The notes below the pieces were generated by a model. It saw only the letters and a program-made list of their open reading frames with translations, made no database searches and was not told the DNA's origin. 64,000 nt of DNA from assembly GCA_034530875.2 (NCBI GenBank), contig JAVRCJ020000008.1, positions 64,001-128,000 on the forward strand. Reading direction: 5' to 3'. The position numbers were made by a program, and so were the translations under genes. Shown here in pieces: positions 1-64,000 of the stretch (within the stretch, counting starts at the first letter, position 1; the number at the start of each line of letters is the position of its first letter). The DNA is from Nostoc sp. DedSLP01 (GTDB lineage Bacteria; Cyanobacteriota; Cyanobacteriia; Cyanobacteriales; Nostocaceae).

Positions 1-263
1 CAACCTTGGCAATGGTATTTATCAGTTGGCGTACACCAGCGCTACATCCAGCCTTGCGGCGACTGGCAAATATGGCTGGCGCATTGTTGAGCTTACAAAT
101 CTTATTGGGATTCGCCACCTTCAAATTACACCTCCAAGTCGAACCTCTCACCGTCTCTCACCAAGCTGTAGGAGCCGCTTTGCTCGGTACTTTAGTGGCT
201 TTTACAGTTCTCTCATTGCGCGATTCAGTTAGTGCTGATTCACGAGTACTGAGTGCTGAGTAG
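1..263 (+). CDS. ctaA: heme A synthase (COX15/CtaA), 3' end only
   Basis: Hydrophobic ORF with QILLG...TVSHQAVGAALL motif, directly upstream of ctaB; cut by the window edge. Confidence 0.85.
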   Translation, partial: TLAMVFISWRTPALHPALRRLANMAGALLSLQILLGFATFKLHLQVEPLTVSHQAVGAALLGTLVAFTVLSLRDSVSADSRVLSAE

Positions 264-271
264 GGCATTGG

Positions 272-395
272 GTAGGAGGCAAGAGGCAGGAGGCAGGAGG
301 CAGAGGAGAGAATTAAAAATTACCTCTTTCCTCCTGCTCTCTGCTCCATGCTCCACATCTCACCATCTCACCATCTCCCCATCTCCCTACTCCCC
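272..395. repeat. STRR-type short tandem repeats (AGGCAGG)n / (CCATCTC)n
   Basis: Tandem heptamers visible between ctaA and ctaB. Confidence 0.8.
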
Positions 396-425
396 GTTAT
401 TGAAAAATAAGGAACCAGAGTCAAC

Positions 426-1379
426 ATGATTGAGACTAATGTCTCTCGCCACCACCAAACTTTTCTCCAAGTAATTCAAAGTTACTACCAGCTGACTAAG
501 CCGCGGATTATTCCGTTGCTTTTAATTACTACAGCTGGCAGTATGTGGATTGCTGCTAAGGGACAAGTAGACCCATTGCTGTTACTAGTAACTCTGACTG
601 GTGGCACTCTGGCTGCTGCAAGCGCCCAAACTATTAACTGTATCTATGACCGAGATATTGATTATGACATGGAGCGAACTCGCCATCGCCCCATGCCTTC
701 CGGTAAGGTACAACCGCGCGATGCGCTAATTTTTGCGATCGCTCTAGCAACACTTTCGTTTACACTACTGGCAGTTTTTGCCAACTTATTAGCTGCGGTG
801 CTAGCTTTCTCTGGCATCGTCTTTTATATTTTGGTCTATACCCACTGGCTAAAACGTCACAGTACACAAAATATCGTCATTGGTGGTGCTGCTGGGGCAA
901 TTCCGGCTTTGGTGGGTTGGGCTGCTGTGACCGGTACTTTAAGCTGGGCAGCATGGTTAATTTTTGCCATCGTCTTTTTGTGGACGCCGCCCCATTTCTG
1001 GGCGTTAGCTTTGATGATTCGGGACGACTACGCCAAAGTCGGAATACCGATGCTACCGGTAGTTAAAGGCGATACGGCAACAGTAAGGCAAATTTGGTAT
1101 TACACCTTAATTACTGTAGTTGCAACAGTATTGTTAGTTTATCCTTTGGGTGCGAGTGGAGTTCTTTATGCTGCGATCGCTGTGAGTCTTGGAGGATTAT
1201 TTATCCACAAATCTTGGCGGTTGTTGCAAAATCCCGAAGATCGTACCGTTGCTAGAGAGTTATTCCTCTATTCCATTTCCTACATGATGCTGTTGTGTTT
1301 GGGGATGGTAATTGATAGTCTTCCTATTACTCATCATCTAATTAGTGCAGTAATTAATCAGCTGCATTTTATTAGTTAG
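426..1379 (+). CDS. ctaB: heme O synthase (protoheme IX farnesyltransferase)
   Basis: LTKPRI, DRDIDxxMERTxxRP and WTPPHFWAL motifs. Confidence 0.97.
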
Positions 1380-1532
1380 GGGCAGAAAAGTTAATGCGAT
1401 CGCGTTGGTTAAAGTGGCGCGATCGTATTTTTATAAATTAGAAATTAAAAACAAAAATTTGTTAAACATAATTAGAGTTTAGTAAATTTATTAAACATTA
1501 ATTACACTTACCTCTCGATCTATTTTTCATAG

Positions 1533-1775
1533 TTACGAAAAAAGCACCGTCAGTAATTCGTCACGAGTTAAACCAGCATGACCAGCAACATCTCTCAGTA
1601 TGGCGTTAAGGGTGCCAATTTTAATAGGATCGTGGGCTGGGATTGTGACATGATGCTCACCATTCTGTTGAGTAGTTAACCGAATGTGGCTACCCGTCTG
1701 ATGATTAACTTCGTATCCTAGACGAGCAAGAGCGTTAACTAATTCTAAACCAGATAAGTCTCGTGGGAGTTTCAA
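1533..1775 (-). CDS. hicA: HicA-family toxin
   Basis: 80 aa with QTGSHIRL...VTIPAH...GTLNAIL; 4-nt overlap with the upstream gene. Confidence 0.9.
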   Translation of the reverse strand: MKLPRDLSGLELVNALARLGYEVNHQTGSHIRLTTQQNGEHHVTIPAHDPIKIGTLNAILRDVAGHAGLTRDELLTVLFS

Positions 1776-1981
1776 GAAGCTATCACCTCATCACGGACTA
1801 TATGTAACCGAATAATCTTAGGACGGTTTTGTTCGTTAGGAAAATGGCAGCGAACGGCATCACGAACCATTTCTCGTAGTGTTTCTATATCGTCAGCCTG
1901 AGTAAAAATTGATTCAGTTAAACCTCTAGCCGTATAACCACCGTCCGGATCGTCTTCTATGAGAAATACAATTTCAGTCAT
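1772..1981 (-). CDS. short HicB-like antitoxin
   Basis: EDDPDGGYTA...IFTQADDIETLREMVRDAV pattern; coupled to hicA. Confidence 0.8.
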   Translation of the reverse strand: MTEIVFLIEDDPDGGYTARGLTESIFTQADDIETLREMVRDAVRCHFPNEQNRPKIIRLHIVRDEVIAS

Positions 1982-2018
1982 AGTAATTTCATAGTAATTT
2001 TTCTTTTACTACTAAATT

Positions 2019-3725
2019 TTATAATTCGGAAGCCCTAACACGAGAGAAAAAATCTTCCCAAGCACCAGAATAACCAAATATTAACTTTCTTCCTTCTCCA
2101 CCCCAAAAAGTAGGAAATGCTCCTTCTGGTGCATCAATACTAAAAGTAAGTTCAGAATATTGTTTCCAGCGATTATCGACACGCCAACCTAAGCGATCGC
2201 CTACTTTAATCCAATCCCGATCTAATTTTAACCAAATTTTTCTTTGGACACTAAAGCCAAAATGCCCATTACTACACTTTAGCCAAATTTCATTAATCTT
2301 ACTGATATCTTGGCAGGGAAATCTGTTGATACTGTCTGAGTTCAGGTAGTTCTCTTGTTCTCGACAAGATATTTTCAACATAAGTGTGCCAGTTACTTGA
2401 TCGGCGTCTTTCCACTTACCTGCTTCTAGCAAACTATTTAACATTTGTTCGTGATCTATTCGTATAAGGAAAAAATCATCTGACTCTGCTAAAGTACTCC
2501 GTTTGCCAAAAATTCCGTTACCATCAGCAGAAATTTTTGCTTCACTTACTCCCTTTTGCCATTTCCACCACCAATGCTCTGAGTAAACTTCATTCTCTCG
2601 AATAATTACCTCACTAGTTTTAGGATTAATTTCTCCATTAATTTTAATCCGATAAGTGCAGCCTAAACCTACATCTCTAACATTCAAATTTCCAGCAAAT
2701 GAGTTTCCATACTGTTTAGCAATACATAGAGTAACAAAAATATGGTGTCTAGTTCTGGATTTGCCAGACCAAGTACCAACTAGTGAAAAAGAAAAAAGTT
2801 CTAATTCTATATTCGATTCGGGCAGCACATAATTGGAATAATCTTTTAATATTTCATCTGTAGATTGATAGCGTTCTTTAACATAATCATGAATTAACTT
2901 ATCTAAAACTTCCCCCAAATGAGGAGTAATACTTTGGCCTTGGAGCAAGCGTTCTCTCCAATTCCAGCAACCTTTTAACCCATCATAAAGTTCATCAGGA
3001 GCATCTGCTTTTGGTAAACATTTGGTTAAGAGCCGAATGCAAGTTACGCCTAAACTGTAAAGATCGCTTGCAGGGAAAGCTTGACCGCGCATTTGTTCGA
3101 TTGGTGCATATCCAGGTGTTCCAACTGTTGTGCCAACACCTAAAAAACTTCCCGTAATCTGTTTAGAAACACCAAAATCAATTAATATCAACTTGCCATC
3201 TTGACGCCGACGCATGATATTTTCTGGTTTGATGTCTCGATGAATTACACCACGTTCATGGATGAACTTCAGAATAGGCAATATATCAACCAAAAGCTGT
3301 TTTATCTTTTCTTCGCTAAAGGCTCCCTGTTGCTGCAATTCTTGTAATAAATTTTGTCCTTCAATTAACTCTTGTACCAAATAAAGTCACTTATCTTGTT
3401 CAAAATAAGCAATCAGGCGGGGAATTTGTGGATGTTCGCCTAAGTCATATAGTCGCTTTGCTTCTTGCTTAAATAACTCGCTAGCTTTCTCAAGTGCAGT
3501 TGTTCCTTGAACTTGCGGAACAAATTGTTTAATTACACAAGGTTCATCTATCCTATCTGTATCTCTAGCTTCATAAGTTTTGCTAAATCCACCCTCACCC
3601 AAAAGTCGTATTACTCAGAAGCGATTTCTGAATAAAAGTGTGAGTGTTTGACCACACTTAATGCAAAACTTATTGTTATCAGCATTAAACGTATTTGAGC
3701 AGCTGGGATTGGAACAGCAAAGCAT
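2019..3725 (-). pseudogene. Ser/Thr protein kinase (N-terminal 4-Cys motif, C-terminal GUN4-like domain) interrupted by two in-frame TGA codons
   Basis: ORFs 3615-3725, 3387-3602 and 2019-3380 share one frame; GEGGFSKTY, HRDIKPEN, DFG and GHFGFSVQ motifs. Confidence 0.9.
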
Positions 3726-3899
3726 ATTTGGAAATTTATCAGCAGATGGTGTTATGTTGAGTTTTCCCATTTTCTGCCTCATCAATTTCATGATTCTCAA
3801 TTATTGAGTAAATTTACTTCTAGCGGCGTCCACAGTCTTAAGTCGGTTTTGCTAGCGTAGTGATATAGGGTTTATCACTCCACAGCACGAGGTTTTAAT

Positions 3900-4775
3900 A
3901 TGGCTCATTTAAATCAGCGTCGCGCCCAAAATGTTAACGGCGATTTTTATGTAGATACTACTTGTATTGATTGTGATACCTGTCGCTGGATGACTCCAGA
4001 AGTTTTTTCTCGTGTTGATGAGCAGTCAGCAGTTTATCATCAACCAACAAATGAAGCCGAAAGATTAGCAGCCCTGGAAGCACTTTTAGCTTGTCCTACT
4101 AGTTCTATTGGCACAGTTGAAAAACCAAAAGATATCAAAGCTGCTCAGGAAAGTTTTCCCAAATTAGTAGAGGAAAATGTTTACCATTGTGGCTATCATT
4201 CTGAGAAATCTTACGCTGCTGCTAGCTATTTTATTCAACTTCCAGAAGGTAATATTTTAGTCGATTCTCCCCGATTTACGCCGCCTTTAGTTAAGCGTTT
4301 AGAAGAGATGGGTGGAATTCGTTATATGTACCTAACTCACAGCGATGATGTGGCAGATCATCAAAAGTTTGCCGAGCATTTTCAATGTCAGCGCATCCTG
4401 CACGCAGATGAAATTTCTGCGGGTACTCGCAATGTAGAAATACAGCTAACTGGTTTTGAGCTGTTTACTTTGGGTGAGGATTTATTAATTATTCCAGTTC
4501 CAGGCCACACTAAAGGACACACCGTTTTACTTTATAAAAACAAGTTTCTCTTTACTGGCGACCATCTCGCTTGGTCAGAAAGGTTGCACCAGTTGGCTGC
4601 ATTCCATAGTGTTTGCTGGTATTCTTGGCCAGAACAAATTAAATCAATGCGTAACTTGGCTAATTACTCTTTTGAATGGGTGCTACCTGGTCATGGACGG
4701 AGGTTTCATGCTGATAGGGAAACAATGCGCCAGCAGATGCACAAATGTATTGAGTTGATGGAATCTTTGAAGTAG
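3900..4775 (+). CDS. ferredoxin-MBL-fold metallohydrolase fusion
   Basis: CIDCDTC...CP ferredoxin motif; THSDDVADH, PGHTKGH, FTGDH and PGHG. Confidence 0.9.
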   Translation: MAHLNQRRAQNVNGDFYVDTTCIDCDTCRWMTPEVFSRVDEQSAVYHQPTNEAERLAALEALLACPTSSIGTVEKPKDIKAAQESFPKLVEENVYHCGYHSEKSYAAASYFIQLPEGNILVDSPRFTPPLVKRLEEMGGIRYMYLTHSDDVADHQKFAEHFQCQRILHADEISAGTRNVEIQLTGFELFTLGEDLLIIPVPGHTKGHTVLLYKNKFLFTGDHLAWSERLHQLAAFHSVCWYSWPEQIKSMRNLANYSFEWVLPGHGRRFHADRETMRQQMHKCIELMESLK

Positions 4776-4911
4776 ATTTGCTGGTGTTGAGACTTGTTAA
4801 TTGTGGTGTAAGCCCGACTTTTACAAAAAGTCGGGGATCTGATTTATTGTTCAAGTAGCGGTCATAAACAGAATTGACAATGAGGGTATGAAAATTTCTA
4901 ACTGATAACTG

Positions 4912-5139
4912 TTAAACCTCTTGCTGATTTAACCAAGTGACTAAATCAGGTAGTGATGAGAATCTGAAAATAGCTCTACCTAATGCTTCTAAGCGTTCTT
5001 TACTTAAAACTTGCAATCGCTCAATAATTGACGCGTCAATTTCACCAAAACGTTCATCAAGTAAAAATAGACAAAATCTCAGTGCTTCTTTTTGTTCGCC
5101 CTTCTGCAAAATATGTTGATAAATCACTGATTCTTGCAT
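4912..5139 (-). CDS. DUF4351-like C-terminal domain of a truncated Rpn-family gene (75 aa from an internal start)
   Basis: MQESVIYQ...RFGEI...LEALG...DLVTWL; GGGAGG Shine-Dalgarno just before ATG 5139; Rpn-like sequence continues in frame to about 5235. Confidence 0.7.
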   Translation of the reverse strand: MQESVIYQHILQKGEQKEALRFCLFLLDERFGEIDASIIERLQVLSKERLEALGRAIFRFSSLPDLVTWLNQQEV

Positions 5140-5230
5140 AGTTTCCTCCCGTAATAATTGCAAAATCAAATCTTTTTCAAACTTTAACCCTGCTAATATT
5201 TCTGTATATGTAGCCGTATTTTGTCTAGTC

Positions 5231-6373
5231 TCAATATAATTCATCGGTTTCAAGAATATATACTTGATTATCATAGCTATGATTGCCGGCTTCAGTATCA
5301 ATCCATAAGCCACCATAGATAATCGTTTGAGAATTAAATTGTATAGTTGAATGACCAAATCTAGGAGGAGGAAACTTTCCTTCTACTTCTGGAATAATTC
5401 CTGTATAAGTTCCACAACTAGCTTCTTCAACAGCAGCCATATTCAATACAACTAAATCGCCAATAGTTACATGGCTAATACCATTACCTGGAGCCATACC
5501 GGCAAACAAAACTAGGTTATCTCCAAATTTTCCATAGCCATGAATTGTTCGATAGGGAATTCCATCTTCGTCATCCATATCATCATAATCTTCATAATCT
5601 TCTTCATCGCTCTCAGGCAAAGGTATTTGATAACTATAGTTTTCTATGCCTTTAAATTCAGCTTTTTGCCACTGAAGCTCCGATAGATTTTGGGAATCAA
5701 AATCTATCAACTCTAAAGTTAAAATATTTGAGCAAAATCCACCGTAAGCAGCATCGCCCAAAAATTTCACTAATGTATTGCCTCTAATTATTAATCCAGC
5801 TAAGGCAGAGCTATAATAATTGTTAACTTGGATATTTATCCAGCACATATTTGTGATATCGAGCAGATGCAAATCAGCTAGTGCTGTGTACATATCATAA
5901 GAACCACCATCAATTAATAATTTATCTTGAAACAACGCTGCACTATGATGAGAACGAGGTGTTGGTGGTGTTCCAGTAGGGCTAATTTGCGACCACTGCC
6001 AAGTTTTTAGATTTAGTATATGAACATCAATATCGCTAAAAATATATCCTCCATCTTTTGCCTCTTGGTATCCTCCCCAAACTAGCATTTTGTTTTCAGC
6101 TAAAACAGCAGTATGAAAGCTTCTTTTGCTAGGAATGTCACCGGAAACTTGGGGTTGTATCCAAGTCCAAGTTTCTAAATCCAGCACATGTATATCATTT
6201 AGAGTTTCAAACGTATCATTGTTTTCTCCACCAAAAATAATCATAGCGTTTTGATACAAAATAGCTGAATGTCCGTATCTTGGCTGAGGAGGTTTGCCTT
6301 GAATTTTTGGATTTTTCCAGATAAAGCGGGGATGTTGAATTTGCATTGGTGTATCCCGGTCAAAACGAATCAA
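5231..6373 (-). CDS. Kelch-repeat beta-propeller protein
   Basis: Repeated PxPRxGHS...GG...D...LDL..W.W units. Confidence 0.9.
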   Translation of the reverse strand: MIRFDRDTPMQIQHPRFIWKNPKIQGKPPQPRYGHSAILYQNAMIIFGGENNDTFETLNDIHVLDLETWTWIQPQVSGDIPSKRSFHTAVLAENKMLVWGGYQEAKDGGYIFSDIDVHILNLKTWQWSQISPTGTPPTPRSHHSAALFQDKLLIDGGSYDMYTALADLHLLDITNMCWINIQVNNYYSSALAGLIIRGNTLVKFLGDAAYGGFCSNILTLELIDFDSQNLSELQWQKAEFKGIENYSYQIPLPESDEEDYEDYDDMDDEDGIPYRTIHGYGKFGDNLVLFAGMAPGNGISHVTIGDLVVLNMAAVEEASCGTYTGIIPEVEGKFPPPRFGHSTIQFNSQTIIYGGLWIDTEAGNHSYDNQVYILETDELY

Positions 6374-6921
6374 TTCATTAAATAAAAGCAGAAAATTTCT
6401 GTTACCTTACCTTTTTCAAAAGTAAAGTTTAAACCTCCAGGGCTGGGTTCTTCAACTATATAATTTAAATAGGTCAACTTTCCCTCTTGGGTGACTTGAG
6501 TTTTGCCATAAGCTTTAATTACTTTTGATTGTGGATCGCCGACTTTGACTTTATCTATAGTTGAATATTTAGGACTAGTTGCTTTTATTTGGTAAACACT
6601 AAATCTTCCTGGTTGAGCATCTTCAGCTAAATCAACTGTAATACCTGCATATTTAAGAGTACGAACTTTGCCAATAGCAGGCATAAAATTATTTTCTACT
6701 TTTACAGGTTTACCTAAAATTTTTCTGACTTGTGCTTCGGGCATAGAAAGTTTTATGCCTCCAATTCCTAGACGTTCGATAGTGATTTTGATTGATTGGT
6801 TCTGAGAAATTTGATAATTGGCAGTGGTAGCAATTACTGGATTAGGGTTATAGTTAATTAAGGGAATAACAAAAGTGGCAATCGCTAACGAAATTGCTCT
6901 TAACATAATTACATACTCCAC
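6370..6921 (-). CDS. secreted hypothetical protein
   Basis: Signal-peptide-like N-terminus; two GIK(L/V)G..V.K..GK-like half repeats; 4-nt overlap with the Kelch gene. Confidence 0.75.
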   Translation of the reverse strand: MEYVIMLRAISLAIATFVIPLINYNPNPVIATTANYQISQNQSIKITIERLGIGGIKLSMPEAQVRKILGKPVKVENNFMPAIGKVRTLKYAGITVDLAEDAQPGRFSVYQIKATSPKYSTIDKVKVGDPQSKVIKAYGKTQVTQEGKLTYLNYIVEEPSPGGLNFTFEKGKVTEIFCFYLMN

Positions 6922-7038
6922 TAGAAACTCAGCCTGTGTATCAGTTATATTACATGCTTTTTAGCACGTATTTTAAATTAGATGTAAAGTACTTTAAAAT
7001 GAAAAAATATAAAGATTTATTGGGAGGAATCAATCGTT

Positions 7039-7590
7039 ATGAGTTTGATTCTTGCAAAGTGGACGATTGAAGAATATCATCGGATGATTGAGGCTGGGGT
7101 TTTGAGCGATCGCCAAGTTGAACTACTCAAAGGAGAAATTGTTGAAATATCTCCGGAAGTAGTAGCTCATGCTTATTCCAGTGATGAAGCTGGTGAATAT
7201 CTCGCAAAATTATTAGGTCAACGCGCTAAAGTTCGTCATGTTAAACCAATAACCCTACCTAACGACTCAGAACCAGAACCAGATATTGCTATTGTTCAAC
7301 CCTTAGAACGCGAGTATCGAGAACATCATCCCTATTCAGAAAATATTTTTTGGTTGATTGAATATGCTAATTCCAGTTTAGAAAAAGATTTAGAGATAAA
7401 AAGTAAAATTTACGCCCAAGCAGGTATTTTAGAATATTGGGTTGTCAATCTCAAAAAGCTAAATTTAGTAATATTTCGAGAAATAGTAGACGGAGATTAC
7501 GCCACAAAGCTGACATTAACAGCAGGAATAATTCAACCTCTTGCATTTCCAGATGTTTCAATTGCAGTGGCACAAATTATTAACAGTTAA
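7039..7590 (+). CDS. Uma2-family (DUF820) PD-(D/E)xK endonuclease
   Basis: VELLKGEIV, EPEPDIA, IEYANSSLEKD, YAQAGILEYWVVNL; GGGAGG RBS. Confidence 0.92.
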   Translation: MSLILAKWTIEEYHRMIEAGVLSDRQVELLKGEIVEISPEVVAHAYSSDEAGEYLAKLLGQRAKVRHVKPITLPNDSEPEPDIAIVQPLEREYREHHPYSENIFWLIEYANSSLEKDLEIKSKIYAQAGILEYWVVNLKKLNLVIFREIVDGDYATKLTLTAGIIQPLAFPDVSIAVAQIINS

Positions 7591-7597
7591 ATTAATT

Positions 7598-7717
7598 TAT
7601 AGCGTTTCCAATTCTGGTGAGGTACAAAATTCCCCCTCCCCAACCCTCCCCTTGCCAAGGAGAGGGTGCGCGATAGCGCGGGTGGGGTGTATTTCATGTG
7701 CTTGGTAATTGTTATAT
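7598..7717. repeat. MITE-like palindromic intergenic repeat
   Basis: Imperfect terminal inverted repeats around a CCCTCCCCTTG..AAGG.GAGGG hairpin; the same core recurs inverted at about 30675-30730. Confidence 0.7.
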
Positions 7718-7733
7718 ACTCTTTTTTAAGTTA

Positions 7734-9122
7734 TCAAAATTTAACAAACAAATATACATCATCGCGCTGATATTTCAACTTAAATTGTTGATTGTTTTTT
7801 AGTTTATTGACCAAACTAACAGCAAATTCCTGATTACTCAACCAGCCAGGATGACGGACATTGAGCAATATATAATCAAAAATATTTAAATTAGCAGGTG
7901 GGGAATCGGCATTTGTCAAAGTAATCAATTTTCGATGGCTTAAATGCGGAGCAATTTTTACTGTGGTGTAAACGCTTCCTTGAGTTTGAATTTGGGCGAT
8001 CGCTTGTTTTGTTGCTTGCCAAGTATCTATAGATGCCAAATATCTCCCCCCAAAATATGTAAACTTTGCCAGACTCAAAAATGCCACCAATGACCAGAGG
8101 ATAATTGCTCGTTTGTTTTGTAGCCATCCTTTACCTGCGGCGAGACTGGAAATTACAGCTAACAACAGAAATGGCAATGCTGGTAGAGAGTAATGGTATA
8201 TCAAGTCTTTTTGAGCTTGGTAATCAGCTAGAATGTTGAGCGCTACACAAGGAATAGCTCCTATTAAAGGTTTTATTCCTTGTAAAGAAAGCCCCCAAAT
8301 CACAGGTGCTAGCAACAAAAGCAAATATGCCAAATTATTCAGTGAAAAAACTTTTACCAAGATAAATCCTGGCTGAAACAGTATATTTTGAGCAATGCCT
8401 AAAACTGAATTACCTAAATAGCTGTAACGTGCCATTGCTGTTGCTTCTGCACTGTTGAAAAAAGGAATAATTACTTGGGTAGCAATCAAAAACCAGGCGA
8501 TACCACTACAAAGAGCGATCGCACCATACAAACGCCGCTTTTCAAAAAAAAGTAACCAAACTCCCATCGCCGCAACGGTGAGCGATAATACCTGCTTACA
8601 TCCAAAGACTAGGAAAATACACAAACAAAACCACCCCAACTGCCCTAATCTTGCAGCTAAAACCGCCGCCAAGAGTAGCGGTACAGCGATCGCTTCTGGG
8701 TGAAAATCAAATAAATTGGCGTTAAATACCACCGGATAAAGGAGATATACAAATGCGATCGCTACTGCTTGACTTTCCTTGAGTTTTGCTTGGCGGGCTA
8801 AATACCAAGTAGCCAAAGCGCCTAATGCTAAGGCAAATGCCTGCACGGTAAATAACCAGTATACGCTGGGGTAAATTTTGTACAGTAAAGCTAAGGGATA
8901 GAAAATCCAAGCACCATGATCGCCGAGAATGTGAAAACCTATTAAAGAACTAATAGGTGGTTGTCCTTGACTAATTAAATAAATCGCCTGGTCAAAAATT
9001 GCTAAGTCAAAGGCGGTTGATTGAAACAACTCGTGTCGTAAGCTGCTGCACGATAATAAAATTAACGCACTCGCGCTAATTATCCAACCAACACTACCAA
9101 GCTGATTGAATTTTTTTCTCAT
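7734..9122 (-). CDS. DUF2079-family membrane protein (putative GT-C glycosyltransferase)
   Basis: AFDLAIFDQ, GDH, NLFDFHPE and YHYSLP motifs; many TM segments. Confidence 0.85.
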   Translation of the reverse strand: MRKKFNQLGSVGWIISASALILLSCSSLRHELFQSTAFDLAIFDQAIYLISQGQPPISSLIGFHILGDHGAWIFYPLALLYKIYPSVYWLFTVQAFALALGALATWYLARQAKLKESQAVAIAFVYLLYPVVFNANLFDFHPEAIAVPLLLAAVLAARLGQLGWFCLCIFLVFGCKQVLSLTVAAMGVWLLFFEKRRLYGAIALCSGIAWFLIATQVIIPFFNSAEATAMARYSYLGNSVLGIAQNILFQPGFILVKVFSLNNLAYLLLLLAPVIWGLSLQGIKPLIGAIPCVALNILADYQAQKDLIYHYSLPALPFLLLAVISSLAAGKGWLQNKRAIILWSLVAFLSLAKFTYFGGRYLASIDTWQATKQAIAQIQTQGSVYTTVKIAPHLSHRKLITLTNADSPPANLNIFDYILLNVRHPGWLSNQEFAVSLVNKLKNNQQFKLKYQRDDVYLFVKF

Positions 9123-9235
9123 CCCATCAGAATTTCCAATTTGGTGGCTCTCGTCATGGTTGGTTTTGAATCCCCATGTGTTGCGTCAGCTTGCCGCAGG
9201 GTACGAAACCTTCTGCCTTCTGCCTCCTGCCTTCT

Positions 9236-10201
9236 TCAAGATTCTTCGTTTGTTGCTTTCACAACAGACCGACTAGATTGGGCTAGATAAATACCTACTA
9301 AAACTACGGCAAAAGCCATCCAGTCAAACAAACCTACTTCTTCTGAAAAAATCAACCAGGCAAAAATTGAAGCTAAAACTGGTTCGGCTAGAAGGGTGAC
9401 GGCAACGACTCCTGAAGAGATTCTGCTAAGGCTGTAAGCTAAAAGCCCTTGACCCAACACTTGGCAAAAAAGGGCTTGAAAAATAATGAAGAACCAACCC
9501 ATCGATGAATTGGGGAGTAGTCTATCTTCGAGGAATGGCAGGACTGGTAGTAGAAACATTGTCGTGATTCCACAGCGCCACAGCATGATGGTTGCGGTGC
9601 TAAATCGAGACCGGAGTCGTTCTATTAGCAACATGCACGTTGCCATGAAAATCGCAGTCAGAAATGCTAAGGCATCGCCAAGTATTTGGTCAGTGGCAAA
9701 TTGCACCTTATTGATTTCAAATGCGATCGCTCCCAGCAAGGCGATGGCCAAACCAACAACAAATCTGTAATCGAAGCGGCGACCGAATAACAGATACCCA
9801 GCCAAAGCAACGAATAAGGAATTTAAATTAGACAGTAAAGCTACATTAGCAACATTAGTTTGACTCAGCGACCAAGCCCACAAAAGTAGGTAGGTTGCAG
9901 CAGCAGTTCCCATTGCTAACAACAGCCAGATTTCTTTTTTGGTTAAAGGCGTATGTGTAATCGATTGATTTTCGGATTGTTGGTAGCGGAAAGCCTCAAG
10001 CCCATTCCAGAGAGCAAAGACGATTGTAGCAATCCAACTCCGATGAAATACTACAGCATTGGCGCCGATTTCTAGTTGACATAGCTTAGTCAAAGATGGC
10101 GCCAAAGATATGGGAATAAGGGCAAAAAATAATGACAAAGTTCCTACTAAAGCTGGTGTTAAGGACAACTTTTGTTGTAGGAATGCCTGTTTTGTCGTCA
10201 T
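9236..10201 (-). CDS. DMT/EamA-family transporter
   Basis: About 10 TM; WSLSQTNVAN, CQVLGQGLLAY, LAEPV. Confidence 0.9.
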   Translation of the reverse strand: MTTKQAFLQQKLSLTPALVGTLSLFFALIPISLAPSLTKLCQLEIGANAVVFHRSWIATIVFALWNGLEAFRYQQSENQSITHTPLTKKEIWLLLAMGTAAATYLLLWAWSLSQTNVANVALLSNLNSLFVALAGYLLFGRRFDYRFVVGLAIALLGAIAFEINKVQFATDQILGDALAFLTAIFMATCMLLIERLRSRFSTATIMLWRCGITTMFLLPVLPFLEDRLLPNSSMGWFFIIFQALFCQVLGQGLLAYSLSRISSGVVAVTLLAEPVLASIFAWLIFSEEVGLFDWMAFAVVLVGIYLAQSSRSVVKATNEES

Positions 10202-11169
10202 ATTTTTAGCAAATTTTTAACAAATATGGTTTTAACTGAGTCTTGGAACCGCAAATTAGGAGAAATTTGGCTGGATATGGCTAAGTATAGACCGATTAAA
10301 ACTATAGCAAAACCCATCAAATTAAAAAAACTTAACTGTTCGGAAAATATAACGAGAGCGAAAATGGCACTGAATACTGGCTCTAACAGATGCACCAAGG
10401 AGACAACCACAGAGGAAAACTTAGCAAGGCTATAAGTCAAAAGTCCGTGGCCTACGACTTGACAAATCACTGCTGGGGAAATCACCCAAAGCCAACCGTT
10501 TACTGAAGAAGGAAAAACTCGATCTTGAGTCAACAAAAGTATAGGGAATATGAGTAATGCAGCGATCGCGCAGACCCACAATTGAACGATCTCAGGAGAA
10601 AATTTAGTTCGTAATTGTTCTACGAGCAGCAGGTATCCGCCCAAGAAAATTGCTGAAACAATCGCTGCAAAGCTTCCTTGAACTTCGTCTTTAGCGATTT
10701 GTAGTTCCTCAAATTCAATAGCGATGGTTCCCCCAAGGGCGATCGCCATCCCCATCAAAAATTGGCTTTTAAAACACTGACGAAATAACAGCCACGCCCC
10801 TAAGCTGGTAAATATCGGGGCAAGATTATGTAAAACACTAGAGATAGCGACGGTAGTTTGAGTCAGCGACCAAGCCAAAAAGACTAAAGTCATACCCCAA
10901 CAAATACCAGCGCCTACTAATAGCCCAAAATCCTGACTGGTGTAAGATTGCTGTTCTACAGGTTTATCTGGGTCAAATTGCCCAGATATGGTTTTGTATC
11001 CATACCAAAACCCGAAGATTAAACTAGCAAGCCACAAGCGATTAAATACTGTGGCATTGGGGCTGATTTCAGTTTCGCTCAATCTTACAAAGATAGAGCC
11101 AAAAGATAGGGCGCCCACGCCTAGAAGTAATACCGCAAGCGCCATCTTCGTCTGATTGGATATATTCAT
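10198..11169 (-). CDS. DMT/EamA-family transporter (paralogue of the adjacent gene)
   Basis: About 10 TM; WSLTQTTVA, CQVVGHGLLTY, LLEPV. Confidence 0.9.
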   Translation of the reverse strand: MNISNQTKMALAVLLLGVGALSFGSIFVRLSETEISPNATVFNRLWLASLIFGFWYGYKTISGQFDPDKPVEQQSYTSQDFGLLVGAGICWGMTLVFLAWSLTQTTVAISSVLHNLAPIFTSLGAWLLFRQCFKSQFLMGMAIALGGTIAIEFEELQIAKDEVQGSFAAIVSAIFLGGYLLLVEQLRTKFSPEIVQLWVCAIAALLIFPILLLTQDRVFPSSVNGWLWVISPAVICQVVGHGLLTYSLAKFSSVVVSLVHLLEPVFSAIFALVIFSEQLSFFNLMGFAIVLIGLYLAISSQISPNLRFQDSVKTIFVKNLLKI

Positions 11170-11245
11170 TAGGAAAATTAAACTTAATTGATGACAAAAT
11201 TTTTCCGTTCTTAACCCAATTTCAGTCCGTAGTCTTCAATCGCTT

Positions 11246-12553
11246 TTACCCAACCCAATGTTCTTGGGCAAACCCTACAGCTATTTTGGCTAATAATGTC
11301 ACAAACAAGCCTAGTATAAAATATCCTTGGCGAGGATTGCGAGATAACAGCACACCAATGGCTATATTCAAAGGTACAATTCCATAAGCCAAACGGCTCA
11401 AGGAAATTGTACCGCCAGAGGCCAGCAACAAACCAATTCCACAAAAGCCATAAATAACTGTAACTGGGGTAAGTTGCCGACGTAAGCGCCACAAAGCAAA
11501 CCCACCACCTAAGACCATAAACAGGTTCAGCAAATTATTCATCCACTGTTCGCTTGCCAAGACGAACAAAAACACAACTAAAGCATAAAAGCCATAAACT
11601 AGTTTCCGAGCAATTGGATGTTTATGGAAGCGCCATAAAAGATAGCTACTACCAACAATTACAGTCACCAGCGAGGGATACCACGGGTCTTGAATGCCGC
11701 CAGATGGGTTTTGCACCCAACCAAATTCCCAATTCTTGCTGCCAACTACAACTTGCATGAGCATATTTAACCAACCCTGCCAATCAAACCCAAAGGAAGG
11801 CCGCCATCCCCGTTGTGCTTGGATAAAAGCTAAAGGGTTACGAAAATAAATCGCACAATACAAACTGAATAGAAGTACGCCAATAGCCGTGGCAAAAGCG
11901 GCAATATAAGCAATGCGGGGTCTGCGTTCTTTCCATGCTGCGATCGCCAATGCCGGAATCATTGCCATACCTGTAGGGCGTGTTGCTGTTGCCATCGCTC
12001 CCCAAAGCGCAGTCCAATGATATTCCTGGCGATCGAAAGCCCGCAATGCTGCCGTACTCAAAAACAAATACAGTCCTTCTGTGTAAATTACCGCCGTAAA
12101 CATAGACGATGGAAAGCAACAAACCACCGCACTTACCCACTGGGCAGCACTGTTGCCATAATGTTCCCTAACCCAAAAGTATAAACAATAAAGGGCTGCG
12201 AAAAATGCCAGATTGTTTACCAAAATGCCTGCTAATTCAAACGGCAAACCCAGCTTCATCAACACCCAGATACTTAAAGGAAACAGGGGAAAAAAGGCTA
12301 GATTATGCTGTTTGCCGTCATCAACGAATTCATAACCGGAAGTGACGATCGCTCGATAATGCATACTATCCCAGGCATCAAAAACTTCCCAGCCAAATCG
12401 AGGCACAAATGCATCTGCTGGTAACGGCAGCTTTGGTGCAACCAGCAACATCGCTATCCAAATGAATATTCGACTGGCAAGCCATATTGCTGCGGGATAT
12501 AGGAAATCAGTTTTCCATAAAATTTTTCTTATAGCTATCTGAACTTTGGCCAT
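11246..12553 (-). CDS. PIG-V-like mannosyltransferase-family (GT-C) membrane protein
   Basis: WDSMHY...GY, AFFPLFP, YTEGLYL and TRPTG motifs. Confidence 0.85.
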   Translation of the reverse strand: MAKVQIAIRKILWKTDFLYPAAIWLASRIFIWIAMLLVAPKLPLPADAFVPRFGWEVFDAWDSMHYRAIVTSGYEFVDDGKQHNLAFFPLFPLSIWVLMKLGLPFELAGILVNNLAFFAALYCLYFWVREHYGNSAAQWVSAVVCCFPSSMFTAVIYTEGLYLFLSTAALRAFDRQEYHWTALWGAMATATRPTGMAMIPALAIAAWKERRPRIAYIAAFATAIGVLLFSLYCAIYFRNPLAFIQAQRGWRPSFGFDWQGWLNMLMQVVVGSKNWEFGWVQNPSGGIQDPWYPSLVTVIVGSSYLLWRFHKHPIARKLVYGFYALVVFLFVLASEQWMNNLLNLFMVLGGGFALWRLRRQLTPVTVIYGFCGIGLLLASGGTISLSRLAYGIVPLNIAIGVLLSRNPRQGYFILGLFVTLLAKIAVGFAQEHWVG

Positions 12554-12775
12554 AGACTTGAGTATTTCAAAATACTACTTTATCCATCCTCTTATCTATG
12601 AATACAGTACAGGTAGCTTAAAGTTATCAGTAAGATTTTGCATCTTCAATCCTCCACCACACACAGTAACAAATCGAACAAATCGCCAATTACTAGAAAA
12701 TATTTTGTATTTTGCTTATTTTGGCAAATTTCTCAGCAATCATATCTAAAAGATGTCGTATTTATCAATACAAAT

Positions 12776-12945
12776 TTAGTCATTAGTTATTAGTCATTAG
12801 TCATTGGTCATTAGTCATTAGTCATTAGTCATTAGTCATTAGTCATTAGTCATTAGTCATTATTTTTTTCTTCCCCTGCCTCCTGTGCCTCCTCTGCCCC
12901 CTCTGCTCCCCCTGCCTCCTGTGCCTCCTGTGCCTCCCCTGCCCT
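12776..12945. repeat. STRR array (TCATTAG)n followed by (CCTGCCTCC)-like 9-mers
   Basis: About 12 tandem heptamers, then C-rich 9-mers. Confidence 0.9.
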
Positions 12946-13030
12946 ATTAGTGTATCGATTATGGCGATCGCTGTGATTAAAGCGTCCTCAGCAACTTATA
13001 GTGGAATTGTCTGTAAATCCTTAAATAATT

Positions 13031-14227
13031 GTGAAAGCGATTACTCTTGTTGGTTCTACTGGTTCTATTGGGACTCAGACTTTAGATATTGTTAGTCAGT
13101 ACCCAGACCAATTTCGGATTGTGGGATTGGCTGCTGGGCGCAATGTCGAAATGTTGGCTGCTCAAATCCGGCAGTTTCGGCCGCAAATAGCAGCAATTTG
13201 CTTAGAAGACCAATTACCAGCACTTAAAGAAGCCGTTAAAGACCTCGATCCCCAACCGATTCTCTTGGGTGGTGAAGCTGGAGTTATAGAAGTCGCCCGC
13301 TACGGCGACGCCGAAACTGTTGTCACCGGAATCGTGGGTTGTGCTGGTTTGCTACCGACGATCGCAGCTATAGAAGCTGGTAAAGATATTGCTTTAGCAA
13401 ACAAGGAAACTCTAATTGCTGGCGGTCCCGTGGTTCTACCCCTAGTAGAAAAGCATGGCGTAAAATTATTACCTGCTGATTCCGAACATTCCGCGATATT
13501 TCAGTGCTTGCAAGGTGTGCCTAAAGACGGCTTGCGCCGGATTTTACTGACTGCGTCGGGTGGGGCTTTTCGGGATTGGGATGTAGAAAAGTTAGCAGAG
13601 GTGACTGTAGCTGATGCTTTGAAACATCCGAATTGGTCGATGGGGCGGAAAATCACGGTAGACTCTGCTACTTTGATGAATAAAGGATTGGAAGTAATTG
13701 AGGCTCACTTCCTGTTTGGCTTGGGTTATGAGGATATTGAAATTGTCATTCATCCCCAGAGCATTATTCATTCGCTAATTGAATTACAAGATACTTCGGT
13801 TTTAGCCCAACTAGGTTGGCCGGATATGCGCTTACCCATACTGTATGCTTTATCTTGGCCCGATCGCATTTACACCAACTGGGAACGCTTAGATTTGGTA
13901 AAAGCTGGAAATTTAACTTTCCGCGAACCAGATCATCAAAAGTATCCTTGTATGCAGCTAGCTTATGCTGTGGGTAAAGCTGGCGGTTCTATGCCTGCTG
14001 TGTTGAATGCTGCCAACGAACAAGCTGTAGCTTTATTTTTAGAAGAAAAAATTCGGTTTTTAGATATTCCTCGATGTATCGAATGGGTGTGCGATCGCCA
14101 TCAAAATGATAATCGTGCAAATCCCTCTTTAGATGACATTTTGGCAGCAGATAAATGGGCAAGACAAGAAGTTTTAACAGCAAGTGAAACTTTAGCAACT
14201 GACTCGCGCCTAATTTCTTTGCGATAA
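13031..14227 (+). CDS. dxr: 1-deoxy-D-xylulose-5-phosphate reductoisomerase
   Basis: [27 protein letters not shown] and NKGLE motifs. Confidence 0.98.
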
Positions 14228-14246
14228 AAGCCTTTACTCAAATATT

Positions 14247-14327
14247 CAAAAGGCAGATTTTCTGTCTTTTGAGCAATTCTTGTTTAGCCTTCAGTCTAAT
14301 GCTGAGGCTAAACAAGAATTGCTCAAA
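14247..14327. terminator. two overlapping hairpins after dxr, including a perfect 23-bp inverted repeat
   Basis: AAAAGGCAGA..TCTGTCTTTT; arms 14268-14290 and 14305-14327 are exact reverse complements. Confidence 0.7.
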
Positions 14328-14346
14328 TTTCTAACTCTCAAGAAAT

Positions 14347-14438
14347 GCGTAGATGCACAGCGGTGAGGGGGTCGCAGTCTTGGCGGTTCCCGTCGATTGC
14401 GAACCCCCGAACCCGGAGGGCTTGTCGTCAGACATCGC
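14347..14438. repeat. nested small dispersed repeats (SDR-like)
   Basis: GCGTAGA..CAGCGG / CTTGTCGTCAGACATCGC element split by a GC-rich hairpin insert. Confidence 0.6.
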
Positions 14439-14481
14439 ACTCATGATTGATAATTATTTCTAATATTAACACTCACTTAAC

Positions 14482-14712
14482 TTACGCAACTAGCAACGGT
14501 TTTGTCGGAAGCATCCTTGGTTCTGGTAGTGGTTTGTTTTCGTCTTTCAACATTTCAACAAAAGTCTCAATTACTTCCTGACCATTTTTGGCTGCTTCTT
14601 CATAAGTCCTACCATGCGTATGAAATTGTTGCCACGGGAACTCAGGCAAGTGTACTAAAAAAAGTCTATCTTCCTCCGACCATTGAATTACCATACTGTA
14701 GTGATAGTTCAT
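14482..14712 (-). CDS. hicB: HicB-family antitoxin
   Basis: WSEED..FLVHLPEF...THGRTYEEA...PLPEP. Confidence 0.92.
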   Translation of the reverse strand: MNYHYSMVIQWSEEDRLFLVHLPEFPWQQFHTHGRTYEEAAKNGQEVIETFVEMLKDENKPLPEPRMLPTKPLLVA

Positions 14713-14957
14713 TCTTCTGGCTCCTGTTTTTCTTCGGTTTGCGCGTTTTCCATTTCTTGCAGTTTTTTCAGCACCCGTTGGATGTTTTTTTCTAAATATA
14801 ACGGAGCATCATCACCGTCTTTACCCGGTATGGTTAGAGGTTCTTCAGGTAACAACGGATGCTTCCAATATGTATGACTTCCTTTACCTCTTCCTGGTTG
14901 AAGGATATAGCCGACTTTTGACACTATCGCTTTCAACTCTCTTACTTTTTTCGGCAT
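14709..14957 (-). CDS. hicA: HicA-family toxin
   Basis: GKGSHTYWKHP; 4-nt overlap with hicB. Confidence 0.9.
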   Translation of the reverse strand: MPKKVRELKAIVSKVGYILQPGRGKGSHTYWKHPLLPEEPLTIPGKDGDDAPLYLEKNIQRVLKKLQEMENAQTEEKQEPEE

Positions 14958-15012
14958 TACCTCTTACAGCCAACTCCTGATTTATTTTCTTTGCTAAAGA
15001 ATTCATAACTAT

Positions 15013-15222
15013 TCATCTTTTATTTTTCAAAATATTAAAAATTGCCTCCCTGTTGACTATTTCTGTATCCTCACCTTCTTTAATGGCTTTTTATAAAGCT
15101 ATATCTTCAATAATTTCTGCTAACAAATCAGCAAATACTTCTTTCTGTTCTTGGATAACTTCGGTGAGTGCAGTTTTAAATACTTGCTTAATTTTCTCTT
15201 CGTCAAGGTTAAGTTCTGTCAT
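15013..15222 (-). pseudogene. small antitoxin-like gene with an internal TAA
   Basis: Manual translation MTELNLDEEKIKQVFKTALTEVIQEQKEVFADLLAEIIEDIAL*KAIKEGEDTEIVNREAIFNILKNKR; stop at 15091-15093. Confidence 0.7.
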
Positions 15223-15390
15223 ATAATTTCTTTCAGCTTTGGATTGATACTAGCATGGCGATCGCCTTTCAATATTACAAACGCGATAACTTCTCTACGA
15301 AACGCTCTTGCTAGTTTGCTTCATTGCAGGAGTACGTTAAGCTGTATGCGATCCCACTTTCTCTTCAATCTCAATAAATGCGTAGTGTGG

Positions 15391-18300
15391 CTATTTATTA
15401 TCAGGGCAAATTTCTTTTCGCATCTCAGGACGAGTAGCAAGGTAATCATCCAACCAATCACAACCTCGCTCTAACATTCTTTCTAGGTCATCAACTTCAA
15501 ATAAACGTATCATTCCATCATTACACGCAGCTACAAGCCTCTTACCATCAGGACTAAAACTCATCCAATTAACATAATTTCGAGGTCTATTTTCTTCAAA
15601 AATATTAAAACTATTAAAGTAGTTCCTTCCTTTCAATTTCCTATTATTTTGACCTAATTTAAATTCGTCAACTTGCCTTCCATTGAGGTTCCGCAATTTA
15701 ATTGTGCTATCAATTCCTGATGTCGCAAATATCTTGCCATTAGGACTAAAACGTACAGTTTTAACTAAACCTTGATATGGTTTAAATTCCGCAATTTTCT
15801 CTCCAGATAGTTTCCATAACCAAACTCTACCATAGTCTTTGTCTTTTTCATCATAACTAGTACTAGCAATTACCGTATCATCAGGATTATATATTGTATC
15901 GATAACTACTCCTTTAGGCACTTTGAATTCTTCTATTTTTTTGCCAGATAAATTATATACTTCTATCCAATACTCCTTAGTATCAATATTTTTATAGAAT
16001 GTACCAGCAAGAACTATTTTTTGATCATCTGAACTAAACTTCAGACTTTTAATTACCAGCTTCGTTGTGAATTCTTTAACCACTTCGTCTGATAAATTTT
16101 TTAACTGTATTGTAGTACAGCAATCTGAGTTATTAGTTGTATCTGGTATAATAAATAGGCTTCCATCCGAGCTAAAACTTATATAGTTGTCATAAGCATT
16201 ATACTGATAGCCTAATAGATATATTGGACTAAATTCTTTAAATTCCTTAAATAGCCGTGGTGTTGGTTTCGTCCTCAAATCCCATAAACGTACCATTCTT
16301 TTAAGAATGTTCTTGTTTTCCACTGTCGCAATAAACTTACTATCGGGACTAAAAGTTACACTAGAAACCTCATTCTTAGGCTGCTCAATCTCTGCATATA
16401 TTTTTCCAAACAAGTCCCATATCCTCACTATCCCATCTTGAGTAGTTGCAATGAATTTACCATCAGGACTAAAACTTACAGTCTCAACAATTTGGTCATT
16501 ATTATCAAAATTGATAATATCTGTATCTTTAAGCAAGTCAAATTCCTTTATTTTTTTTGTTCCTGATAAGTCAAACAACCTTACCATATTATCATTTCCG
16601 GCTGTTGCAAGTTGCTTACCATTTTGACTAAAAGTTGCATTGAAAATAATATTTGGACTAACCTTTAATTCACTTATTTGTTGTTCAGATAAATTCCATA
16701 AACGAACCTTACCATCACCGCCTCCAGTTACAAGTTGTTGATAATCAGGGCTAAAATTAACACTAAATATACTGTGAACTCCTGCTTTTATTTTTCTAAT
16801 TTCCTGTCCAGATAAATTCCAGAATCGTACTGTGTTATCACTACTGGCAGTTACAACTAAATCACTATTCGGACTAAAAATAACATCATTCACTCTACTT
16901 TCATGCCCTTTTAATTCGGCAATCATTTCTCCATCAAGCTTCCACAAACGTGCTGTGTTATCAGCACTGGCAGTTGCAATAAATTGACCATCTGGACTAA
17001 AATTAATGCTATTAATAATATCTGTATGACCTTTAAATTCAGCTATTTTTTCTCCTGACAAATTCCATAAAAATGCTTTATTCTTTTTTGAATATATCGA
17101 AAATGCTTCATTTCGAGATGCAGTAATAAGTAGCTTCCCATCAGGACTAAAACTTACGTGATCTGCAATATCCAAATCTGTTTGAAACTCTTGAAATTTC
17201 ACAAGCTTTTGCCCGGATATTTCCAGTAAAACTATTGAACCGTCACTTTGTGCTGCTGCAATTTGATTGCTGTTATGGTTAAAACTCACACTATTAAAAA
17301 TACAACTCCCATAACACTTCGACGTACCACTTGATTTTTTTCCATGAAACTCACTAAGTTTTTTCCCTTTGCTATCCCATAAAGTTAATGTTTCTCCTGC
17401 TGTTGCCAAATACTGACTATTAGGACTAAATATTACTTGCCGAGATGCAAAAGGAGGTGCTAAATATTGAAAATGGTTACGTTCTTTAATATTAACTAAG
17501 ATATTTTGTAAAGCTAACATTGGATTTAGAGCAGGATATTTTTCTAAATAACGACCATCTTTGACTTTCTGTTGTAGTTTTCGAGCAATTTCCATAGCTC
17601 TTACTAATGCTCCCAACGGGTCATTTTCAAATTGCTTTTGTACAAGCGCACCGTTTAATTCCAAATCTGCTGCTACTTCTGCTTCTCGCGCTTTGTTGAA
17701 CCATATCCCTGTTATGATTATCGTGATAATTAACCCGAATACTCCAATCAGCAATACCCGTCTTGTTATTTTTTGTAATTTGGTTAGCCGTTTATTTACT
17801 ACCTTTTCTTCAATAAGTGTATTTTCAAGATTTTGTTGTGTCTGTACCAAAAGCTGATTGGCTTTTCTTTCTTCTTGTAAAGTTATTTGCGTATTTTGTT
17901 GTGCTTCGAGCAAACGCCGATTAGTTTTCCTCTCTTCTTCTAAAGCCTGATTTTGTCTTGCTTCCGCCTCCTCAACCTTCTGATTTAACTCGGTTTCCAC
18001 ACTCGCAGACAAAAACCGATAATCAGCATTGCTTAATCTCTTTCCATCAGCCCAAAGACGAGCCTTTTCTAATTCTTCCCCCCATAACAAATAGGACTCA
18101 TCCTGATATTTACTCTCTTCCCAAGCCTTTAAATTATCAGCATAAAAACGTAACTTACCTAACTCATTATCAACCCAATTTAAATCAAAAACATTCTCAT
18201 AAATTTGGTTATAAACTCTCAACTTTCCCTGCTGTTCCACCACCAAACCAGTCAACCGTAACCTCATTTCTTCGAGACTGCGAACAACATTAATCTCACC

Positions 18301-19259
18301 CTGCTGCAAAATTTGCTGATATAAACCCAACAAACCCACAGCAATTAGTTCATTAGTAAGCATCCTATCCCGAATATTTTTTAAATGCTTTTGCTCATCC
18401 TCCGCTTCCCAATTATCAATAATTCCATTCCTCACCACCCCTTCCACCCATTTTTCTCTCCTCGTCGCTAGCTGATTAGGCTTCTTCAAATCCCGAATTA
18501 ACAAATTACAAACCTTTTGCGTCAATAAAGGCTGTCCCCCCATCCAAGCTAAAACCTCTCGCATCAAAGCTTGAGGATTCTCCACTTTCCCCTCTAACCC
18601 CTTTGCCAAAGGTGCAGTTTCATCTAATTTAAAACCATAAACTTGAATTGCTGTACCAATATTAAACGGCGTTTTTGCGTCATCTTTAATTAAATCTGAT
18701 GGTGTTGCTACCCCAACTAAAGCAAAAGTCAAACGTCTATATTCAGATTTAAAAGAGCGTCTTTGATAGCAACTTCTAATCAAAGCAAAAAAATCATCTG
18801 CCGGAAAATCTAAACGGAGAATGCTATCGATTTCATCGATAAAAATCACAATATTTTCGCGAACATTTGGTAGTAACAACTCATCAAAAAGTTTCCCCAA
18901 ACGTCGTACCGGAGCAATTTCGATAGATTTGTCCCACCACACTGTTAAATCTTCTGGTTCAATAAAATTCAGTTCAGTCAACAGGCTATCAATAATACTT
19001 CCATACCACTGCTCAACGGTCATACCCTGACTACCCAATCCCGAAATATCAATCACAGCACAAGCAAAACCATCAGCTTGTAACTGTTTCATCGTCCGCA
19101 CCAACAAACTCGTTTTTCCCATCTGCCGGGAGTTAAAAACATAACAAAGCTCCCCTGCCTTCAATCCGTAATAAAGGTCAGAATCGGCTTGCCGTGTGAC
19201 ATAGCTGGGAGCGTCTTCTTCTAAACTACCACCAACTTATACTCGTAGTCTCCCGTCAT
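15391..19259 (-). CDS. AAA-like (AAA_35-type) ATPase, coiled coil, single TM and WD40 repeats; 1-nt frameshift near the 5' end
   Basis: NSRQMGKTS Walker A, IFIDEID Walker B, TPFNIG, many FSPDG/WD repeats; VGGSL...PSYVTRQAD lies upstream of the called TTG. Confidence 0.88.
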
Positions 19260-19299
19260 AATTTAATTTCTAATAGAAAATAATTACATCGATGCCTAT

Positions 19300-19391
19300 C
19301 TTGAGTTTAATTTCGACAATATTGAGTACGTATTGAGTTGTTATTGAGTTGTAATTGACTTGTATCAGTTGCTATTGAGTTGTAATTGACT
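19300..19391. promoter_or_regulatory. array of ATTGAGT-like heptamers at 10-11 bp spacing in a divergent promoter region
   Basis: Copies start at 19321, 19332, 19343, 19354, 19364 (degenerate), 19374 and 19385, plus CTTGAGT at 19300. Confidence 0.7.
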
Positions 19392-19449
19392 TTACCAAAT
19401 AAATAGTTATCCTGTAAGCTAAATTGCATCGTGTTTTTATTACTCAGCT

Positions 19450-20796
19450 ATGCCACGCGGAATTAGAGTTCGTACAGAGTGCATTCCCCTCGTTAAGCAA
19501 AGAATGAGACAAAAAGGCTTTGCCCGTCAAATTGATTTAGCTGAGAGAATCAGTCTAGCGCAATCAACAGCTTACAGTTTTCTTAATGGAAAACGAATTT
19601 ACTACCTCAATTTTTTAGAATTTTGCAATGTATTAGACTTTGAAGTTCAGGAAATTGCTGATTTTGAAGATCTGGCAGATACACATACACAAAAACCCCA
19701 AAAAATAGAAAAAATAAATAATTATTCATTTTCTCCCTCCTTACTCTCTACTTACGAACTCGAATATCCAGAAGGGGAAGTAGCATTAAATTCTCCCTTT
19801 TATGTAGAACGTCCTCCCATCGAACAGCGCTGTTACGAAGAAATCAAAAAACCAGGTTTCCTAATTCGGATCAAAGCACCGCAGCAGATGGGTAAATCTT
19901 CACTCCTAGCGCGGATTTTGCATCAATCAGAAAATCAAGGAAATATAACAGTAGCTATCGATTTTCAGCTAGTAGAAGAGGAGTTTTTCTCAGACTTAAA
20001 TAAATTTCTGCACTGGTTTTGCGATACAGTTACCGAAGCAGTTGCGGGAGATAATCGAGAATTACTCGAAAAATTGCTGCAACAACTCGATGAGCATTGG
20101 AAATCGGTACAGCGCTTTGGCTATATGAAAACTTGTAAAAATTACTTTGAGCGCTATTTATTTCGAGAAATCAACCAACCGTTAGTTTTAGGCTTAGAAA
20201 CAGTTGAGAGATTATTTGAATATCCCAAAATATACAGTGATTTTTTCGGATTATTACGCGCTTTACACGAAGAAGCTAAACGTCGAGATATCTGGAAAAA
20301 ACTTCAATTGGTGTTAGTATATTCCACCGAAGCCTATGTACCAGTAGATATAAACCAATCACCATTTAACGTTGGCTTGCCAGTCGAATTACTAGAATTT
20401 ACCCACGAGCAAGTTAAAGATTTAGCCCAACGGCATCAACTCAAATGGAGCGATACAGAGGTAGGAAAGTTGACAGAACTGGTGGGAGGACATCCATTTT
20501 TAGTGCGTTTAGCTCTGTATAAAATTGCTCTGGAAAAAATCAATTTAGCGGAGTTTTTGCAAACCGCAGCTACAGCACAAGGCATTTATAGTAAACATCT
20601 GCAACGTCTAGAATCTATTTTGCAGCAACAACCAGAATTATGGGATGCAATGCAAAAGGTTGCTTCTAGTAATAGTCCAGTACATTTGCCCAATATCATC
20701 AGATTTAAATTATATAGTCTTGGACTAGTAAAGTTACAAGGTGATGAAGTAACGCCAAGATGCGAGTTATACCGTCAATATTTTCGCCGTAATTAA
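19450..20796 (+). CDS. XRE-like HTH + AAA-like (AAA_35-type) protein
   Basis: QIDLAERISLAQSTAYSFLNGK HTH; SPFYVERPP, APQQMGKSS, QSPFNVG, GGHPFL. Confidence 0.88.
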   Translation: MPRGIRVRTECIPLVKQRMRQKGFARQIDLAERISLAQSTAYSFLNGKRIYYLNFLEFCNVLDFEVQEIADFEDLADTHTQKPQKIEKINNYSFSPSLLSTYELEYPEGEVALNSPFYVERPPIEQRCYEEIKKPGFLIRIKAPQQMGKSSLLARILHQSENQGNITVAIDFQLVEEEFFSDLNKFLHWFCDTVTEAVAGDNRELLEKLLQQLDEHWKSVQRFGYMKTCKNYFERYLFREINQPLVLGLETVERLFEYPKIYSDFFGLLRALHEEAKRRDIWKKLQLVLVYSTEAYVPVDINQSPFNVGLPVELLEFTHEQVKDLAQRHQLKWSDTEVGKLTELVGGHPFLVRLALYKIALEKINLAEFLQTAATAQGIYSKHLQRLESILQQQPELWDAMQKVASSNSPVHLPNIIRFKLYSLGLVKLQGDEVTPRCELYRQYFRRN

Positions 20797-20868
20797 AAGG
20801 GCTATTTAACTCAATTAACTCAATTAACTAAATTACAACGCCAGTTTGTACTCAAGTCTCGCTTGTAG

Positions 20869-21531
20869 ATGATGGAATTGTCCACTTCCAGAGACAATCC
20901 CATGTTACAAACAATCACCAAGTCCAACACATTACTTCTAGCAGCTTTGATTTTCCTATCAGCAGTAACATTCAATAGTCCCAAAGTTGAGGCAATAAAC
21001 AGCCAAAATCTAAATCTAACCCAATTACCGACATCAAGTGAGATCTGTGCTACGTGCAGCAGCGAAGGTATCGCACCAGCGCCAGAATGGAAAAAATTCT
21101 CTCCAGATGACGGTCAATTCTCTATTCTCATGCCAGGTGAAGACATTTCAGACATCACACCAGATAAAAGTGAAATGGATGATGGTGTTGAGTCTACAAA
21201 AATGTATCTGAGTACTAATGAAACAAATGTGTTTATGGTTAGCTATGCTGACTTTAAGAATGATGTGACTCAGATTTCCTCAACTGAGTTATTGGATTCT
21301 GCTTTACAAGGGATGTTAAAGGATGGGAAAAAATTACTAAGTCAGCAAAATATTAATCTAGGTGCATATCCCGGCATAGAAATGAACTTGTGGGATGAAA
21401 AAGAAGGAATTTTTCTCACAGGTAGAATTTTGATTGCTAATCAACGGTTGTATATGCTCTTCGTAGGAAGCGATAAAAATCCTCAAGCCCGTGATGTTAG
21501 AAAGTTTTTTGACTCCTTCGAGTTGATATAG
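20869..21531 (+). CDS. secreted hypothetical protein (start possibly 20902)
   Basis: Signal-like N-terminus; W..F...G.FSILMPG and YPG.E...RLY...KFFDSF pattern. Confidence 0.75.
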   Translation: MMELSTSRDNPMLQTITKSNTLLLAALIFLSAVTFNSPKVEAINSQNLNLTQLPTSSEICATCSSEGIAPAPEWKKFSPDDGQFSILMPGEDISDITPDKSEMDDGVESTKMYLSTNETNVFMVSYADFKNDVTQISSTELLDSALQGMLKDGKKLLSQQNINLGAYPGIEMNLWDEKEGIFLTGRILIANQRLYMLFVGSDKNPQARDVRKFFDSFELI

Positions 21532-21546
21532 TAATCATTAAATTAC

Positions 21547-21652
21547 TATAACAATCCTAAATCATTCGTGAAAAATTAGATCCCCGACTTCTTTGAGAAT
21601 TCGGGGATCTAGACACCACAAATTTTCATAATTCATCTAGGATTGCTATATA
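21547..21652. repeat. MITE-like repeat with a GATCCCCGACTTC..GAA.TCGGGGATC core
   Basis: Ends TATAACAATCCTAAAT / ATCTAGGATTGCTATA; core hairpin also near 4813, 48665 and 49560. Confidence 0.75.
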
Positions 21653-21929
21653 TAACTCTGTCTATTGTGATTATTGATACAATAATTATAGAAAAGATTA
21701 TTTCCAAAAATTCTGCCAAATTGCCAAATAAATTACCTCTTATCTGATTTTTGTTTTATTTTCCGGTAATATAGGATTGTGACAGTTACACAAAAAATCT
21801 TAGCTTTAGTATCTACTTAAAATTAGGTTTAACAGCTTTAGTAATAGTAACTGTTACTTAAATAAAAGTTTAAATTTTCTAAATCAACACGTCTGCAAAT
21901 AGCAGGTATTATTAAGGAATTTCTCTATT

Positions 21930-22127
21930 ATGATTGCTACGCTGATTGTAGCTTGGATTGTGTTCGTAGTAGTGTGGAAGCTATTGAAAGCCACCATAAC
22001 TAATGCATTGACTCTCGCCGCAATTCTTATTTTATTAAATATCGGTTTTGGCATTACTCCGCAAGATATTTGGCATCATCTAACGCAGTTTGCTCAAACT
22101 ATTTCCCAAATCCAAAGCGGCAAATAA
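21930..22127 (+). CDS. small two-TM membrane protein
   Basis: 65-aa hydrophobic ORF ending GITPQDIW; AAGGA RBS. Confidence 0.75.
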   Translation: MIATLIVAWIVFVVVWKLLKATITNALTLAAILILLNIGFGITPQDIWHHLTQFAQTISQIQSGK

Positions 22128-22229
22128 AAAATAAATTCTGAATGCAAAATTCAGAATTTATTACCTATTTAATTCCGAATTACGTTAGCGCAGCGGAGCA
22201 TAGCCCATTACGAATTAGTAATTATTTGG

Positions 22230-22730
22230 TCAATTATTATTCAATCCTGAAACTTTAGCCAAAGCATCCTTAACACTTGGCGGTAATTGACGCATAATCT
22301 TGCCTCTTTCGCGATCTAAAGCTACTAAAGTTACCTTGGCAGTAACGTATAATTCTTGTCCGTCACTTGAGACAATGGCATAATCCCAATTAATTCGGAC
22401 GCCAGTAACCTCAGCCATACGGGTTTTGACTATTGCTGCCACACCTAATTGAATTGAACGGTGATAGCGCACGGACAATTCTACAACTGGTAAATCGCAA
22501 CCTAAAGCTACTAAATCAGCAAATTCAATACCGATAGACCGCAAGCATTCTACCCGCGCTTCTTCCATCCAAGTAAGATATGAACCGTGCCAGGCAATAC
22601 CTGCATAGTCAGTGTGGTGGGGTTGCACTCTTACAGGATATTCAAACCAGTTTTCAAATTCACGATTTAATGTATTGCTAAGGGCACTGGTTGGTGGTAA
22701 TTGTGGCTGATTTGGTGTTTGTTCTGACAT
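22230..22730 (-). CDS. acyl-CoA thioesterase (4HBT/YbgC hot-dog family)
   Basis: HTDYAGIAWHGSYLTWMEEAR. Confidence 0.9.
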   Translation of the reverse strand: MSEQTPNQPQLPPTSALSNTLNREFENWFEYPVRVQPHHTDYAGIAWHGSYLTWMEEARVECLRSIGIEFADLVALGCDLPVVELSVRYHRSIQLGVAAIVKTRMAEVTGVRINWDYAIVSSDGQELYVTAKVTLVALDRERGKIMRQLPPSVKDALAKVSGLNNN

Positions 22731-22762
22731 TTTAAAGTTTCTGGGCATTTATTTTGAGAACT

Positions 22763-22890
22763 TATACCAATTCAATTAACGACTGCAACACATCCTTGTC
22801 TGAAGACACGATGAATCGCTGGTTCAAGACGCGATGAATCGCGTCTCTACGGATGGTGTATTTGTCGCATTCTTTTTTAAAATTGGTATT
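22763..22890. repeat. MITE-like shell containing a REP-like AGACGCGATGAATCGCGTCT hairpin
   Basis: Ends ATACCAATT / AATTGGTAT; partially duplicated internal palindrome. Confidence 0.7.
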
Positions 22891-23060
22891 ACTTATAAAG
22901 TATCCAAATATGAGAGTAGTATCTTTGATTATCTTGTCTGCCTATGTTTTTTAAGTCTAAAAAATAATTTAGCACTCACCTCTAAATCAATAAAAATTAA
23001 TTGCGTTGCATGACTTCTTGATTTAAAATTTACACTTCCGAGTATAGGGAGTGTTTTATT

Positions 23061-25130
23061 ATGCGGCCTAATCTCCGGTATGTTAGTGTTGTGACTTTGA
23101 CTCTACTTAGTGTACTAGGTTTTGGGATAGCATACCCAGAAAATAACCGACCAAGTACAAATATAAAATTACAATTGCATTTTGGAGAAAAAGCTCAAGC
23201 TTTACCCCAGAATAATCAAGCTTCAGAAATAGAAAGGCTCAACCAAGAAGCTATCAAACAATCTCAACAAGGTCAATCTCAAGAAGCATTGCAAAAATTA
23301 CAACAAGCTTTAGCCATCAGTAGAGAATTTGGAGAACGTTCTTGGGAAGCTGTAACATTCAACAACATCGGCAGAGTCTACCAAAGTCAAAGAAAGTATC
23401 GCGAAGCACTCGAATCTTATCAGCAAGCCATAGTAATTAATAAAGAACTTGGGGATTTAGTCCGACTTGGCAAAACCTATAGTAATGTAGGTTACTTATT
23501 CGATATCCAAAAAAAACCAGAGTTAGCAATTATTTTCTACAAAGGTTGCGTCATTAACCGTGAAAAAGCTCGTTTGAATCCATCAACCCTGGCTGCACCA
23601 CAACCAGATGCTTACAGCATTACTGTAAGTCAGACATATCGAATTTTGGGTGAAAAATTACTCAAGCAAAAACGTATTGCCGAAGCTCAACGAACAATGG
23701 ATTTACTCAAAGTTGAAGAACTACAGGAGTATCTCCAAAATGTGCCAGGCAATCAACGCACTGCTAAAGGCATTGATATAGTGCCAGAAGAAAAACCAAT
23801 TAAACAAAAGTTAGATTTAACTCTAGATAATGCTGTTGCCCTCGGTAAAGAATTAACAAAACTGAGAAAAGTTCCTCCCCAAGAGCGATCGCCACAACAA
23901 AAACAACGTATCCAACAGTTAGTATTAAATCAGCAGCAACTATTAGATGAATTTAACAAATTCCTCGATAGTTCTGAGGTAAAAGCACAAATAGAACAAA
24001 TTAGCCGTACAGCTAGGCGGCAAAATGTAGATTTGGAAAGCCTCAATCAAATTCGGGATAATTTAGCGCGATTACCTCAAAAATCGGCACTAATCTATCC
24101 ACTGATTTTAAAAAATAGCTTGGAATTGGTATTAGTAACTCCCGATTCTCCACCAATTCATCGCACTGTAGCTGTGAAAAGTGAAAAAATTTATCAAACA
24201 ATTGGGGACTTCCGCAAAGCTTTAACAAATCCCAGTCAAAATATCAAAGCACCTGCACGCCAATTATATAGCTGGCTAATTAAACCAATAGAAAAGGAAT
24301 TGCAACTCTCTGGTACGCAAACTATAATTTACGCTCCAGATGACCAATTACGTTACATTCCTTTAAGCGCTTTATATGATGGCAAACAATGGCTAGTGCA
24401 GCGCTTTAGTGTCAACCATATTACATCTGCTAGCTTGACTAACTTAAACACTCCAAAGCAATCTAACTTGCGAGTTTTAGCTGGTGCTTTTACTAAAGGT
24501 AATTATCAAATCAAAGTTGGAAATCGACAGATTGCTTTCGCTGGTTTGCCTTTTGCAACGCGAGAAGTAGAAAGTTTAGCTGCGGCGGTTCCGGAGACTA
24601 CGAAGCTTTTAGACGATGCCTTTAGCCCCAGTGTCACTGTACCCCAAATGGATGATTATACGATTGTCCATTTTGCGACTCATGCAGCCTTTGTGGTGGG
24701 TAAACCAGAAGATTCGTTTATTTTATTCGGCAATGGCGATCGCGTTAACTTTAGAAATATTGCTACTTGGTCGCTTCCCAATGTAGATTTAGTAGTTTTG
24801 AGCGCCTGCGAAACCGGCTTGGGAGGCAAATTAGGTAACGGTGAGGAAATTTTGGGCTTCGGTTATCAAATGCAGCAAACCGGTGCTAGAGCCGCCATTG
24901 CGTCGTTATGGTCTGTAGATGATGGCGGTACGCAAGCACTGATGAGCGCTTTTTATCATATTCTCTCGTCTAACCAGTTAACTAAAGCCGAAACCCTACG
25001 ACAAGCTCAAATCTCATTACTCTCTGGAAAATCAAACGTCAAAGAAAGTAATGCACCCGCGACGCAAGTTGGTCGCTTTAGCCACCCGTACTACTGGGCA
25101 CCTTTTATTTTAATTGGCAACGGACTTTAA
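23061..25130 (+). CDS. TPR + CHAT (caspase-like) domain protein, probably exported
   Basis: VHFATHA, VLSACETG, ASLWSVDD and HPYYWAPFILIGN; N-terminal TPRs; hydrophobic leader. Confidence 0.92.
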   Translation: MRPNLRYVSVVTLTLLSVLGFGIAYPENNRPSTNIKLQLHFGEKAQALPQNNQASEIERLNQEAIKQSQQGQSQEALQKLQQALAISREFGERSWEAVTFNNIGRVYQSQRKYREALESYQQAIVINKELGDLVRLGKTYSNVGYLFDIQKKPELAIIFYKGCVINREKARLNPSTLAAPQPDAYSITVSQTYRILGEKLLKQKRIAEAQRTMDLLKVEELQEYLQNVPGNQRTAKGIDIVPEEKPIKQKLDLTLDNAVALGKELTKLRKVPPQERSPQQKQRIQQLVLNQQQLLDEFNKFLDSSEVKAQIEQISRTARRQNVDLESLNQIRDNLARLPQKSALIYPLILKNSLELVLVTPDSPPIHRTVAVKSEKIYQTIGDFRKALTNPSQNIKAPARQLYSWLIKPIEKELQLSGTQTIIYAPDDQLRYIPLSALYDGKQWLVQRFSVNHITSASLTNLNTPKQSNLRVLAGAFTKGNYQIKVGNRQIAFAGLPFATREVESLAAAVPETTKLLDDAFSPSVTVPQMDDYTIVHFATHAAFVVGKPEDSFILFGNGDRVNFRNIATWSLPNVDLVVLSACETGLGGKLGNGEEILGFGYQMQQTGARAAIASLWSVDDGGTQALMSAFYHILSSNQLTKAETLRQAQISLLSGKSNVKESNAPATQVGRFSHPYYWAPFILIGNGL

Positions 25131-25282
25131 TTTTGGATTTGAGATTTTGGATTAAAAGCTTTGAATTATAGCAGGAGGCAGGAGGTAAAACTATTACTCT
25201 TCCCAGCATTCACGCTTGTCATTATGTCCTAAACCCGAATTTCTTACTCGTGAGAAATTTGGGCTTTGAGCTTCATTCTTTT

Positions 25283-25317
25283 AGTAGGGTGTGTTATGCC
25301 GTAGGCTAACGCACCGT
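25283..25317. repeat. REP-like palindrome (GTAG-initiated)
   Basis: GTAGGGTGTGTTA...TAACGCACC; relatives at about 39579 and 39775. Confidence 0.7.
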
Positions 25318-25426
25318 AATTTGTCAATCATTACCTACTCTGAGCAATAACACACCTGACAATTTAATTTTCTACCTATCTCTGTAAGTTTGGGATAATA
25401 TGGCGCTAATCTGAGAATTTAGATTT

Positions 25427-26758
25427 ATGACCCAGGATTTTGCCTTTTTAAAACGGATATACAATGTTTTCGATCCATTTCGCCCCTTACCCGCAGGAGA
25501 TCCCGCTTACGTTGATTGTACAGAAGTGCGGGGAGATGGTGACATATTAGTAGAAGTAGGTAGAGAAATTTTGTATTCAGACAGAATGACCTCTCAACTG
25601 TATGCAGGTCATCGCGGGGCTGGAAAATCTACAGAATTACTGCGTCTTCAGCAACATTTAGATGAGCAAGGTTGCTTTGTTGTTTATTTTCCCGCCGATG
25701 AACAAGATATCGATCCAGAAGATGCCCAATATACTGATATTCTTTTAGCTTGTACCCGCCACTTATTAGATGCATTAAAAGATAGCACTTCTCCAGCTAG
25801 TTTATTGAATTGGTTAAACGAACGTTGGCAAGATTTAAAAGATTTGGCATTAACTGAAGTCTCCTTACAAAGCTTAAGTATAGAAGGGCAAATTGCCCAA
25901 TTCGCCAAATTAACAGCAAATTTGCGAACAGAACCTACTCAACGCCAAAAAATTCGGGAACGTGTCAATCCGCATACAATTACTTTGATTGCAGCTTTAA
26001 ATGAGTTTATTCAAGATGCCAAAAAGCACTTACCTTCAGGATATTCTCAACTTGTACTAATTGCTGATAACTTAGACCGAATTGTACCTATACCTCAAGA
26101 AGATGGACGCAGCAATCACGACCAAATTTTTATCGACCGTAGCGAACAACTCCAAGCTTTAGATTGCCATTTGCTTTATACAGTACCCATTTCTTTGCTG
26201 TATTCTAATCGCGCCGCAGACCTAGCTAATATCTATGGTAATACTCAGGTATTGCCGATGATTATGGTGCAAACGCCTGAAAATCAACCCTATCAACGCG
26301 GTATTAATAAAGTTATAGAAATACTGCAAAAACGTCTGAGTTTGATAGACTCTAGTTTATCTGTGGTGGATATGTTTGAGCAGCGGGAAGCTTTAGAAAG
26401 ACTATGCCTCATGAGTGGAGGTCATGTGCGAAATTTATTATTATTAATGAAGGAGGCGATTAAATACACTAACAGCCTACCCATTCCTAACCGAGCCTTA
26501 CAGCGTTCAATGAGCGAATTGCGAAATACTTATCGAAATACAGTTTTTGCTAATGAATGGGAAGCACTGGCAACTGTGTATCATTCTAAAGAAATAGAAA
26601 ACGATCCATTGTATCGAGGCTTATTATTTAATCGCTGTATTTTAGAATATCGTTATCTAAATGGAGAAGGGGAAAGTCAAGTTTGGTATGATATTCATCC
26701 TCTAATTAAGGGAATTAAAGAATTTCAAGATACCTTTAATCGACTGTATCCATCATAA
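25427..26758 (+). CDS. P-loop (AAA/STAND-like) ATPase
   Basis: GHRGAGKST Walker A, LIADNLDR Walker B, SGGHVR, WYDIHPL. Confidence 0.88.
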   Translation: MTQDFAFLKRIYNVFDPFRPLPAGDPAYVDCTEVRGDGDILVEVGREILYSDRMTSQLYAGHRGAGKSTELLRLQQHLDEQGCFVVYFPADEQDIDPEDAQYTDILLACTRHLLDALKDSTSPASLLNWLNERWQDLKDLALTEVSLQSLSIEGQIAQFAKLTANLRTEPTQRQKIRERVNPHTITLIAALNEFIQDAKKHLPSGYSQLVLIADNLDRIVPIPQEDGRSNHDQIFIDRSEQLQALDCHLLYTVPISLLYSNRAADLANIYGNTQVLPMIMVQTPENQPYQRGINKVIEILQKRLSLIDSSLSVVDMFEQREALERLCLMSGGHVRNLLLLMKEAIKYTNSLPIPNRALQRSMSELRNTYRNTVFANEWEALATVYHSKEIENDPLYRGLLFNRCILEYRYLNGEGESQVWYDIHPLIKGIKEFQDTFNRLYPS

Positions 26759-26874
26759 AAATAAATCACTGTGTCATTCACAATACCTATACTAAAATGC
26801 AATATTTGAGAAGGTTGTCGCTATATGAACAAAGGCTACCTCTGTAGGCTATCAGGTATTACACAGCTAAGATT

Positions 26875-29127
26875 ATGACCCTAGAACTGACTGATTGGGA
26901 TAAGGATTTACCATCAGAAATAAATGAAGAATATCAAGCCTTAGTCCGCACACTGAATTTTACAGAAGGATTTGGTTTATTATTTGTCCGTTGCTCTCCG
27001 GCAGAGGGTGTGCATTTAATTACTAAAGTAAAAGAAAATATTACAAATAAAAATATCGAAGTTATACGGCTGGAGCAAGCTGTCACTAATTTATATGAAA
27101 TAATTGATTCTTTAGAAAATAAAGAAAAGATAAATATTTTATTTATCACAGGATTAGAGCATTCTTTTTATGAATATGAAGAATGCAAAAGATTAATGGG
27201 GTGGAATAGTAGAGATATTTATTCATATAGTTGGAAGGGTGTACCACCTGTTTTAATTAACCTCAACCAACAGCGAGAACGGTTGAAGGAGAAATTTAAT
27301 ATCTGTTTTGTGTTCTTGTTACCGATATTTGCAATTAAATATTTTATTCAACGTGCCCCAGACTTTTTTGACTGGCGTTCTGGATTGTTTGAATTTCCAA
27401 TAGATTCAGAAACTTTAGAAAAAGAATCATCACGTATTATTAAGGATGCAGATGATGAAAAATATCTCACTTTAACAAGAGAAGGAAGAACTCAAGAAAT
27501 AATAGCAATTCAAGAATTAATAGCAGAAGATAATCAAACACCCGATCGCCAATATGATTTACTGATTAACTTGGGAAAATTACAGTCTGCTGGAGAAGAA
27601 TATTACCAAGGTTATGAAGAAGCAATCGCTTCCTATATCAAAGCAGTAGAAATTAAACCTAATGAGTACCAAGCTTGGTACAACCTGGGGTATGCCTTAG
27701 GGAAAATAGGACACAATGAAGAAGCTATCGCATCCTACGACCAAGCACTACAAATTCACTCAGATGATTACTATGCTTGGAAAAGTCGGGGTATTACATT
27801 GGAAGAATTGGGTAGATATGAAGAAGCACTCATTAGCCTAGACAAAGCTTTAGAATTAGAACCTAAGGATGACTTGTCTGACCTTTATTATGTCTGGAAA
27901 TCGCGAGGCATTATACTTTTTAAACTGGATAGATACGAAGAAGCGATCGCCTCCTATGACAAGGCACTATCAATTCAACCTGATGACCACAAAGTTTGGA
28001 ACTTACGAGGGCTTGCACTCTATCAATTAGGACGCTATGAAGAAGCAATTGCCTCTTGTGATAAGGTAGTAGCGATTAAACATGACGATCATCTTGCTTG
28101 GTACTTGCGGGGTAATGCATTACAGAATTTAGGACGCAATGAAGAAGCGATTTCCTCCTTTGACAATGTACTGAAATTTAACCCAGATAAACATGAAGCT
28201 TGGAAAGACCGGGGTATTGCGCTACGTAATTTAGGAAGCTATGAAGAAGCGATCGCATCCTACGACAAAGCACTGTCAATTCGACCTGATGACTGCATAG
28301 CTTGGATCTGGCGAGGGATTACACTCTATCAATTAGGACGCAATGAAGAAGCGATTTCCTCCTTTGACAAGGCAGTAGTGATTAAACCTGACGATCATCT
28401 TGCTTGGTACTTTCAGGGTAATGCATTACGGAATTTAGGACGCAATGAAGAAGCGATTTCCTCCTTTGACAATGCACTGAAATTTAACCCAGATAATGAA
28501 GCTTGGAACGGCCGGGGTATTGCGCTACGTAATTTAGGAAGCTATGAAGAAGCGATCGCATCCCACAACAAGGCTTTGGAAATTCAACCTGATGACCATG
28601 AAGCTTGTTACAACTTGGGAATTGCGCTATTTAAATTAGGACGCGATGAAGAAGCGATCGCTTCCTATGACCAAGCACTGTCAATTCAACCTGATGACCA
28701 TATAGTTTGGAGCTTGCGAGGGCTTGCGCTCTATGAATTAGGACACAATGAAGAAGCGATCGCTTCCTATGACCAAGCCCTGTCAATTCAACCTGATAAC
28801 CACATAACTTGGTACATCCGGGGGATTGTGCTACAGAATTTAGGACGCAATGAACAAGCGATCGCCAGCTATGACAAAGCCTTGGAATTTAAACCAGATG
28901 ACCACCTAGCTTGGAACAACCGGGGGAATGCGCTATTTAATTTAGGACGCAATGAACAAGCGATCGCATCCTATGACCAAGCACTAAAAATTAAACCTGA
29001 TGACTACGAGGTTTGGAATCACCGGGGCAATGCACTACGAGATTTAGGACGCAATGAAGAAGCACTCGCATCCTATGACCAAGCACTAAAAATTAAATCT
29101 GATTTCACTCGTGACAGGTTAGAGTGA
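26875..29127 (+). CDS. TPR-repeat protein with a conserved N-terminal domain (LNQQRE...APDFFDWRSG)
   Basis: About 14-15 34-aa TPR units (EEAIASYDKAL...W..RG). Confidence 0.92.
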   Translation: MTLELTDWDKDLPSEINEEYQALVRTLNFTEGFGLLFVRCSPAEGVHLITKVKENITNKNIEVIRLEQAVTNLYEIIDSLENKEKINILFITGLEHSFYEYEECKRLMGWNSRDIYSYSWKGVPPVLINLNQQRERLKEKFNICFVFLLPIFAIKYFIQRAPDFFDWRSGLFEFPIDSETLEKESSRIIKDADDEKYLTLTREGRTQEIIAIQELIAEDNQTPDRQYDLLINLGKLQSAGEEYYQGYEEAIASYIKAVEIKPNEYQAWYNLGYALGKIGHNEEAIASYDQALQIHSDDYYAWKSRGITLEELGRYEEALISLDKALELEPKDDLSDLYYVWKSRGIILFKLDRYEEAIASYDKALSIQPDDHKVWNLRGLALYQLGRYEEAIASCDKVVAIKHDDHLAWYLRGNALQNLGRNEEAISSFDNVLKFNPDKHEAWKDRGIALRNLGSYEEAIASYDKALSIRPDDCIAWIWRGITLYQLGRNEEAISSFDKAVVIKPDDHLAWYFQGNALRNLGRNEEAISSFDNALKFNPDNEAWNGRGIALRNLGSYEEAIASHNKALEIQPDDHEACYNLGIALFKLGRDEEAIASYDQALSIQPDDHIVWSLRGLALYELGHNEEAIASYDQALSIQPDNHITWYIRGIVLQNLGRNEQAIASYDKALEFKPDDHLAWNNRGNALFNLGRNEQAIASYDQALKIKPDDYEVWNHRGNALRDLGRNEEALASYDQALKIKSDFTRDRLE

Positions 29128-29528
29128 TTGCACATTTGTCAAGAGAGTGCAGGAAAAGGCGATAAATCCAGCTTTGAGACTGGCTTTTGGAGATATTTAA
29201 CCAAGCCTAGTCTTGATTCTCTGGAGCAGCAAAGTATTGACTCAGGTCAAATCAGCTAGGAAACGCGCACGCTGCTAGAGAAAATATGTTGCAGAATTCA
29301 GTACCCATATACACCACTTCTGACTATGGTGCGTTTTAACACCTGATAACTCAAGGCTCAAATATTTGGCTTATGAAATTTTGGTAGATACAAAAAAACA
29401 CGCGACAGGCTAATACAGTGCCGATCGCTTAATGGTAATGGAGAATCAGTAATGAGCGATCGCTAATTCGCTATTACTAATCACCAGTTACCGAGAATTT
29501 GTAATTTGCTATCAATCTTTTGCAACCC

Positions 29529-29873
29529 TTAACAGTTCTTGGCAAGAGTTTTAGAGGTTGTTTCGATTTGCATAGATTGCTTGACAAGATTAGCCAACTC
29601 CTGTAATTGGTTAATTGCCTCCGCACCCTCTAGCTTCATTAATTCGCGATCGTCTCGCATTTCCGTCCAAGTAATTCCATAATCGGACACTAAAAACCGA
29701 ATCAAATGGTTATCACCCAAGCTAACCATAAACGATGCGCTATTCATCTGGTCGCCACAGGTGTAACAGGATGCAGGATAACCCCGTCGCTCCAATACAA
29801 TCGCCAAGGCTTGCAGGTTCATTACCAAGTCTTGGACGAATTGTCGATGTTGATGTGCTAGTCTCAGAAACAC
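29529..29873 (-). CDS. DUF1815-family protein
   Basis: MFLRLAHQHRQFVQDL...ASCYTC...HLIRFLVSDYGITW. Confidence 0.85.
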   Translation of the reverse strand: MFLRLAHQHRQFVQDLVMNLQALAIVLERRGYPASCYTCGDQMNSASFMVSLGDNHLIRFLVSDYGITWTEMRDDRELMKLEGAEAINQLQELANLVKQSMQIETTSKTLAKNC

Positions 29874-30637
29874 TTTTGTCCTCCAGACACCACAGTCATT
29901 TGAGTTACTTTTATCTTTTCTTTAGATTTTCTCACCCACTGGTATTGTAAACTATTCATTACAATTCCTAGACAGGTAATATTGAGTCTTTAATTGACTA
30001 CCTTGTTTAGGGTAGAACATGAGAGTTTTGAGCGCCGTATCAAACTATTCAGTTTGGAAGTTCAAAATCTGGGACAGAATTGTTAAATATAACTTATAGC
30101 TTTATACACTCCTGTCAGGGAAGATTCCTACACGAAGCGATCGCTCCAAGAATAACTCAAATCTACCACTAGTCAACTACAGAAAACCTACAAATTCGCT
30201 TTTTATCAACTACGTGCACCTAAATTCACTACTAAAAGATAGTTAGACGTAGTTTTACGTGGTTTTAGTACCTCTTACTTACATGTTTAATCTGTTTCGT
30301 TTCTAACGTAAATTTTGGTATGCACAGATTATTATGTATACCAAATTTGTTTCTCTTAACTATATATATTTGAGCAGATGAGGGTGCAATTGGTAAACTC
30401 AGTAGTGATTGCAGAGAAAATAAAATTTTTGATACAAAAAATACTTAGTTAAGAGAAAAGCCTGAGTAAGGTATTCATAATGGCTAAACTCAACACTGAC
30501 AATATCTCAACTCAGAAAAACAATGTTGCCATTTAGGCAATATTTTTATCTAGATAACATTTCTAAATCATTCGTGAAAAAATCTGTTGCTTCTTGCGTG
30601 TTTCCGCGGCTGATTTCACAGCTCAAATAACAGTCTT

Positions 30638-30773
30638 ATATCAAGTTCGCTTAATCACTTATAAATCCTGAAACACCCCACCCGCCTTACTGCACCCTCC
30701 CCTTAGCAAGGGGAGGGTTGGGGAGGGGTAACGCGAGGACTGCAATCATAACTAATCATCCTAACTTGATATT
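30638..30773. repeat. MITE-like palindromic repeat
   Basis: Ends ATATCAAGTT / AACTTGATAT around CCCTCCCCTTAGCAAGGGGAGGG. Confidence 0.7.
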
Positions 30774-30788
30774 AGAGCCTGTTTGTCG

Positions 30789-31928
30789 TTAAGCTCTGTA
30801 GGTATGAAGTGACTTAAAACTACTGCTGATACTTGCTCTCATAAGTTTCATAAATGAATTTCGTAATAACACAGCAAAAGAGTGATGTAATTTACCCATT
30901 TTTCCTGCTCGTAAGGACTGCTCAACGATCGCCTTTGTGCGACGAAACCGTTCTAACTCATACTGCTGAAAAGCTAATGTCGGATTCGCTTGTTCTTTGA
31001 GGCATTTAGCCACCACAAAAGCATCTTCTAATGCCGTACATGCTCCCTGCCCCATAGTTGGCAGCATTGGATGTGCAGCATCACCCAGTAGTGTAATATT
31101 CTGCTTGCTCCAAGGTTGAGTCGGGGGGCGATCGTACAAATATGTTGTCAAAATATCAGCTTCATCAGTTGCTGCAATCAACTCAGGAACCGACACAAAC
31201 CAATCTTGGAACATAATTTCTAGCTCTTTTTTCCGACCTATTGGCGCATCTGGCTGTGCCTCAGTTGCAGTGGCGGCTGCATACCAATACATCCGCCCCT
31301 TACCTAGCATCATGAAGCCGAAGCCTTGACCGCGCCCCAAGAACTCTTGAATGTAGCCGGGATAGTATCCTCTGGGAACGTAATCTGTCAAACCGCGCCA
31401 AGTCTTAAAGTTGCGATAGATAAGCGGTTGACTGCACTTGAGCGCATCTCGTACCCGCGATCGCAAACCGTCAGATCCAATTAATGCATCCCCCTCGACA
31501 ATTAAACCAGAACTGAAATGAGCGCGAACCTTGTTTTCCAAGATTTCCAATTTCTCAAAAGTTTGCCCTAAAACAAGATTTTCCTTTGGTACGTGACGCC
31601 ACAATAGCTGATGTAATTCCGCCCTATGGATGGCAATAACAGGCAACTCCAAATTATCAACGGGTATATTAACCAACTCCTTACCGTTTTGCGAATTGAA
31701 TTGGTAGTTCGTCGTTACATAGCCAACTTCTAGCGCTTCCTTCAACAAACTGAAATTTTTCAGGATATGTGTAGCATTTGCCCAAAGTGCAATTCCAGCC
31801 CCTACCTCTCGTAACTGCTTTGTTCGCTCGTAGACAACTGGTTCAAAACCACCCTTGTGTAAAGCAAGCGCAGTTGCAGCACCGCCAATTCCGCCGCCAA
31901 TAATGATAATTTTCTTATTTCTCAGCAT
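30789..31928 (-). CDS. FAD-dependent monooxygenase
   Basis: GGGIGG, DG..S.VR and LLGDAAHPMLPTMGQG. Confidence 0.93.
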   Translation of the reverse strand: MLRNKKIIIIGGGIGGAATALALHKGGFEPVVYERTKQLREVGAGIALWANATHILKNFSLLKEALEVGYVTTNYQFNSQNGKELVNIPVDNLELPVIAIHRAELHQLLWRHVPKENLVLGQTFEKLEILENKVRAHFSSGLIVEGDALIGSDGLRSRVRDALKCSQPLIYRNFKTWRGLTDYVPRGYYPGYIQEFLGRGQGFGFMMLGKGRMYWYAAATATEAQPDAPIGRKKELEIMFQDWFVSVPELIAATDEADILTTYLYDRPPTQPWSKQNITLLGDAAHPMLPTMGQGACTALEDAFVVAKCLKEQANPTLAFQQYELERFRRTKAIVEQSLRAGKMGKLHHSFAVLLRNSFMKLMRASISSSFKSLHTYRA

Positions 31929-31936
31929 TTTTTCTA

Positions 31937-31966
31937 ATTAATCAACTGACTAGTCAGTTGATTAAT
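31937..31966. promoter_or_regulatory. perfect 30-bp palindrome, probable TetR operator
   Basis: ATTAATCAACTGACTAGTCAGTTGATTAAT lies 8 nt upstream of the monooxygenase ATG; a degenerate copy is at 31992-32011. Confidence 0.8.
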
Positions 31967-32072
31967 CTTTAACAAAATTTCGCCTCTGTTGTCAACTAAC
32001 TTTTTAGTCGATAAAACTAATTGAGAATACTGAATAATAATTATTGTTTACTCGGCAAAATCAGAACCCAAG

Positions 32073-32187
32073 TACACTAGATTTCTTGCAGAAGTCGGGA
32101 AAGGGGAAAGGGATAAGAAAAAACCTTTCCCTTTTACATGCATCCCTTTGCCCCAAGAGTGCAAAAAGAGTTTTGCAAGAGGTCTAC
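32073..32187. repeat. MITE-like repeat inserted upstream of tetR
   Basis: Ends TAGATTTCTTGCA / TGCAAGAGGTCTA with an internal AAAGGG/CCCTTT tract. Confidence 0.65.
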
Positions 32188-32221
32188 TGACTGACAAACC
32201 TGTAGAACAACTAGAGATCTT

Positions 32222-32872
32222 GTGCCACGTCAAACAAAAGATAAAAAGTCATTAAATACTAAGCAAGTCAGAGATGCTGAGGCGACTCAAGCTGTGATTT
32301 TAGCAGCAGCCCAACAAGAGTTTGCTAAGCATGGTCTAACTGCCGCTAGAACAGAAGCAATTGCCGCGAAAACAGGTGTGGCAAAGTCGATGATTTATTA
32401 CTACTTTCAGGACAAAGAAGGATTGTATCAGGCGGTGTTGGAGCGATCGCACTCAGACCTTTTGCAAACTACTCAACAATTAGATTTGGATGAGCTTACT
32501 CCTGAAGCTGCTTTAGAGACATTTCTGGCAGCATTGCTCGATTGTGTATCGCGCAATCCCAATTTACCGTTGATTATGTTTCACGAAGCAGTGCAAAACC
32601 AAGGGCAATATTACAAACACAGTAGTTCTCTGAGTATTGACAAAATACTGGTCAAGATTTTAGAACGAGGGGTGACTACAGGTGTATTTCGCAAACTCGA
32701 TCCCTTACAATCAGCGATTAATATTATGGGAACTTGTTTGTTTTACTTTATTGCTATAGGAAATGCAGAGCATCATCGTCAAGACAAGCCGTTTCTGAGT
32801 CCAGCAATGTTAGAACAACACTCTCAAGAGGCGATCGCATTAATATTAGCTGGTGTTAGAAACACTCAATAA
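32222..32872 (+). CDS. TetR/AcrR-family transcriptional regulator
   Basis: IAAKTGVAKSMIYYYFQDKEGLY HTH; divergent from the monooxygenase. Confidence 0.93.
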   Translation: MPRQTKDKKSLNTKQVRDAEATQAVILAAAQQEFAKHGLTAARTEAIAAKTGVAKSMIYYYFQDKEGLYQAVLERSHSDLLQTTQQLDLDELTPEAALETFLAALLDCVSRNPNLPLIMFHEAVQNQGQYYKHSSSLSIDKILVKILERGVTTGVFRKLDPLQSAINIMGTCLFYFIAIGNAEHHRQDKPFLSPAMLEQHSQEAIALILAGVRNTQ

Positions 32873-32875
32873 TTA

Positions 32876-33091
32876 TCAAGCAACTACTTGCCACCAACCA
32901 AAAGCAGGGCCGATAAAACGAATAGTTAGCCATGCAGCAACCATAATACCGATACCTATCCAAGCACCGCGAGTAGTCCAAGCGACAAATAATTCTGCTT
33001 GACTTTTGGTGATGGGAACCCAAGGCAAGATGCGAGCTTCTTGACCGTATGTTTCCCCGAGTGCAGTTTTGCGACGTTTTGCTTCACCCAT
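32876..33091 (-). CDS. DUF2839-family protein
   Basis: MGEAKRRK...GAWIGI...RFIGPAFGWW. Confidence 0.88.
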   Translation of the reverse strand: MGEAKRRKTALGETYGQEARILPWVPITKSQAELFVAWTTRGAWIGIGIMVAAWLTIRFIGPAFGWWQVVA

Positions 33092-33274
33092 AATTAGGAA
33101 TTGAAATCAACTTAAGTTTTAACTTTAATCTTGCCAGGAATTGTGGTTATAGACAATTGGGGCATAGGGCAAAACCCTTCGGGTAGGGAAAAGGTGAAAG
33201 GTAAAAGGGGAAAGGTATGGTTTATTCCCTTTCTCCTTTGCCCCTTGCCCTTTGCCCAAGGCGAAGCCATCCCC

Positions 33275-34849
33275 TTATGCCGAATTTTCCTCATTTGTAT
33301 TGGAAAACAGACTCGGATCGAGATAGTTAATGCGTGCTAGAGGACTTAAGGCTGCGAGAATTTGAGCGCCGTAGCTGCGGTTAACTACACGACTATCAAG
33401 TAAAGCGACAATACCTTGACTTTCGCGTACAGGAGCGATCGCTCTTTGTAATTCATTCAAAGCAGTTGGCAATAAATATAAACGGAACCAATCTTGATGC
33501 GATCGCTTATAACGAACTACTCTGCCTGCTACTAAAGGATTTTCCAAAGATGGTAGCGGCAAAGTCGCAATAACTAACAGCCGGGGTGCAGGCAAGACTC
33601 GCTGATGTTCTCGCCAAAATTCCCAACCGCTGACCAAAATACCATTTTCATCTAAACAAGTTTTTTCTACTTGCACCCGCGAACCAAATTCTGAAGCCAA
33701 AATCGTCCCGATTTGCGACTTGAGTGGCACATCGCCCACCAAGATAACGGTTAATCCTGGTGCTGTAGCACTCAGACAAACCAGCGTCCGGACTTTATGA
33801 ATAAACGCTGCTTGAAATTCTGGTGTATTGGGTAGGGGCAACTTATAGGGTACATACAGCTGAATTGCTTCAGCTTGACTCTCGGAAGAAAATTTCAGGC
33901 AAGTTACATCTTCCAAACCCAAACGCTGACGGAAAAGAGGAGCCTCAGTTTCCGGTTCTATGGCACTGCCTATTAAAACTACTGGTTGTCGCTGCCAAAT
34001 GGGGGAAAGTATTTCTCCTAATTCCATTGGGGCGTAGTGTAAAGAAAATAAACCTTGGCGACGGGCAATAGTCGTCCAGAAGAGGGCAGAGGAGGCAGGG
34101 GAAGCTTCGGGAGCAGGGGAGGAAAAACTTTCGTTGAGTAGTTGAAATTCTTGCCAGAAATGTTTCCAGTTATCTGGGATATTGCTCGGGTCTAAAACAG
34201 AATAAAGACGGCTTAAAATGTCTACTTCTGGCTGAGAGATGAGATAACACTCATAAGGATTAGCAGGATGCTGAAAAAGTTCGCGTGTCAGCTGTATCCG
34301 TGCTTCACGAATTGCTTCAGCTTGGTTTGGGCAAGCTAACATGAGTCGATCCCAATCATGGGGTTGAATCTCTTGGGTTAGCTGATGACGCACCCAATCT
34401 TCGAGATCGTCTACACCATCAATAATTGTCGGAATGCCTGGGGGAAAGCGATCGCTATCTGTCAACTGTCCTTTTAACCAAGCTTCTGGGGAAGTCAACA
34501 GTAGCCCTTGGAACTGGGCATCAGGCCATGCGTCACCAGTCCTAATCGGTTTGCTGGCTGGTAGCCACTGCTGTAAGCGAGGAATTTCCACCCGCAACAA
34601 AAGTTGTTGTACTGCTTCTTGAGCAACAATAATTACAGGGCCGTGCCACATCAAGGCTGATGCTACGAAACTGGTACGATATCGACCTTGATAGCCAGAA
34701 ACCGCCCCTACTTGAATGAGGGCGCTACGTTCGAGTCGCAAGGCGCGTGCTACCAACCGTGCCATCGTTAAATGATGGGGCCAGGAAGGGAACCCCGCCT
34801 GCGATCGCAAAAAGTTATGTAGTGACAAATGAACTTCTGCCTCAATCAC
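33275..34849 (-). CDS. DinG-like helicase C-terminal-domain protein (Walker motifs degenerate)
   Basis: WPHHLTMARLVARAL; LP...P.V...DWF..YLLP; ALLDSRV..RSYG. Confidence 0.85.
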   Translation of the reverse strand: MIEAEVHLSLHNFLRSQAGFPSWPHHLTMARLVARALRLERSALIQVGAVSGYQGRYRTSFVASALMWHGPVIIVAQEAVQQLLLRVEIPRLQQWLPASKPIRTGDAWPDAQFQGLLLTSPEAWLKGQLTDSDRFPPGIPTIIDGVDDLEDWVRHQLTQEIQPHDWDRLMLACPNQAEAIREARIQLTRELFQHPANPYECYLISQPEVDILSRLYSVLDPSNIPDNWKHFWQEFQLLNESFSSPAPEASPASSALFWTTIARRQGLFSLHYAPMELGEILSPIWQRQPVVLIGSAIEPETEAPLFRQRLGLEDVTCLKFSSESQAEAIQLYVPYKLPLPNTPEFQAAFIHKVRTLVCLSATAPGLTVILVGDVPLKSQIGTILASEFGSRVQVEKTCLDENGILVSGWEFWREHQRVLPAPRLLVIATLPLPSLENPLVAGRVVRYKRSHQDWFRLYLLPTALNELQRAIAPVRESQGIVALLDSRVVNRSYGAQILAALSPLARINYLDPSLFSNTNEENSA

Positions 34850-34914
34850 ACGCTTTTAATCCCATAACAAAGTGACTTTTACCAATCAAGCCCCATTTCT
34901 ATTATGTTGTTCTT

Positions 34915-35030
34915 TGCCATTTGTCACTTGTCCGTTGTCAGTTGTCTTTTGTCATTAGCCATTTGTCCAAAACTAATGACCAATGACTAATGACTAATGA
35001 CCTATGACCAATGACTAATGACCAATCACC
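34915..35030. repeat. inverted STRR arrays (TTGTCA.)n / (TGACTAA)n
   Basis: Tandem heptamers in opposite orientations. Confidence 0.85.
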
Positions 35031-35042
35031 AATTACCTAATT

Positions 35043-36011
35043 ATGCCAACCTACACAGGAATTTCCAGCGAAGCCTTTAGGCATCCGCTAGATAGCCAAG
35101 CCGAGCAAGCTTTACGTAATTTACCGGGATTTGATTTTTTAGCCCGTAAATTTGTGGAATTTTTCGCCGAACGGCCTCAGTTAGTTTATCTAATGGGCAA
35201 CACCATCCAAGTCGGGCCGCGCCAATATTCCACTATTTACCAGATTTTTCGGGAATGCGTGCGAGATTTGGATATTTATCCCGAACCTGCACTGTTTGTT
35301 GAGCAAAATTCCCAAGCTAATAGCTACGCACTCGGACAAGAACATCCTTACATAGTCATAAATACAGGGATATTAGACTTACTAAACGAAGTCGAAATTA
35401 GGGCGGTGTTAGCCCACGAACTGGGGCACATTAAATGTGGTCATACTATTTTAATTCAAATGGCGATATGGGCGAGGAGTATCGCTTCTAGAGTTGGTGA
35501 ATTAACCTTCGGCATTGGTGATTTTGTTACTCAAGGTTTGTTGCTTGCCTTTTATGAATGGCGACGTAAAGCCGAGTTATCCTCAGATCGCGCCGCTTTA
35601 TTAGTAATGGATGACTTAAATCCTGTGATGACTACGATGATGAAAATCACAGGCGGTAGTATCAAATATGCCAATGAATGTAGTTTACAAGAATTTATTA
35701 AGCAGTCTGAAAATTATCAAGCACTTGATGAAGATGGACTGAATCAAATGTATAAATTATTAATGTACGCTGGGTTTCAAGGTGTAGCCATGACTCATCC
35801 TTTCCCTGTGGAACGCGTGCATTACTTACGGGAGTGGGCAGTATCAGAAGAATATCAGCAAATTCGCAAAGGAAACTATCAGCGATCGCCTGCTTCCGGA
35901 GCAGTAAATGTTCCCGCAGAGTCTTCCGAAATTGAAAAAGAAACTTTGCGCCGTCAAATTGAAGAATTACAACGCGAAATTAATAGAAGGAAAAGGCCGG
36001 ATAATACGTAA
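35043..36011 (+). CDS. M48-family zinc metallopeptidase
   Basis: AHELGH, AELSSDR and THP...R. Confidence 0.92.
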   Translation: MPTYTGISSEAFRHPLDSQAEQALRNLPGFDFLARKFVEFFAERPQLVYLMGNTIQVGPRQYSTIYQIFRECVRDLDIYPEPALFVEQNSQANSYALGQEHPYIVINTGILDLLNEVEIRAVLAHELGHIKCGHTILIQMAIWARSIASRVGELTFGIGDFVTQGLLLAFYEWRRKAELSSDRAALLVMDDLNPVMTTMMKITGGSIKYANECSLQEFIKQSENYQALDEDGLNQMYKLLMYAGFQGVAMTHPFPVERVHYLREWAVSEEYQQIRKGNYQRSPASGAVNVPAESSEIEKETLRRQIEELQREINRRKRPDNT

Positions 36012-36012
36012 G

Positions 36013-36165
36013 AGGGATTGGGGATTGGAGATTGGGAGTGAGGAGTGAGGAGTTAGGAGTTAGGAGTTAAGAATGATTCTCCTTGTCACCTTATCCTTTT
36101 TTCGCCTTGTCTCCCATCTCCCCATTTCCTAATCCCTAGTCACCAGTCACCAGTCCCCAGTCCCT
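36013..36165. repeat. STRR tracts (GGGGATT/GAGTTAG/CCAGTCA)
   Basis: Tandem heptamers. Confidence 0.75.
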
Positions 36166-36202
36166 AAACCATATCTGAGGATTAAATTAGGCATTTTTCA
36201 AT

Positions 36203-36628
36203 ATGGCAATTCAATTGACAAAACGGCTTTTTGTGTTAGCTAATATCCTTGTCTTTATTCTCGTGATGCCCGGAATTGCCTTAGCTGCACCCCTTGAACT
36301 AAATACTACTTCTAGTATTATTGTCGCCCAAAGTAATAAAGCTGGCAGTAATTCCACTTCTTCAGAGATTAACCTGACTCCGCAACAAAGCCAACAGATC
36401 CAGGCTGTACGTCAGAGAAGAAACAAAGAAATTCAAGCAGTTTTAAATTCATCTCAGCGCGACCAACTTGCTCGCAACCTCCGCGCTGGTAACAATATCG
36501 ATGGAGCGCTAAAAACTCTGAATCTACAACCAGAACAACAAGAATTAGTAGATGCAATACTGAAATTTACTAACTTGAAAATAAAGGCGATTTTGTCTCG
36601 AAATTCGCTACGAATAAGTGAAAAATAA
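36203..36628 (+). CDS. secreted helical protein (LTxxQ motifs, Spy/CpxP-like)
   Basis: Signal peptide ending ALA; NLTPQQ, VLNSSQ and NLQPEQ repeats. Confidence 0.75.
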   Translation: MAIQLTKRLFVLANILVFILVMPGIALAAPLELNTTSSIIVAQSNKAGSNSTSSEINLTPQQSQQIQAVRQRRNKEIQAVLNSSQRDQLARNLRAGNNIDGALKTLNLQPEQQELVDAILKFTNLKIKAILSRNSLRISEK

Positions 36629-36644
36629 AGGTTTGATTTGCCAA

Positions 36645-37226
36645 TTAAAATACTTGCGATCGCCACACTGAGGGAAACATTTGACTAATCTGAATTTCAA
36701 TTTCTGGAGATGCAATAAAGGATAATGTTGCATCCTCTGGCAAAATAAATTCTAGATTGTAAACTTCTAACTCAGGTTCGCGAAAAACATAAACCTGACG
36801 CTGATTCACATCTAAAATCCAGTAGTCAGTAATTCCTGCTTTAGCATAAAGAAGCGCTTTTTGTTTGCGATCTGTTTCTAATGTTGTATCCGCCACCTCA
36901 ATGAGTAAAAAGATATCATTCGGTGCAGGATGGCGATCGATGTATTTTCGCGTATCGATTCGGACAACAGCAATATCTGGTTCGGGTTCCGAATATTGGC
37001 TTAATTGAATGGGGTCTTGTACCCGAACTAGGGCAACTTCTGCCAGCAACCGCTTGAGATAATCGGATGCACATAGAGTTGTTGCTGCGTGTGGGGGATT
37101 TTTGGCACTCATCGGAATAACTTGCCCTTCTATGAGTTCCACCCGTTCGTCAGCTGCGATAATACCCGTCTCAAGCATCCGGTGATATTCATTTACATTC
37201 CACAAGCGGACTTTAGTTTGTGTCAT
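36645..37226 (-). CDS. Uma2-family endonuclease
   Basis: RVELIEG, EPEPDIA, IEVADTTLETDR, YAKAGITDYWILD; ATG 37226 preferred over the longer called ORF. Confidence 0.9.
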   Translation of the reverse strand: MTQTKVRLWNVNEYHRMLETGIIAADERVELIEGQVIPMSAKNPPHAATTLCASDYLKRLLAEVALVRVQDPIQLSQYSEPEPDIAVVRIDTRKYIDRHPAPNDIFLLIEVADTTLETDRKQKALLYAKAGITDYWILDVNQRQVYVFREPELEVYNLEFILPEDATLSFIASPEIEIQISQMFPSVWRSQVF

Positions 37227-37612
37227 TGTATTTGGTTTGGCAATATCTGTGCCTTCCAAGAAAAATGCAACTTCATTCAGGAGTAAAACTGCGATCGCTC
37301 CCCCACGCATGATAATAAACAGGCTCGATCGCTGCCTGCCAAACTTAGTTTGTCTACTTCACGCTTCTTGAAATTCGTTATATCTCAGATTGTCAATTTT
37401 TGCACAAACTATAAATTTATGTTGCTTTATTTAGCAATTTAGAAAGTGTTTTGACACATTTTTGTTTCAAAATCATCTAAGTTTGGTATGATAAAAAACC
37501 TAACAATTTTTATGTTTTTTCCCGATAATATTTGACTAAGCAAAAAGCCAGTGCGTACCGTGGAAAGTTCGGCACTGGCTTTTGCTCCACACTCAATGGA
37601 GACTTATCTATT

Positions 37613-37813
37613 ATGCCCTATCGAGACAACCTCAATAGTTGGTTAGTTGTGCGTTTGCTTGCCAATATGCAACGAATTGTTGTAGCTCGGTTCCGAACCC
37701 AATCGGATGCTGACGGCTATTTGCAAGTTGTTGAACGCTTAATACCCGATGCTAAATTTTTGGTAGTGTTTGATAGCGACAGCAAATCTGAAGTTTTTCA
37801 AGATAGCAGATAA
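37613..37813 (+). CDS. small hypothetical protein (66 aa)
   Basis: W.VVRLL.NMQR.VVARFR..SDADGY...L.P.A.F.VVFD pattern; GGAG RBS. Confidence 0.7.
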   Translation: MPYRDNLNSWLVVRLLANMQRIVVARFRTQSDADGYLQVVERLIPDAKFLVVFDSDSKSEVFQDSR

Positions 37814-37870
37814 GCATCCGACTTGGTTGCAGCATCTATAATTAATCTTGCCCTATGAGAGTTCGTTACC

Positions 37871-39556
37871 ATGTCGGAAGAAGATCTCCGTGCCGCAAGG
37901 CTGGAAAAAGTAAACCAGCTCAAGCAGTTAGGCACTAATCCCTACGCCTATCGTTGGGAATCCACCCATCACGCAGCGCAGTTGCAAGAACAATTTGCCG
38001 ATTTAGCCAGCGGCGAAGAAGTTGATTTAGAAGTTGCTATAGCCGGACGCATTATGGCGCGTCGCGTTTTTGGTAAATTGGCTTTCTTCACCTTACAAGA
38101 TGAAACCGGCACGATTCAGCTCTATTTGGAGAAAAATCGCATCCAAGAAGGTATGGCAGATATTGATGCCGATGCATTCAATCATTTGAAACAGCTGACA
38201 GATGCAGGTGACATCCTGGGAGCCAAAGGTAGTATTAAACGGACTGAAAAGGGCGAGTTATCTGTCTACGTCAAACAATACACCATCCTGACAAAATCTC
38301 TGTTGCCCCTACCCGACAAGTGGCATGGATTAACGGATGTTGCCAAGCGCTACCGTCAGCGCTACGTTGACTTGATTGTTAACCCCGAAGTGCGGCAAAC
38401 TTTCCGCCGCCGCGCCCAAATCACTGCTGGGATTCGTCGCTATTTGGAACAGCGGGATTTTCTCGAAATTGAAACGCCTGTTTTGCAAAGTGAAGCTGGG
38501 GGTGCAGATGCACGTCCGTTTATCACTTACCACAACACTTTAGAAATGGAGTTGTATCTGCGAATTGCTACAGAACTCCATCTGAAGCGATTAATTGTAG
38601 GTGGTTTTGAAAAGGTGTTTGAATTAGGGCGAATTTTCCGCAATGAGGGAATTTCGACTCGACACAATCCCGAATTTACAACTATTGAAATCTACCAAGC
38701 CTACGCCGACTACAACGATATGATGGCGCTAACAGAAGGGATTATTACCACTGTTGCCCAAGAGGTACTCGGCACGCTGCAAATTACTTACCAAGGTGAA
38801 TCTATAGATTTAACACCACCTTGGCGGCGGGTGACAATGCACGATTTAGTTAAAGAGATTACAGGTTTAGATTTCAATTCTTTCCAAACTTTAGAAGAAG
38901 CAAAAACAGCAAGTAAAAATGCTGGAATTCCTGATGTAGATGAAGCCCAATCAATTGGTAAGTTACTAAATTTGGCTTTTGAAGAGAAAGTAGAAGCCAA
39001 TTTAATTCAACCTACCTTTGTAATTGATTATCCAGTAGAAATTTCGCCCTTAGCAAAACCCCACCGTTCTCAACCTGGTTTGGTAGAACGATTTGAGTTA
39101 TTTATAGTAGGGCGAGAAACTGGCAATAGCTTCTCAGAACTTACCGATGCGATCGACCAAAGAGAACGTTTAGAAGCGCAAGCTGCTAGAAAAGCTGCTG
39201 GCGATTTAGAAGCGCAGGGCGTAGATGAAGACTTTTTGGCAGCTTTGGAATATGGTATGCCGCCTACTGGTGGTTTAGGAATTGGAATCGATCGCTTAGT
39301 AATGTTACTAACAGATTCTCCCAGTATTAGGGATGTAATTGCCTTCCCCCTACTCAAGCCCGAAGGCAGCGTTATTAAGCAATTTACCCACGATGAAAAA
39401 ACTCAAACACTGACTATTGAATTTGATAGTGGAAGTGTTTACGAGTATTTCAAAGTACCTTCCAGTATCAAGGAAGGCTTAGATAATGCACCGTCTAAAG
39501 GTCAATATTTTAACAAGTTTATTAAGGGGAAATTTAAGTTTGAACAACTGAGTTGA
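37871..39556 (+). CDS. lysS: lysyl-tRNA synthetase (class II) with a C-terminal KTSC domain
   Basis: YRQRY.DL, FRNEG...HNPEF and GLGIGIDR; tail [14 protein letters not shown]...[11 protein letters not shown]. Confidence 0.97.
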
Positions 39557-39613
39557 GACAGTAACTATCATTCAATATTAGGTGCGTTATGACTTTAGCC
39601 TAACGCACCATTT

Positions 39614-39742
39614 TTATAGATATGAAACTCGCCGCCAACAAATTTTGCAAGGAACAATAGAACATTCTTGATTTTTGAGCCACCTAACTTGCTCTTGCGT
39701 CGAAGCATAGAAATCTGTTGTATATAGGTGAGATGTATACAT
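39614..39742 (-). pseudogene. DUF29-like gene relic between two REP-like palindromes
   Basis: LYTTDFYASTQEQ resembles the DUF29 N-terminus LYE.DF..W..EQ; the rest is missing. Confidence 0.55.
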
Positions 39743-39852
39743 TTTTTCCAATTTATTTACACCTATATTAAAATGGTGCGTTGCTCTGCGCGACAACACA
39801 CCCTACTTTTTCTAAGATACAGCTAATTGCCTTGTGAATTCTCTTTTAAAAG

Positions 39853-40455
39853 CTAATTTGCTACTTCAGCTAGTTCAATAATCCGCCCTTCATAATCCTT
39901 GACCAAAAAATTCAAGGGCTTATTATTACGAATTTTGAATTTCAAACCGCGCACTTCGACTCGCATTAAAATCATTTCCAGACATTCGTGGTCAAAGCAG
40001 ACGTGACGTTGCTGATTTTTGCTACCTAAACTCGCCCCTGTAATGACGTGTAGCTGGGTATTTTTCTTCAATTGATACCACAGCCCTTCGCTACCGCTAT
40101 TCATAGTTTTACTAGAAAAACTCGGCCCGGTAGACATATACAGCGGATCGATTCCAGTTGCGCCTATAGTTTGTTCGTAGTTGTAGTAGTAGTGCAAAGG
40201 CACTTCAGCTGCTGGCAAATCTAGCAGCCCTTCATATAATTGCCGGGCAATCTCTAAATCTGACACCATCACAGTGTGTACTTTTGGGGCACTGGTGAGG
40301 AACATCCACATCGCACCAGCGTAAGCCGCCAGCAGCATCACCATGATGCCTTGGGTGGAGAAGAGGCTATCCAAGGGCAAGGAGGGCAAAAAGGAGCCTA
40401 AAATAACGGGGCTGAAGAGAAGTGATATCGCGCTAACTGCTATAACCATGAACAA
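39853..40455 (-). CDS. glyoxalase/VOC-like membrane-anchored protein
   Basis: VSDLEIARQLYEGLL, QLHVI, HVCF and D.EGR.IEL. Confidence 0.82.
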   Translation of the reverse strand: MFMVIAVSAISLLFSPVILGSFLPSLPLDSLFSTQGIMVMLLAAYAGAMWMFLTSAPKVHTVMVSDLEIARQLYEGLLDLPAAEVPLHYYYNYEQTIGATGIDPLYMSTGPSFSSKTMNSGSEGLWYQLKKNTQLHVITGASLGSKNQQRHVCFDHECLEMILMRVEVRGLKFKIRNNKPLNFLVKDYEGRIIELAEVAN

Positions 40456-40647
40456 ATAAGGTTTCTATAAAGGAGAGGCTTTTTATGATTGTCGAACGAG
40501 ACTAAAATTAAGTCCTTGTTTTTAGTTTATCAATACTTAAGTAGTCTGAGTCTGGGGCTACAAATTGAGCAACACCAAGATATTATGCGATTAACTACAA
40601 GAGTGCAATTTCCATAATTATTTTAACAACTATCAATCGCAAGGCTG

Positions 40648-41277
40648 ATGCAAATTCCTTCTTTTCCTGAAACTAACCACCCCCTGGTGAAGTCACTGTT
40701 TCATCATAGTGACGATGAATTACTGGCTCTGTTTCAGCAGTATCCGGATGCTGGCAAGTACTTTACAGTGATTTTTTGCCGTTATAGCCCCATAGTGTAT
40801 ACCCTAATTCGGCATTCGGCGCGATCGCCCGTGCAAGCAGATTATCTGTTTGCCCTTACCTGGCGGCATATTTACTACGAACTCGGCGGACTCAAATTAA
40901 ATCCTTCGGAATCAGGTCAAGAAAGCTTAACCATGCAAAATTGGTTAATTAACATGACTGCTTTTTGTATTAACGAGATTAAAGTACCACCCACAGAGGC
41001 AATTCATTATTCTCTGGAAGCAACTTCGCCGCCGCTATGGTGCTATGTAGAACAAGCATTAGACCAATTACCTCCAATTCTGCGCTTAATTGTGTTGATG
41101 TCTCAAACTTTCCATTGGAGTGAAACTAGAATTGCTGCTTATCTGCAAGCTGAAGGAGAAGCGATCGCTCCTCACGAGGTAGCCAATTTTCTCCAAGAAG
41201 GCTATCGTATGCTAGAGGACAAATTACCCGCAGACATTCGTGCCATATATCTTGGCGAAGATTTTACCCAATCTTAG
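40648..41277 (+). CDS. divergent sigma-70 (ECF-like) family protein
   Basis: Region-2-like F..IF.RY...VY and region-4-like ALDQLP...R...IA. Confidence 0.7.
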   Translation: MQIPSFPETNHPLVKSLFHHSDDELLALFQQYPDAGKYFTVIFCRYSPIVYTLIRHSARSPVQADYLFALTWRHIYYELGGLKLNPSESGQESLTMQNWLINMTAFCINEIKVPPTEAIHYSLEATSPPLWCYVEQALDQLPPILRLIVLMSQTFHWSETRIAAYLQAEGEAIAPHEVANFLQEGYRMLEDKLPADIRAIYLGEDFTQS

Positions 41278-41373
41278 GTTACGTATAAACGCGAGTACTT
41301 GTTGTCTTCTTTTTAAAATTAAAACTTCACTTTAGTCTTTCTACTTAAGCCCGCAACTTAATAGGTAAGTTTT

Positions 41374-42444
41374 ATGAGACAACAGCTTGTATTTCCCAGG
41401 CAAAAGGCAGATGTAACTGCGATTTTTCGCCCCCAAGTACTTCTGTACAGCTTTTTAGTATTTACTTTTCTGCTGACTCCCATAGCGGCTGGTGCAGTTG
41501 ATATTACGCAACAACTCCACCGTCCTTTAAATAGTTCCGTTGGGCGAGAATCAAGAGATGAAGCAGACAGTTTGCTGCGTATTGGCGAACAACAATATGC
41601 TTCAGGATATGCCAACAAAACAGTCGCCTCTTGCTTGCGGGCGCTAGAACTATATCGCTTAAGTGGCGACCTGAAAGCCCAAGGTTTAGCTTATAATTTG
41701 CTGGCTAAGGCTTATATTCAGCTAGAAAGTTCAAAAGAAGCAGAAGATGCTTTACGACGAGCATTAGCGATCGCTCGCGATACTAAAGATTTTCAATCTC
41801 AAATTTTTGTCCTGAATAATATTACGACATTTCTGCTGCAAGAAGGAGAATTTCCTGCTGCTGGTAAAACTGTTGAAGAGGCACTGACAATTGCTCAAGA
41901 TGTCAAAAATATTGAAGGTCAAGGGCTATCTCTGAGCAATTTGGGATTAGTTACAGCGCGGTTGGGAGATTACAATAAGGCAATTAAATTATATGAAAAT
42001 GCTTTAATCTTTCGGCGTCAAACTGGTGATGTCATAGGTGAGGCTAATACTTTAAATAATTTAGGTGATGCTTATTTAGCATCGGGAAATTATCAAGATA
42101 CTATTGGTACTTACGGTGCAGCAATGCAGATTGCGAAAATTAATCGCGATCGCACTAACGAATTACGAGCAATTGATGGTTTAGTGAAAGCTCATAGCGC
42201 TGTCGGTCGCCACGAACGCGCTTTTGAGTTATTACAGGAGCGATTAATACTCGCCCAAGAATTACAAAATGCCCAAGAAGAATTAAAATCTTTTGAATCC
42301 TACGCTCAATTATACGAGCAGTTGGGTAATTACCCAACTGCTCGGAATTTTTATGAAAGAGCGATTATCTTGGCACGAAGATTGCAAGATAGCAAACAAG
42401 AATTGTTATTGCTCGATAAACTAACAAAAATGCTCAAGCGGTAA
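41374..42444 (+). CDS. TPR-repeat protein, probably exported
   Basis: GEANTLNNLG-type repeats; hydrophobic leader. Confidence 0.88.
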   Translation: MRQQLVFPRQKADVTAIFRPQVLLYSFLVFTFLLTPIAAGAVDITQQLHRPLNSSVGRESRDEADSLLRIGEQQYASGYANKTVASCLRALELYRLSGDLKAQGLAYNLLAKAYIQLESSKEAEDALRRALAIARDTKDFQSQIFVLNNITTFLLQEGEFPAAGKTVEEALTIAQDVKNIEGQGLSLSNLGLVTARLGDYNKAIKLYENALIFRRQTGDVIGEANTLNNLGDAYLASGNYQDTIGTYGAAMQIAKINRDRTNELRAIDGLVKAHSAVGRHERAFELLQERLILAQELQNAQEELKSFESYAQLYEQLGNYPTARNFYERAIILARRLQDSKQELLLLDKLTKMLKR

Positions 42445-42550
42445 TAAAAGTTAGGAGTTCGGAGTTAATCTTAATTCGGGTAAGTTAGACTTTAGTCTCA
42501 CACCCCACCATATAACTAACTCTTCACTCCTCACTTTTAATGTAGATTTT

Positions 42551-43420
42551 TTAATTCAAGAATACTGAACCGTTTCGCTCAATTCTTAAAGCACTTCTCC
42601 CTTGTGCTGCATCAGCAGTTTCGTTAAATCTAACTTCTAAGTTTGCTGCTTGTGATGAGGTTTGTGCTTGTGATGAAGTTTGTGGAGTTGCTAACAGTTG
42701 TCCCCCGTCTCCTCGTTGGAATGTCACCGTTACTGGTACGGTTAGCCCTCGGAGTGTGACATCAGATTTACCGCGTAACAATCGGGGTGCGGTATCACCG
42801 ATGACTTGGTAAGTTACATCAGCCGCAGTGTCATTTACCAGTCTGATATTAACTGCATTATTTGTAATTGCGATCGTAGCACTAGGGGTTTGTCGTGGCT
42901 CTTGTGGAGTGCTAGAAGTATCTGGGGTAACCGATCCTGGAGTTCCTGGTATCGCATTTGGTTCTGATGATGTCGAAGGCTGCGAAGTATTTCCAGAACG
43001 ATTATAGGGCGGTTCATTCCGAATACTAGGATTGGGATTAACTGCTGGAGAAGTGTTTTGTGCAGGTGCTTCACCGCCTACACCCAATCTGATTTGTTCT
43101 TGTGATGGATTTGCCTGGTTTTGTGATGTAGTCGTAGGGACAGGAAGAAGCCCTTGTGCTGCTAGCCTTTGGGTTAGTGCATTCGGAGGGCATCCTTCTG
43201 GGACAACAACACGAGAGTTATGTGGTTCTTCGTAGAAAATACGAGGACAAGGGTTAACCTGGGGAGTAGAACGGTTAACTTGAGAAGTAGAAGGGTTAAC
43301 TTGGGAAGGATATTGTTGTGCTAGTGATTGGGGAATTGCTGGTAGGGTAATTAGTAGCCCTCCGCATATAGCGCCCAAGAATTCAGCAGATTTGCGAAAA
43401 ATTTGAGAATTATTAACCAT
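42551..43420 (-). CDS. secreted Pro/Gln-rich hypothetical protein
   Basis: Signal peptide; NPCPRIFYEEPHN...GCPPN motif; beta-rich C-terminal domain. Confidence 0.8.
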   Translation of the reverse strand: MVNNSQIFRKSAEFLGAICGGLLITLPAIPQSLAQQYPSQVNPSTSQVNRSTPQVNPCPRIFYEEPHNSRVVVPEGCPPNALTQRLAAQGLLPVPTTTSQNQANPSQEQIRLGVGGEAPAQNTSPAVNPNPSIRNEPPYNRSGNTSQPSTSSEPNAIPGTPGSVTPDTSSTPQEPRQTPSATIAITNNAVNIRLVNDTAADVTYQVIGDTAPRLLRGKSDVTLRGLTVPVTVTFQRGDGGQLLATPQTSSQAQTSSQAANLEVRFNETADAAQGRSALRIERNGSVFLN

Positions 43421-43907
43421 TACTAACTCCTTGAAAAAATTTAGGTTATCTTAAGGTTCAAAAATTTTCTTTCAAATAAATGCAAGAATTCAGAATTTCT
43501 AAGGATTTTACTAAGATTAGTAGATTTATATGGTGTGTAAGTCTAGTTAATGATAAGTGTTCTAGAAATTCTAAATTCTTAATCGTATTTTTAAATTACC
43601 AATGATTTTTATCTTTTATATCTAACTATAGAATTGAAAATTAAATATATTTATAGATCGTATTTACTTCTGAAGACAGAAAAACTTAATCGTCGAGGAA
43701 GTTTACAGCGTTTTTATTTTTTTGTTTTATTCTCTAAAATATTATTAGTAAAAAAGCCGAACGTTTACATCTACCACAAGAAAGAATATAGGGCTTCTAT
43801 TGATTGGAAGAAAAAACTCGCCCCCGACTCGAAAAGCCTGATTCACTACTCTCTAACGAAAGCAAATAAGTTCAATTCAAGCGAGTTACTATAGTTCAAT
43901 TAAGAAT

Positions 43908-45416
43908 TTAAGACTCAAGAGTTATTGGTAAAGTGACGGTGAAGGTGGTACCGATGCCTTGGGTGCTTTCAACTTGAATATGACCCTGGTGATGTTCGAC
44001 AATAGCAGCAGCGATCGCTAATCCTAATCCCGAACCAGTAACGCTGGCTGTAGCTTTATTTCCACTGCTATGAGTGCGTGCGGGGTCTACCCGATAAAAG
44101 CGGTCAAACAAGCGGGGTATCGCCTCTGGTGGAATTCCTACTCCAGTATCGCTGACTTTAACTTGCAGCTGGCTGCCGATGTAACGTCGTCCAGAAACGC
44201 GATTTATTCCCTCTATCCGCGCCAATTCCACTTTTACCCGTCCACCTGCTGGTGTGTAATGCAAGCCATTGGCAATCAAATTTGTGAACAGTCGCACTAA
44301 TTGATCCCAATTGCCCACAAGGGTAAACCAATTTTCTAGTAATTCCGGGCTAGTTTCCGAGATGTCAGGATCGATTAAATCTAAAGTCAAGGCAATTTTT
44401 TTTTCCGGAAATAATAGCTGTTGTTCTTCAAGAACTTCCATCAGCAAAGCATCCAACGGACAAGGCGCAAAGACATCTTTGCTGATACCACTATCTTGTC
44501 TTGCAAGGAAGAGTAAATCGTTAACTAACCTACCTAAACGCTGCGTTAACCGTTCCACCATCTTTAACTGTTGCCGATATTGCACGGAAGCAGTAGTTTG
44601 TGCCTCTGCTAATTCCAAATCAGCAAGGGCAACTTGCACATTAGTTTGAATTAAAGTAATGGGACTTCTCAGTTCGTGAGAAGCATCAGCAGTAAATTGT
44701 TTGAGACGTTGATAAGACTCATCCACTGGTTCCATAGCTTTACCTGAAAGAAACCAACCACTTGCAGCCACAGAAACCAACATTAACCAAATACCTAGCG
44801 CCAAATCAAAAATAAATTCACGACTCGGTTTAGTGACTTCAAACCAAGGATGGCTAACGCGCAGATATCCTAATACTTGCCGTCCTACTTCCACTCGTTC
44901 TGTGACTTGTCGTAATAAAAGTGGCGAGTGCTGAGTGCTGTTAGCAGTAACGGCACGTTTAGCGTGTGGTGAGTCAGGAGTAAGAAGTTTCTTATCTCCC
45001 CATCTCCCCTTTTCTTCTTTGACTACACGCACAGTTTCACCAGTGCGGTTGGCATGAATGGGAATATTTAGAGGTTCGGATAGCGTTGACCAAATTAATT
45101 CGCCAGTGGGACTAAACCATTCGAGGTCGATGTGGTCATCTTCTACGCTGTCGGCATTATCAGGAAAGCTTGCTTCTACATTAATACGAAATTTATCAGC
45201 ATCAGAATTGACTGGTTCAAGTATGAGGGTAGACGCACAGGGACTTGTTGTTAAACATCGCTCTACTATTTCCACTACATGATTAAGGGTATCGTCTATT
45301 CGCTCAATCAGCGTACTACGCACATATAAGTAGACACCGCTAGCAAACAGTAATAGTAATACAGCAGTTACGGCAGTGTACCAAATTGCTAGACGACGGC
45401 GAGTAGCTTGAAACAT
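43908..45416 (-). CDS. membrane sensor histidine kinase (RppB-like)
   Basis: FTADASHELRSP, NLIAN, DTGVGI, FDRFYR and GSGLGL; two TMs. Confidence 0.93.
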   Translation of the reverse strand: MFQATRRRLAIWYTAVTAVLLLLFASGVYLYVRSTLIERIDDTLNHVVEIVERCLTTSPCASTLILEPVNSDADKFRINVEASFPDNADSVEDDHIDLEWFSPTGELIWSTLSEPLNIPIHANRTGETVRVVKEEKGRWGDKKLLTPDSPHAKRAVTANSTQHSPLLLRQVTERVEVGRQVLGYLRVSHPWFEVTKPSREFIFDLALGIWLMLVSVAASGWFLSGKAMEPVDESYQRLKQFTADASHELRSPITLIQTNVQVALADLELAEAQTTASVQYRQQLKMVERLTQRLGRLVNDLLFLARQDSGISKDVFAPCPLDALLMEVLEEQQLLFPEKKIALTLDLIDPDISETSPELLENWFTLVGNWDQLVRLFTNLIANGLHYTPAGGRVKVELARIEGINRVSGRRYIGSQLQVKVSDTGVGIPPEAIPRLFDRFYRVDPARTHSSGNKATASVTGSGLGLAIAAAIVEHHQGHIQVESTQGIGTTFTVTLPITLES

Positions 45417-45740
45417 TTTTTGACTCCATTTTTTTTAACTGATTATTTTCAAATTACGTATTTATACGGCTAAAAAATAGCTAAATTTTTGAGTTTTGGT
45501 GATTTTGCTGAGGTTGAACGTTTTACTCAAGAATTACACTCTTGTTGCGGTAAATCTGCTTAATACTATTTTATTCTTTACAGCTAGTATAAAAAATTCA
45601 ATTTCTTAAGCAACCTATATCGAGATTTACCGAAACTATTTTTGAATGCATCTACAACAAATAGAAAAACCGAATTTTAAATGATGAACTATCTCAAAAA
45701 TTAACCAATTTCCAATAGCTTAAATTCCCAAAACATTATT

Positions 45741-48653
45741 GTGAATATTTTGAAAATTTCCATTCAGACTATTATTGGTATCTCCCTAATGAGATTCAAA
45801 ATCAATGCAAAAATTATTGGAATTTGTTTATTATATTCAGCAATTATCTCTAAAGCTATATTAATTCAACTATCTGCGATCGCTGTAGATGTAAAAAGTC
45901 AACATAGTCTTGATTTAAAAAGTAGTAATTATCAAAAAATAGATAATTTTCAAAGTAAAGTACTTTTAAGACAAACCTTAAAAAATGCCAAATATAGCTC
46001 TGAAAATCCAAAACCTTTACCCAGATTTACCATAGCTGACGTCATCCCAATTGAAGAGTATAAAGTACAACCTCCTAAACCAGATGATGCAGAACAGCAA
46101 GAAACTCAACCAGATAAAACTCAACCCAATACATCAACACAACAAATACTTATACAAAAATTACGTCGTTCCAAAAATCAACAACAAGCACAAAAACAAA
46201 TAATTCTAGATGCCTTAACATTTAGCGCTAATAGATATCCTTGGATTGTTAACCCTACAGATAATCTTACTTTTCAAAATCAATTATTTAAACCAAATTT
46301 TGAAGAAGATTATATAGATACAAATTTAGATATAAAATTTTCTGGCGAAAGTCAGATTATTGATAAATTTACTTATGCTAAATTTCCTAAATCTGACCAG
46401 TTTTATTGGGTACTTGACAATAATAGGATAGTAGTTGAAACCAGAGGCTCCCAGGCAGGGATCATTTATCAAGGAAGAGACACTAATACTTTTATCACCC
46501 AAAATGTTACCTCACAACAGGCATTTTGGGGATTACAATCTCTGTTTGCTATACCTACAGATTTTCAAAATTTAACTGGTGAAGTTGCTACTGATGATAA
46601 TTTTTCTATAATTTCAATAGCAGGACAATTAATAAATCCTGAAGGCATACCTGCTGGCAGAGTTATTATTAATAGTGGGGTTGACAAAAACAACCCTAAT
46701 GTCACAATTCTCAAAAATCCTACTCCGATTATTGGTAGCGGCTCAACTTTAAGCGTTGAGGGCGGGCAAGCTTTATTTCAATTGTTAGATACTACCAATG
46801 CTCCCAAGATTCTGCAAAGCTTTCCCACAACAAACATGCAACCTCTGCTAGATGATGGAAACGTCAGACTTCAAGAGGGCGAAATTATTCCTAAAAGTGC
46901 CTTAGAAGCTACTGGAATCTTTTGGGGAAATATATTAACCGGAGAAGGTTTTGGTTTTACTGCTCCTGTCACTTCCTTTCCAGGTATCAAGGTCGCTCAA
47001 CTGAGGAAATTTGATAACTATGATTTGTTAAATGTAGCAGTCAATCCTTTTCTTTCTCAACCTGAAAAAGACTTTCATTATCTTAATTCTTTAATGTGGG
47101 TATCTTTAGGAAGAAGAGATCCTGAATTTAAAACACTATCTCAAACTCAAGATAGCTCTGATTGGCACAGACTCTATGCTAGCCGTCCTCATAACCGCAC
47201 CTTAATCCAATACGACCCAGTAGATATTAAGGCTACTTACTCTAACATTTTTTCTGCCCCAGGCATATCTCTAACTACTAATTTTAGCGATCTTAGTATT
47301 GATTCTATTCAATCAGTGAATTCTACATTAGGTTTGCTATTGGGCGGAGTTTTTGAAGCTATTAAAGTTAAGAATATTCAAAACGGTTTAGAAGAAGCTA
47401 GAGAAAAATTTAAGAATGGAGAAGGTTTTACACCTTTAAATACACCTGCTACAGCTGTTCAAAGGAGACAAATTAATAATAGACTGAATCGCACTTTAGC
47501 TTATGGTAATTCAGGCAGCGGACTCGAGCAAGTATCTGGAACTTATACACTTCCCAGTAAAATTACTCCTAACAAGTCGAGTATCTTGCAAGTAAGAACC
47601 GGAAATCACAAGCGAGCAGTTCAGTTTCTGGAAAGAAGTATTTCTATCTTAGATGAAGGTGATACATTCTTTTCTGACCTCAGACTCTCTAATGAAAGGT
47701 TTGGCCCTCTCACTTTTATCGGTATCCCAATTCCATTAAATAAGACTTCTATCGATCCTATCAATACTATCAATGAATCTTCTGCTGTAGAAGTAATTTT
47801 GACAAATTCCCAAGGTCAACAATTTGTACAACAATATAGTTCAGCCGATAATACGATAGTACCGCTGCAAGTCCGGTCATTTGATATAGCGTTCGATTAC
47901 ATGGAACTCACCAGAGTTGATAAAATTGGTATTAATTTTAATAGCTTTAATGGTTATCTATCTTTACCAACAGTCGAATTGTTAGCAGCAGGTTCTTCTG
48001 GCGATTTTAACTATACTGCCAATTTGGGAATGTGGTTTAATGTAGATGCTAATTCAGCACCAGGTGTTAATAATAATAATTTAGGAATAGAAGAACCAAC
48101 TTTAGGAATTTATACTAATATTCTGCTCAATTATATTAAAAATGATGTCCGCCTAGATTCTAATAAAAAACCTGTCGCTGTTAATACTCATATACCATAC
48201 TTGAGAATTGACTGGAACAGTGCTTCTAATAAAAATAATCCTTTTTCGACTTTTTTAAGTTATTTCTTTCAACATCAAGAAAGAAATTTTGGTTTCTCCT
48301 TAGCTCCTGGTATCGCTTATATTGAAGGTAATAGCAATGGTGAATTTTTAGGTCTTGTGAATGGAGAGTTTGGTACTAGCCTTGGTTTAAATTTAAAGGG
48401 AAATCTAGAGATTGGCAAAAACTTATTTTTTGAATTTCAGGGGTTGCAAAGAATCAGTAAAAGAATTTCTCTTGGTGCTTATTTAAGAAATTATGCTATA
48501 AATAATGTCGGTTTAAGCAGCCGAGTTTCTGGCTTAAATTATGGATTAATTTTTAGACACACTTTCCCTGACAATGGTGTGTTTATAGAAAGCCAAATTG
48601 GTACGGGTGAAAATGGATTTGACCTTAAATTTCAAGGTGGGTATCGATTTTAA
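45741..48653 (+). CDS. large exported hypothetical protein with a probable C-terminal outer-membrane beta-barrel (start possibly ATG 45789)
   Basis: Signal-like N-terminus, Q/P-rich linker, amphipathic strands ending FDLKFQGGYRF. Confidence 0.75.
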   Translation: MNILKISIQTIIGISLMRFKINAKIIGICLLYSAIISKAILIQLSAIAVDVKSQHSLDLKSSNYQKIDNFQSKVLLRQTLKNAKYSSENPKPLPRFTIADVIPIEEYKVQPPKPDDAEQQETQPDKTQPNTSTQQILIQKLRRSKNQQQAQKQIILDALTFSANRYPWIVNPTDNLTFQNQLFKPNFEEDYIDTNLDIKFSGESQIIDKFTYAKFPKSDQFYWVLDNNRIVVETRGSQAGIIYQGRDTNTFITQNVTSQQAFWGLQSLFAIPTDFQNLTGEVATDDNFSIISIAGQLINPEGIPAGRVIINSGVDKNNPNVTILKNPTPIIGSGSTLSVEGGQALFQLLDTTNAPKILQSFPTTNMQPLLDDGNVRLQEGEIIPKSALEATGIFWGNILTGEGFGFTAPVTSFPGIKVAQLRKFDNYDLLNVAVNPFLSQPEKDFHYLNSLMWVSLGRRDPEFKTLSQTQDSSDWHRLYASRPHNRTLIQYDPVDIKATYSNIFSAPGISLTTNFSDLSIDSIQSVNSTLGLLLGGVFEAIKVKNIQNGLEEAREKFKNGEGFTPLNTPATAVQRRQINNRLNRTLAYGNSGSGLEQVSGTYTLPSKITPNKSSILQVRTGNHKRAVQFLERSISILDEGDTFFSDLRLSNERFGPLTFIGIPIPLNKTSIDPINTINESSAVEVILTNSQGQQFVQQYSSADNTIVPLQVRSFDIAFDYMELTRVDKIGINFNSFNGYLSLPTVELLAAGSSGDFNYTANLGMWFNVDANSAPGVNNNNLGIEEPTLGIYTNILLNYIKNDVRLDSNKKPVAVNTHIPYLRIDWNSASNKNNPFSTFLSYFFQHQERNFGFSLAPGIAYIEGNSNGEFLGLVNGEFGTSLGLNLKGNLEIGKNLFFEFQGLQRISKRISLGAYLRNYAINNVGLSSRVSGLNYGLIFRHTFPDNGVFIESQIGTGENGFDLKFQGGYRF

Positions 48654-48722
48654 TTCCATTGCCAAGATACCCAAGCTTTTGAAAAATTCGGGTATCTCAG
48701 CTTTTTAATTTATAAAATATAT

Positions 48723-49154
48723 CTAATCTAAAGCACCCAAGCCATTATTACCAGCACCTGCTCGAATTATACTTGTCACATCTTGAAGCGAACTAGTATT
48801 ATTTAATAAATTTGCTGCTGTATTCAGGAATGAATTTTGGCTAGAAAGTGTAGTACTCTTAACTATTCCTGGGCTGATAGTTAGACTAGTAATGGTTTCC
48901 TCATTTTGACCTGCTACTCCTCCATAGGTAGGTATAATTTTTACACCTCCTTCAAAATAAGAGCCAGAAGGTAAAGTGACCTCGCCACTAACGCTCAGAA
49001 AAGTGCCAGAAGGTCTAATCAGAGTGACAGCACCGATAACAGTAGCTTGTTGTGCGTTTGCTGGTGCTGCTAAAAAATTTGTGACATTAACTAAACTCAA
49101 TAAACAGATACTTTGATGAATAATTATAGACAATTTGTTAGATAAACTATTCAT
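48723..49154 (-). CDS. secreted hypothetical protein (paralogue 1)
   Basis: Signal peptide ending AAPANA; AGGAG RBS; tail IIRAGAGNNGLGALD. Confidence 0.85.
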   Translation of the reverse strand: MNSLSNKLSIIIHQSICLLSLVNVTNFLAAPANAQQATVIGAVTLIRPSGTFLSVSGEVTLPSGSYFEGGVKIIPTYGGVAGQNEETITSLTISPGIVKSTTLSSQNSFLNTAANLLNNTSSLQDVTSIIRAGAGNNGLGALD

Positions 49155-49717
49155 TATTTATAAACTCCTGAATCTCTGGCGCTACTTTTTACTTGACCAT
49201 GTAAAATCAACCTCAACTAATAAAAGTGGAGGTAGAATCTTTCTTTATATTTGTTTTATTGCTTTTGGCAGATAAAAATATAGAACCCTTGGTATGAAAT
49301 TTTTGTTAATAATGGACATGTTTTGGGTTCGTATTGTTACACAAGCTCTCTATTTGCCATTGGATAGGAGTTTCAGGATTTATAATTTATATTGATGTTA
49401 TTAGAGTTATGTAAACGAATGGTGAGGACGCGTATAGTAACACCGACGCTTTTATTCTATTTTCGAGGAATTAAAAGAAAAAATTTAATTTTTTATTGCA
49501 ATATCTAATACTAAATGGCAACATACAGCTGTGCTAACTTATACAAAACCCATGCTAAAAGATTCCCGACTTCTTAATAGAAAATCGGGAATCTAAGCCA
49601 CAAAATAAATATAGGGAACAGACATAGCAATGCTATTTCTCTTCCCTATCATGTATAGATTTATTCAACTGTTGTGTCAGTTAAAAGTTAGAAGTACTTC
49701 CAGGGCAAAAATTTAGT

Positions 49718-50140
49718 CTATTCTAAACCACCTAAACCATTAACGCCAGCACCAGCACGAATGATAGCTGCTTGTGCGCCAATGTCGCCAGCCGCTGCGT
49801 CTAAGGCTGCTGCTGCTGAAGTTACGAAAGGATTGCTGCTAGCAGTGAGCAAACTGGTGTTAGGTGTGCCTGGAGATATAGTTAAATCTGCTACTACTTC
49901 ATCGTCGGCTCCTGATGTGCCAGTGTATGTAGGTGTAATTTTTAGGTCGCTTTCGTAGTAGGCATTTTGGGGCACAGTTAATTCACCACTAACACTGATA
50001 GAAGCACCAGAAGCTCTAACAAGAGTTACAGCACCACGAGCTGCGGATTGACCTGCACTTGCTGGCGCAGCCAGGATATTACCAACGCTAACTAAACCTA
50101 AAAGACAAATGCTTCCTTTAACGATCGCAGAGATTTTCAT
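49718..50140 (-). CDS. secreted hypothetical protein (paralogue 2)
   Basis: Signal peptide ending AAPASA; GAGGAG RBS; tail IIRAGAGVNGLGGLE. Confidence 0.85.
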   Translation of the reverse strand: MKISAIVKGSICLLGLVSVGNILAAPASAGQSAARGAVTLVRASGASISVSGELTVPQNAYYESDLKITPTYTGTSGADDEVVADLTISPGTPNTSLLTASSNPFVTSAAAALDAAAGDIGAQAAIIRAGAGVNGLGGLE

Positions 50141-50752
50141 GATTAACAAACTCCTCGTGTTGTTTATCTTTGCGTATTCAATATAACTATTAAATTCAAG
50201 AAAAATCTCAGTGAGAATACTGGATTTTATAAAAATTTCAGCGGTAATAAATTAAAAAAATTAATCAATAAAATTGCTAGTGTGGCTTCAAGAAGAGCAT
50301 CAATATTCTAAAAGATAGAGCTATAGCAGACTTTGTACTTATTGAATATATGTATAGCGCTTGTGGTAATGCTTACAACAACTTATATTGAAAAAAACTA
50401 AATCTAAAAAAACTGCGAGTAAAGCTTTAGACTGCTTGCAACAACAAAAATCTATGTAAAATACATTTAATAATTAGCCCATAAAAATGCCCGTGTCATA
50501 TATTTGCTTAATCTTGAGTCGATTTTCATGAATAATGTGCTGTGGAGAAGGATTTGAATTCTGAGAGATAACGTTGTCGCCTAACATCGCTGTGCTATCA
50601 TACGAAACATTTAAAAGATTGCACCAATTAAAACCAGCTAGAAAACGTAGCTATAACTAACTTTTGTTTCAGGTTACGGTTAAGCACCATTTAACTTACT
50701 ATGTTTAATATCCCCAAGTTAAATGGCTATCTCTGCCTAGCATTAGCTCATT

Positions 50753-52933
50753 ATGGCAAAGTCTAAAAAAAGCACTAATCCCATCAATCTTAACGATCCA
50801 CAATATTATCTTAACCGTGAGTTAAGCTGGTTAGAATTTAATGGCAGAGTTTTACATGAAGCCTGTGACGATCGCACCCCTCTTCTGGAACGCCTAAAGT
50901 TTTCGGCAATTTTCAGTTCTAATTTAGATGAATTTTTCATGGTGCGCGTTGCTGGTTTAAAGCAACAAGTAGAAGCAAAAGTTAGCCTGTTAACTCCCGA
51001 CGGTCGCACGCCACAACAACAGTTAGACGATATCCGGTCTACTCTTATTCCTCAGGTAAAGAAACAGCATCAAAATTTTGAGCAAGTACTCCGCCCTCTA
51101 TTAGCAAAGCACGGGATTCATATCCTGAATTATATAGATTTAAATCAGACACAACGAAATCATCTCGATAGCTATTTTGAAGAACAAGTTTTTCCAGTTT
51201 TGACTCCCTTGGCTGTCGATCCCAGCCATCCGTTTCCTTTTATTTCTAATCTCAGCCTGAATCTGGCAGTGGTGGTAAAAAATCCAGACACCGACGAAGA
51301 ATTTTTTGCCAGAGTTAAAGTACCTAGCGTTTTGCCGCGATTTCTACCCTTACCGCGTGACTTGGCAAGCCAAGATAACGAACAACCGATTCACTGGGTT
51401 GGGGTACCTTTAGAACAAGCGATCGCTCATAACTTGGAATCCCTATTTCCAGGCATGAATATTCAAGAATATCATCCGTTCCGCATTACCCGCGACGCCG
51501 ATTTAGTCTTAGAAGAAGATGAAGCCGACGATCTATTATTAGCGATCGAACAAGAACTGCGAAAACGGCGCTTGGGTGGAAGTCCAGTCCGGCTAGAAAT
51601 TCAATCCCAAACACCAGAACCAGTGCGATCGCGATTATTACAAGATTTAGACTTAACAGACAGCGATGTTTACGAAGTAGATGGCCTTTTGGGATTGCGG
51701 GATTTGATGTCTTTTATGTCCTTGCCACTCCCAGAACTCAAAGATCCGCCACGTCAATCTGTTGTACCACCGCGCCTGCAACGTCTGAGAGAACCGAGTT
51801 TAGACCCAGATGTACTGGAAACGGACGAAGGAAAAGACTTTTTTTCGGTAATTAGGGAAAAAGATTTGTTAGTACACCATCCCTATCAATCTTTTTCGGC
51901 CTCAGTGGTGCGCTTCATTACCTACGCTGCTTATGACCCGAATGTACTAGCCATCAAGATGACTCTTTACCGGACTTCCGGCGACTCACCCATTGTCAAT
52001 GCTTTAATCGCCGCCGCCGAAAATGGCAAGCAAGTATCTGTACTGGTGGAATTAAAAGCACGGTTTGATGAAGAGAATAATATTTATTGGGCAAAACGAC
52101 TAGAAAGAGTTGGAGTTCACGTTGTCTATGGTTTGGTGGGACTCAAAACCCATAGCAAAACCGTAATGGTAGTCCGGCGAGAAAAAGACCGGATGCGTCG
52201 CTACGTTCATATCGGGACTGGTAATTATAACCCAAAAACTGCACGATTGTATACAGATTTGGGATTGTTTAGTTGTCGGGAAGAATTGGGTGCTGACATC
52301 ACAGATTTATTTAATTTCTTAACAGGCTACTCGCGGCAAAAGTCTTATCGAGAAGTACTGGTTGCACCTGTGAATATGCGCGATCGCTTTTTAGCGCTGA
52401 TTCGCCGCGAAATCGAAAATGTTCAAAATGGTTTTTCTGGACGCATTGTTGCCAAAATGAATTCTCTGGTCGATCCGGAAATTATCGCCACTTTATATGA
52501 AGCTTCCCGCGCCGGAGTGCAAATTGATTTAATTGTTAGGGGTATTTGTTGTTTGCGTCCGGGACTCAAAGACATTAGTGAAAACATTCACATAATCAGC
52601 ATTGTCGGTCGCTTTTTAGAACATTCTCGAATTTATTATTTTCATAACAACACACAAGAAGAAATCTATATTGGCAGTGCCGACTGGATGCGCCGCAACT
52701 TAGATCGGCGAGTGGAAGTAATTACCCCCATTAAAGACCCAGATATCGCTAAAGATTTACAAGAGATTCTAGGAATTATGCTTGCAGATAATCGCCAAGC
52801 TTGGGAGTTACAAGCCGATGGTACTTACATTCAACGCCGTCCCTATGAGGGTTCTCCAGAAGCCAATTCACAAAAAACTCTGATGAATATGGCATTACGT
52901 TCAACTGGCGTAACTTCAAATTTGATTGATTAG
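50753..52933 (+). CDS. ppk1: polyphosphate kinase 1
   Basis: NRELSWL.FN, NLDEFFMVRV, HHPY, ELKARFDE and GSADWM.RNL. Confidence 0.98.
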   Translation: MAKSKKSTNPINLNDPQYYLNRELSWLEFNGRVLHEACDDRTPLLERLKFSAIFSSNLDEFFMVRVAGLKQQVEAKVSLLTPDGRTPQQQLDDIRSTLIPQVKKQHQNFEQVLRPLLAKHGIHILNYIDLNQTQRNHLDSYFEEQVFPVLTPLAVDPSHPFPFISNLSLNLAVVVKNPDTDEEFFARVKVPSVLPRFLPLPRDLASQDNEQPIHWVGVPLEQAIAHNLESLFPGMNIQEYHPFRITRDADLVLEEDEADDLLLAIEQELRKRRLGGSPVRLEIQSQTPEPVRSRLLQDLDLTDSDVYEVDGLLGLRDLMSFMSLPLPELKDPPRQSVVPPRLQRLREPSLDPDVLETDEGKDFFSVIREKDLLVHHPYQSFSASVVRFITYAAYDPNVLAIKMTLYRTSGDSPIVNALIAAAENGKQVSVLVELKARFDEENNIYWAKRLERVGVHVVYGLVGLKTHSKTVMVVRREKDRMRRYVHIGTGNYNPKTARLYTDLGLFSCREELGADITDLFNFLTGYSRQKSYREVLVAPVNMRDRFLALIRREIENVQNGFSGRIVAKMNSLVDPEIIATLYEASRAGVQIDLIVRGICCLRPGLKDISENIHIISIVGRFLEHSRIYYFHNNTQEEIYIGSADWMRRNLDRRVEVITPIKDPDIAKDLQEILGIMLADNRQAWELQADGTYIQRRPYEGSPEANSQKTLMNMALRSTGVTSNLID

Positions 52934-53238
52934 GAAAGATTTTGTTAATAGCTTGATAATTAACTCAACTTAGTTTTTTAGAAAAATTTAATTTTTTCAA
53001 AAGTTATCTAAGTTAAAAGTTATCAGGCCTCTATGCGATACGATGAAAAAACTCGCTCTCAACTCAAAAACCTGATTCCATATTTACTACTACTTCATTC
53101 CCCCTAACTAAGCAGATCGTTTCAACAATTAAAGCAAGTTAGCATATTTGTCATAGGTTGATACCAGTTATTCAACCATTGGATAGAGTGAGTACTGGCA
53201 CTGATTCCCATAAACTAGAGGGGTTATTGTAAACAATT

Positions 53239-53673
53239 TTGTCTTTCCCCTCAATGTTGATGTTATCCTGCGAGCTTTCTACCTTGCGTGTTCTAGTAGT
53301 TGATGACCACGAACTTACTCGTTTAACCTTACAATTAGCTTTTTCTTGCGAAGAAAATATCCAAGTTGTAGGTTTAGCTACTAATGGTCAAGAAGCTATA
53401 GAAATGGCTCAAATTTGTCAGCCTGATGTGATTGTTCTAGATTTACAAATGCCAGTTTTGGACGGCTGGAGTGCCTCTAGTCAAATAAAAGCTATATCTC
53501 CGAACACTCAAATCCTTGCTTACTCTTCATTGGAGGATGTAACTTTTCAGGGGACAAAAAAAATATCTAGCTTTGATGACGTTTGTAAAAAAGATGTACC
53601 TACCTCCGAACTGGTTGCTTTAGTTAGACAGTTAGGTAAGCGTGTAGGAGATAACAACTCACATACTCAATGA
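53239..53673 (+). CDS. single-domain response regulator (NarL-type receiver)
   Basis: VLVVDDH and DLQMPVLDG; no output domain; exact start uncertain. Confidence 0.85.
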   Translation: MSFPSMLMLSCELSTLRVLVVDDHELTRLTLQLAFSCEENIQVVGLATNGQEAIEMAQICQPDVIVLDLQMPVLDGWSASSQIKAISPNTQILAYSSLEDVTFQGTKKISSFDDVCKKDVPTSELVALVRQLGKRVGDNNSHTQ

Positions 53674-53740
53674 TTGTGTATTACATTACCAATTCAGGTT
53701 TAACTCAATTCCAGGGAATTAAAGACAATATATTACTGCA

Positions 53741-53786
53741 AAACGTCGGTATATCCTGAAATTCAAGGTTACACCGACGCACTTTT
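53741..53786. terminator. bidirectional terminator-like hairpin
   Basis: CGTCGGT...ACCGACG stem flanked by A and T runs, between convergent genes. Confidence 0.6.
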
Positions 53787-53820
53787 ATATGTTTTATACT
53801 TTAGTGTGAATCTAGCTTAA

Positions 53821-54000
53821 CTAGATTTCTTGTTCTGGAACGATCCGCTTAAATTCATCAATTAATTCATCTAGTTCTTCCAAAGCCTGATTGACGTCAA
53901 TTCTTAAAATTCCCAAATTTGGTTGTTCCAGTAGACTCAGCAAATAGTCCCGCTTGTTTTGGACTACGGCAATTCGTTCTTTTATAGTCTGCAAATCCAT
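53821..54000 (-). CDS. 59-aa acidic helical hypothetical protein (absent from the ORF track)
   Basis: Manual translation MDLQTIKERIAVVQNKRDYLLSLLEQPNLGILRIDVNQALEELDELIDEFKRIVPEQEI. Confidence 0.75.
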   Translation of the reverse strand: MDLQTIKERIAVVQNKRDYLLSLLEQPNLGILRIDVNQALEELDELIDEFKRIVPEQEI

Positions 54001-54304
54001 TATTTTTTCTTTGTGTTTAAGTACCTTTAAGTTTAAATTAACTCATAATTTAACATTCTGGAACACAAACTAGTGACATAATCGCCGTTAGATTTCGAGC
54101 CATTAGCACCAATTAATAATGTAAATCCACCTGCGGATATCCCTCTCACCTTTTGATAAGGATAGGATTGCTGCCGATCTCTTTGAATAAGCTACAGTAA
54201 AATGCACAGATGCGCGTTGATGTCAACTTCACTTAAAAGTTCTATCGCGCAAGTCGCTAATGCTGTTCGCTAATTTCTTACTCATAGCCGATGATAATAA
54301 AACT

Positions 54305-54520
54305 AATACCATTTCATAAAATTCCTACTACAACTACATTGGTAGGCAATACTTTTCGGTTAAAGGGGAAAGGCAAAAGGGAAAAGGTTTAAATTTACCC
54401 TTTACCCCAAACCCACAGAAGTTGTTGCCACTTATCCAAAAAGTATTGCTTGAGTAGGGGCATATCACTGTAAACCCCTATAGGCAATTCATGAGTTGTA
54501 AAAATTTTGCGAAATGGTGT
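54305..54520. repeat. nested MITE-like repeats
   Basis: Outer ends ACCATTTCATAAAATT / AATTTTGCGAAATGGT; inner ends CAATACTTTT / AAAAGTATTG. Confidence 0.65.
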
Positions 54521-54552
54521 GAGATATTAACAATTTATACTCATCTAAGCTC

Positions 54553-55125
54553 ATGCTAGGCCAAATCTCTTTGGGAACACTCGGTTTAACTGTCGGCAGT
54601 ATATTAACCATCATTGGCTTCGTAGCCTATGCTGCTGATAACGCGACACTCAATCTTGTCGGATTTTTTTATGGGATTCCTCTATTATTAGGGGGGCTGG
54701 CACTGAAAGCTAATGAACTCAAGCCAATACCCTTTAGTCAACCTACATCACCATCAACATTAACACTGCGCCAACAGCAAGCAACAGTAACTCAAAATAA
54801 AATTCGCAAAGATATCACCCGATATTGCTATGGGCAAGATGCTCATTTCGATACAACACTTGAGTTTTTAGGTTTGAGTCCCAGCGATGAAGAACGACCA
54901 ATAGTTACAGGGTTGCGAGAAACAGAAGTCAATGGCAGCTATGTCTTAATTTTAGAATTTGATTCGCCCTTAGTACCGCTTGATATCTGGCAAAAAAAGC
55001 AAGAAAAAATGACCAATTATTTTGGCCCTGGAGTAGAAATTCAAATAACCCAGCCGTCTGAAAATAAAATTGAAGTAGCATTAATAACAATTTCTCAGAA
55101 AGAGGCAATTGTCGATAGTCAATAA
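54553..55125 (+). CDS. DUF2854-family membrane protein
   Basis: YGIPLLLGGLALK..EL.P, KDITRY.YG...H, FGPG. Confidence 0.85.
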   Translation: MLGQISLGTLGLTVGSILTIIGFVAYAADNATLNLVGFFYGIPLLLGGLALKANELKPIPFSQPTSPSTLTLRQQQATVTQNKIRKDITRYCYGQDAHFDTTLEFLGLSPSDEERPIVTGLRETEVNGSYVLILEFDSPLVPLDIWQKKQEKMTNYFGPGVEIQITQPSENKIEVALITISQKEAIVDSQ

Positions 55126-55293
55126 CAAAAAATATCGCTAGCAATTGGCAATTGAGGGCTGGAGATTGGGAGTGCTGTTAGCTTTCTTCTCTACGAGAGG
55201 CTATACCAACGGGGCGTTTAGCTCGTTAAGAGTAATTCTCCCTCTCTCCCCATGACTTTGCGCAAAATGTAAAATCCAAAATTCAAAATAGTA

Positions 55294-55554
55294 TTACTTT
55301 TCTAGACGAACTGCATACCATTGTAAATATTCTCCAGCACCAATATCTAATTCACAACTGGTATCGAGTAAATATTGTGCTTGAGCTTCTGCGGTATCAA
55401 ATTTTTGCAAGTCAGGTGGTAAATCTTGAGTTTTCAGTTGTTGGAGAGTTGTTTTCAGTTTTTCTAATAACTCTGGTAGTGTCAGAAATTGTTCTGGTTG
55501 ATTTGTTTCTAGAACAACAAAGTTATCCTGTTGATACATCAGTGGATCTGGCAT
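55294..55554 (-). CDS. crr7: chlororespiratory reduction protein 7 (NDH-1 assembly factor)
   Basis: FVVLE..QPEQFL...CELDIG.G.YLQWYAVRLEK. Confidence 0.85.
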   Translation of the reverse strand: MPDPLMYQQDNFVVLETNQPEQFLTLPELLEKLKTTLQQLKTQDLPPDLQKFDTAEAQAQYLLDTSCELDIGAGEYLQWYAVRLEK

Positions 55555-56326
55555 TTTTAAAAGTTAGTTAGTGTAGTTGGATTGTGATTTTTTTGTAAAG
55601 TTTTCTAGCTAATTTTTCAGTTCAAAAAATTACGCAGCAGTTCTAAATTGTTTGTGAATTTTTTATTTGCTTCGTTTTTTGCCTGCGTAGTTGGCGATCG
55701 CTATTTTTTTGTTCGCAACCTCATCTGCGATCGCTGTAGTTTTACGTGTTTATTGTAAAGTAATTATAAAATTGATATATTTTACTAATTATATTACTTG
55801 TTTGGTAAATTTTGAATTAGCCAAATTACTATTTCTTCATTTAAATCAGCGTACTACATTAATTATCATCGGAATTTCTACTGTTTTTACGGTGAATGAC
55901 TAGAGGACAATGCTTTTTACATAGTCTAAGATAAATTTTATGTAATTATACTAAACGCCTAGAAATATTAGCAAATAGATTCAATCGGTGGAAGCTCAGT
56001 TATATTAGTGTTTGCAATTCTCCAAAAAATTGTAATTTGACTTTAATAATGGGGAAATATAACAATAACATTTCTTTCCATAACCATAGCCGAACAAAAA
56101 GGTAACAATTGCCTTTGAGTTCCAACTATAGATTGTCTATGCAATTTAGTTATCTATCGCTTGCTTGGCTCAATAGTATTGAGCAGTCTATTCTCAAAAG
56201 ACAGTTGATTCTCAAGACAAACACGCCCTTGCCACAAATGCTGGTATCGATTCAGACTAACAATCGCCTACCTACGATTGAGTTGCCCAGCTTTTTTCAG
56301 GATAGTCTCGCAAGTAGAAGTAACTC

Positions 56327-57355
56327 ATGTCAGGCATAAGCTCATTTTCTCTTTCTAAGCAACCACCACTGATTCTGGTCGCAGATGACGACAAAACCAT
56401 TCGAGTCTTGTTGCGTAAAGCTATGGAACAAGAAGGCTATCGAGTGGTAGAAGTCAATGATGGTAAGCAATGTTTAGATGCTTACGAGACTATTAAACCA
56501 GATATAGTTTTGCTGGATGCTGTCATGCCTGTAATGGATGGCTTTACTTGCTGTAAACAGTTACTCCAGATTGCCAGAAATAATTTGATATCAGCACTCG
56601 CAACCTTTGATACTGACTCTGTGCTTGGCAACACTGTGATTTCCAAGATATGGGAGCGAACTCCGATTTTGATGATCACATGCTTAGACGATGAAGAATC
56701 TGTAGACCGTGCTTTTGAAGCAGGGGCGACTGATTACGTTACTAAGCCCATTCACTGGCCTGTATTGCGTCAGCGATTGCGCCGACTCCTACAGCAAGCG
56801 CAGGTCTACAAACAGTTAGAAGCGGCAAACCAAGCTTTGCAGCACCTCGCCAATGTAGATGGCTTAACTGAGTTACCAAATCGTCGTCGGTTTGACGATT
56901 ATCTCAATACTCAATGGATTAATTTGGCACAGGAAGAATGCTTCCTGTCGTTGATTTTATGTGATATCGATTTTTTTAAATTGTATAACGATAAATACGG
57001 TCATCCGGCTGGGGATGTCTGTTTACAAAAAGTGGGTGCTGTCTTAAACCAAAAAGCGCAAAAACATCAGGATTTAGTAGCGCGTTATGGTGGGGAAGAA
57101 TTTGCGGTGATTATGCCATATACCCATACGGCTGGTGCAGTTCACGTTGCCGCAGCAATGCAAGCAGCAGTTAGAGATTTGCAAATTGTTCATGACGCTT
57201 CTACGGTGAGTCCCTATGTGACCTTAAGTATGGGCGTAGCAACTGTTATCCCCACTTGGGAATCCTCACCTTTAGATTTGATTGTGCGAGCAGATAAAGC
57301 ACTATATCAAGCAAAAGCTAGCGGACGCGATCGCTTTGTCTCAAGTAGTCATTAG
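56327..57355 (+). CDS. REC-GGDEF diguanylate cyclase
   Basis: Receiver domain + DGLT.L.NRR, DIDFFK.YND.YGH and ARYGGEEF. Confidence 0.95.
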   Translation: MSGISSFSLSKQPPLILVADDDKTIRVLLRKAMEQEGYRVVEVNDGKQCLDAYETIKPDIVLLDAVMPVMDGFTCCKQLLQIARNNLISALATFDTDSVLGNTVISKIWERTPILMITCLDDEESVDRAFEAGATDYVTKPIHWPVLRQRLRRLLQQAQVYKQLEAANQALQHLANVDGLTELPNRRRFDDYLNTQWINLAQEECFLSLILCDIDFFKLYNDKYGHPAGDVCLQKVGAVLNQKAQKHQDLVARYGGEEFAVIMPYTHTAGAVHVAAAMQAAVRDLQIVHDASTVSPYVTLSMGVATVIPTWESSPLDLIVRADKALYQAKASGRDRFVSSSH

Positions 57356-57435
57356 TCATTAGTCATTGGTCATTAGTCATTAGTCATTAGTTTTTTCTTC
57401 CCCTGCTCCTCTGCTCCTCTGCTCCCCTGCCCCAT
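57346..57435. repeat. STRR (GTCATTA)n and (CTGCTCCT)n tracts
   Basis: Tandem 7- and 8-mers between convergent genes. Confidence 0.85.
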
Positions 57436-58649
57436 TAAGAAGGATAAACTGGTAGCGTAAAGTGGAACCATGCTCCGCTATTGGGGGCAGAATCCACCCA
57501 AATTTGACCGTAATGGGCGCGGATAATGCGTTGGCATAAACAAAGACCGATGCCGTAACCTTCCGTACCTTCATCCCGTTGCAAACGGAAGTGGTTTTCA
57601 AAAATGCGATCGCGATTCTCTACAGGAATACCAGGCCCCGTATCGCCAATACTGAACTGAACTTTTTGGGTGGTGCGGTGCAATCCAGCAATGCTAATCT
57701 TGCCACCTTCGGGGGTATATTTTATCGCATTATCCAACAGATTAACTATCACTTGGCGGATACGTTCTGGGTCAGCATATACGTAGGGTAAGTCTTTGGG
57801 AATATCTGTTTCTACTTGTTGGGCTTTGCTAGTGTAGCGATCGCGCAATTCTTCAACTACATCTAAACAAAGTTTACCTAGCTCTACTTTTTGTGGTAGT
57901 ATCGGTATTTCTGTGTCTTTGCCACGACCTACCTGCAAAAGGTCGGCAATCATTCGGTCAATAATTTTAGTTTGACTGCGGGCTTGCTTTAATAAATGCG
58001 CCGTCATTGCTGGTTTGAGGCGCTGGAATTCACCTGTTTCTACATTGTAGTTAGATTGAAGAGTTTCTATCGCGATCGCAGCAGCAGTTAGAGGATTGCG
58101 GAGGTCGTGTGCCAACATAGCAATCACTCGGTCTTTAAATTGTAACTGCTCTTGCAGGTTTTCTTTTTCCTGTTTCAAGCGAAAAATCTCATCGGAGAGG
58201 CGAATAAGTTCAGCGGAAACGGCGACAGAACGAATCGTAGATTTGGGTGATGTCACTCGACCATTGTCATCTATACGTTCTTGTAAATCTTCCTGCAATT
58301 TTAAGTAGGCTTCTACAGCAGTTTGCCAGCGAGGCCACCAGTTTTTCAATTGCGCTATTATATTACTCCCAGCCAGAATCTGCCGCGGTTCTGGATGAAT
58401 TTTAATCAAAGCTGGTGTTGCTACTAATTTAAAATGTTCTGCCAAATAAGGTTGTTGCCCAACATCGATAAGTTGCAGTTCAAAATTATACTCAGCCTGC
58501 AATTCTTTTAAGTGAGCACGTATTCGTTGCACCTGCTGTCGGGACTTCGGGCGTCCATCTACAAAAAGTAGCAGTTGGAGTGGAGCCTCAGAATAAATAG
58601 GCTGATCCTGGGAAACTTGCATGTAATCGTGTTTCAGCACTGGTAACAA
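57435..58649 (-). CDS. sasA: adaptive-response sensory kinase SasA (start possibly 58640 or 58622)
   Basis: KaiB-like N-terminus ([18 protein letters not shown]) + AHDLRNPL kinase core. Confidence 0.93.
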
Positions 58650-59140
58650 CCTGGCGACGCTTTACAAAAAGTAAAATGAACTAACGGTTGTCGATGGGCG
58701 TTTGTTTTTCTTCAATTTAATATCTATTTTAGATTTTTCATACTCATATTCAGATCTCGGTTTTTGACATCAGAGATATCTTTTTGAGCTTTTTGCTTTT
58801 TTTTGGCTAACTGCATCTCCAAGAAACGCTTTTGTCCTAGAAAAGTAAGTCTTAATTTGCCTTGAATCAAAATTTTTTGCCACAGTTAACCTCTGGAAAT
58901 TTCGATCCTATGTCAAATGGTTACTCTAACCGGATATGAATTTGAGTAATCGCTTTGGTCAAGGGAACACTGAATCAAACGTAGATGATAATTGTATCCG
59001 ATCTATCAGGTAGCTGTTAACTATTTCGGCCAAGGGTCTAGAGGGTTTTTTTAACCGTCAGTGCATTTGATGAAGTGTCTTTTGTGCCTCTATCCGAATC
59101 GTGAGTTACGTTGGGAAAACAGTTATATGTAATTACTGCC

Positions 59141-59368
59141 TTAATCAATTGCGAAGTGCAGACTGTTGTGGGTCTTCCTCAAAAAAACACTCGCTATTCT
59201 AGAAGAATAAGAGATAGCTTGTTTGGGGAAAGCTGGGGATAACATCCGAGCGATCGCGTTTTTCAAGGAAGCACTGCTTTCAAGCCTGCCAAGAAACTCT
59301 TGACTACAGCACAAACTGACGCTAAGTTCCTGGAGTTGCTTAACGCTAGCATTTTTCAAACATTTCAT
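59141..59368 (-). CDS. possible small hypothetical protein upstream of sasA
   Basis: 75-aa ATG ORF in a 1.3-kb gap; no recognisable motif. Confidence 0.3.
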   Translation of the reverse strand: MKCLKNASVKQLQELSVSLCCSQEFLGRLESSASLKNAIARMLSPAFPKQAISYSSRIASVFLRKTHNSLHFAID

Positions 59369-59961
59369 TATTCAGCTTACCACCGTCAGATGAATAATCT
59401 TCAGAATCGATTTTAAGCCAACGTTAGCCAATTTTATTGATTCCCCTCTTTTAATGAGGCTAAGGGGGCTTTATTTATAGTCTATCACTTGAGTGGTTTG
59501 GCGATCGCATCTAGCTAGCGCTTTTAGGTGTGTCAACAAGCTTGTAGTCCCTAATCTGTGTATTTAGCGATTCATCAATCAAATATCCACTCTTCAACCG
59601 AAAATTTAGATAACTATCCAAAATTTACAGCATTAAAACTATAAAAATTTTCTATGGTAACTATTCTGGCTTTATTTTCCGTTTTGTTTTCCGAAAATGT
59701 TAGTTTTGCACAATTTTAGGGAAATCTATAGATAAGCATGGGAATTTTCAAAACCTAATGGCTGTAAAACGAAGACAACACGGTAGCTTATGCTACCGTT
59801 TACTAATTTTTCAAACATTTTCATAGCGCTAGGCAAGGTACTGGAGATTGGGAGAGGGAAAAATTTCTTCTCATTACTCACTACCCAGTATCCAATTTCC
59901 ATTTCCATTTCACGAACAGTTTGCGCTAGGGTAGGAACTGAAACTCAATTTGTGATTTCCA

Positions 59962-61362
59962 GTGCTTCCTGCTAAACGTACAGCTGTATTTTTGAGTTTG
60001 GCTGTTTTATTCACTTCGTTAACAGCCTGTGCTAATACTCCAGTGGCCAAAAACCTTGAAGACTCTTTGGCCGCAGATCCTAAACTGCAAAATAATCCGG
60101 TTGTTTTTGGAGAATCCCAAACAAACCAACCACAAGCACAGCAAAACGACTCAACAGTTCAGTTACCAGCTGATTTTGCCCAAGATATTCCACTATATTC
60201 CAATGCCAAACTACAGGAAGTTATCCCTGCTAGTGGTTCAGAAAACAGAGTTTCAACTCGTTGGTTGAGTTCAGATCCTAGCAACTTGATTGCTAGCTTT
60301 TATCGTAGCCAGTTGCAAACAAATAACTGGCAAATTTTGCAACAGCCTACAGATGATGGAATAGGTGTCTTTGAAGCACGCCGCAATGATTTGCTACTGA
60401 AAGTTGCGATTCAGCCTCAATCAGTAACTAACGCTACACCCAATCAACCCCAAACAGCTACTGAATTAGTGATTGAGTACGTACCAAATACTAGTACTGC
60501 AACAGCACAATCTACCCAAACCACAAATCCTAACAAAACTGCTAATAGCATTCCCCAATCGGGAGATCCCCAGTTCATTGGCCCTGTAGCACCTGAAAAC
60601 CTGGCATCACAGCCACCAAGTACGGCTAATAACCAAACAACTTCTACAGCCATTGAATCTCAAACATTCAACGATCTCAATAAAGCACCAAAAGAATGGC
60701 AACAACACATTCAAGATTTGGCTGCATTGGGTGTTTTGTCGATAGAACCAAAGATAACAAAAAGTAATTCTGCTACAACGAACCAATTTGAACCCGGTAA
60801 AATCGTTACACGCCGGGAATATGCACGTTGGCTAGTTGCTGCTAATAATGCTATGTATGCTAACAATCCAGCTAAACAAATTCGTTTGGCATCAGAAAGT
60901 ACTCAACCTGCTTTTAGCGATGTGTCCTCAAAAGACCCTGATTTTCCAGCAATCCAAGGGTTAGCTGAGGCTGGGTTAATTCCTAGTCCTTTGTCTGGAG
61001 ATTCTACGACTGTTTTATTTCGTCCTGATGCTCCCCTAACACGGGAGATGTTACTGTTGTGGAAATTACCTCTAGACACTCGCCAAGCCTTACCCGCTGC
61101 TAACTTTGAGGCGGTTAAACAAACCTGGGGCTTCCAAGATGCAGCCAGAATTGATTCTAAGGCTTTAAGAGCAGTTTTGGCTGATTTTCAGAATGGGGAA
61201 CAATCGAACATCCGGCGGGTGTTTGGCTATACGACCCTGTTTCAACCCAAAAAATCAGTTACTCGGGCTGAGGCTGCGGCAGTTTTGTGGTACTTCGGAA
61301 CTCAGAGTGAGGGTGTATCAGCTGCTGAGGCATTGAAGTTAAAGCAACTTCCAAACAATTAA
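59962..61362 (+). CDS. S-layer-homology (SLH) domain lipoprotein
   Basis: Lipobox LTAC; F.P...TR.E SLH repeats. Confidence 0.9.
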   Translation: MLPAKRTAVFLSLAVLFTSLTACANTPVAKNLEDSLAADPKLQNNPVVFGESQTNQPQAQQNDSTVQLPADFAQDIPLYSNAKLQEVIPASGSENRVSTRWLSSDPSNLIASFYRSQLQTNNWQILQQPTDDGIGVFEARRNDLLLKVAIQPQSVTNATPNQPQTATELVIEYVPNTSTATAQSTQTTNPNKTANSIPQSGDPQFIGPVAPENLASQPPSTANNQTTSTAIESQTFNDLNKAPKEWQQHIQDLAALGVLSIEPKITKSNSATTNQFEPGKIVTRREYARWLVAANNAMYANNPAKQIRLASESTQPAFSDVSSKDPDFPAIQGLAEAGLIPSPLSGDSTTVLFRPDAPLTREMLLLWKLPLDTRQALPAANFEAVKQTWGFQDAARIDSKALRAVLADFQNGEQSNIRRVFGYTTLFQPKKSVTRAEAAAVLWYFGTQSEGVSAAEALKLKQLPNN

Positions 61363-61468
61363 ATATCCAATGAAGTAGGTCGGCGTAAATAATTCTTGTT
61401 GGGATAAGGCAATACGAATAATAGTTTTAGATTTATTATTTTTCTCACCTTCAGAGCTTTGCTAATTT

Positions 61469-63574
61469 TCACCGATTAACTGCATTAATAACTTGTCCCA
61501 AAACATTCTGACCAGATTTTTCTAAAATTTCACAAGCAATAACAGCTTGGACAGAATCAACTACACCGGGACGAACTACTAATAAAACGCCATCACTCAT
61601 TTGACCCAAAGTAGCTGCATCAGCTGCAACTTTCAATGAAGGAGTGTCAATAATTACAAAATCATATTTTTTAGCAAAACTTTGAATCAAGTGAGCCATA
61701 AGTTTTGAATCAATTAGAGATGCTGGCGAGGCAGGTATTACTCCAGCAGTCACAACATCTAAATTATCCATAACTGGCTTGACAACAGTGCCAAGCTGGG
61801 CTTCTTCAAGAATCAGATTAGTTATACCTTGATTATTAGTTAATTCCCAAATTTCATGCTGAACTGGATGATGCAAATCCCCATCTATAAGTAAGACTCG
61901 ATGTTCCATCTGTGCCATTACTATTGCTAAATTGGCTGCAACTGTTGACTTCCCTTCTCTGGGGACAGAACTAGTGACAACGATAATTTTTAACTCTTTC
62001 TCACCATACGTAAACTTCAAATTTGCTCGCAAAATCCGATAAGCTTCACTAATTGGAGAGCAAGAAGGATCTTTCACTATCAATCTTGAGATAGATAAAT
62101 CCAGCTTTTCAGCACTGAGATCGGATTTTTGTGGCTTGCTAAAGACAGGAACGATCCCTAATAAAGGTAATCCTATTAATTGCTTGGCTTCATCAACAGT
62201 CTTGATGGATTTATCTCTTACTTCTAAAATATATATAGCTCCTAAAGCAGCCACAACAGCGAGTAAAGCTGAACTCAAATAGGAAAGCGTATTAGAAGAA
62301 ATAGGGCGATCGGGAACTTGAGCTTCAGATACCAAGCTGGCATTACCTACATTCTGGTTTTCTGCAATTTGACTCTCTTGCAATTTTTGTAACAGAAGTG
62401 AATATGTAGATTGTGATGCTTGTAATTCCCTTTCTAATTGACGCTGTTGTTGTTCCAATATTGGTAAGGTTTTCAGTCTTTCTTTATAGGTTATTTGTAA
62501 TTTTGATAAAGCCTCAGCTTGACTAATTAAACCGAGCCGAGTTGACTCTAATCTGATGAGATCTCCACTGAGTTGTTGCTGCAAGGCTCCAATCTGTAAA
62601 TTGCCATTAAATTGTGCTCCATCCTTCCCTAAAACCTGTGTAATTCGCTGTTTTAATATGTCTTGTAAGGCTTTTAGCTTGTCTTTTAAGCCAATAATTT
62701 CAGGATGTGATTCTTGCAGAATAGTTCGTCTAACTGCAATTTGAGACTGTAATTGCTGGATTTCTTTGATAATATCTTGTAAACCAGGAGATTGACTCAA
62801 GGAAGTCTGAGTTAAAGCCTGTCGAGAATTCATATTTAATTGTTTACGAATATCTTCAGACTGGGCATTGATATTGGCAATTTGAGATTGAATTTGGCTC
62901 AGCTGTTTTTGCAAGTCTGTAATCACATCTAATGATTTAGTTGCCTCTTCTTCCAAGGAAACAACTTTATTTTTATCTTTAAATATGGCTAATTTCTTTT
63001 CCGATCTTATGACAAATAATTCAGCTTTTGGTAACTCAGTCTCAAGAAATTTTCGGGCAACTGTTGCTTCTTTTTTTCTAGAAGATATGTTGTATTTTAA
63101 ATATATATTGACGAGCGTATTAACCACCTGAGCAGCTATTTTGGGGTCGCTATCAGTATAGGAAATTTGCAGAATATCAGATCCTTTAATATCTTTTACA
63201 TTCAAATGATTGAGGAATTCGTTAGGTTTTAAAGCTCCACCTTGATGATTTTTCAAGGAAAGTGTCTCTATAGTTTGCTCTACAAGAGGAATAGACCGAA
63301 TAATTTCTGCTTCTGTATTTAAAGGATTGGTTTTTTGATCCTGTACAACTGGTTCTAATTTACCTATCTCTCCTCCTACTCCTGTTAAGGAAGAGATAGT
63401 GTTTGATTTTTGAAGCAATAACTTTCCTTGTGCCTCATAAGATGGTTTTTTTAAAGATGCAATCAACAGCAGAAACACAAAAACTGGAATAAAGACAGTT
63501 AAAGCTTTTGCCCAGCGGCGCTTCAGTATTTGCCAATATTTATCGAGTATTATAAAGCTTGATTGTGATTCCAT
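61469..63574 (-). CDS. Wzc/GumC-like polysaccharide chain-length determinant / tyrosine autokinase
   Basis: N-terminal TM + coiled coil, SEAYR.LR.NL, EGKST, IDGDL, IIDTP. Confidence 0.92.
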   Translation of the reverse strand: MESQSSFIILDKYWQILKRRWAKALTVFIPVFVFLLLIASLKKPSYEAQGKLLLQKSNTISSLTGVGGEIGKLEPVVQDQKTNPLNTEAEIIRSIPLVEQTIETLSLKNHQGGALKPNEFLNHLNVKDIKGSDILQISYTDSDPKIAAQVVNTLVNIYLKYNISSRKKEATVARKFLETELPKAELFVIRSEKKLAIFKDKNKVVSLEEEATKSLDVITDLQKQLSQIQSQIANINAQSEDIRKQLNMNSRQALTQTSLSQSPGLQDIIKEIQQLQSQIAVRRTILQESHPEIIGLKDKLKALQDILKQRITQVLGKDGAQFNGNLQIGALQQQLSGDLIRLESTRLGLISQAEALSKLQITYKERLKTLPILEQQQRQLERELQASQSTYSLLLQKLQESQIAENQNVGNASLVSEAQVPDRPISSNTLSYLSSALLAVVAALGAIYILEVRDKSIKTVDEAKQLIGLPLLGIVPVFSKPQKSDLSAEKLDLSISRLIVKDPSCSPISEAYRILRANLKFTYGEKELKIIVVTSSVPREGKSTVAANLAIVMAQMEHRVLLIDGDLHHPVQHEIWELTNNQGITNLILEEAQLGTVVKPVMDNLDVVTAGVIPASPASLIDSKLMAHLIQSFAKKYDFVIIDTPSLKVAADAATLGQMSDGVLLVVRPGVVDSVQAVIACEILEKSGQNVLGQVINAVNR

Positions 63575-63792
63575 AAATTAATTTTTTAATGCTGAATAAG
63601 CTGAGCTAAATCTAAGTATTTTATATAAATTCAGTAATTTTTTTGCTAAAGAATGGTAAACCTAATTGAAGTTGCATAATTTTTAGATATACATTAGATT
63701 TAAAGTTTTTTAAGTATCTGAAAATAAGATTTAAACCCTGTTTTACTTCTAAATTTTGTTAGGTGTAGCAGTTTCAAATTTAGACTATAATA

Positions 63793-63867
63793 GTAGGCCG
63801 GGTTGAGCAACAGTGAAACCCAACAAAGTCTCGATCGCCTTGGATTTCATTTCTCAACTCAACCTAC
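63793..63867. repeat. REP-like inverted pair
   Basis: GTAGG..GGGTTGAG...GAAACCCAAC / TTGGATTTC...CTCAACTCAACCTAC. Confidence 0.7.
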
Positions 63868-64000
63868 GCCTATCTTGAAGCATTGGTGAATTTTGACTTC
63901 TCTTTAAAGAGTGATATTTTATATTTTTATCACCTGTTGTAATGTTTTAAGAATAACGAGTATAGCAAAACCTAAGTTATCTTTGCCAAGATATTGCATA

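Follow-up and report, generated by a model that had tools for sequence, protein, structure and literature searches.

The CT (cyanobacterial tubular) pilus was described in 2025 from Microcystis aeruginosa PCC 7806SL, in which the pilin MrpC (BH695_0841; structure 9BTQ) is encoded within the six-gene cluster BH695_0836-0841 (PMC12397347). The paper left assembly open, and genetic tools for Microcystis are poor (PMC12397347). In the available portion of the paper, Nostoc is absent from a list of about 105 homologues, which had been purged of sequences longer than 400 aa (PMC12397347). We found no account of MrpC or the CT pilus beyond this paper and a review.

We examined three genes in a 64-kb stretch of DNA from Nostoc sp. 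DedSLP01 (the whole stretch is referred to as the window). A large gene on the forward strand (45741-48653) converges on two genes on the reverse strand, S1 (CT pilin-like; 48723-49154; 143 aa) and S2 (CT pilin; 49718-50140; 140 aa). All three reading frames are intact, the positions given in an earlier note were borne out on rechecking the sequence, and each gene is single-copy in the genome, the S1/S2 pair itself excepted. The note's length of 970 aa for the large protein is possible from the GTG at 45741; a start at the in-frame ATG 45789 (45789..48653, 954 aa) is more likely. The GGYRF ending is as described. The note had presented the three genes as an undescribed system; we find instead that S1, S2 and the barrel are a divergent relative of the Microcystis CT pilus (PMC12397347, 9BTQ), and we have little doubt that they are homologous with the CT pilin and CT barrel. 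The note's proposal of a surface fibre with major and minor subunits is supported. The locus likely builds a filament. Taken whole, the locus is probably a minimal, divergent CT pilus locus, with S2 the likely major pilin, S1 the likely minor pilin and the predicted outer-membrane barrel their likely exporter and anchor.

The locus has in common with the Microcystis system the pilin fold and length, the signal peptide, the pairing of a pilin with a pilin-like gene, an adjacent, homologous outer-membrane 'cell surface protein/porin', and restriction to cyanobacteria; the classic-type CT pilins that we fetched also end in L[DE], as do S1 and S2. In contrast to the Microcystis cluster, it is a convergent set of three genes with a barrel from a separate clade, pilin identity is about 21%, its orthologs are hormogonium-induced, and its relatives include pilins of 2-4 repeats. 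It also lacks the O-GlcNAc transferase, FkbM methyltransferase and beta-rich adhesin genes, for which tblastn found no match within the window; two GT41 genes are present in the genome, unlinked to the locus. Because the adjacent glycosyltransferase, methyltransferase and adhesin are missing, and Nostoc is not named in the published list, we regard the Nostoc locus as a variant.

The curli, Fap and chaperone-usher systems to which the three genes had been compared turn out to be analogies only. Curli and Fap have amyloid subunits built from Gln/Asn repeat units and an oligomeric channel of the CsgG or FapF type. As in curli (CsgA/B/G) and Fap (FapB/C/F), two secreted paralogues, a major and a minor subunit, are encoded beside a channel, and a nucleator-like role is conceivable; unlike them, the Nostoc proteins have no Gln/Asn repeats, a predicted globular fold that contains helices, and a single large barrel. 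We rejected membership in curli or Fap, there being no Pfam match and a confidently predicted, non-repeat fold with helices. Chaperone-usher pili (PapC/FimD) share Sec-exported major and minor subunits, a dedicated outer-membrane barrel and a proposed ATP-independent logic, but their subunit has an Ig fold and a donor strand, whereas the Nostoc subunit is predicted to consist of hairpins and helices. Neither usher nor periplasmic chaperone domains gave a Pfam or NCBIfam match in the barrel or pilins, and no conserved chaperone-like neighbour was found.

Kinship of the small proteins to the CT pilin

As had been claimed, S1 can be aligned with S2 over the whole length, 69 of 139 residues being identical (50%, E 9e-40); the two end in IIRAGAGNNGLGALD and IIRAGAGVNGLGGLE, respectively. 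The AxA signal peptides reported for both are seen by eye as basic-hydrophobic-AxA N-termini; the pattern is conserved in the pilin alignment and is also recovered by a crude rule. The mature parts are indeed free of Cys, the one Cys of each protein being located in the signal peptide, and Ser plus Thr make up 21-26% of the mature pilins. The conserved Gly-rich tail is present in S1 and S2, but across the family only helix 2 and the terminal [LM][DE] are retained, not the full tail. The [LM][DE] ending, found in 152 of 154 pilin genes and absent from the internal repeats of tandem pilins, is a new observation. By the crude rule, 35 of 162 other signal-peptide proteins genome-wide end in [LMIV][DE], and no further obvious substrate was found among the 35. 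The note's view of the tail as a polymerisation element fits the published structure, in which the helix-turn-helix and C-terminal loop form an axial hook (PMC12397347/9BTQ); its view of the tail as a sorting signal has some support and may hold.

The note had recognised no family for the three genes, and Pfam and NCBIfam searches at E<=1 likewise returned no match for S1, S2 or the barrel. A sequence search of the PDB gave no significant match for S2 or the large protein, and the ESM Atlas yielded only leads below 0.9. The AF2 model of S2 (pLDDT 90) consists of two beta-hairpins and a helix-turn-helix (E2-12, E18-29, E38-44, E53-60, H75-86, H91-101). For this predicted fold, 9BTQ ranked first in both structure searches, with Foldseek giving E 0.45 and TM 0.52. 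VIA gave Z 6.2 (rmsd 4.4 A, 101 aligned, 21% identity), a value in the range attained by unrelated models, and the runner-up among 48,161 chains scored Z 3.1; the link to 9BTQ is carried by the agreement of several tests. Comparison of the Nostoc-type with the classic CT pilin profile gave 96.2% (E 2.7e-9, 98 columns), one of these classic pilins matches 9BTQ at E 4e-18, and S1 and S2 on the classic profile outscore 200 of 200 shuffles. The broad pilin profile did not match 9BTQ directly in the PDB at E<=10. The family features that we tested, namely the fold, sequence homology to 9BTQ-type pilins and a cleavable signal peptide, are all present.

S2 is likely the major pilin, and is 56% identical to its Nostoc punctiforme ortholog Npun_F5190 across the first 96 aa. 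S1 is likely the minor subunit; it is the positional counterpart of Npun_F5191, and in 37 of 42 two-pilin loci the barrel-proximal gene is the one that resembles it more closely. Codon adaptation of S2 is moderate (rank 1038 of 5771, a weak test with a two-gene seed).

Several non-coding elements lie on the reverse strand. Just past the S2 stop are two stem-loops (49561..49649; -45.4 kcal/mol, z -6.35, 0/200 shuffles; present once in the genome). They probably end the S2 mRNA or stabilise it, and would thereby limit S1. Identity over the 110 nt upstream of S2 (50141..50250) averages 80% in 42 loci, compared with 60% for the region upstream of S1; this conserved segment holds the ribosome site and likely the promoter of S2. 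A further stem-loop (48661..48701; -21 kcal/mol, z -4.1, 0/200 shuffles), in the gap where the barrel gene and S1 converge stop to stop, is a likely terminator. A scan for sigma-70 promoters and terminators gave chance level only.

The predicted outer-membrane barrel

The description of the large protein as beta-barrel-like is supported by its AF2 model (pLDDT 79, pTM 0.67), whose fold matches are outer-membrane barrels; hydropathy alternation is clear in only some of the predicted strands. The terminal F is found in 95 of 97 long homologues. Its alignment with DWQ56_22785 of M. aeruginosa, the CT-cluster 'cell surface protein/porin', covers 860 aa at 32% identity (E 4e-132). DWQ56_22785 lies five locus-tag steps from DWQ56_22810, a spacing equal to that from BH695_0836 to 0841; the published homologue list includes DWQ56_22810 as a pilin (PMC12397347). 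The Nostoc-type barrel forms a clade separate from the CT-cluster barrel, and its profile, searched against 1.84 billion representatives, found 78 clusters of strong matches or fragments and no remote relatives. Fold searches pointed to no particular family: at 5-12% identity the matches took in ushers, LptD, TonB receptors and porins alike. The fit is better to generic porin-like barrels (up to Z 13.4, the best match) than to the ushers FimD (Z 9.1, rmsd 6.6, 283 aligned) and PapC (Z 8.6), and the two-partner secretion/Omp85 folds FhaC (Z 11.2) and TamA (Z 10.7) score level with unrelated barrels.

The synteny of small and large proteins holds across cyanobacteria. In a 401-genome sample the barrel was found in 32 of 36 pilin-bearing genomes (four lack it), and 11 of 43 barrel genomes gave no pilin match; a pilin lies within 7 kb of the barrel at 68 of 76 named barrel loci, with unrelated flanks. 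The barrel is the sole gene kept beside the pilins in all clades, and neither chaperone nor ATPase genes are conserved near these loci. Because the Nostoc-type clade is reduced to pilin and barrel, the barrel is singled out as the candidate core machine. At one locus (L025), the adhesins and two acidic neighbours gave no pilin score on the broad profile.

Two barrel strands resemble pilin strand 2, an observation that is new here, and they are a possible template. The stronger, a candidate template for the first pilin, spans residues 291-302 in the 970-aa numbering (46611..46646, forward strand). It is the top of 779 positions, is equalled by 1 of 5000 column shuffles, and holds the best pilin-hairpin match in 104 of the 125 homologues with a match (131 tested); hhalign gives only 3% probability (E 0.014). 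A second, weaker segment covers residues 596-607 (47526..47561, forward strand; 17/5000 column shuffles). Whether the barrel strand co-varies with the pilin of its own locus was examined in 10 divergent loci; the result (z 2.25 and p 0.014) was discarded as evidence, other positions of the 779 reaching z 3.

Expression of the Nostoc punctiforme orthologs

In hormogonia the Npun_F5190 transcript rises 56-fold, from 5,562 to 313,193, to four times the level of pilA (97 to 72,877), and the barrel gene Npun_R5192 is co-induced early (5 to 138); Npun_F5191 stays flat at 4-9 (PMC6495340 supplement). The Npun_R5192 transcript level is thus about 1/2000 that of the pilin. Npun_F5190 ranks with the most highly transcribed genes in these plant-infecting motile filaments; its induction together with the barrel gene, and its presence in filtered medium, are new links to the CT pilin. 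Like the type IV pilin PilA (Npun_F0676), it would be a hormogonium-induced, very highly transcribed filament subunit; unlike PilA, it has no prepilin-type N-terminus, and it remains high in a sigF mutant in which pilA collapses (PMC6495340 supplement).

In filtered medium, Npun_F5190 was detected at an iBAQ of 3.5e9, against 3.2e6 for the barrel, from two short peptides that are missing in one of six samples (PMC12188702 supplement). Phycobiliproteins are also in this proteome (ApcB, iBAQ 1.4e10; PMC12188702 supplement), so lysis contributes. We found no mention of the Npun locus tags in the full-text literature, and they are absent from the PMC12416817 supplements.

Assembly, alternatives and significance

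From the sequences, Sec would carry the barrel, S1 and S2 across the inner membrane, and Omp85/BAM would insert the barrel by way of its terminal Phe strand. The pilins would traverse the barrel, their free L[DE] C-terminus perhaps serving for recognition, and the barrel's pilin-like strands may seed the first subunits. By homology to 9BTQ, subunits would then add laterally through antiparallel beta-sheet pairing, forming a rigid hollow tube, successive turns being latched by the helix pair and C-terminal loop. If the N. punctiforme orthologs are a guide, the pilin and barrel genes would be turned on in hormogonium development; given this induction, the likely role of the fibre in motile filaments is aggregation, attachment or the colonisation of a host, not buoyancy.

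The model makes the barrel a likely platform for the pilins, and we lean towards its acting in assembly as well as export. It could instead be an anchor, receptor or passive pore, with the pilins exiting otherwise, or diffusing out and self-assembling, as the porin-like fold, the want of usher, POTRA or chaperone domains, the lack of a conserved chaperone or ATPase neighbour, and one genus whose barrel is accompanied by a very divergent pilin at most might suggest. We consider this improbable, given that the barrel alone is retained beside pilins in all clades, contains pilin-like strands, and is co-induced early at the low transcript ratio expected of a platform. Slightly less improbable is that the pilins form another surface polymer, such as a thin fibre, ribbon or hormogonium coat, and not an 11-nm tube. 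The distance from 9BTQ in identity and rmsd and the absence of linked glycosylation genes fit such a polymer, and the tandem forms would constrain geometry differently; yet both hairpins and both helices that build the tube interfaces retain their order across 98-101 residues, and the pilins are accompanied by the same barrel family as in the CT cluster.

That S1 and S2 resemble MrpC by chance, and are soluble secreted proteins of unrelated origin, could draw on the Foldseek E value and the failure of the profile to match 9BTQ directly, but this reading is largely refuted by the profile-profile result and the independent barrel homology, and the shuffle controls also oppose it; we give it very little credence. 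We give even less to the locus being a silent relic in this strain. Related loci (L051 and L130) do hold pilin fragments; here, however, the frames are intact, the S2 upstream region is conserved and the N. punctiforme orthologs are expressed.

A minimal CT pilus in Nostoc, our preferred reading, would bear on an old question. Fimbriae over the whole surface of hormogonia have been reported since 1980 and are not explained by septal PilA, which is located in septal rings (review PMC4390875), and the CT pilin is a candidate for these peritrichous pili. A bolder version remains speculative and is, we think, rather doubtful: that the CT pilin is at once the top hormogonium transcript and the all-over fimbriae, built free of ATP and chaperones by a new kind of barrel that reads L[DE] and seeds with pilin-mimicking strands. 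The range of CT-type pilins now takes in, besides planktonic bloom formers, Nostoc, Komarekiella, Moorena, Fischerella and Phormidium, among others. N. punctiforme is a genetically tractable host in which deletion mutants are routine, so the pilus could be put to the test there, and a 'hypothetical protein' with a transcript above pilA in plant-infecting hormogonia gains an identity.

The three-gene locus and its large protein

The three open reading frames that the earlier note had placed at 45741..50140 were all found where and as it described. The small proteins S1 (48723-49154, minus strand) and S2 (49718-50140, minus strand), which align over 139 residues at 50% identity, are encoded convergently with the large plus-strand gene. 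The start of the latter is most likely the ATG at 45789, giving the 954-aa form carried by database entries. No match to S1, S2 or the large protein was returned by Pfam and NCBIfam searches, and their close homologues come from Nostoc. The flanking genes (histidine kinase, polyphosphate kinase-like and TPR) vary between relatives and lie outside the module. Also present in the window are a lysyl-tRNA synthetase-like ORF (37871-39556) with an extra C-terminal tail of ~65 aa, which we take to resemble a KTSC domain, and a 289-aa Pro/Ser/Thr-rich signal-peptide protein (42551-43420), a neighbour of the locus in 4 of 27 cases among close relatives, for which Pfam gave no match and NCBIfam no credible one.

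The description of the large protein as beta-barrel-like was borne out by its AlphaFold2 model (78 sequences; pLDDT 79, pTM 0.67), in which the N-terminal 135 residues are disordered and the rest is mostly beta. Foldseek and VIA searches with this model returned outer-membrane barrels throughout (top Z 13.4, rmsd 4.5, 262 aligned), among which no single family stands out. The Omp85/BAM machinery recognises a C-terminal end with a terminal Phe, and this residue is present in 95 of 97 long barrel homologues, versus 275 of the 5771 ORFs in the window's genome. The family is compact, forming 78 clusters in a search of 1.84 billion representatives.

Relationship to the CT pilus

The mature S2 model (113 sequences; pLDDT 90) consists of two beta-hairpins and a helix-turn-helix, and 9BTQ, the extracellular tube of Microcystis aeruginosa, ranks first in both S2 fold searches. 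Taken alone, the score of this match (Z 6.2) is middling, and a pilin profile search did not match 9BTQ directly. At loci L046-L048, classic CT pilins adjoin barrel homologues; one of them matches 9BTQ at 4e-18, and a 34-sequence pilin profile built without the L046-L048 pilins aligns to them at 96.2%. The window barrel itself shares 32% identity across 860 aa with M. aeruginosa DWQ56_22785, which lies five locus tags away from one of the pilins listed by PMC12397347, and in the G154 locus the gene order is pilin fragment, transferase, FkbM, adhesin-like gene, barrel. Because the pilin and barrel homologies are independent, a chance likeness is very unlikely, and on sequence and modelled fold we assign the small proteins as predicted CT pilins. 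The module proposed in the earlier note is real, but the system was described in 2025 and the window holds a new variant of it.

The variant differs in gene content: Microcystis-type CT clusters include transferase, FkbM and adhesin genes, whereas none of the three occurs within the window. In a midpoint-rooted FastTree of 26 barrel representatives (of 100, thinned at 72% identity), the Microcystis-type barrels form a clade of 5 and the window barrel falls in the other clade, of 21. The window's genome has two GT41 genes, unlinked to the locus, and a distantly related GT41 gene adjoins the pilins in five related loci. No Nostoc appears among the ~105 homologues of the PMC12397347 list. Relatives also include tandem pilins of 2-4 domains and 255-545 aa beside the barrel (L040:13077-14711, L041:11940-13529, L042:6160-7761, L043:10492-13793), some very acidic or with Cys-containing loop insertions; large RTX/cadherin-type genes adjoin at L041 and L042. 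At L032 (12130-12783), L086, L093, L105 and L116 the pilins measure 210-260 aa, carry a Pro/Gly-rich insertion with two Cys between their hairpins and are encoded in arrays of three or four genes; a TPR-GT41 glycosyltransferase follows in five loci of this kind.

A C-terminal [LM][DE] is found in 152 of 154 distinct pilin ORFs, compared with 63 of 5771 ORFs in the window's genome. Among 11 internal repeats of the tandem pilins, helix 2 is kept in all and the L[DE] end in none, and PVLD is the C-terminus of each of two adhesin-like proteins that are encoded next to barrels and belong to another sequence family. This pattern suggests that helix 2 is structural and that the final two residues are important at a free C-terminus, where they may signal export or latch the end.

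The pilin profile also repeatedly touched one and the same barrel segment, and of the 125 homologues with a match, 104 had their best one at residues 275-299, with a mean of 1.3 bits versus -2.9 on reversed sequences. Compared over 10 divergent loci, the strand-2 12-mer fitted barrel residues 291-302 (970-aa numbering, GTG start at 45741) better than 4999 of 5000 column shuffles and residues 596-607 better than 4983 of 5000, each shuffle being scored as the best of 779 positions in a test picked after the match had been seen. Pilin and barrel strand gave only 3% in hhalign, and their co-variation was not convincing. That barrel strands might template the first pilins is a tentative lead, which we consider somewhat doubtful.

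Pilin and barrel genes across genomes

The synteny expected of the small and large homologues was upheld, with a pilin gene within 7 kb in 68 of 76 named barrel loci; the other eight are mostly on short or cut contigs, yet at L071 and L119 the flanks are complete and no pilin was matched. With a first, narrow profile (401 phylum-wide genomes), all 15 genomes with the small family fell within the 26 with the large gene, and the DNA around the large gene held a small-family gene in 20 of these 26 and fragments in 2 more. A broader profile (401 genomes of the order) found pilins in 36, barrels in 43 and both in 32, where ~4 would be expected under independence, kin among the genomes not being independent. 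Of the 4 pilin-only genomes, one is an assembly of 84% completeness and the other three gave matches that were weak and partial; five of the 11 barrel-only genomes are from one genus, three fragments being among the 11.

Several loci are unusual. In one genus (L044:10748-11707, L045:10617-11594) the barrel faces a secreted protein of 319-325 aa that may be a highly diverged pilin carrying a large insertion; its first hairpin weakly resembles the pilin profile (11.5-11.8 bits, just over the scores of 200 shuffles), and its C-terminus is not L[DE]. Pilin fragments (L051:6248-6511, L130:4546-4920) and a shortened barrel match (L051:7624-10371) adjoin transposase genes, suggesting that some classic CT loci are decaying. 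Directly 3' of the L025 barrel fragment are two small acidic signal-peptide proteins (239-643 and 741-1088) that end in VD and ID and do not score as pilins. The L129 barrel fragment, on a 3-kb contig labelled as a non-cyanobacterium, is likely mis-binned or mis-named.

Expression and hormogonium fimbriae

The region upstream of S2 is conserved, strong hairpins directly follow its stop, and its codon adaptation ranks higher than that of S1 (1038 versus 5627 of 5771), which together point to S2 as the major and S1 as the minor subunit. S2 is 56% identical over 96 aa to its N. punctiforme counterpart Npun_F5190, and peptides of Npun_R5192 match the window barrel. In the accessible tables of a hormogonium RNA-seq study (PMC6495340), F5190 transcript runs 5,562, 85,999, 251,901, 313,193 and 233,346 between 0 and 18 h of development, whose pilA maximum is 72,877; R5192 rises from 5 to 138, and F5191, the positional counterpart of S1, is constant at 4-9; F5190 induction depends on sigJ and sigC, and sigF matters little. 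Data available from PMC12188702 give iBAQ values in 0.2-um-filtered hormogonium medium of 3.5e9 for F5190 and 3.2e6 for the barrel, with the intact C-terminal F5190 peptide in 1 of 6 medium samples; OprB (1.4e9) and ApcB (1.4e10) in the same medium indicate that lysis contributes to its proteome. The accessible rows of the PMC11890772 supplement place R5192 in both cells and medium and F5191 in cells, with F5190 not among them; in co-culture with Agrobacterium, F5191 protein changed by log2 -2.6 and the barrel showed a smaller drop, log2 -0.85.

A CT-type fibre is a fair, though unproven, candidate for the hormogonium fimbriae. Our search, which most subscription journals fell outside, found no paper linking the Npun locus tags to MrpC, the Microcystis CT pilin, or to CT pili. 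The kind of system has been known since 2025; this clade isolates its core genes and renders CT assembly directly testable, along with the identity of the hormogonium fimbriae.
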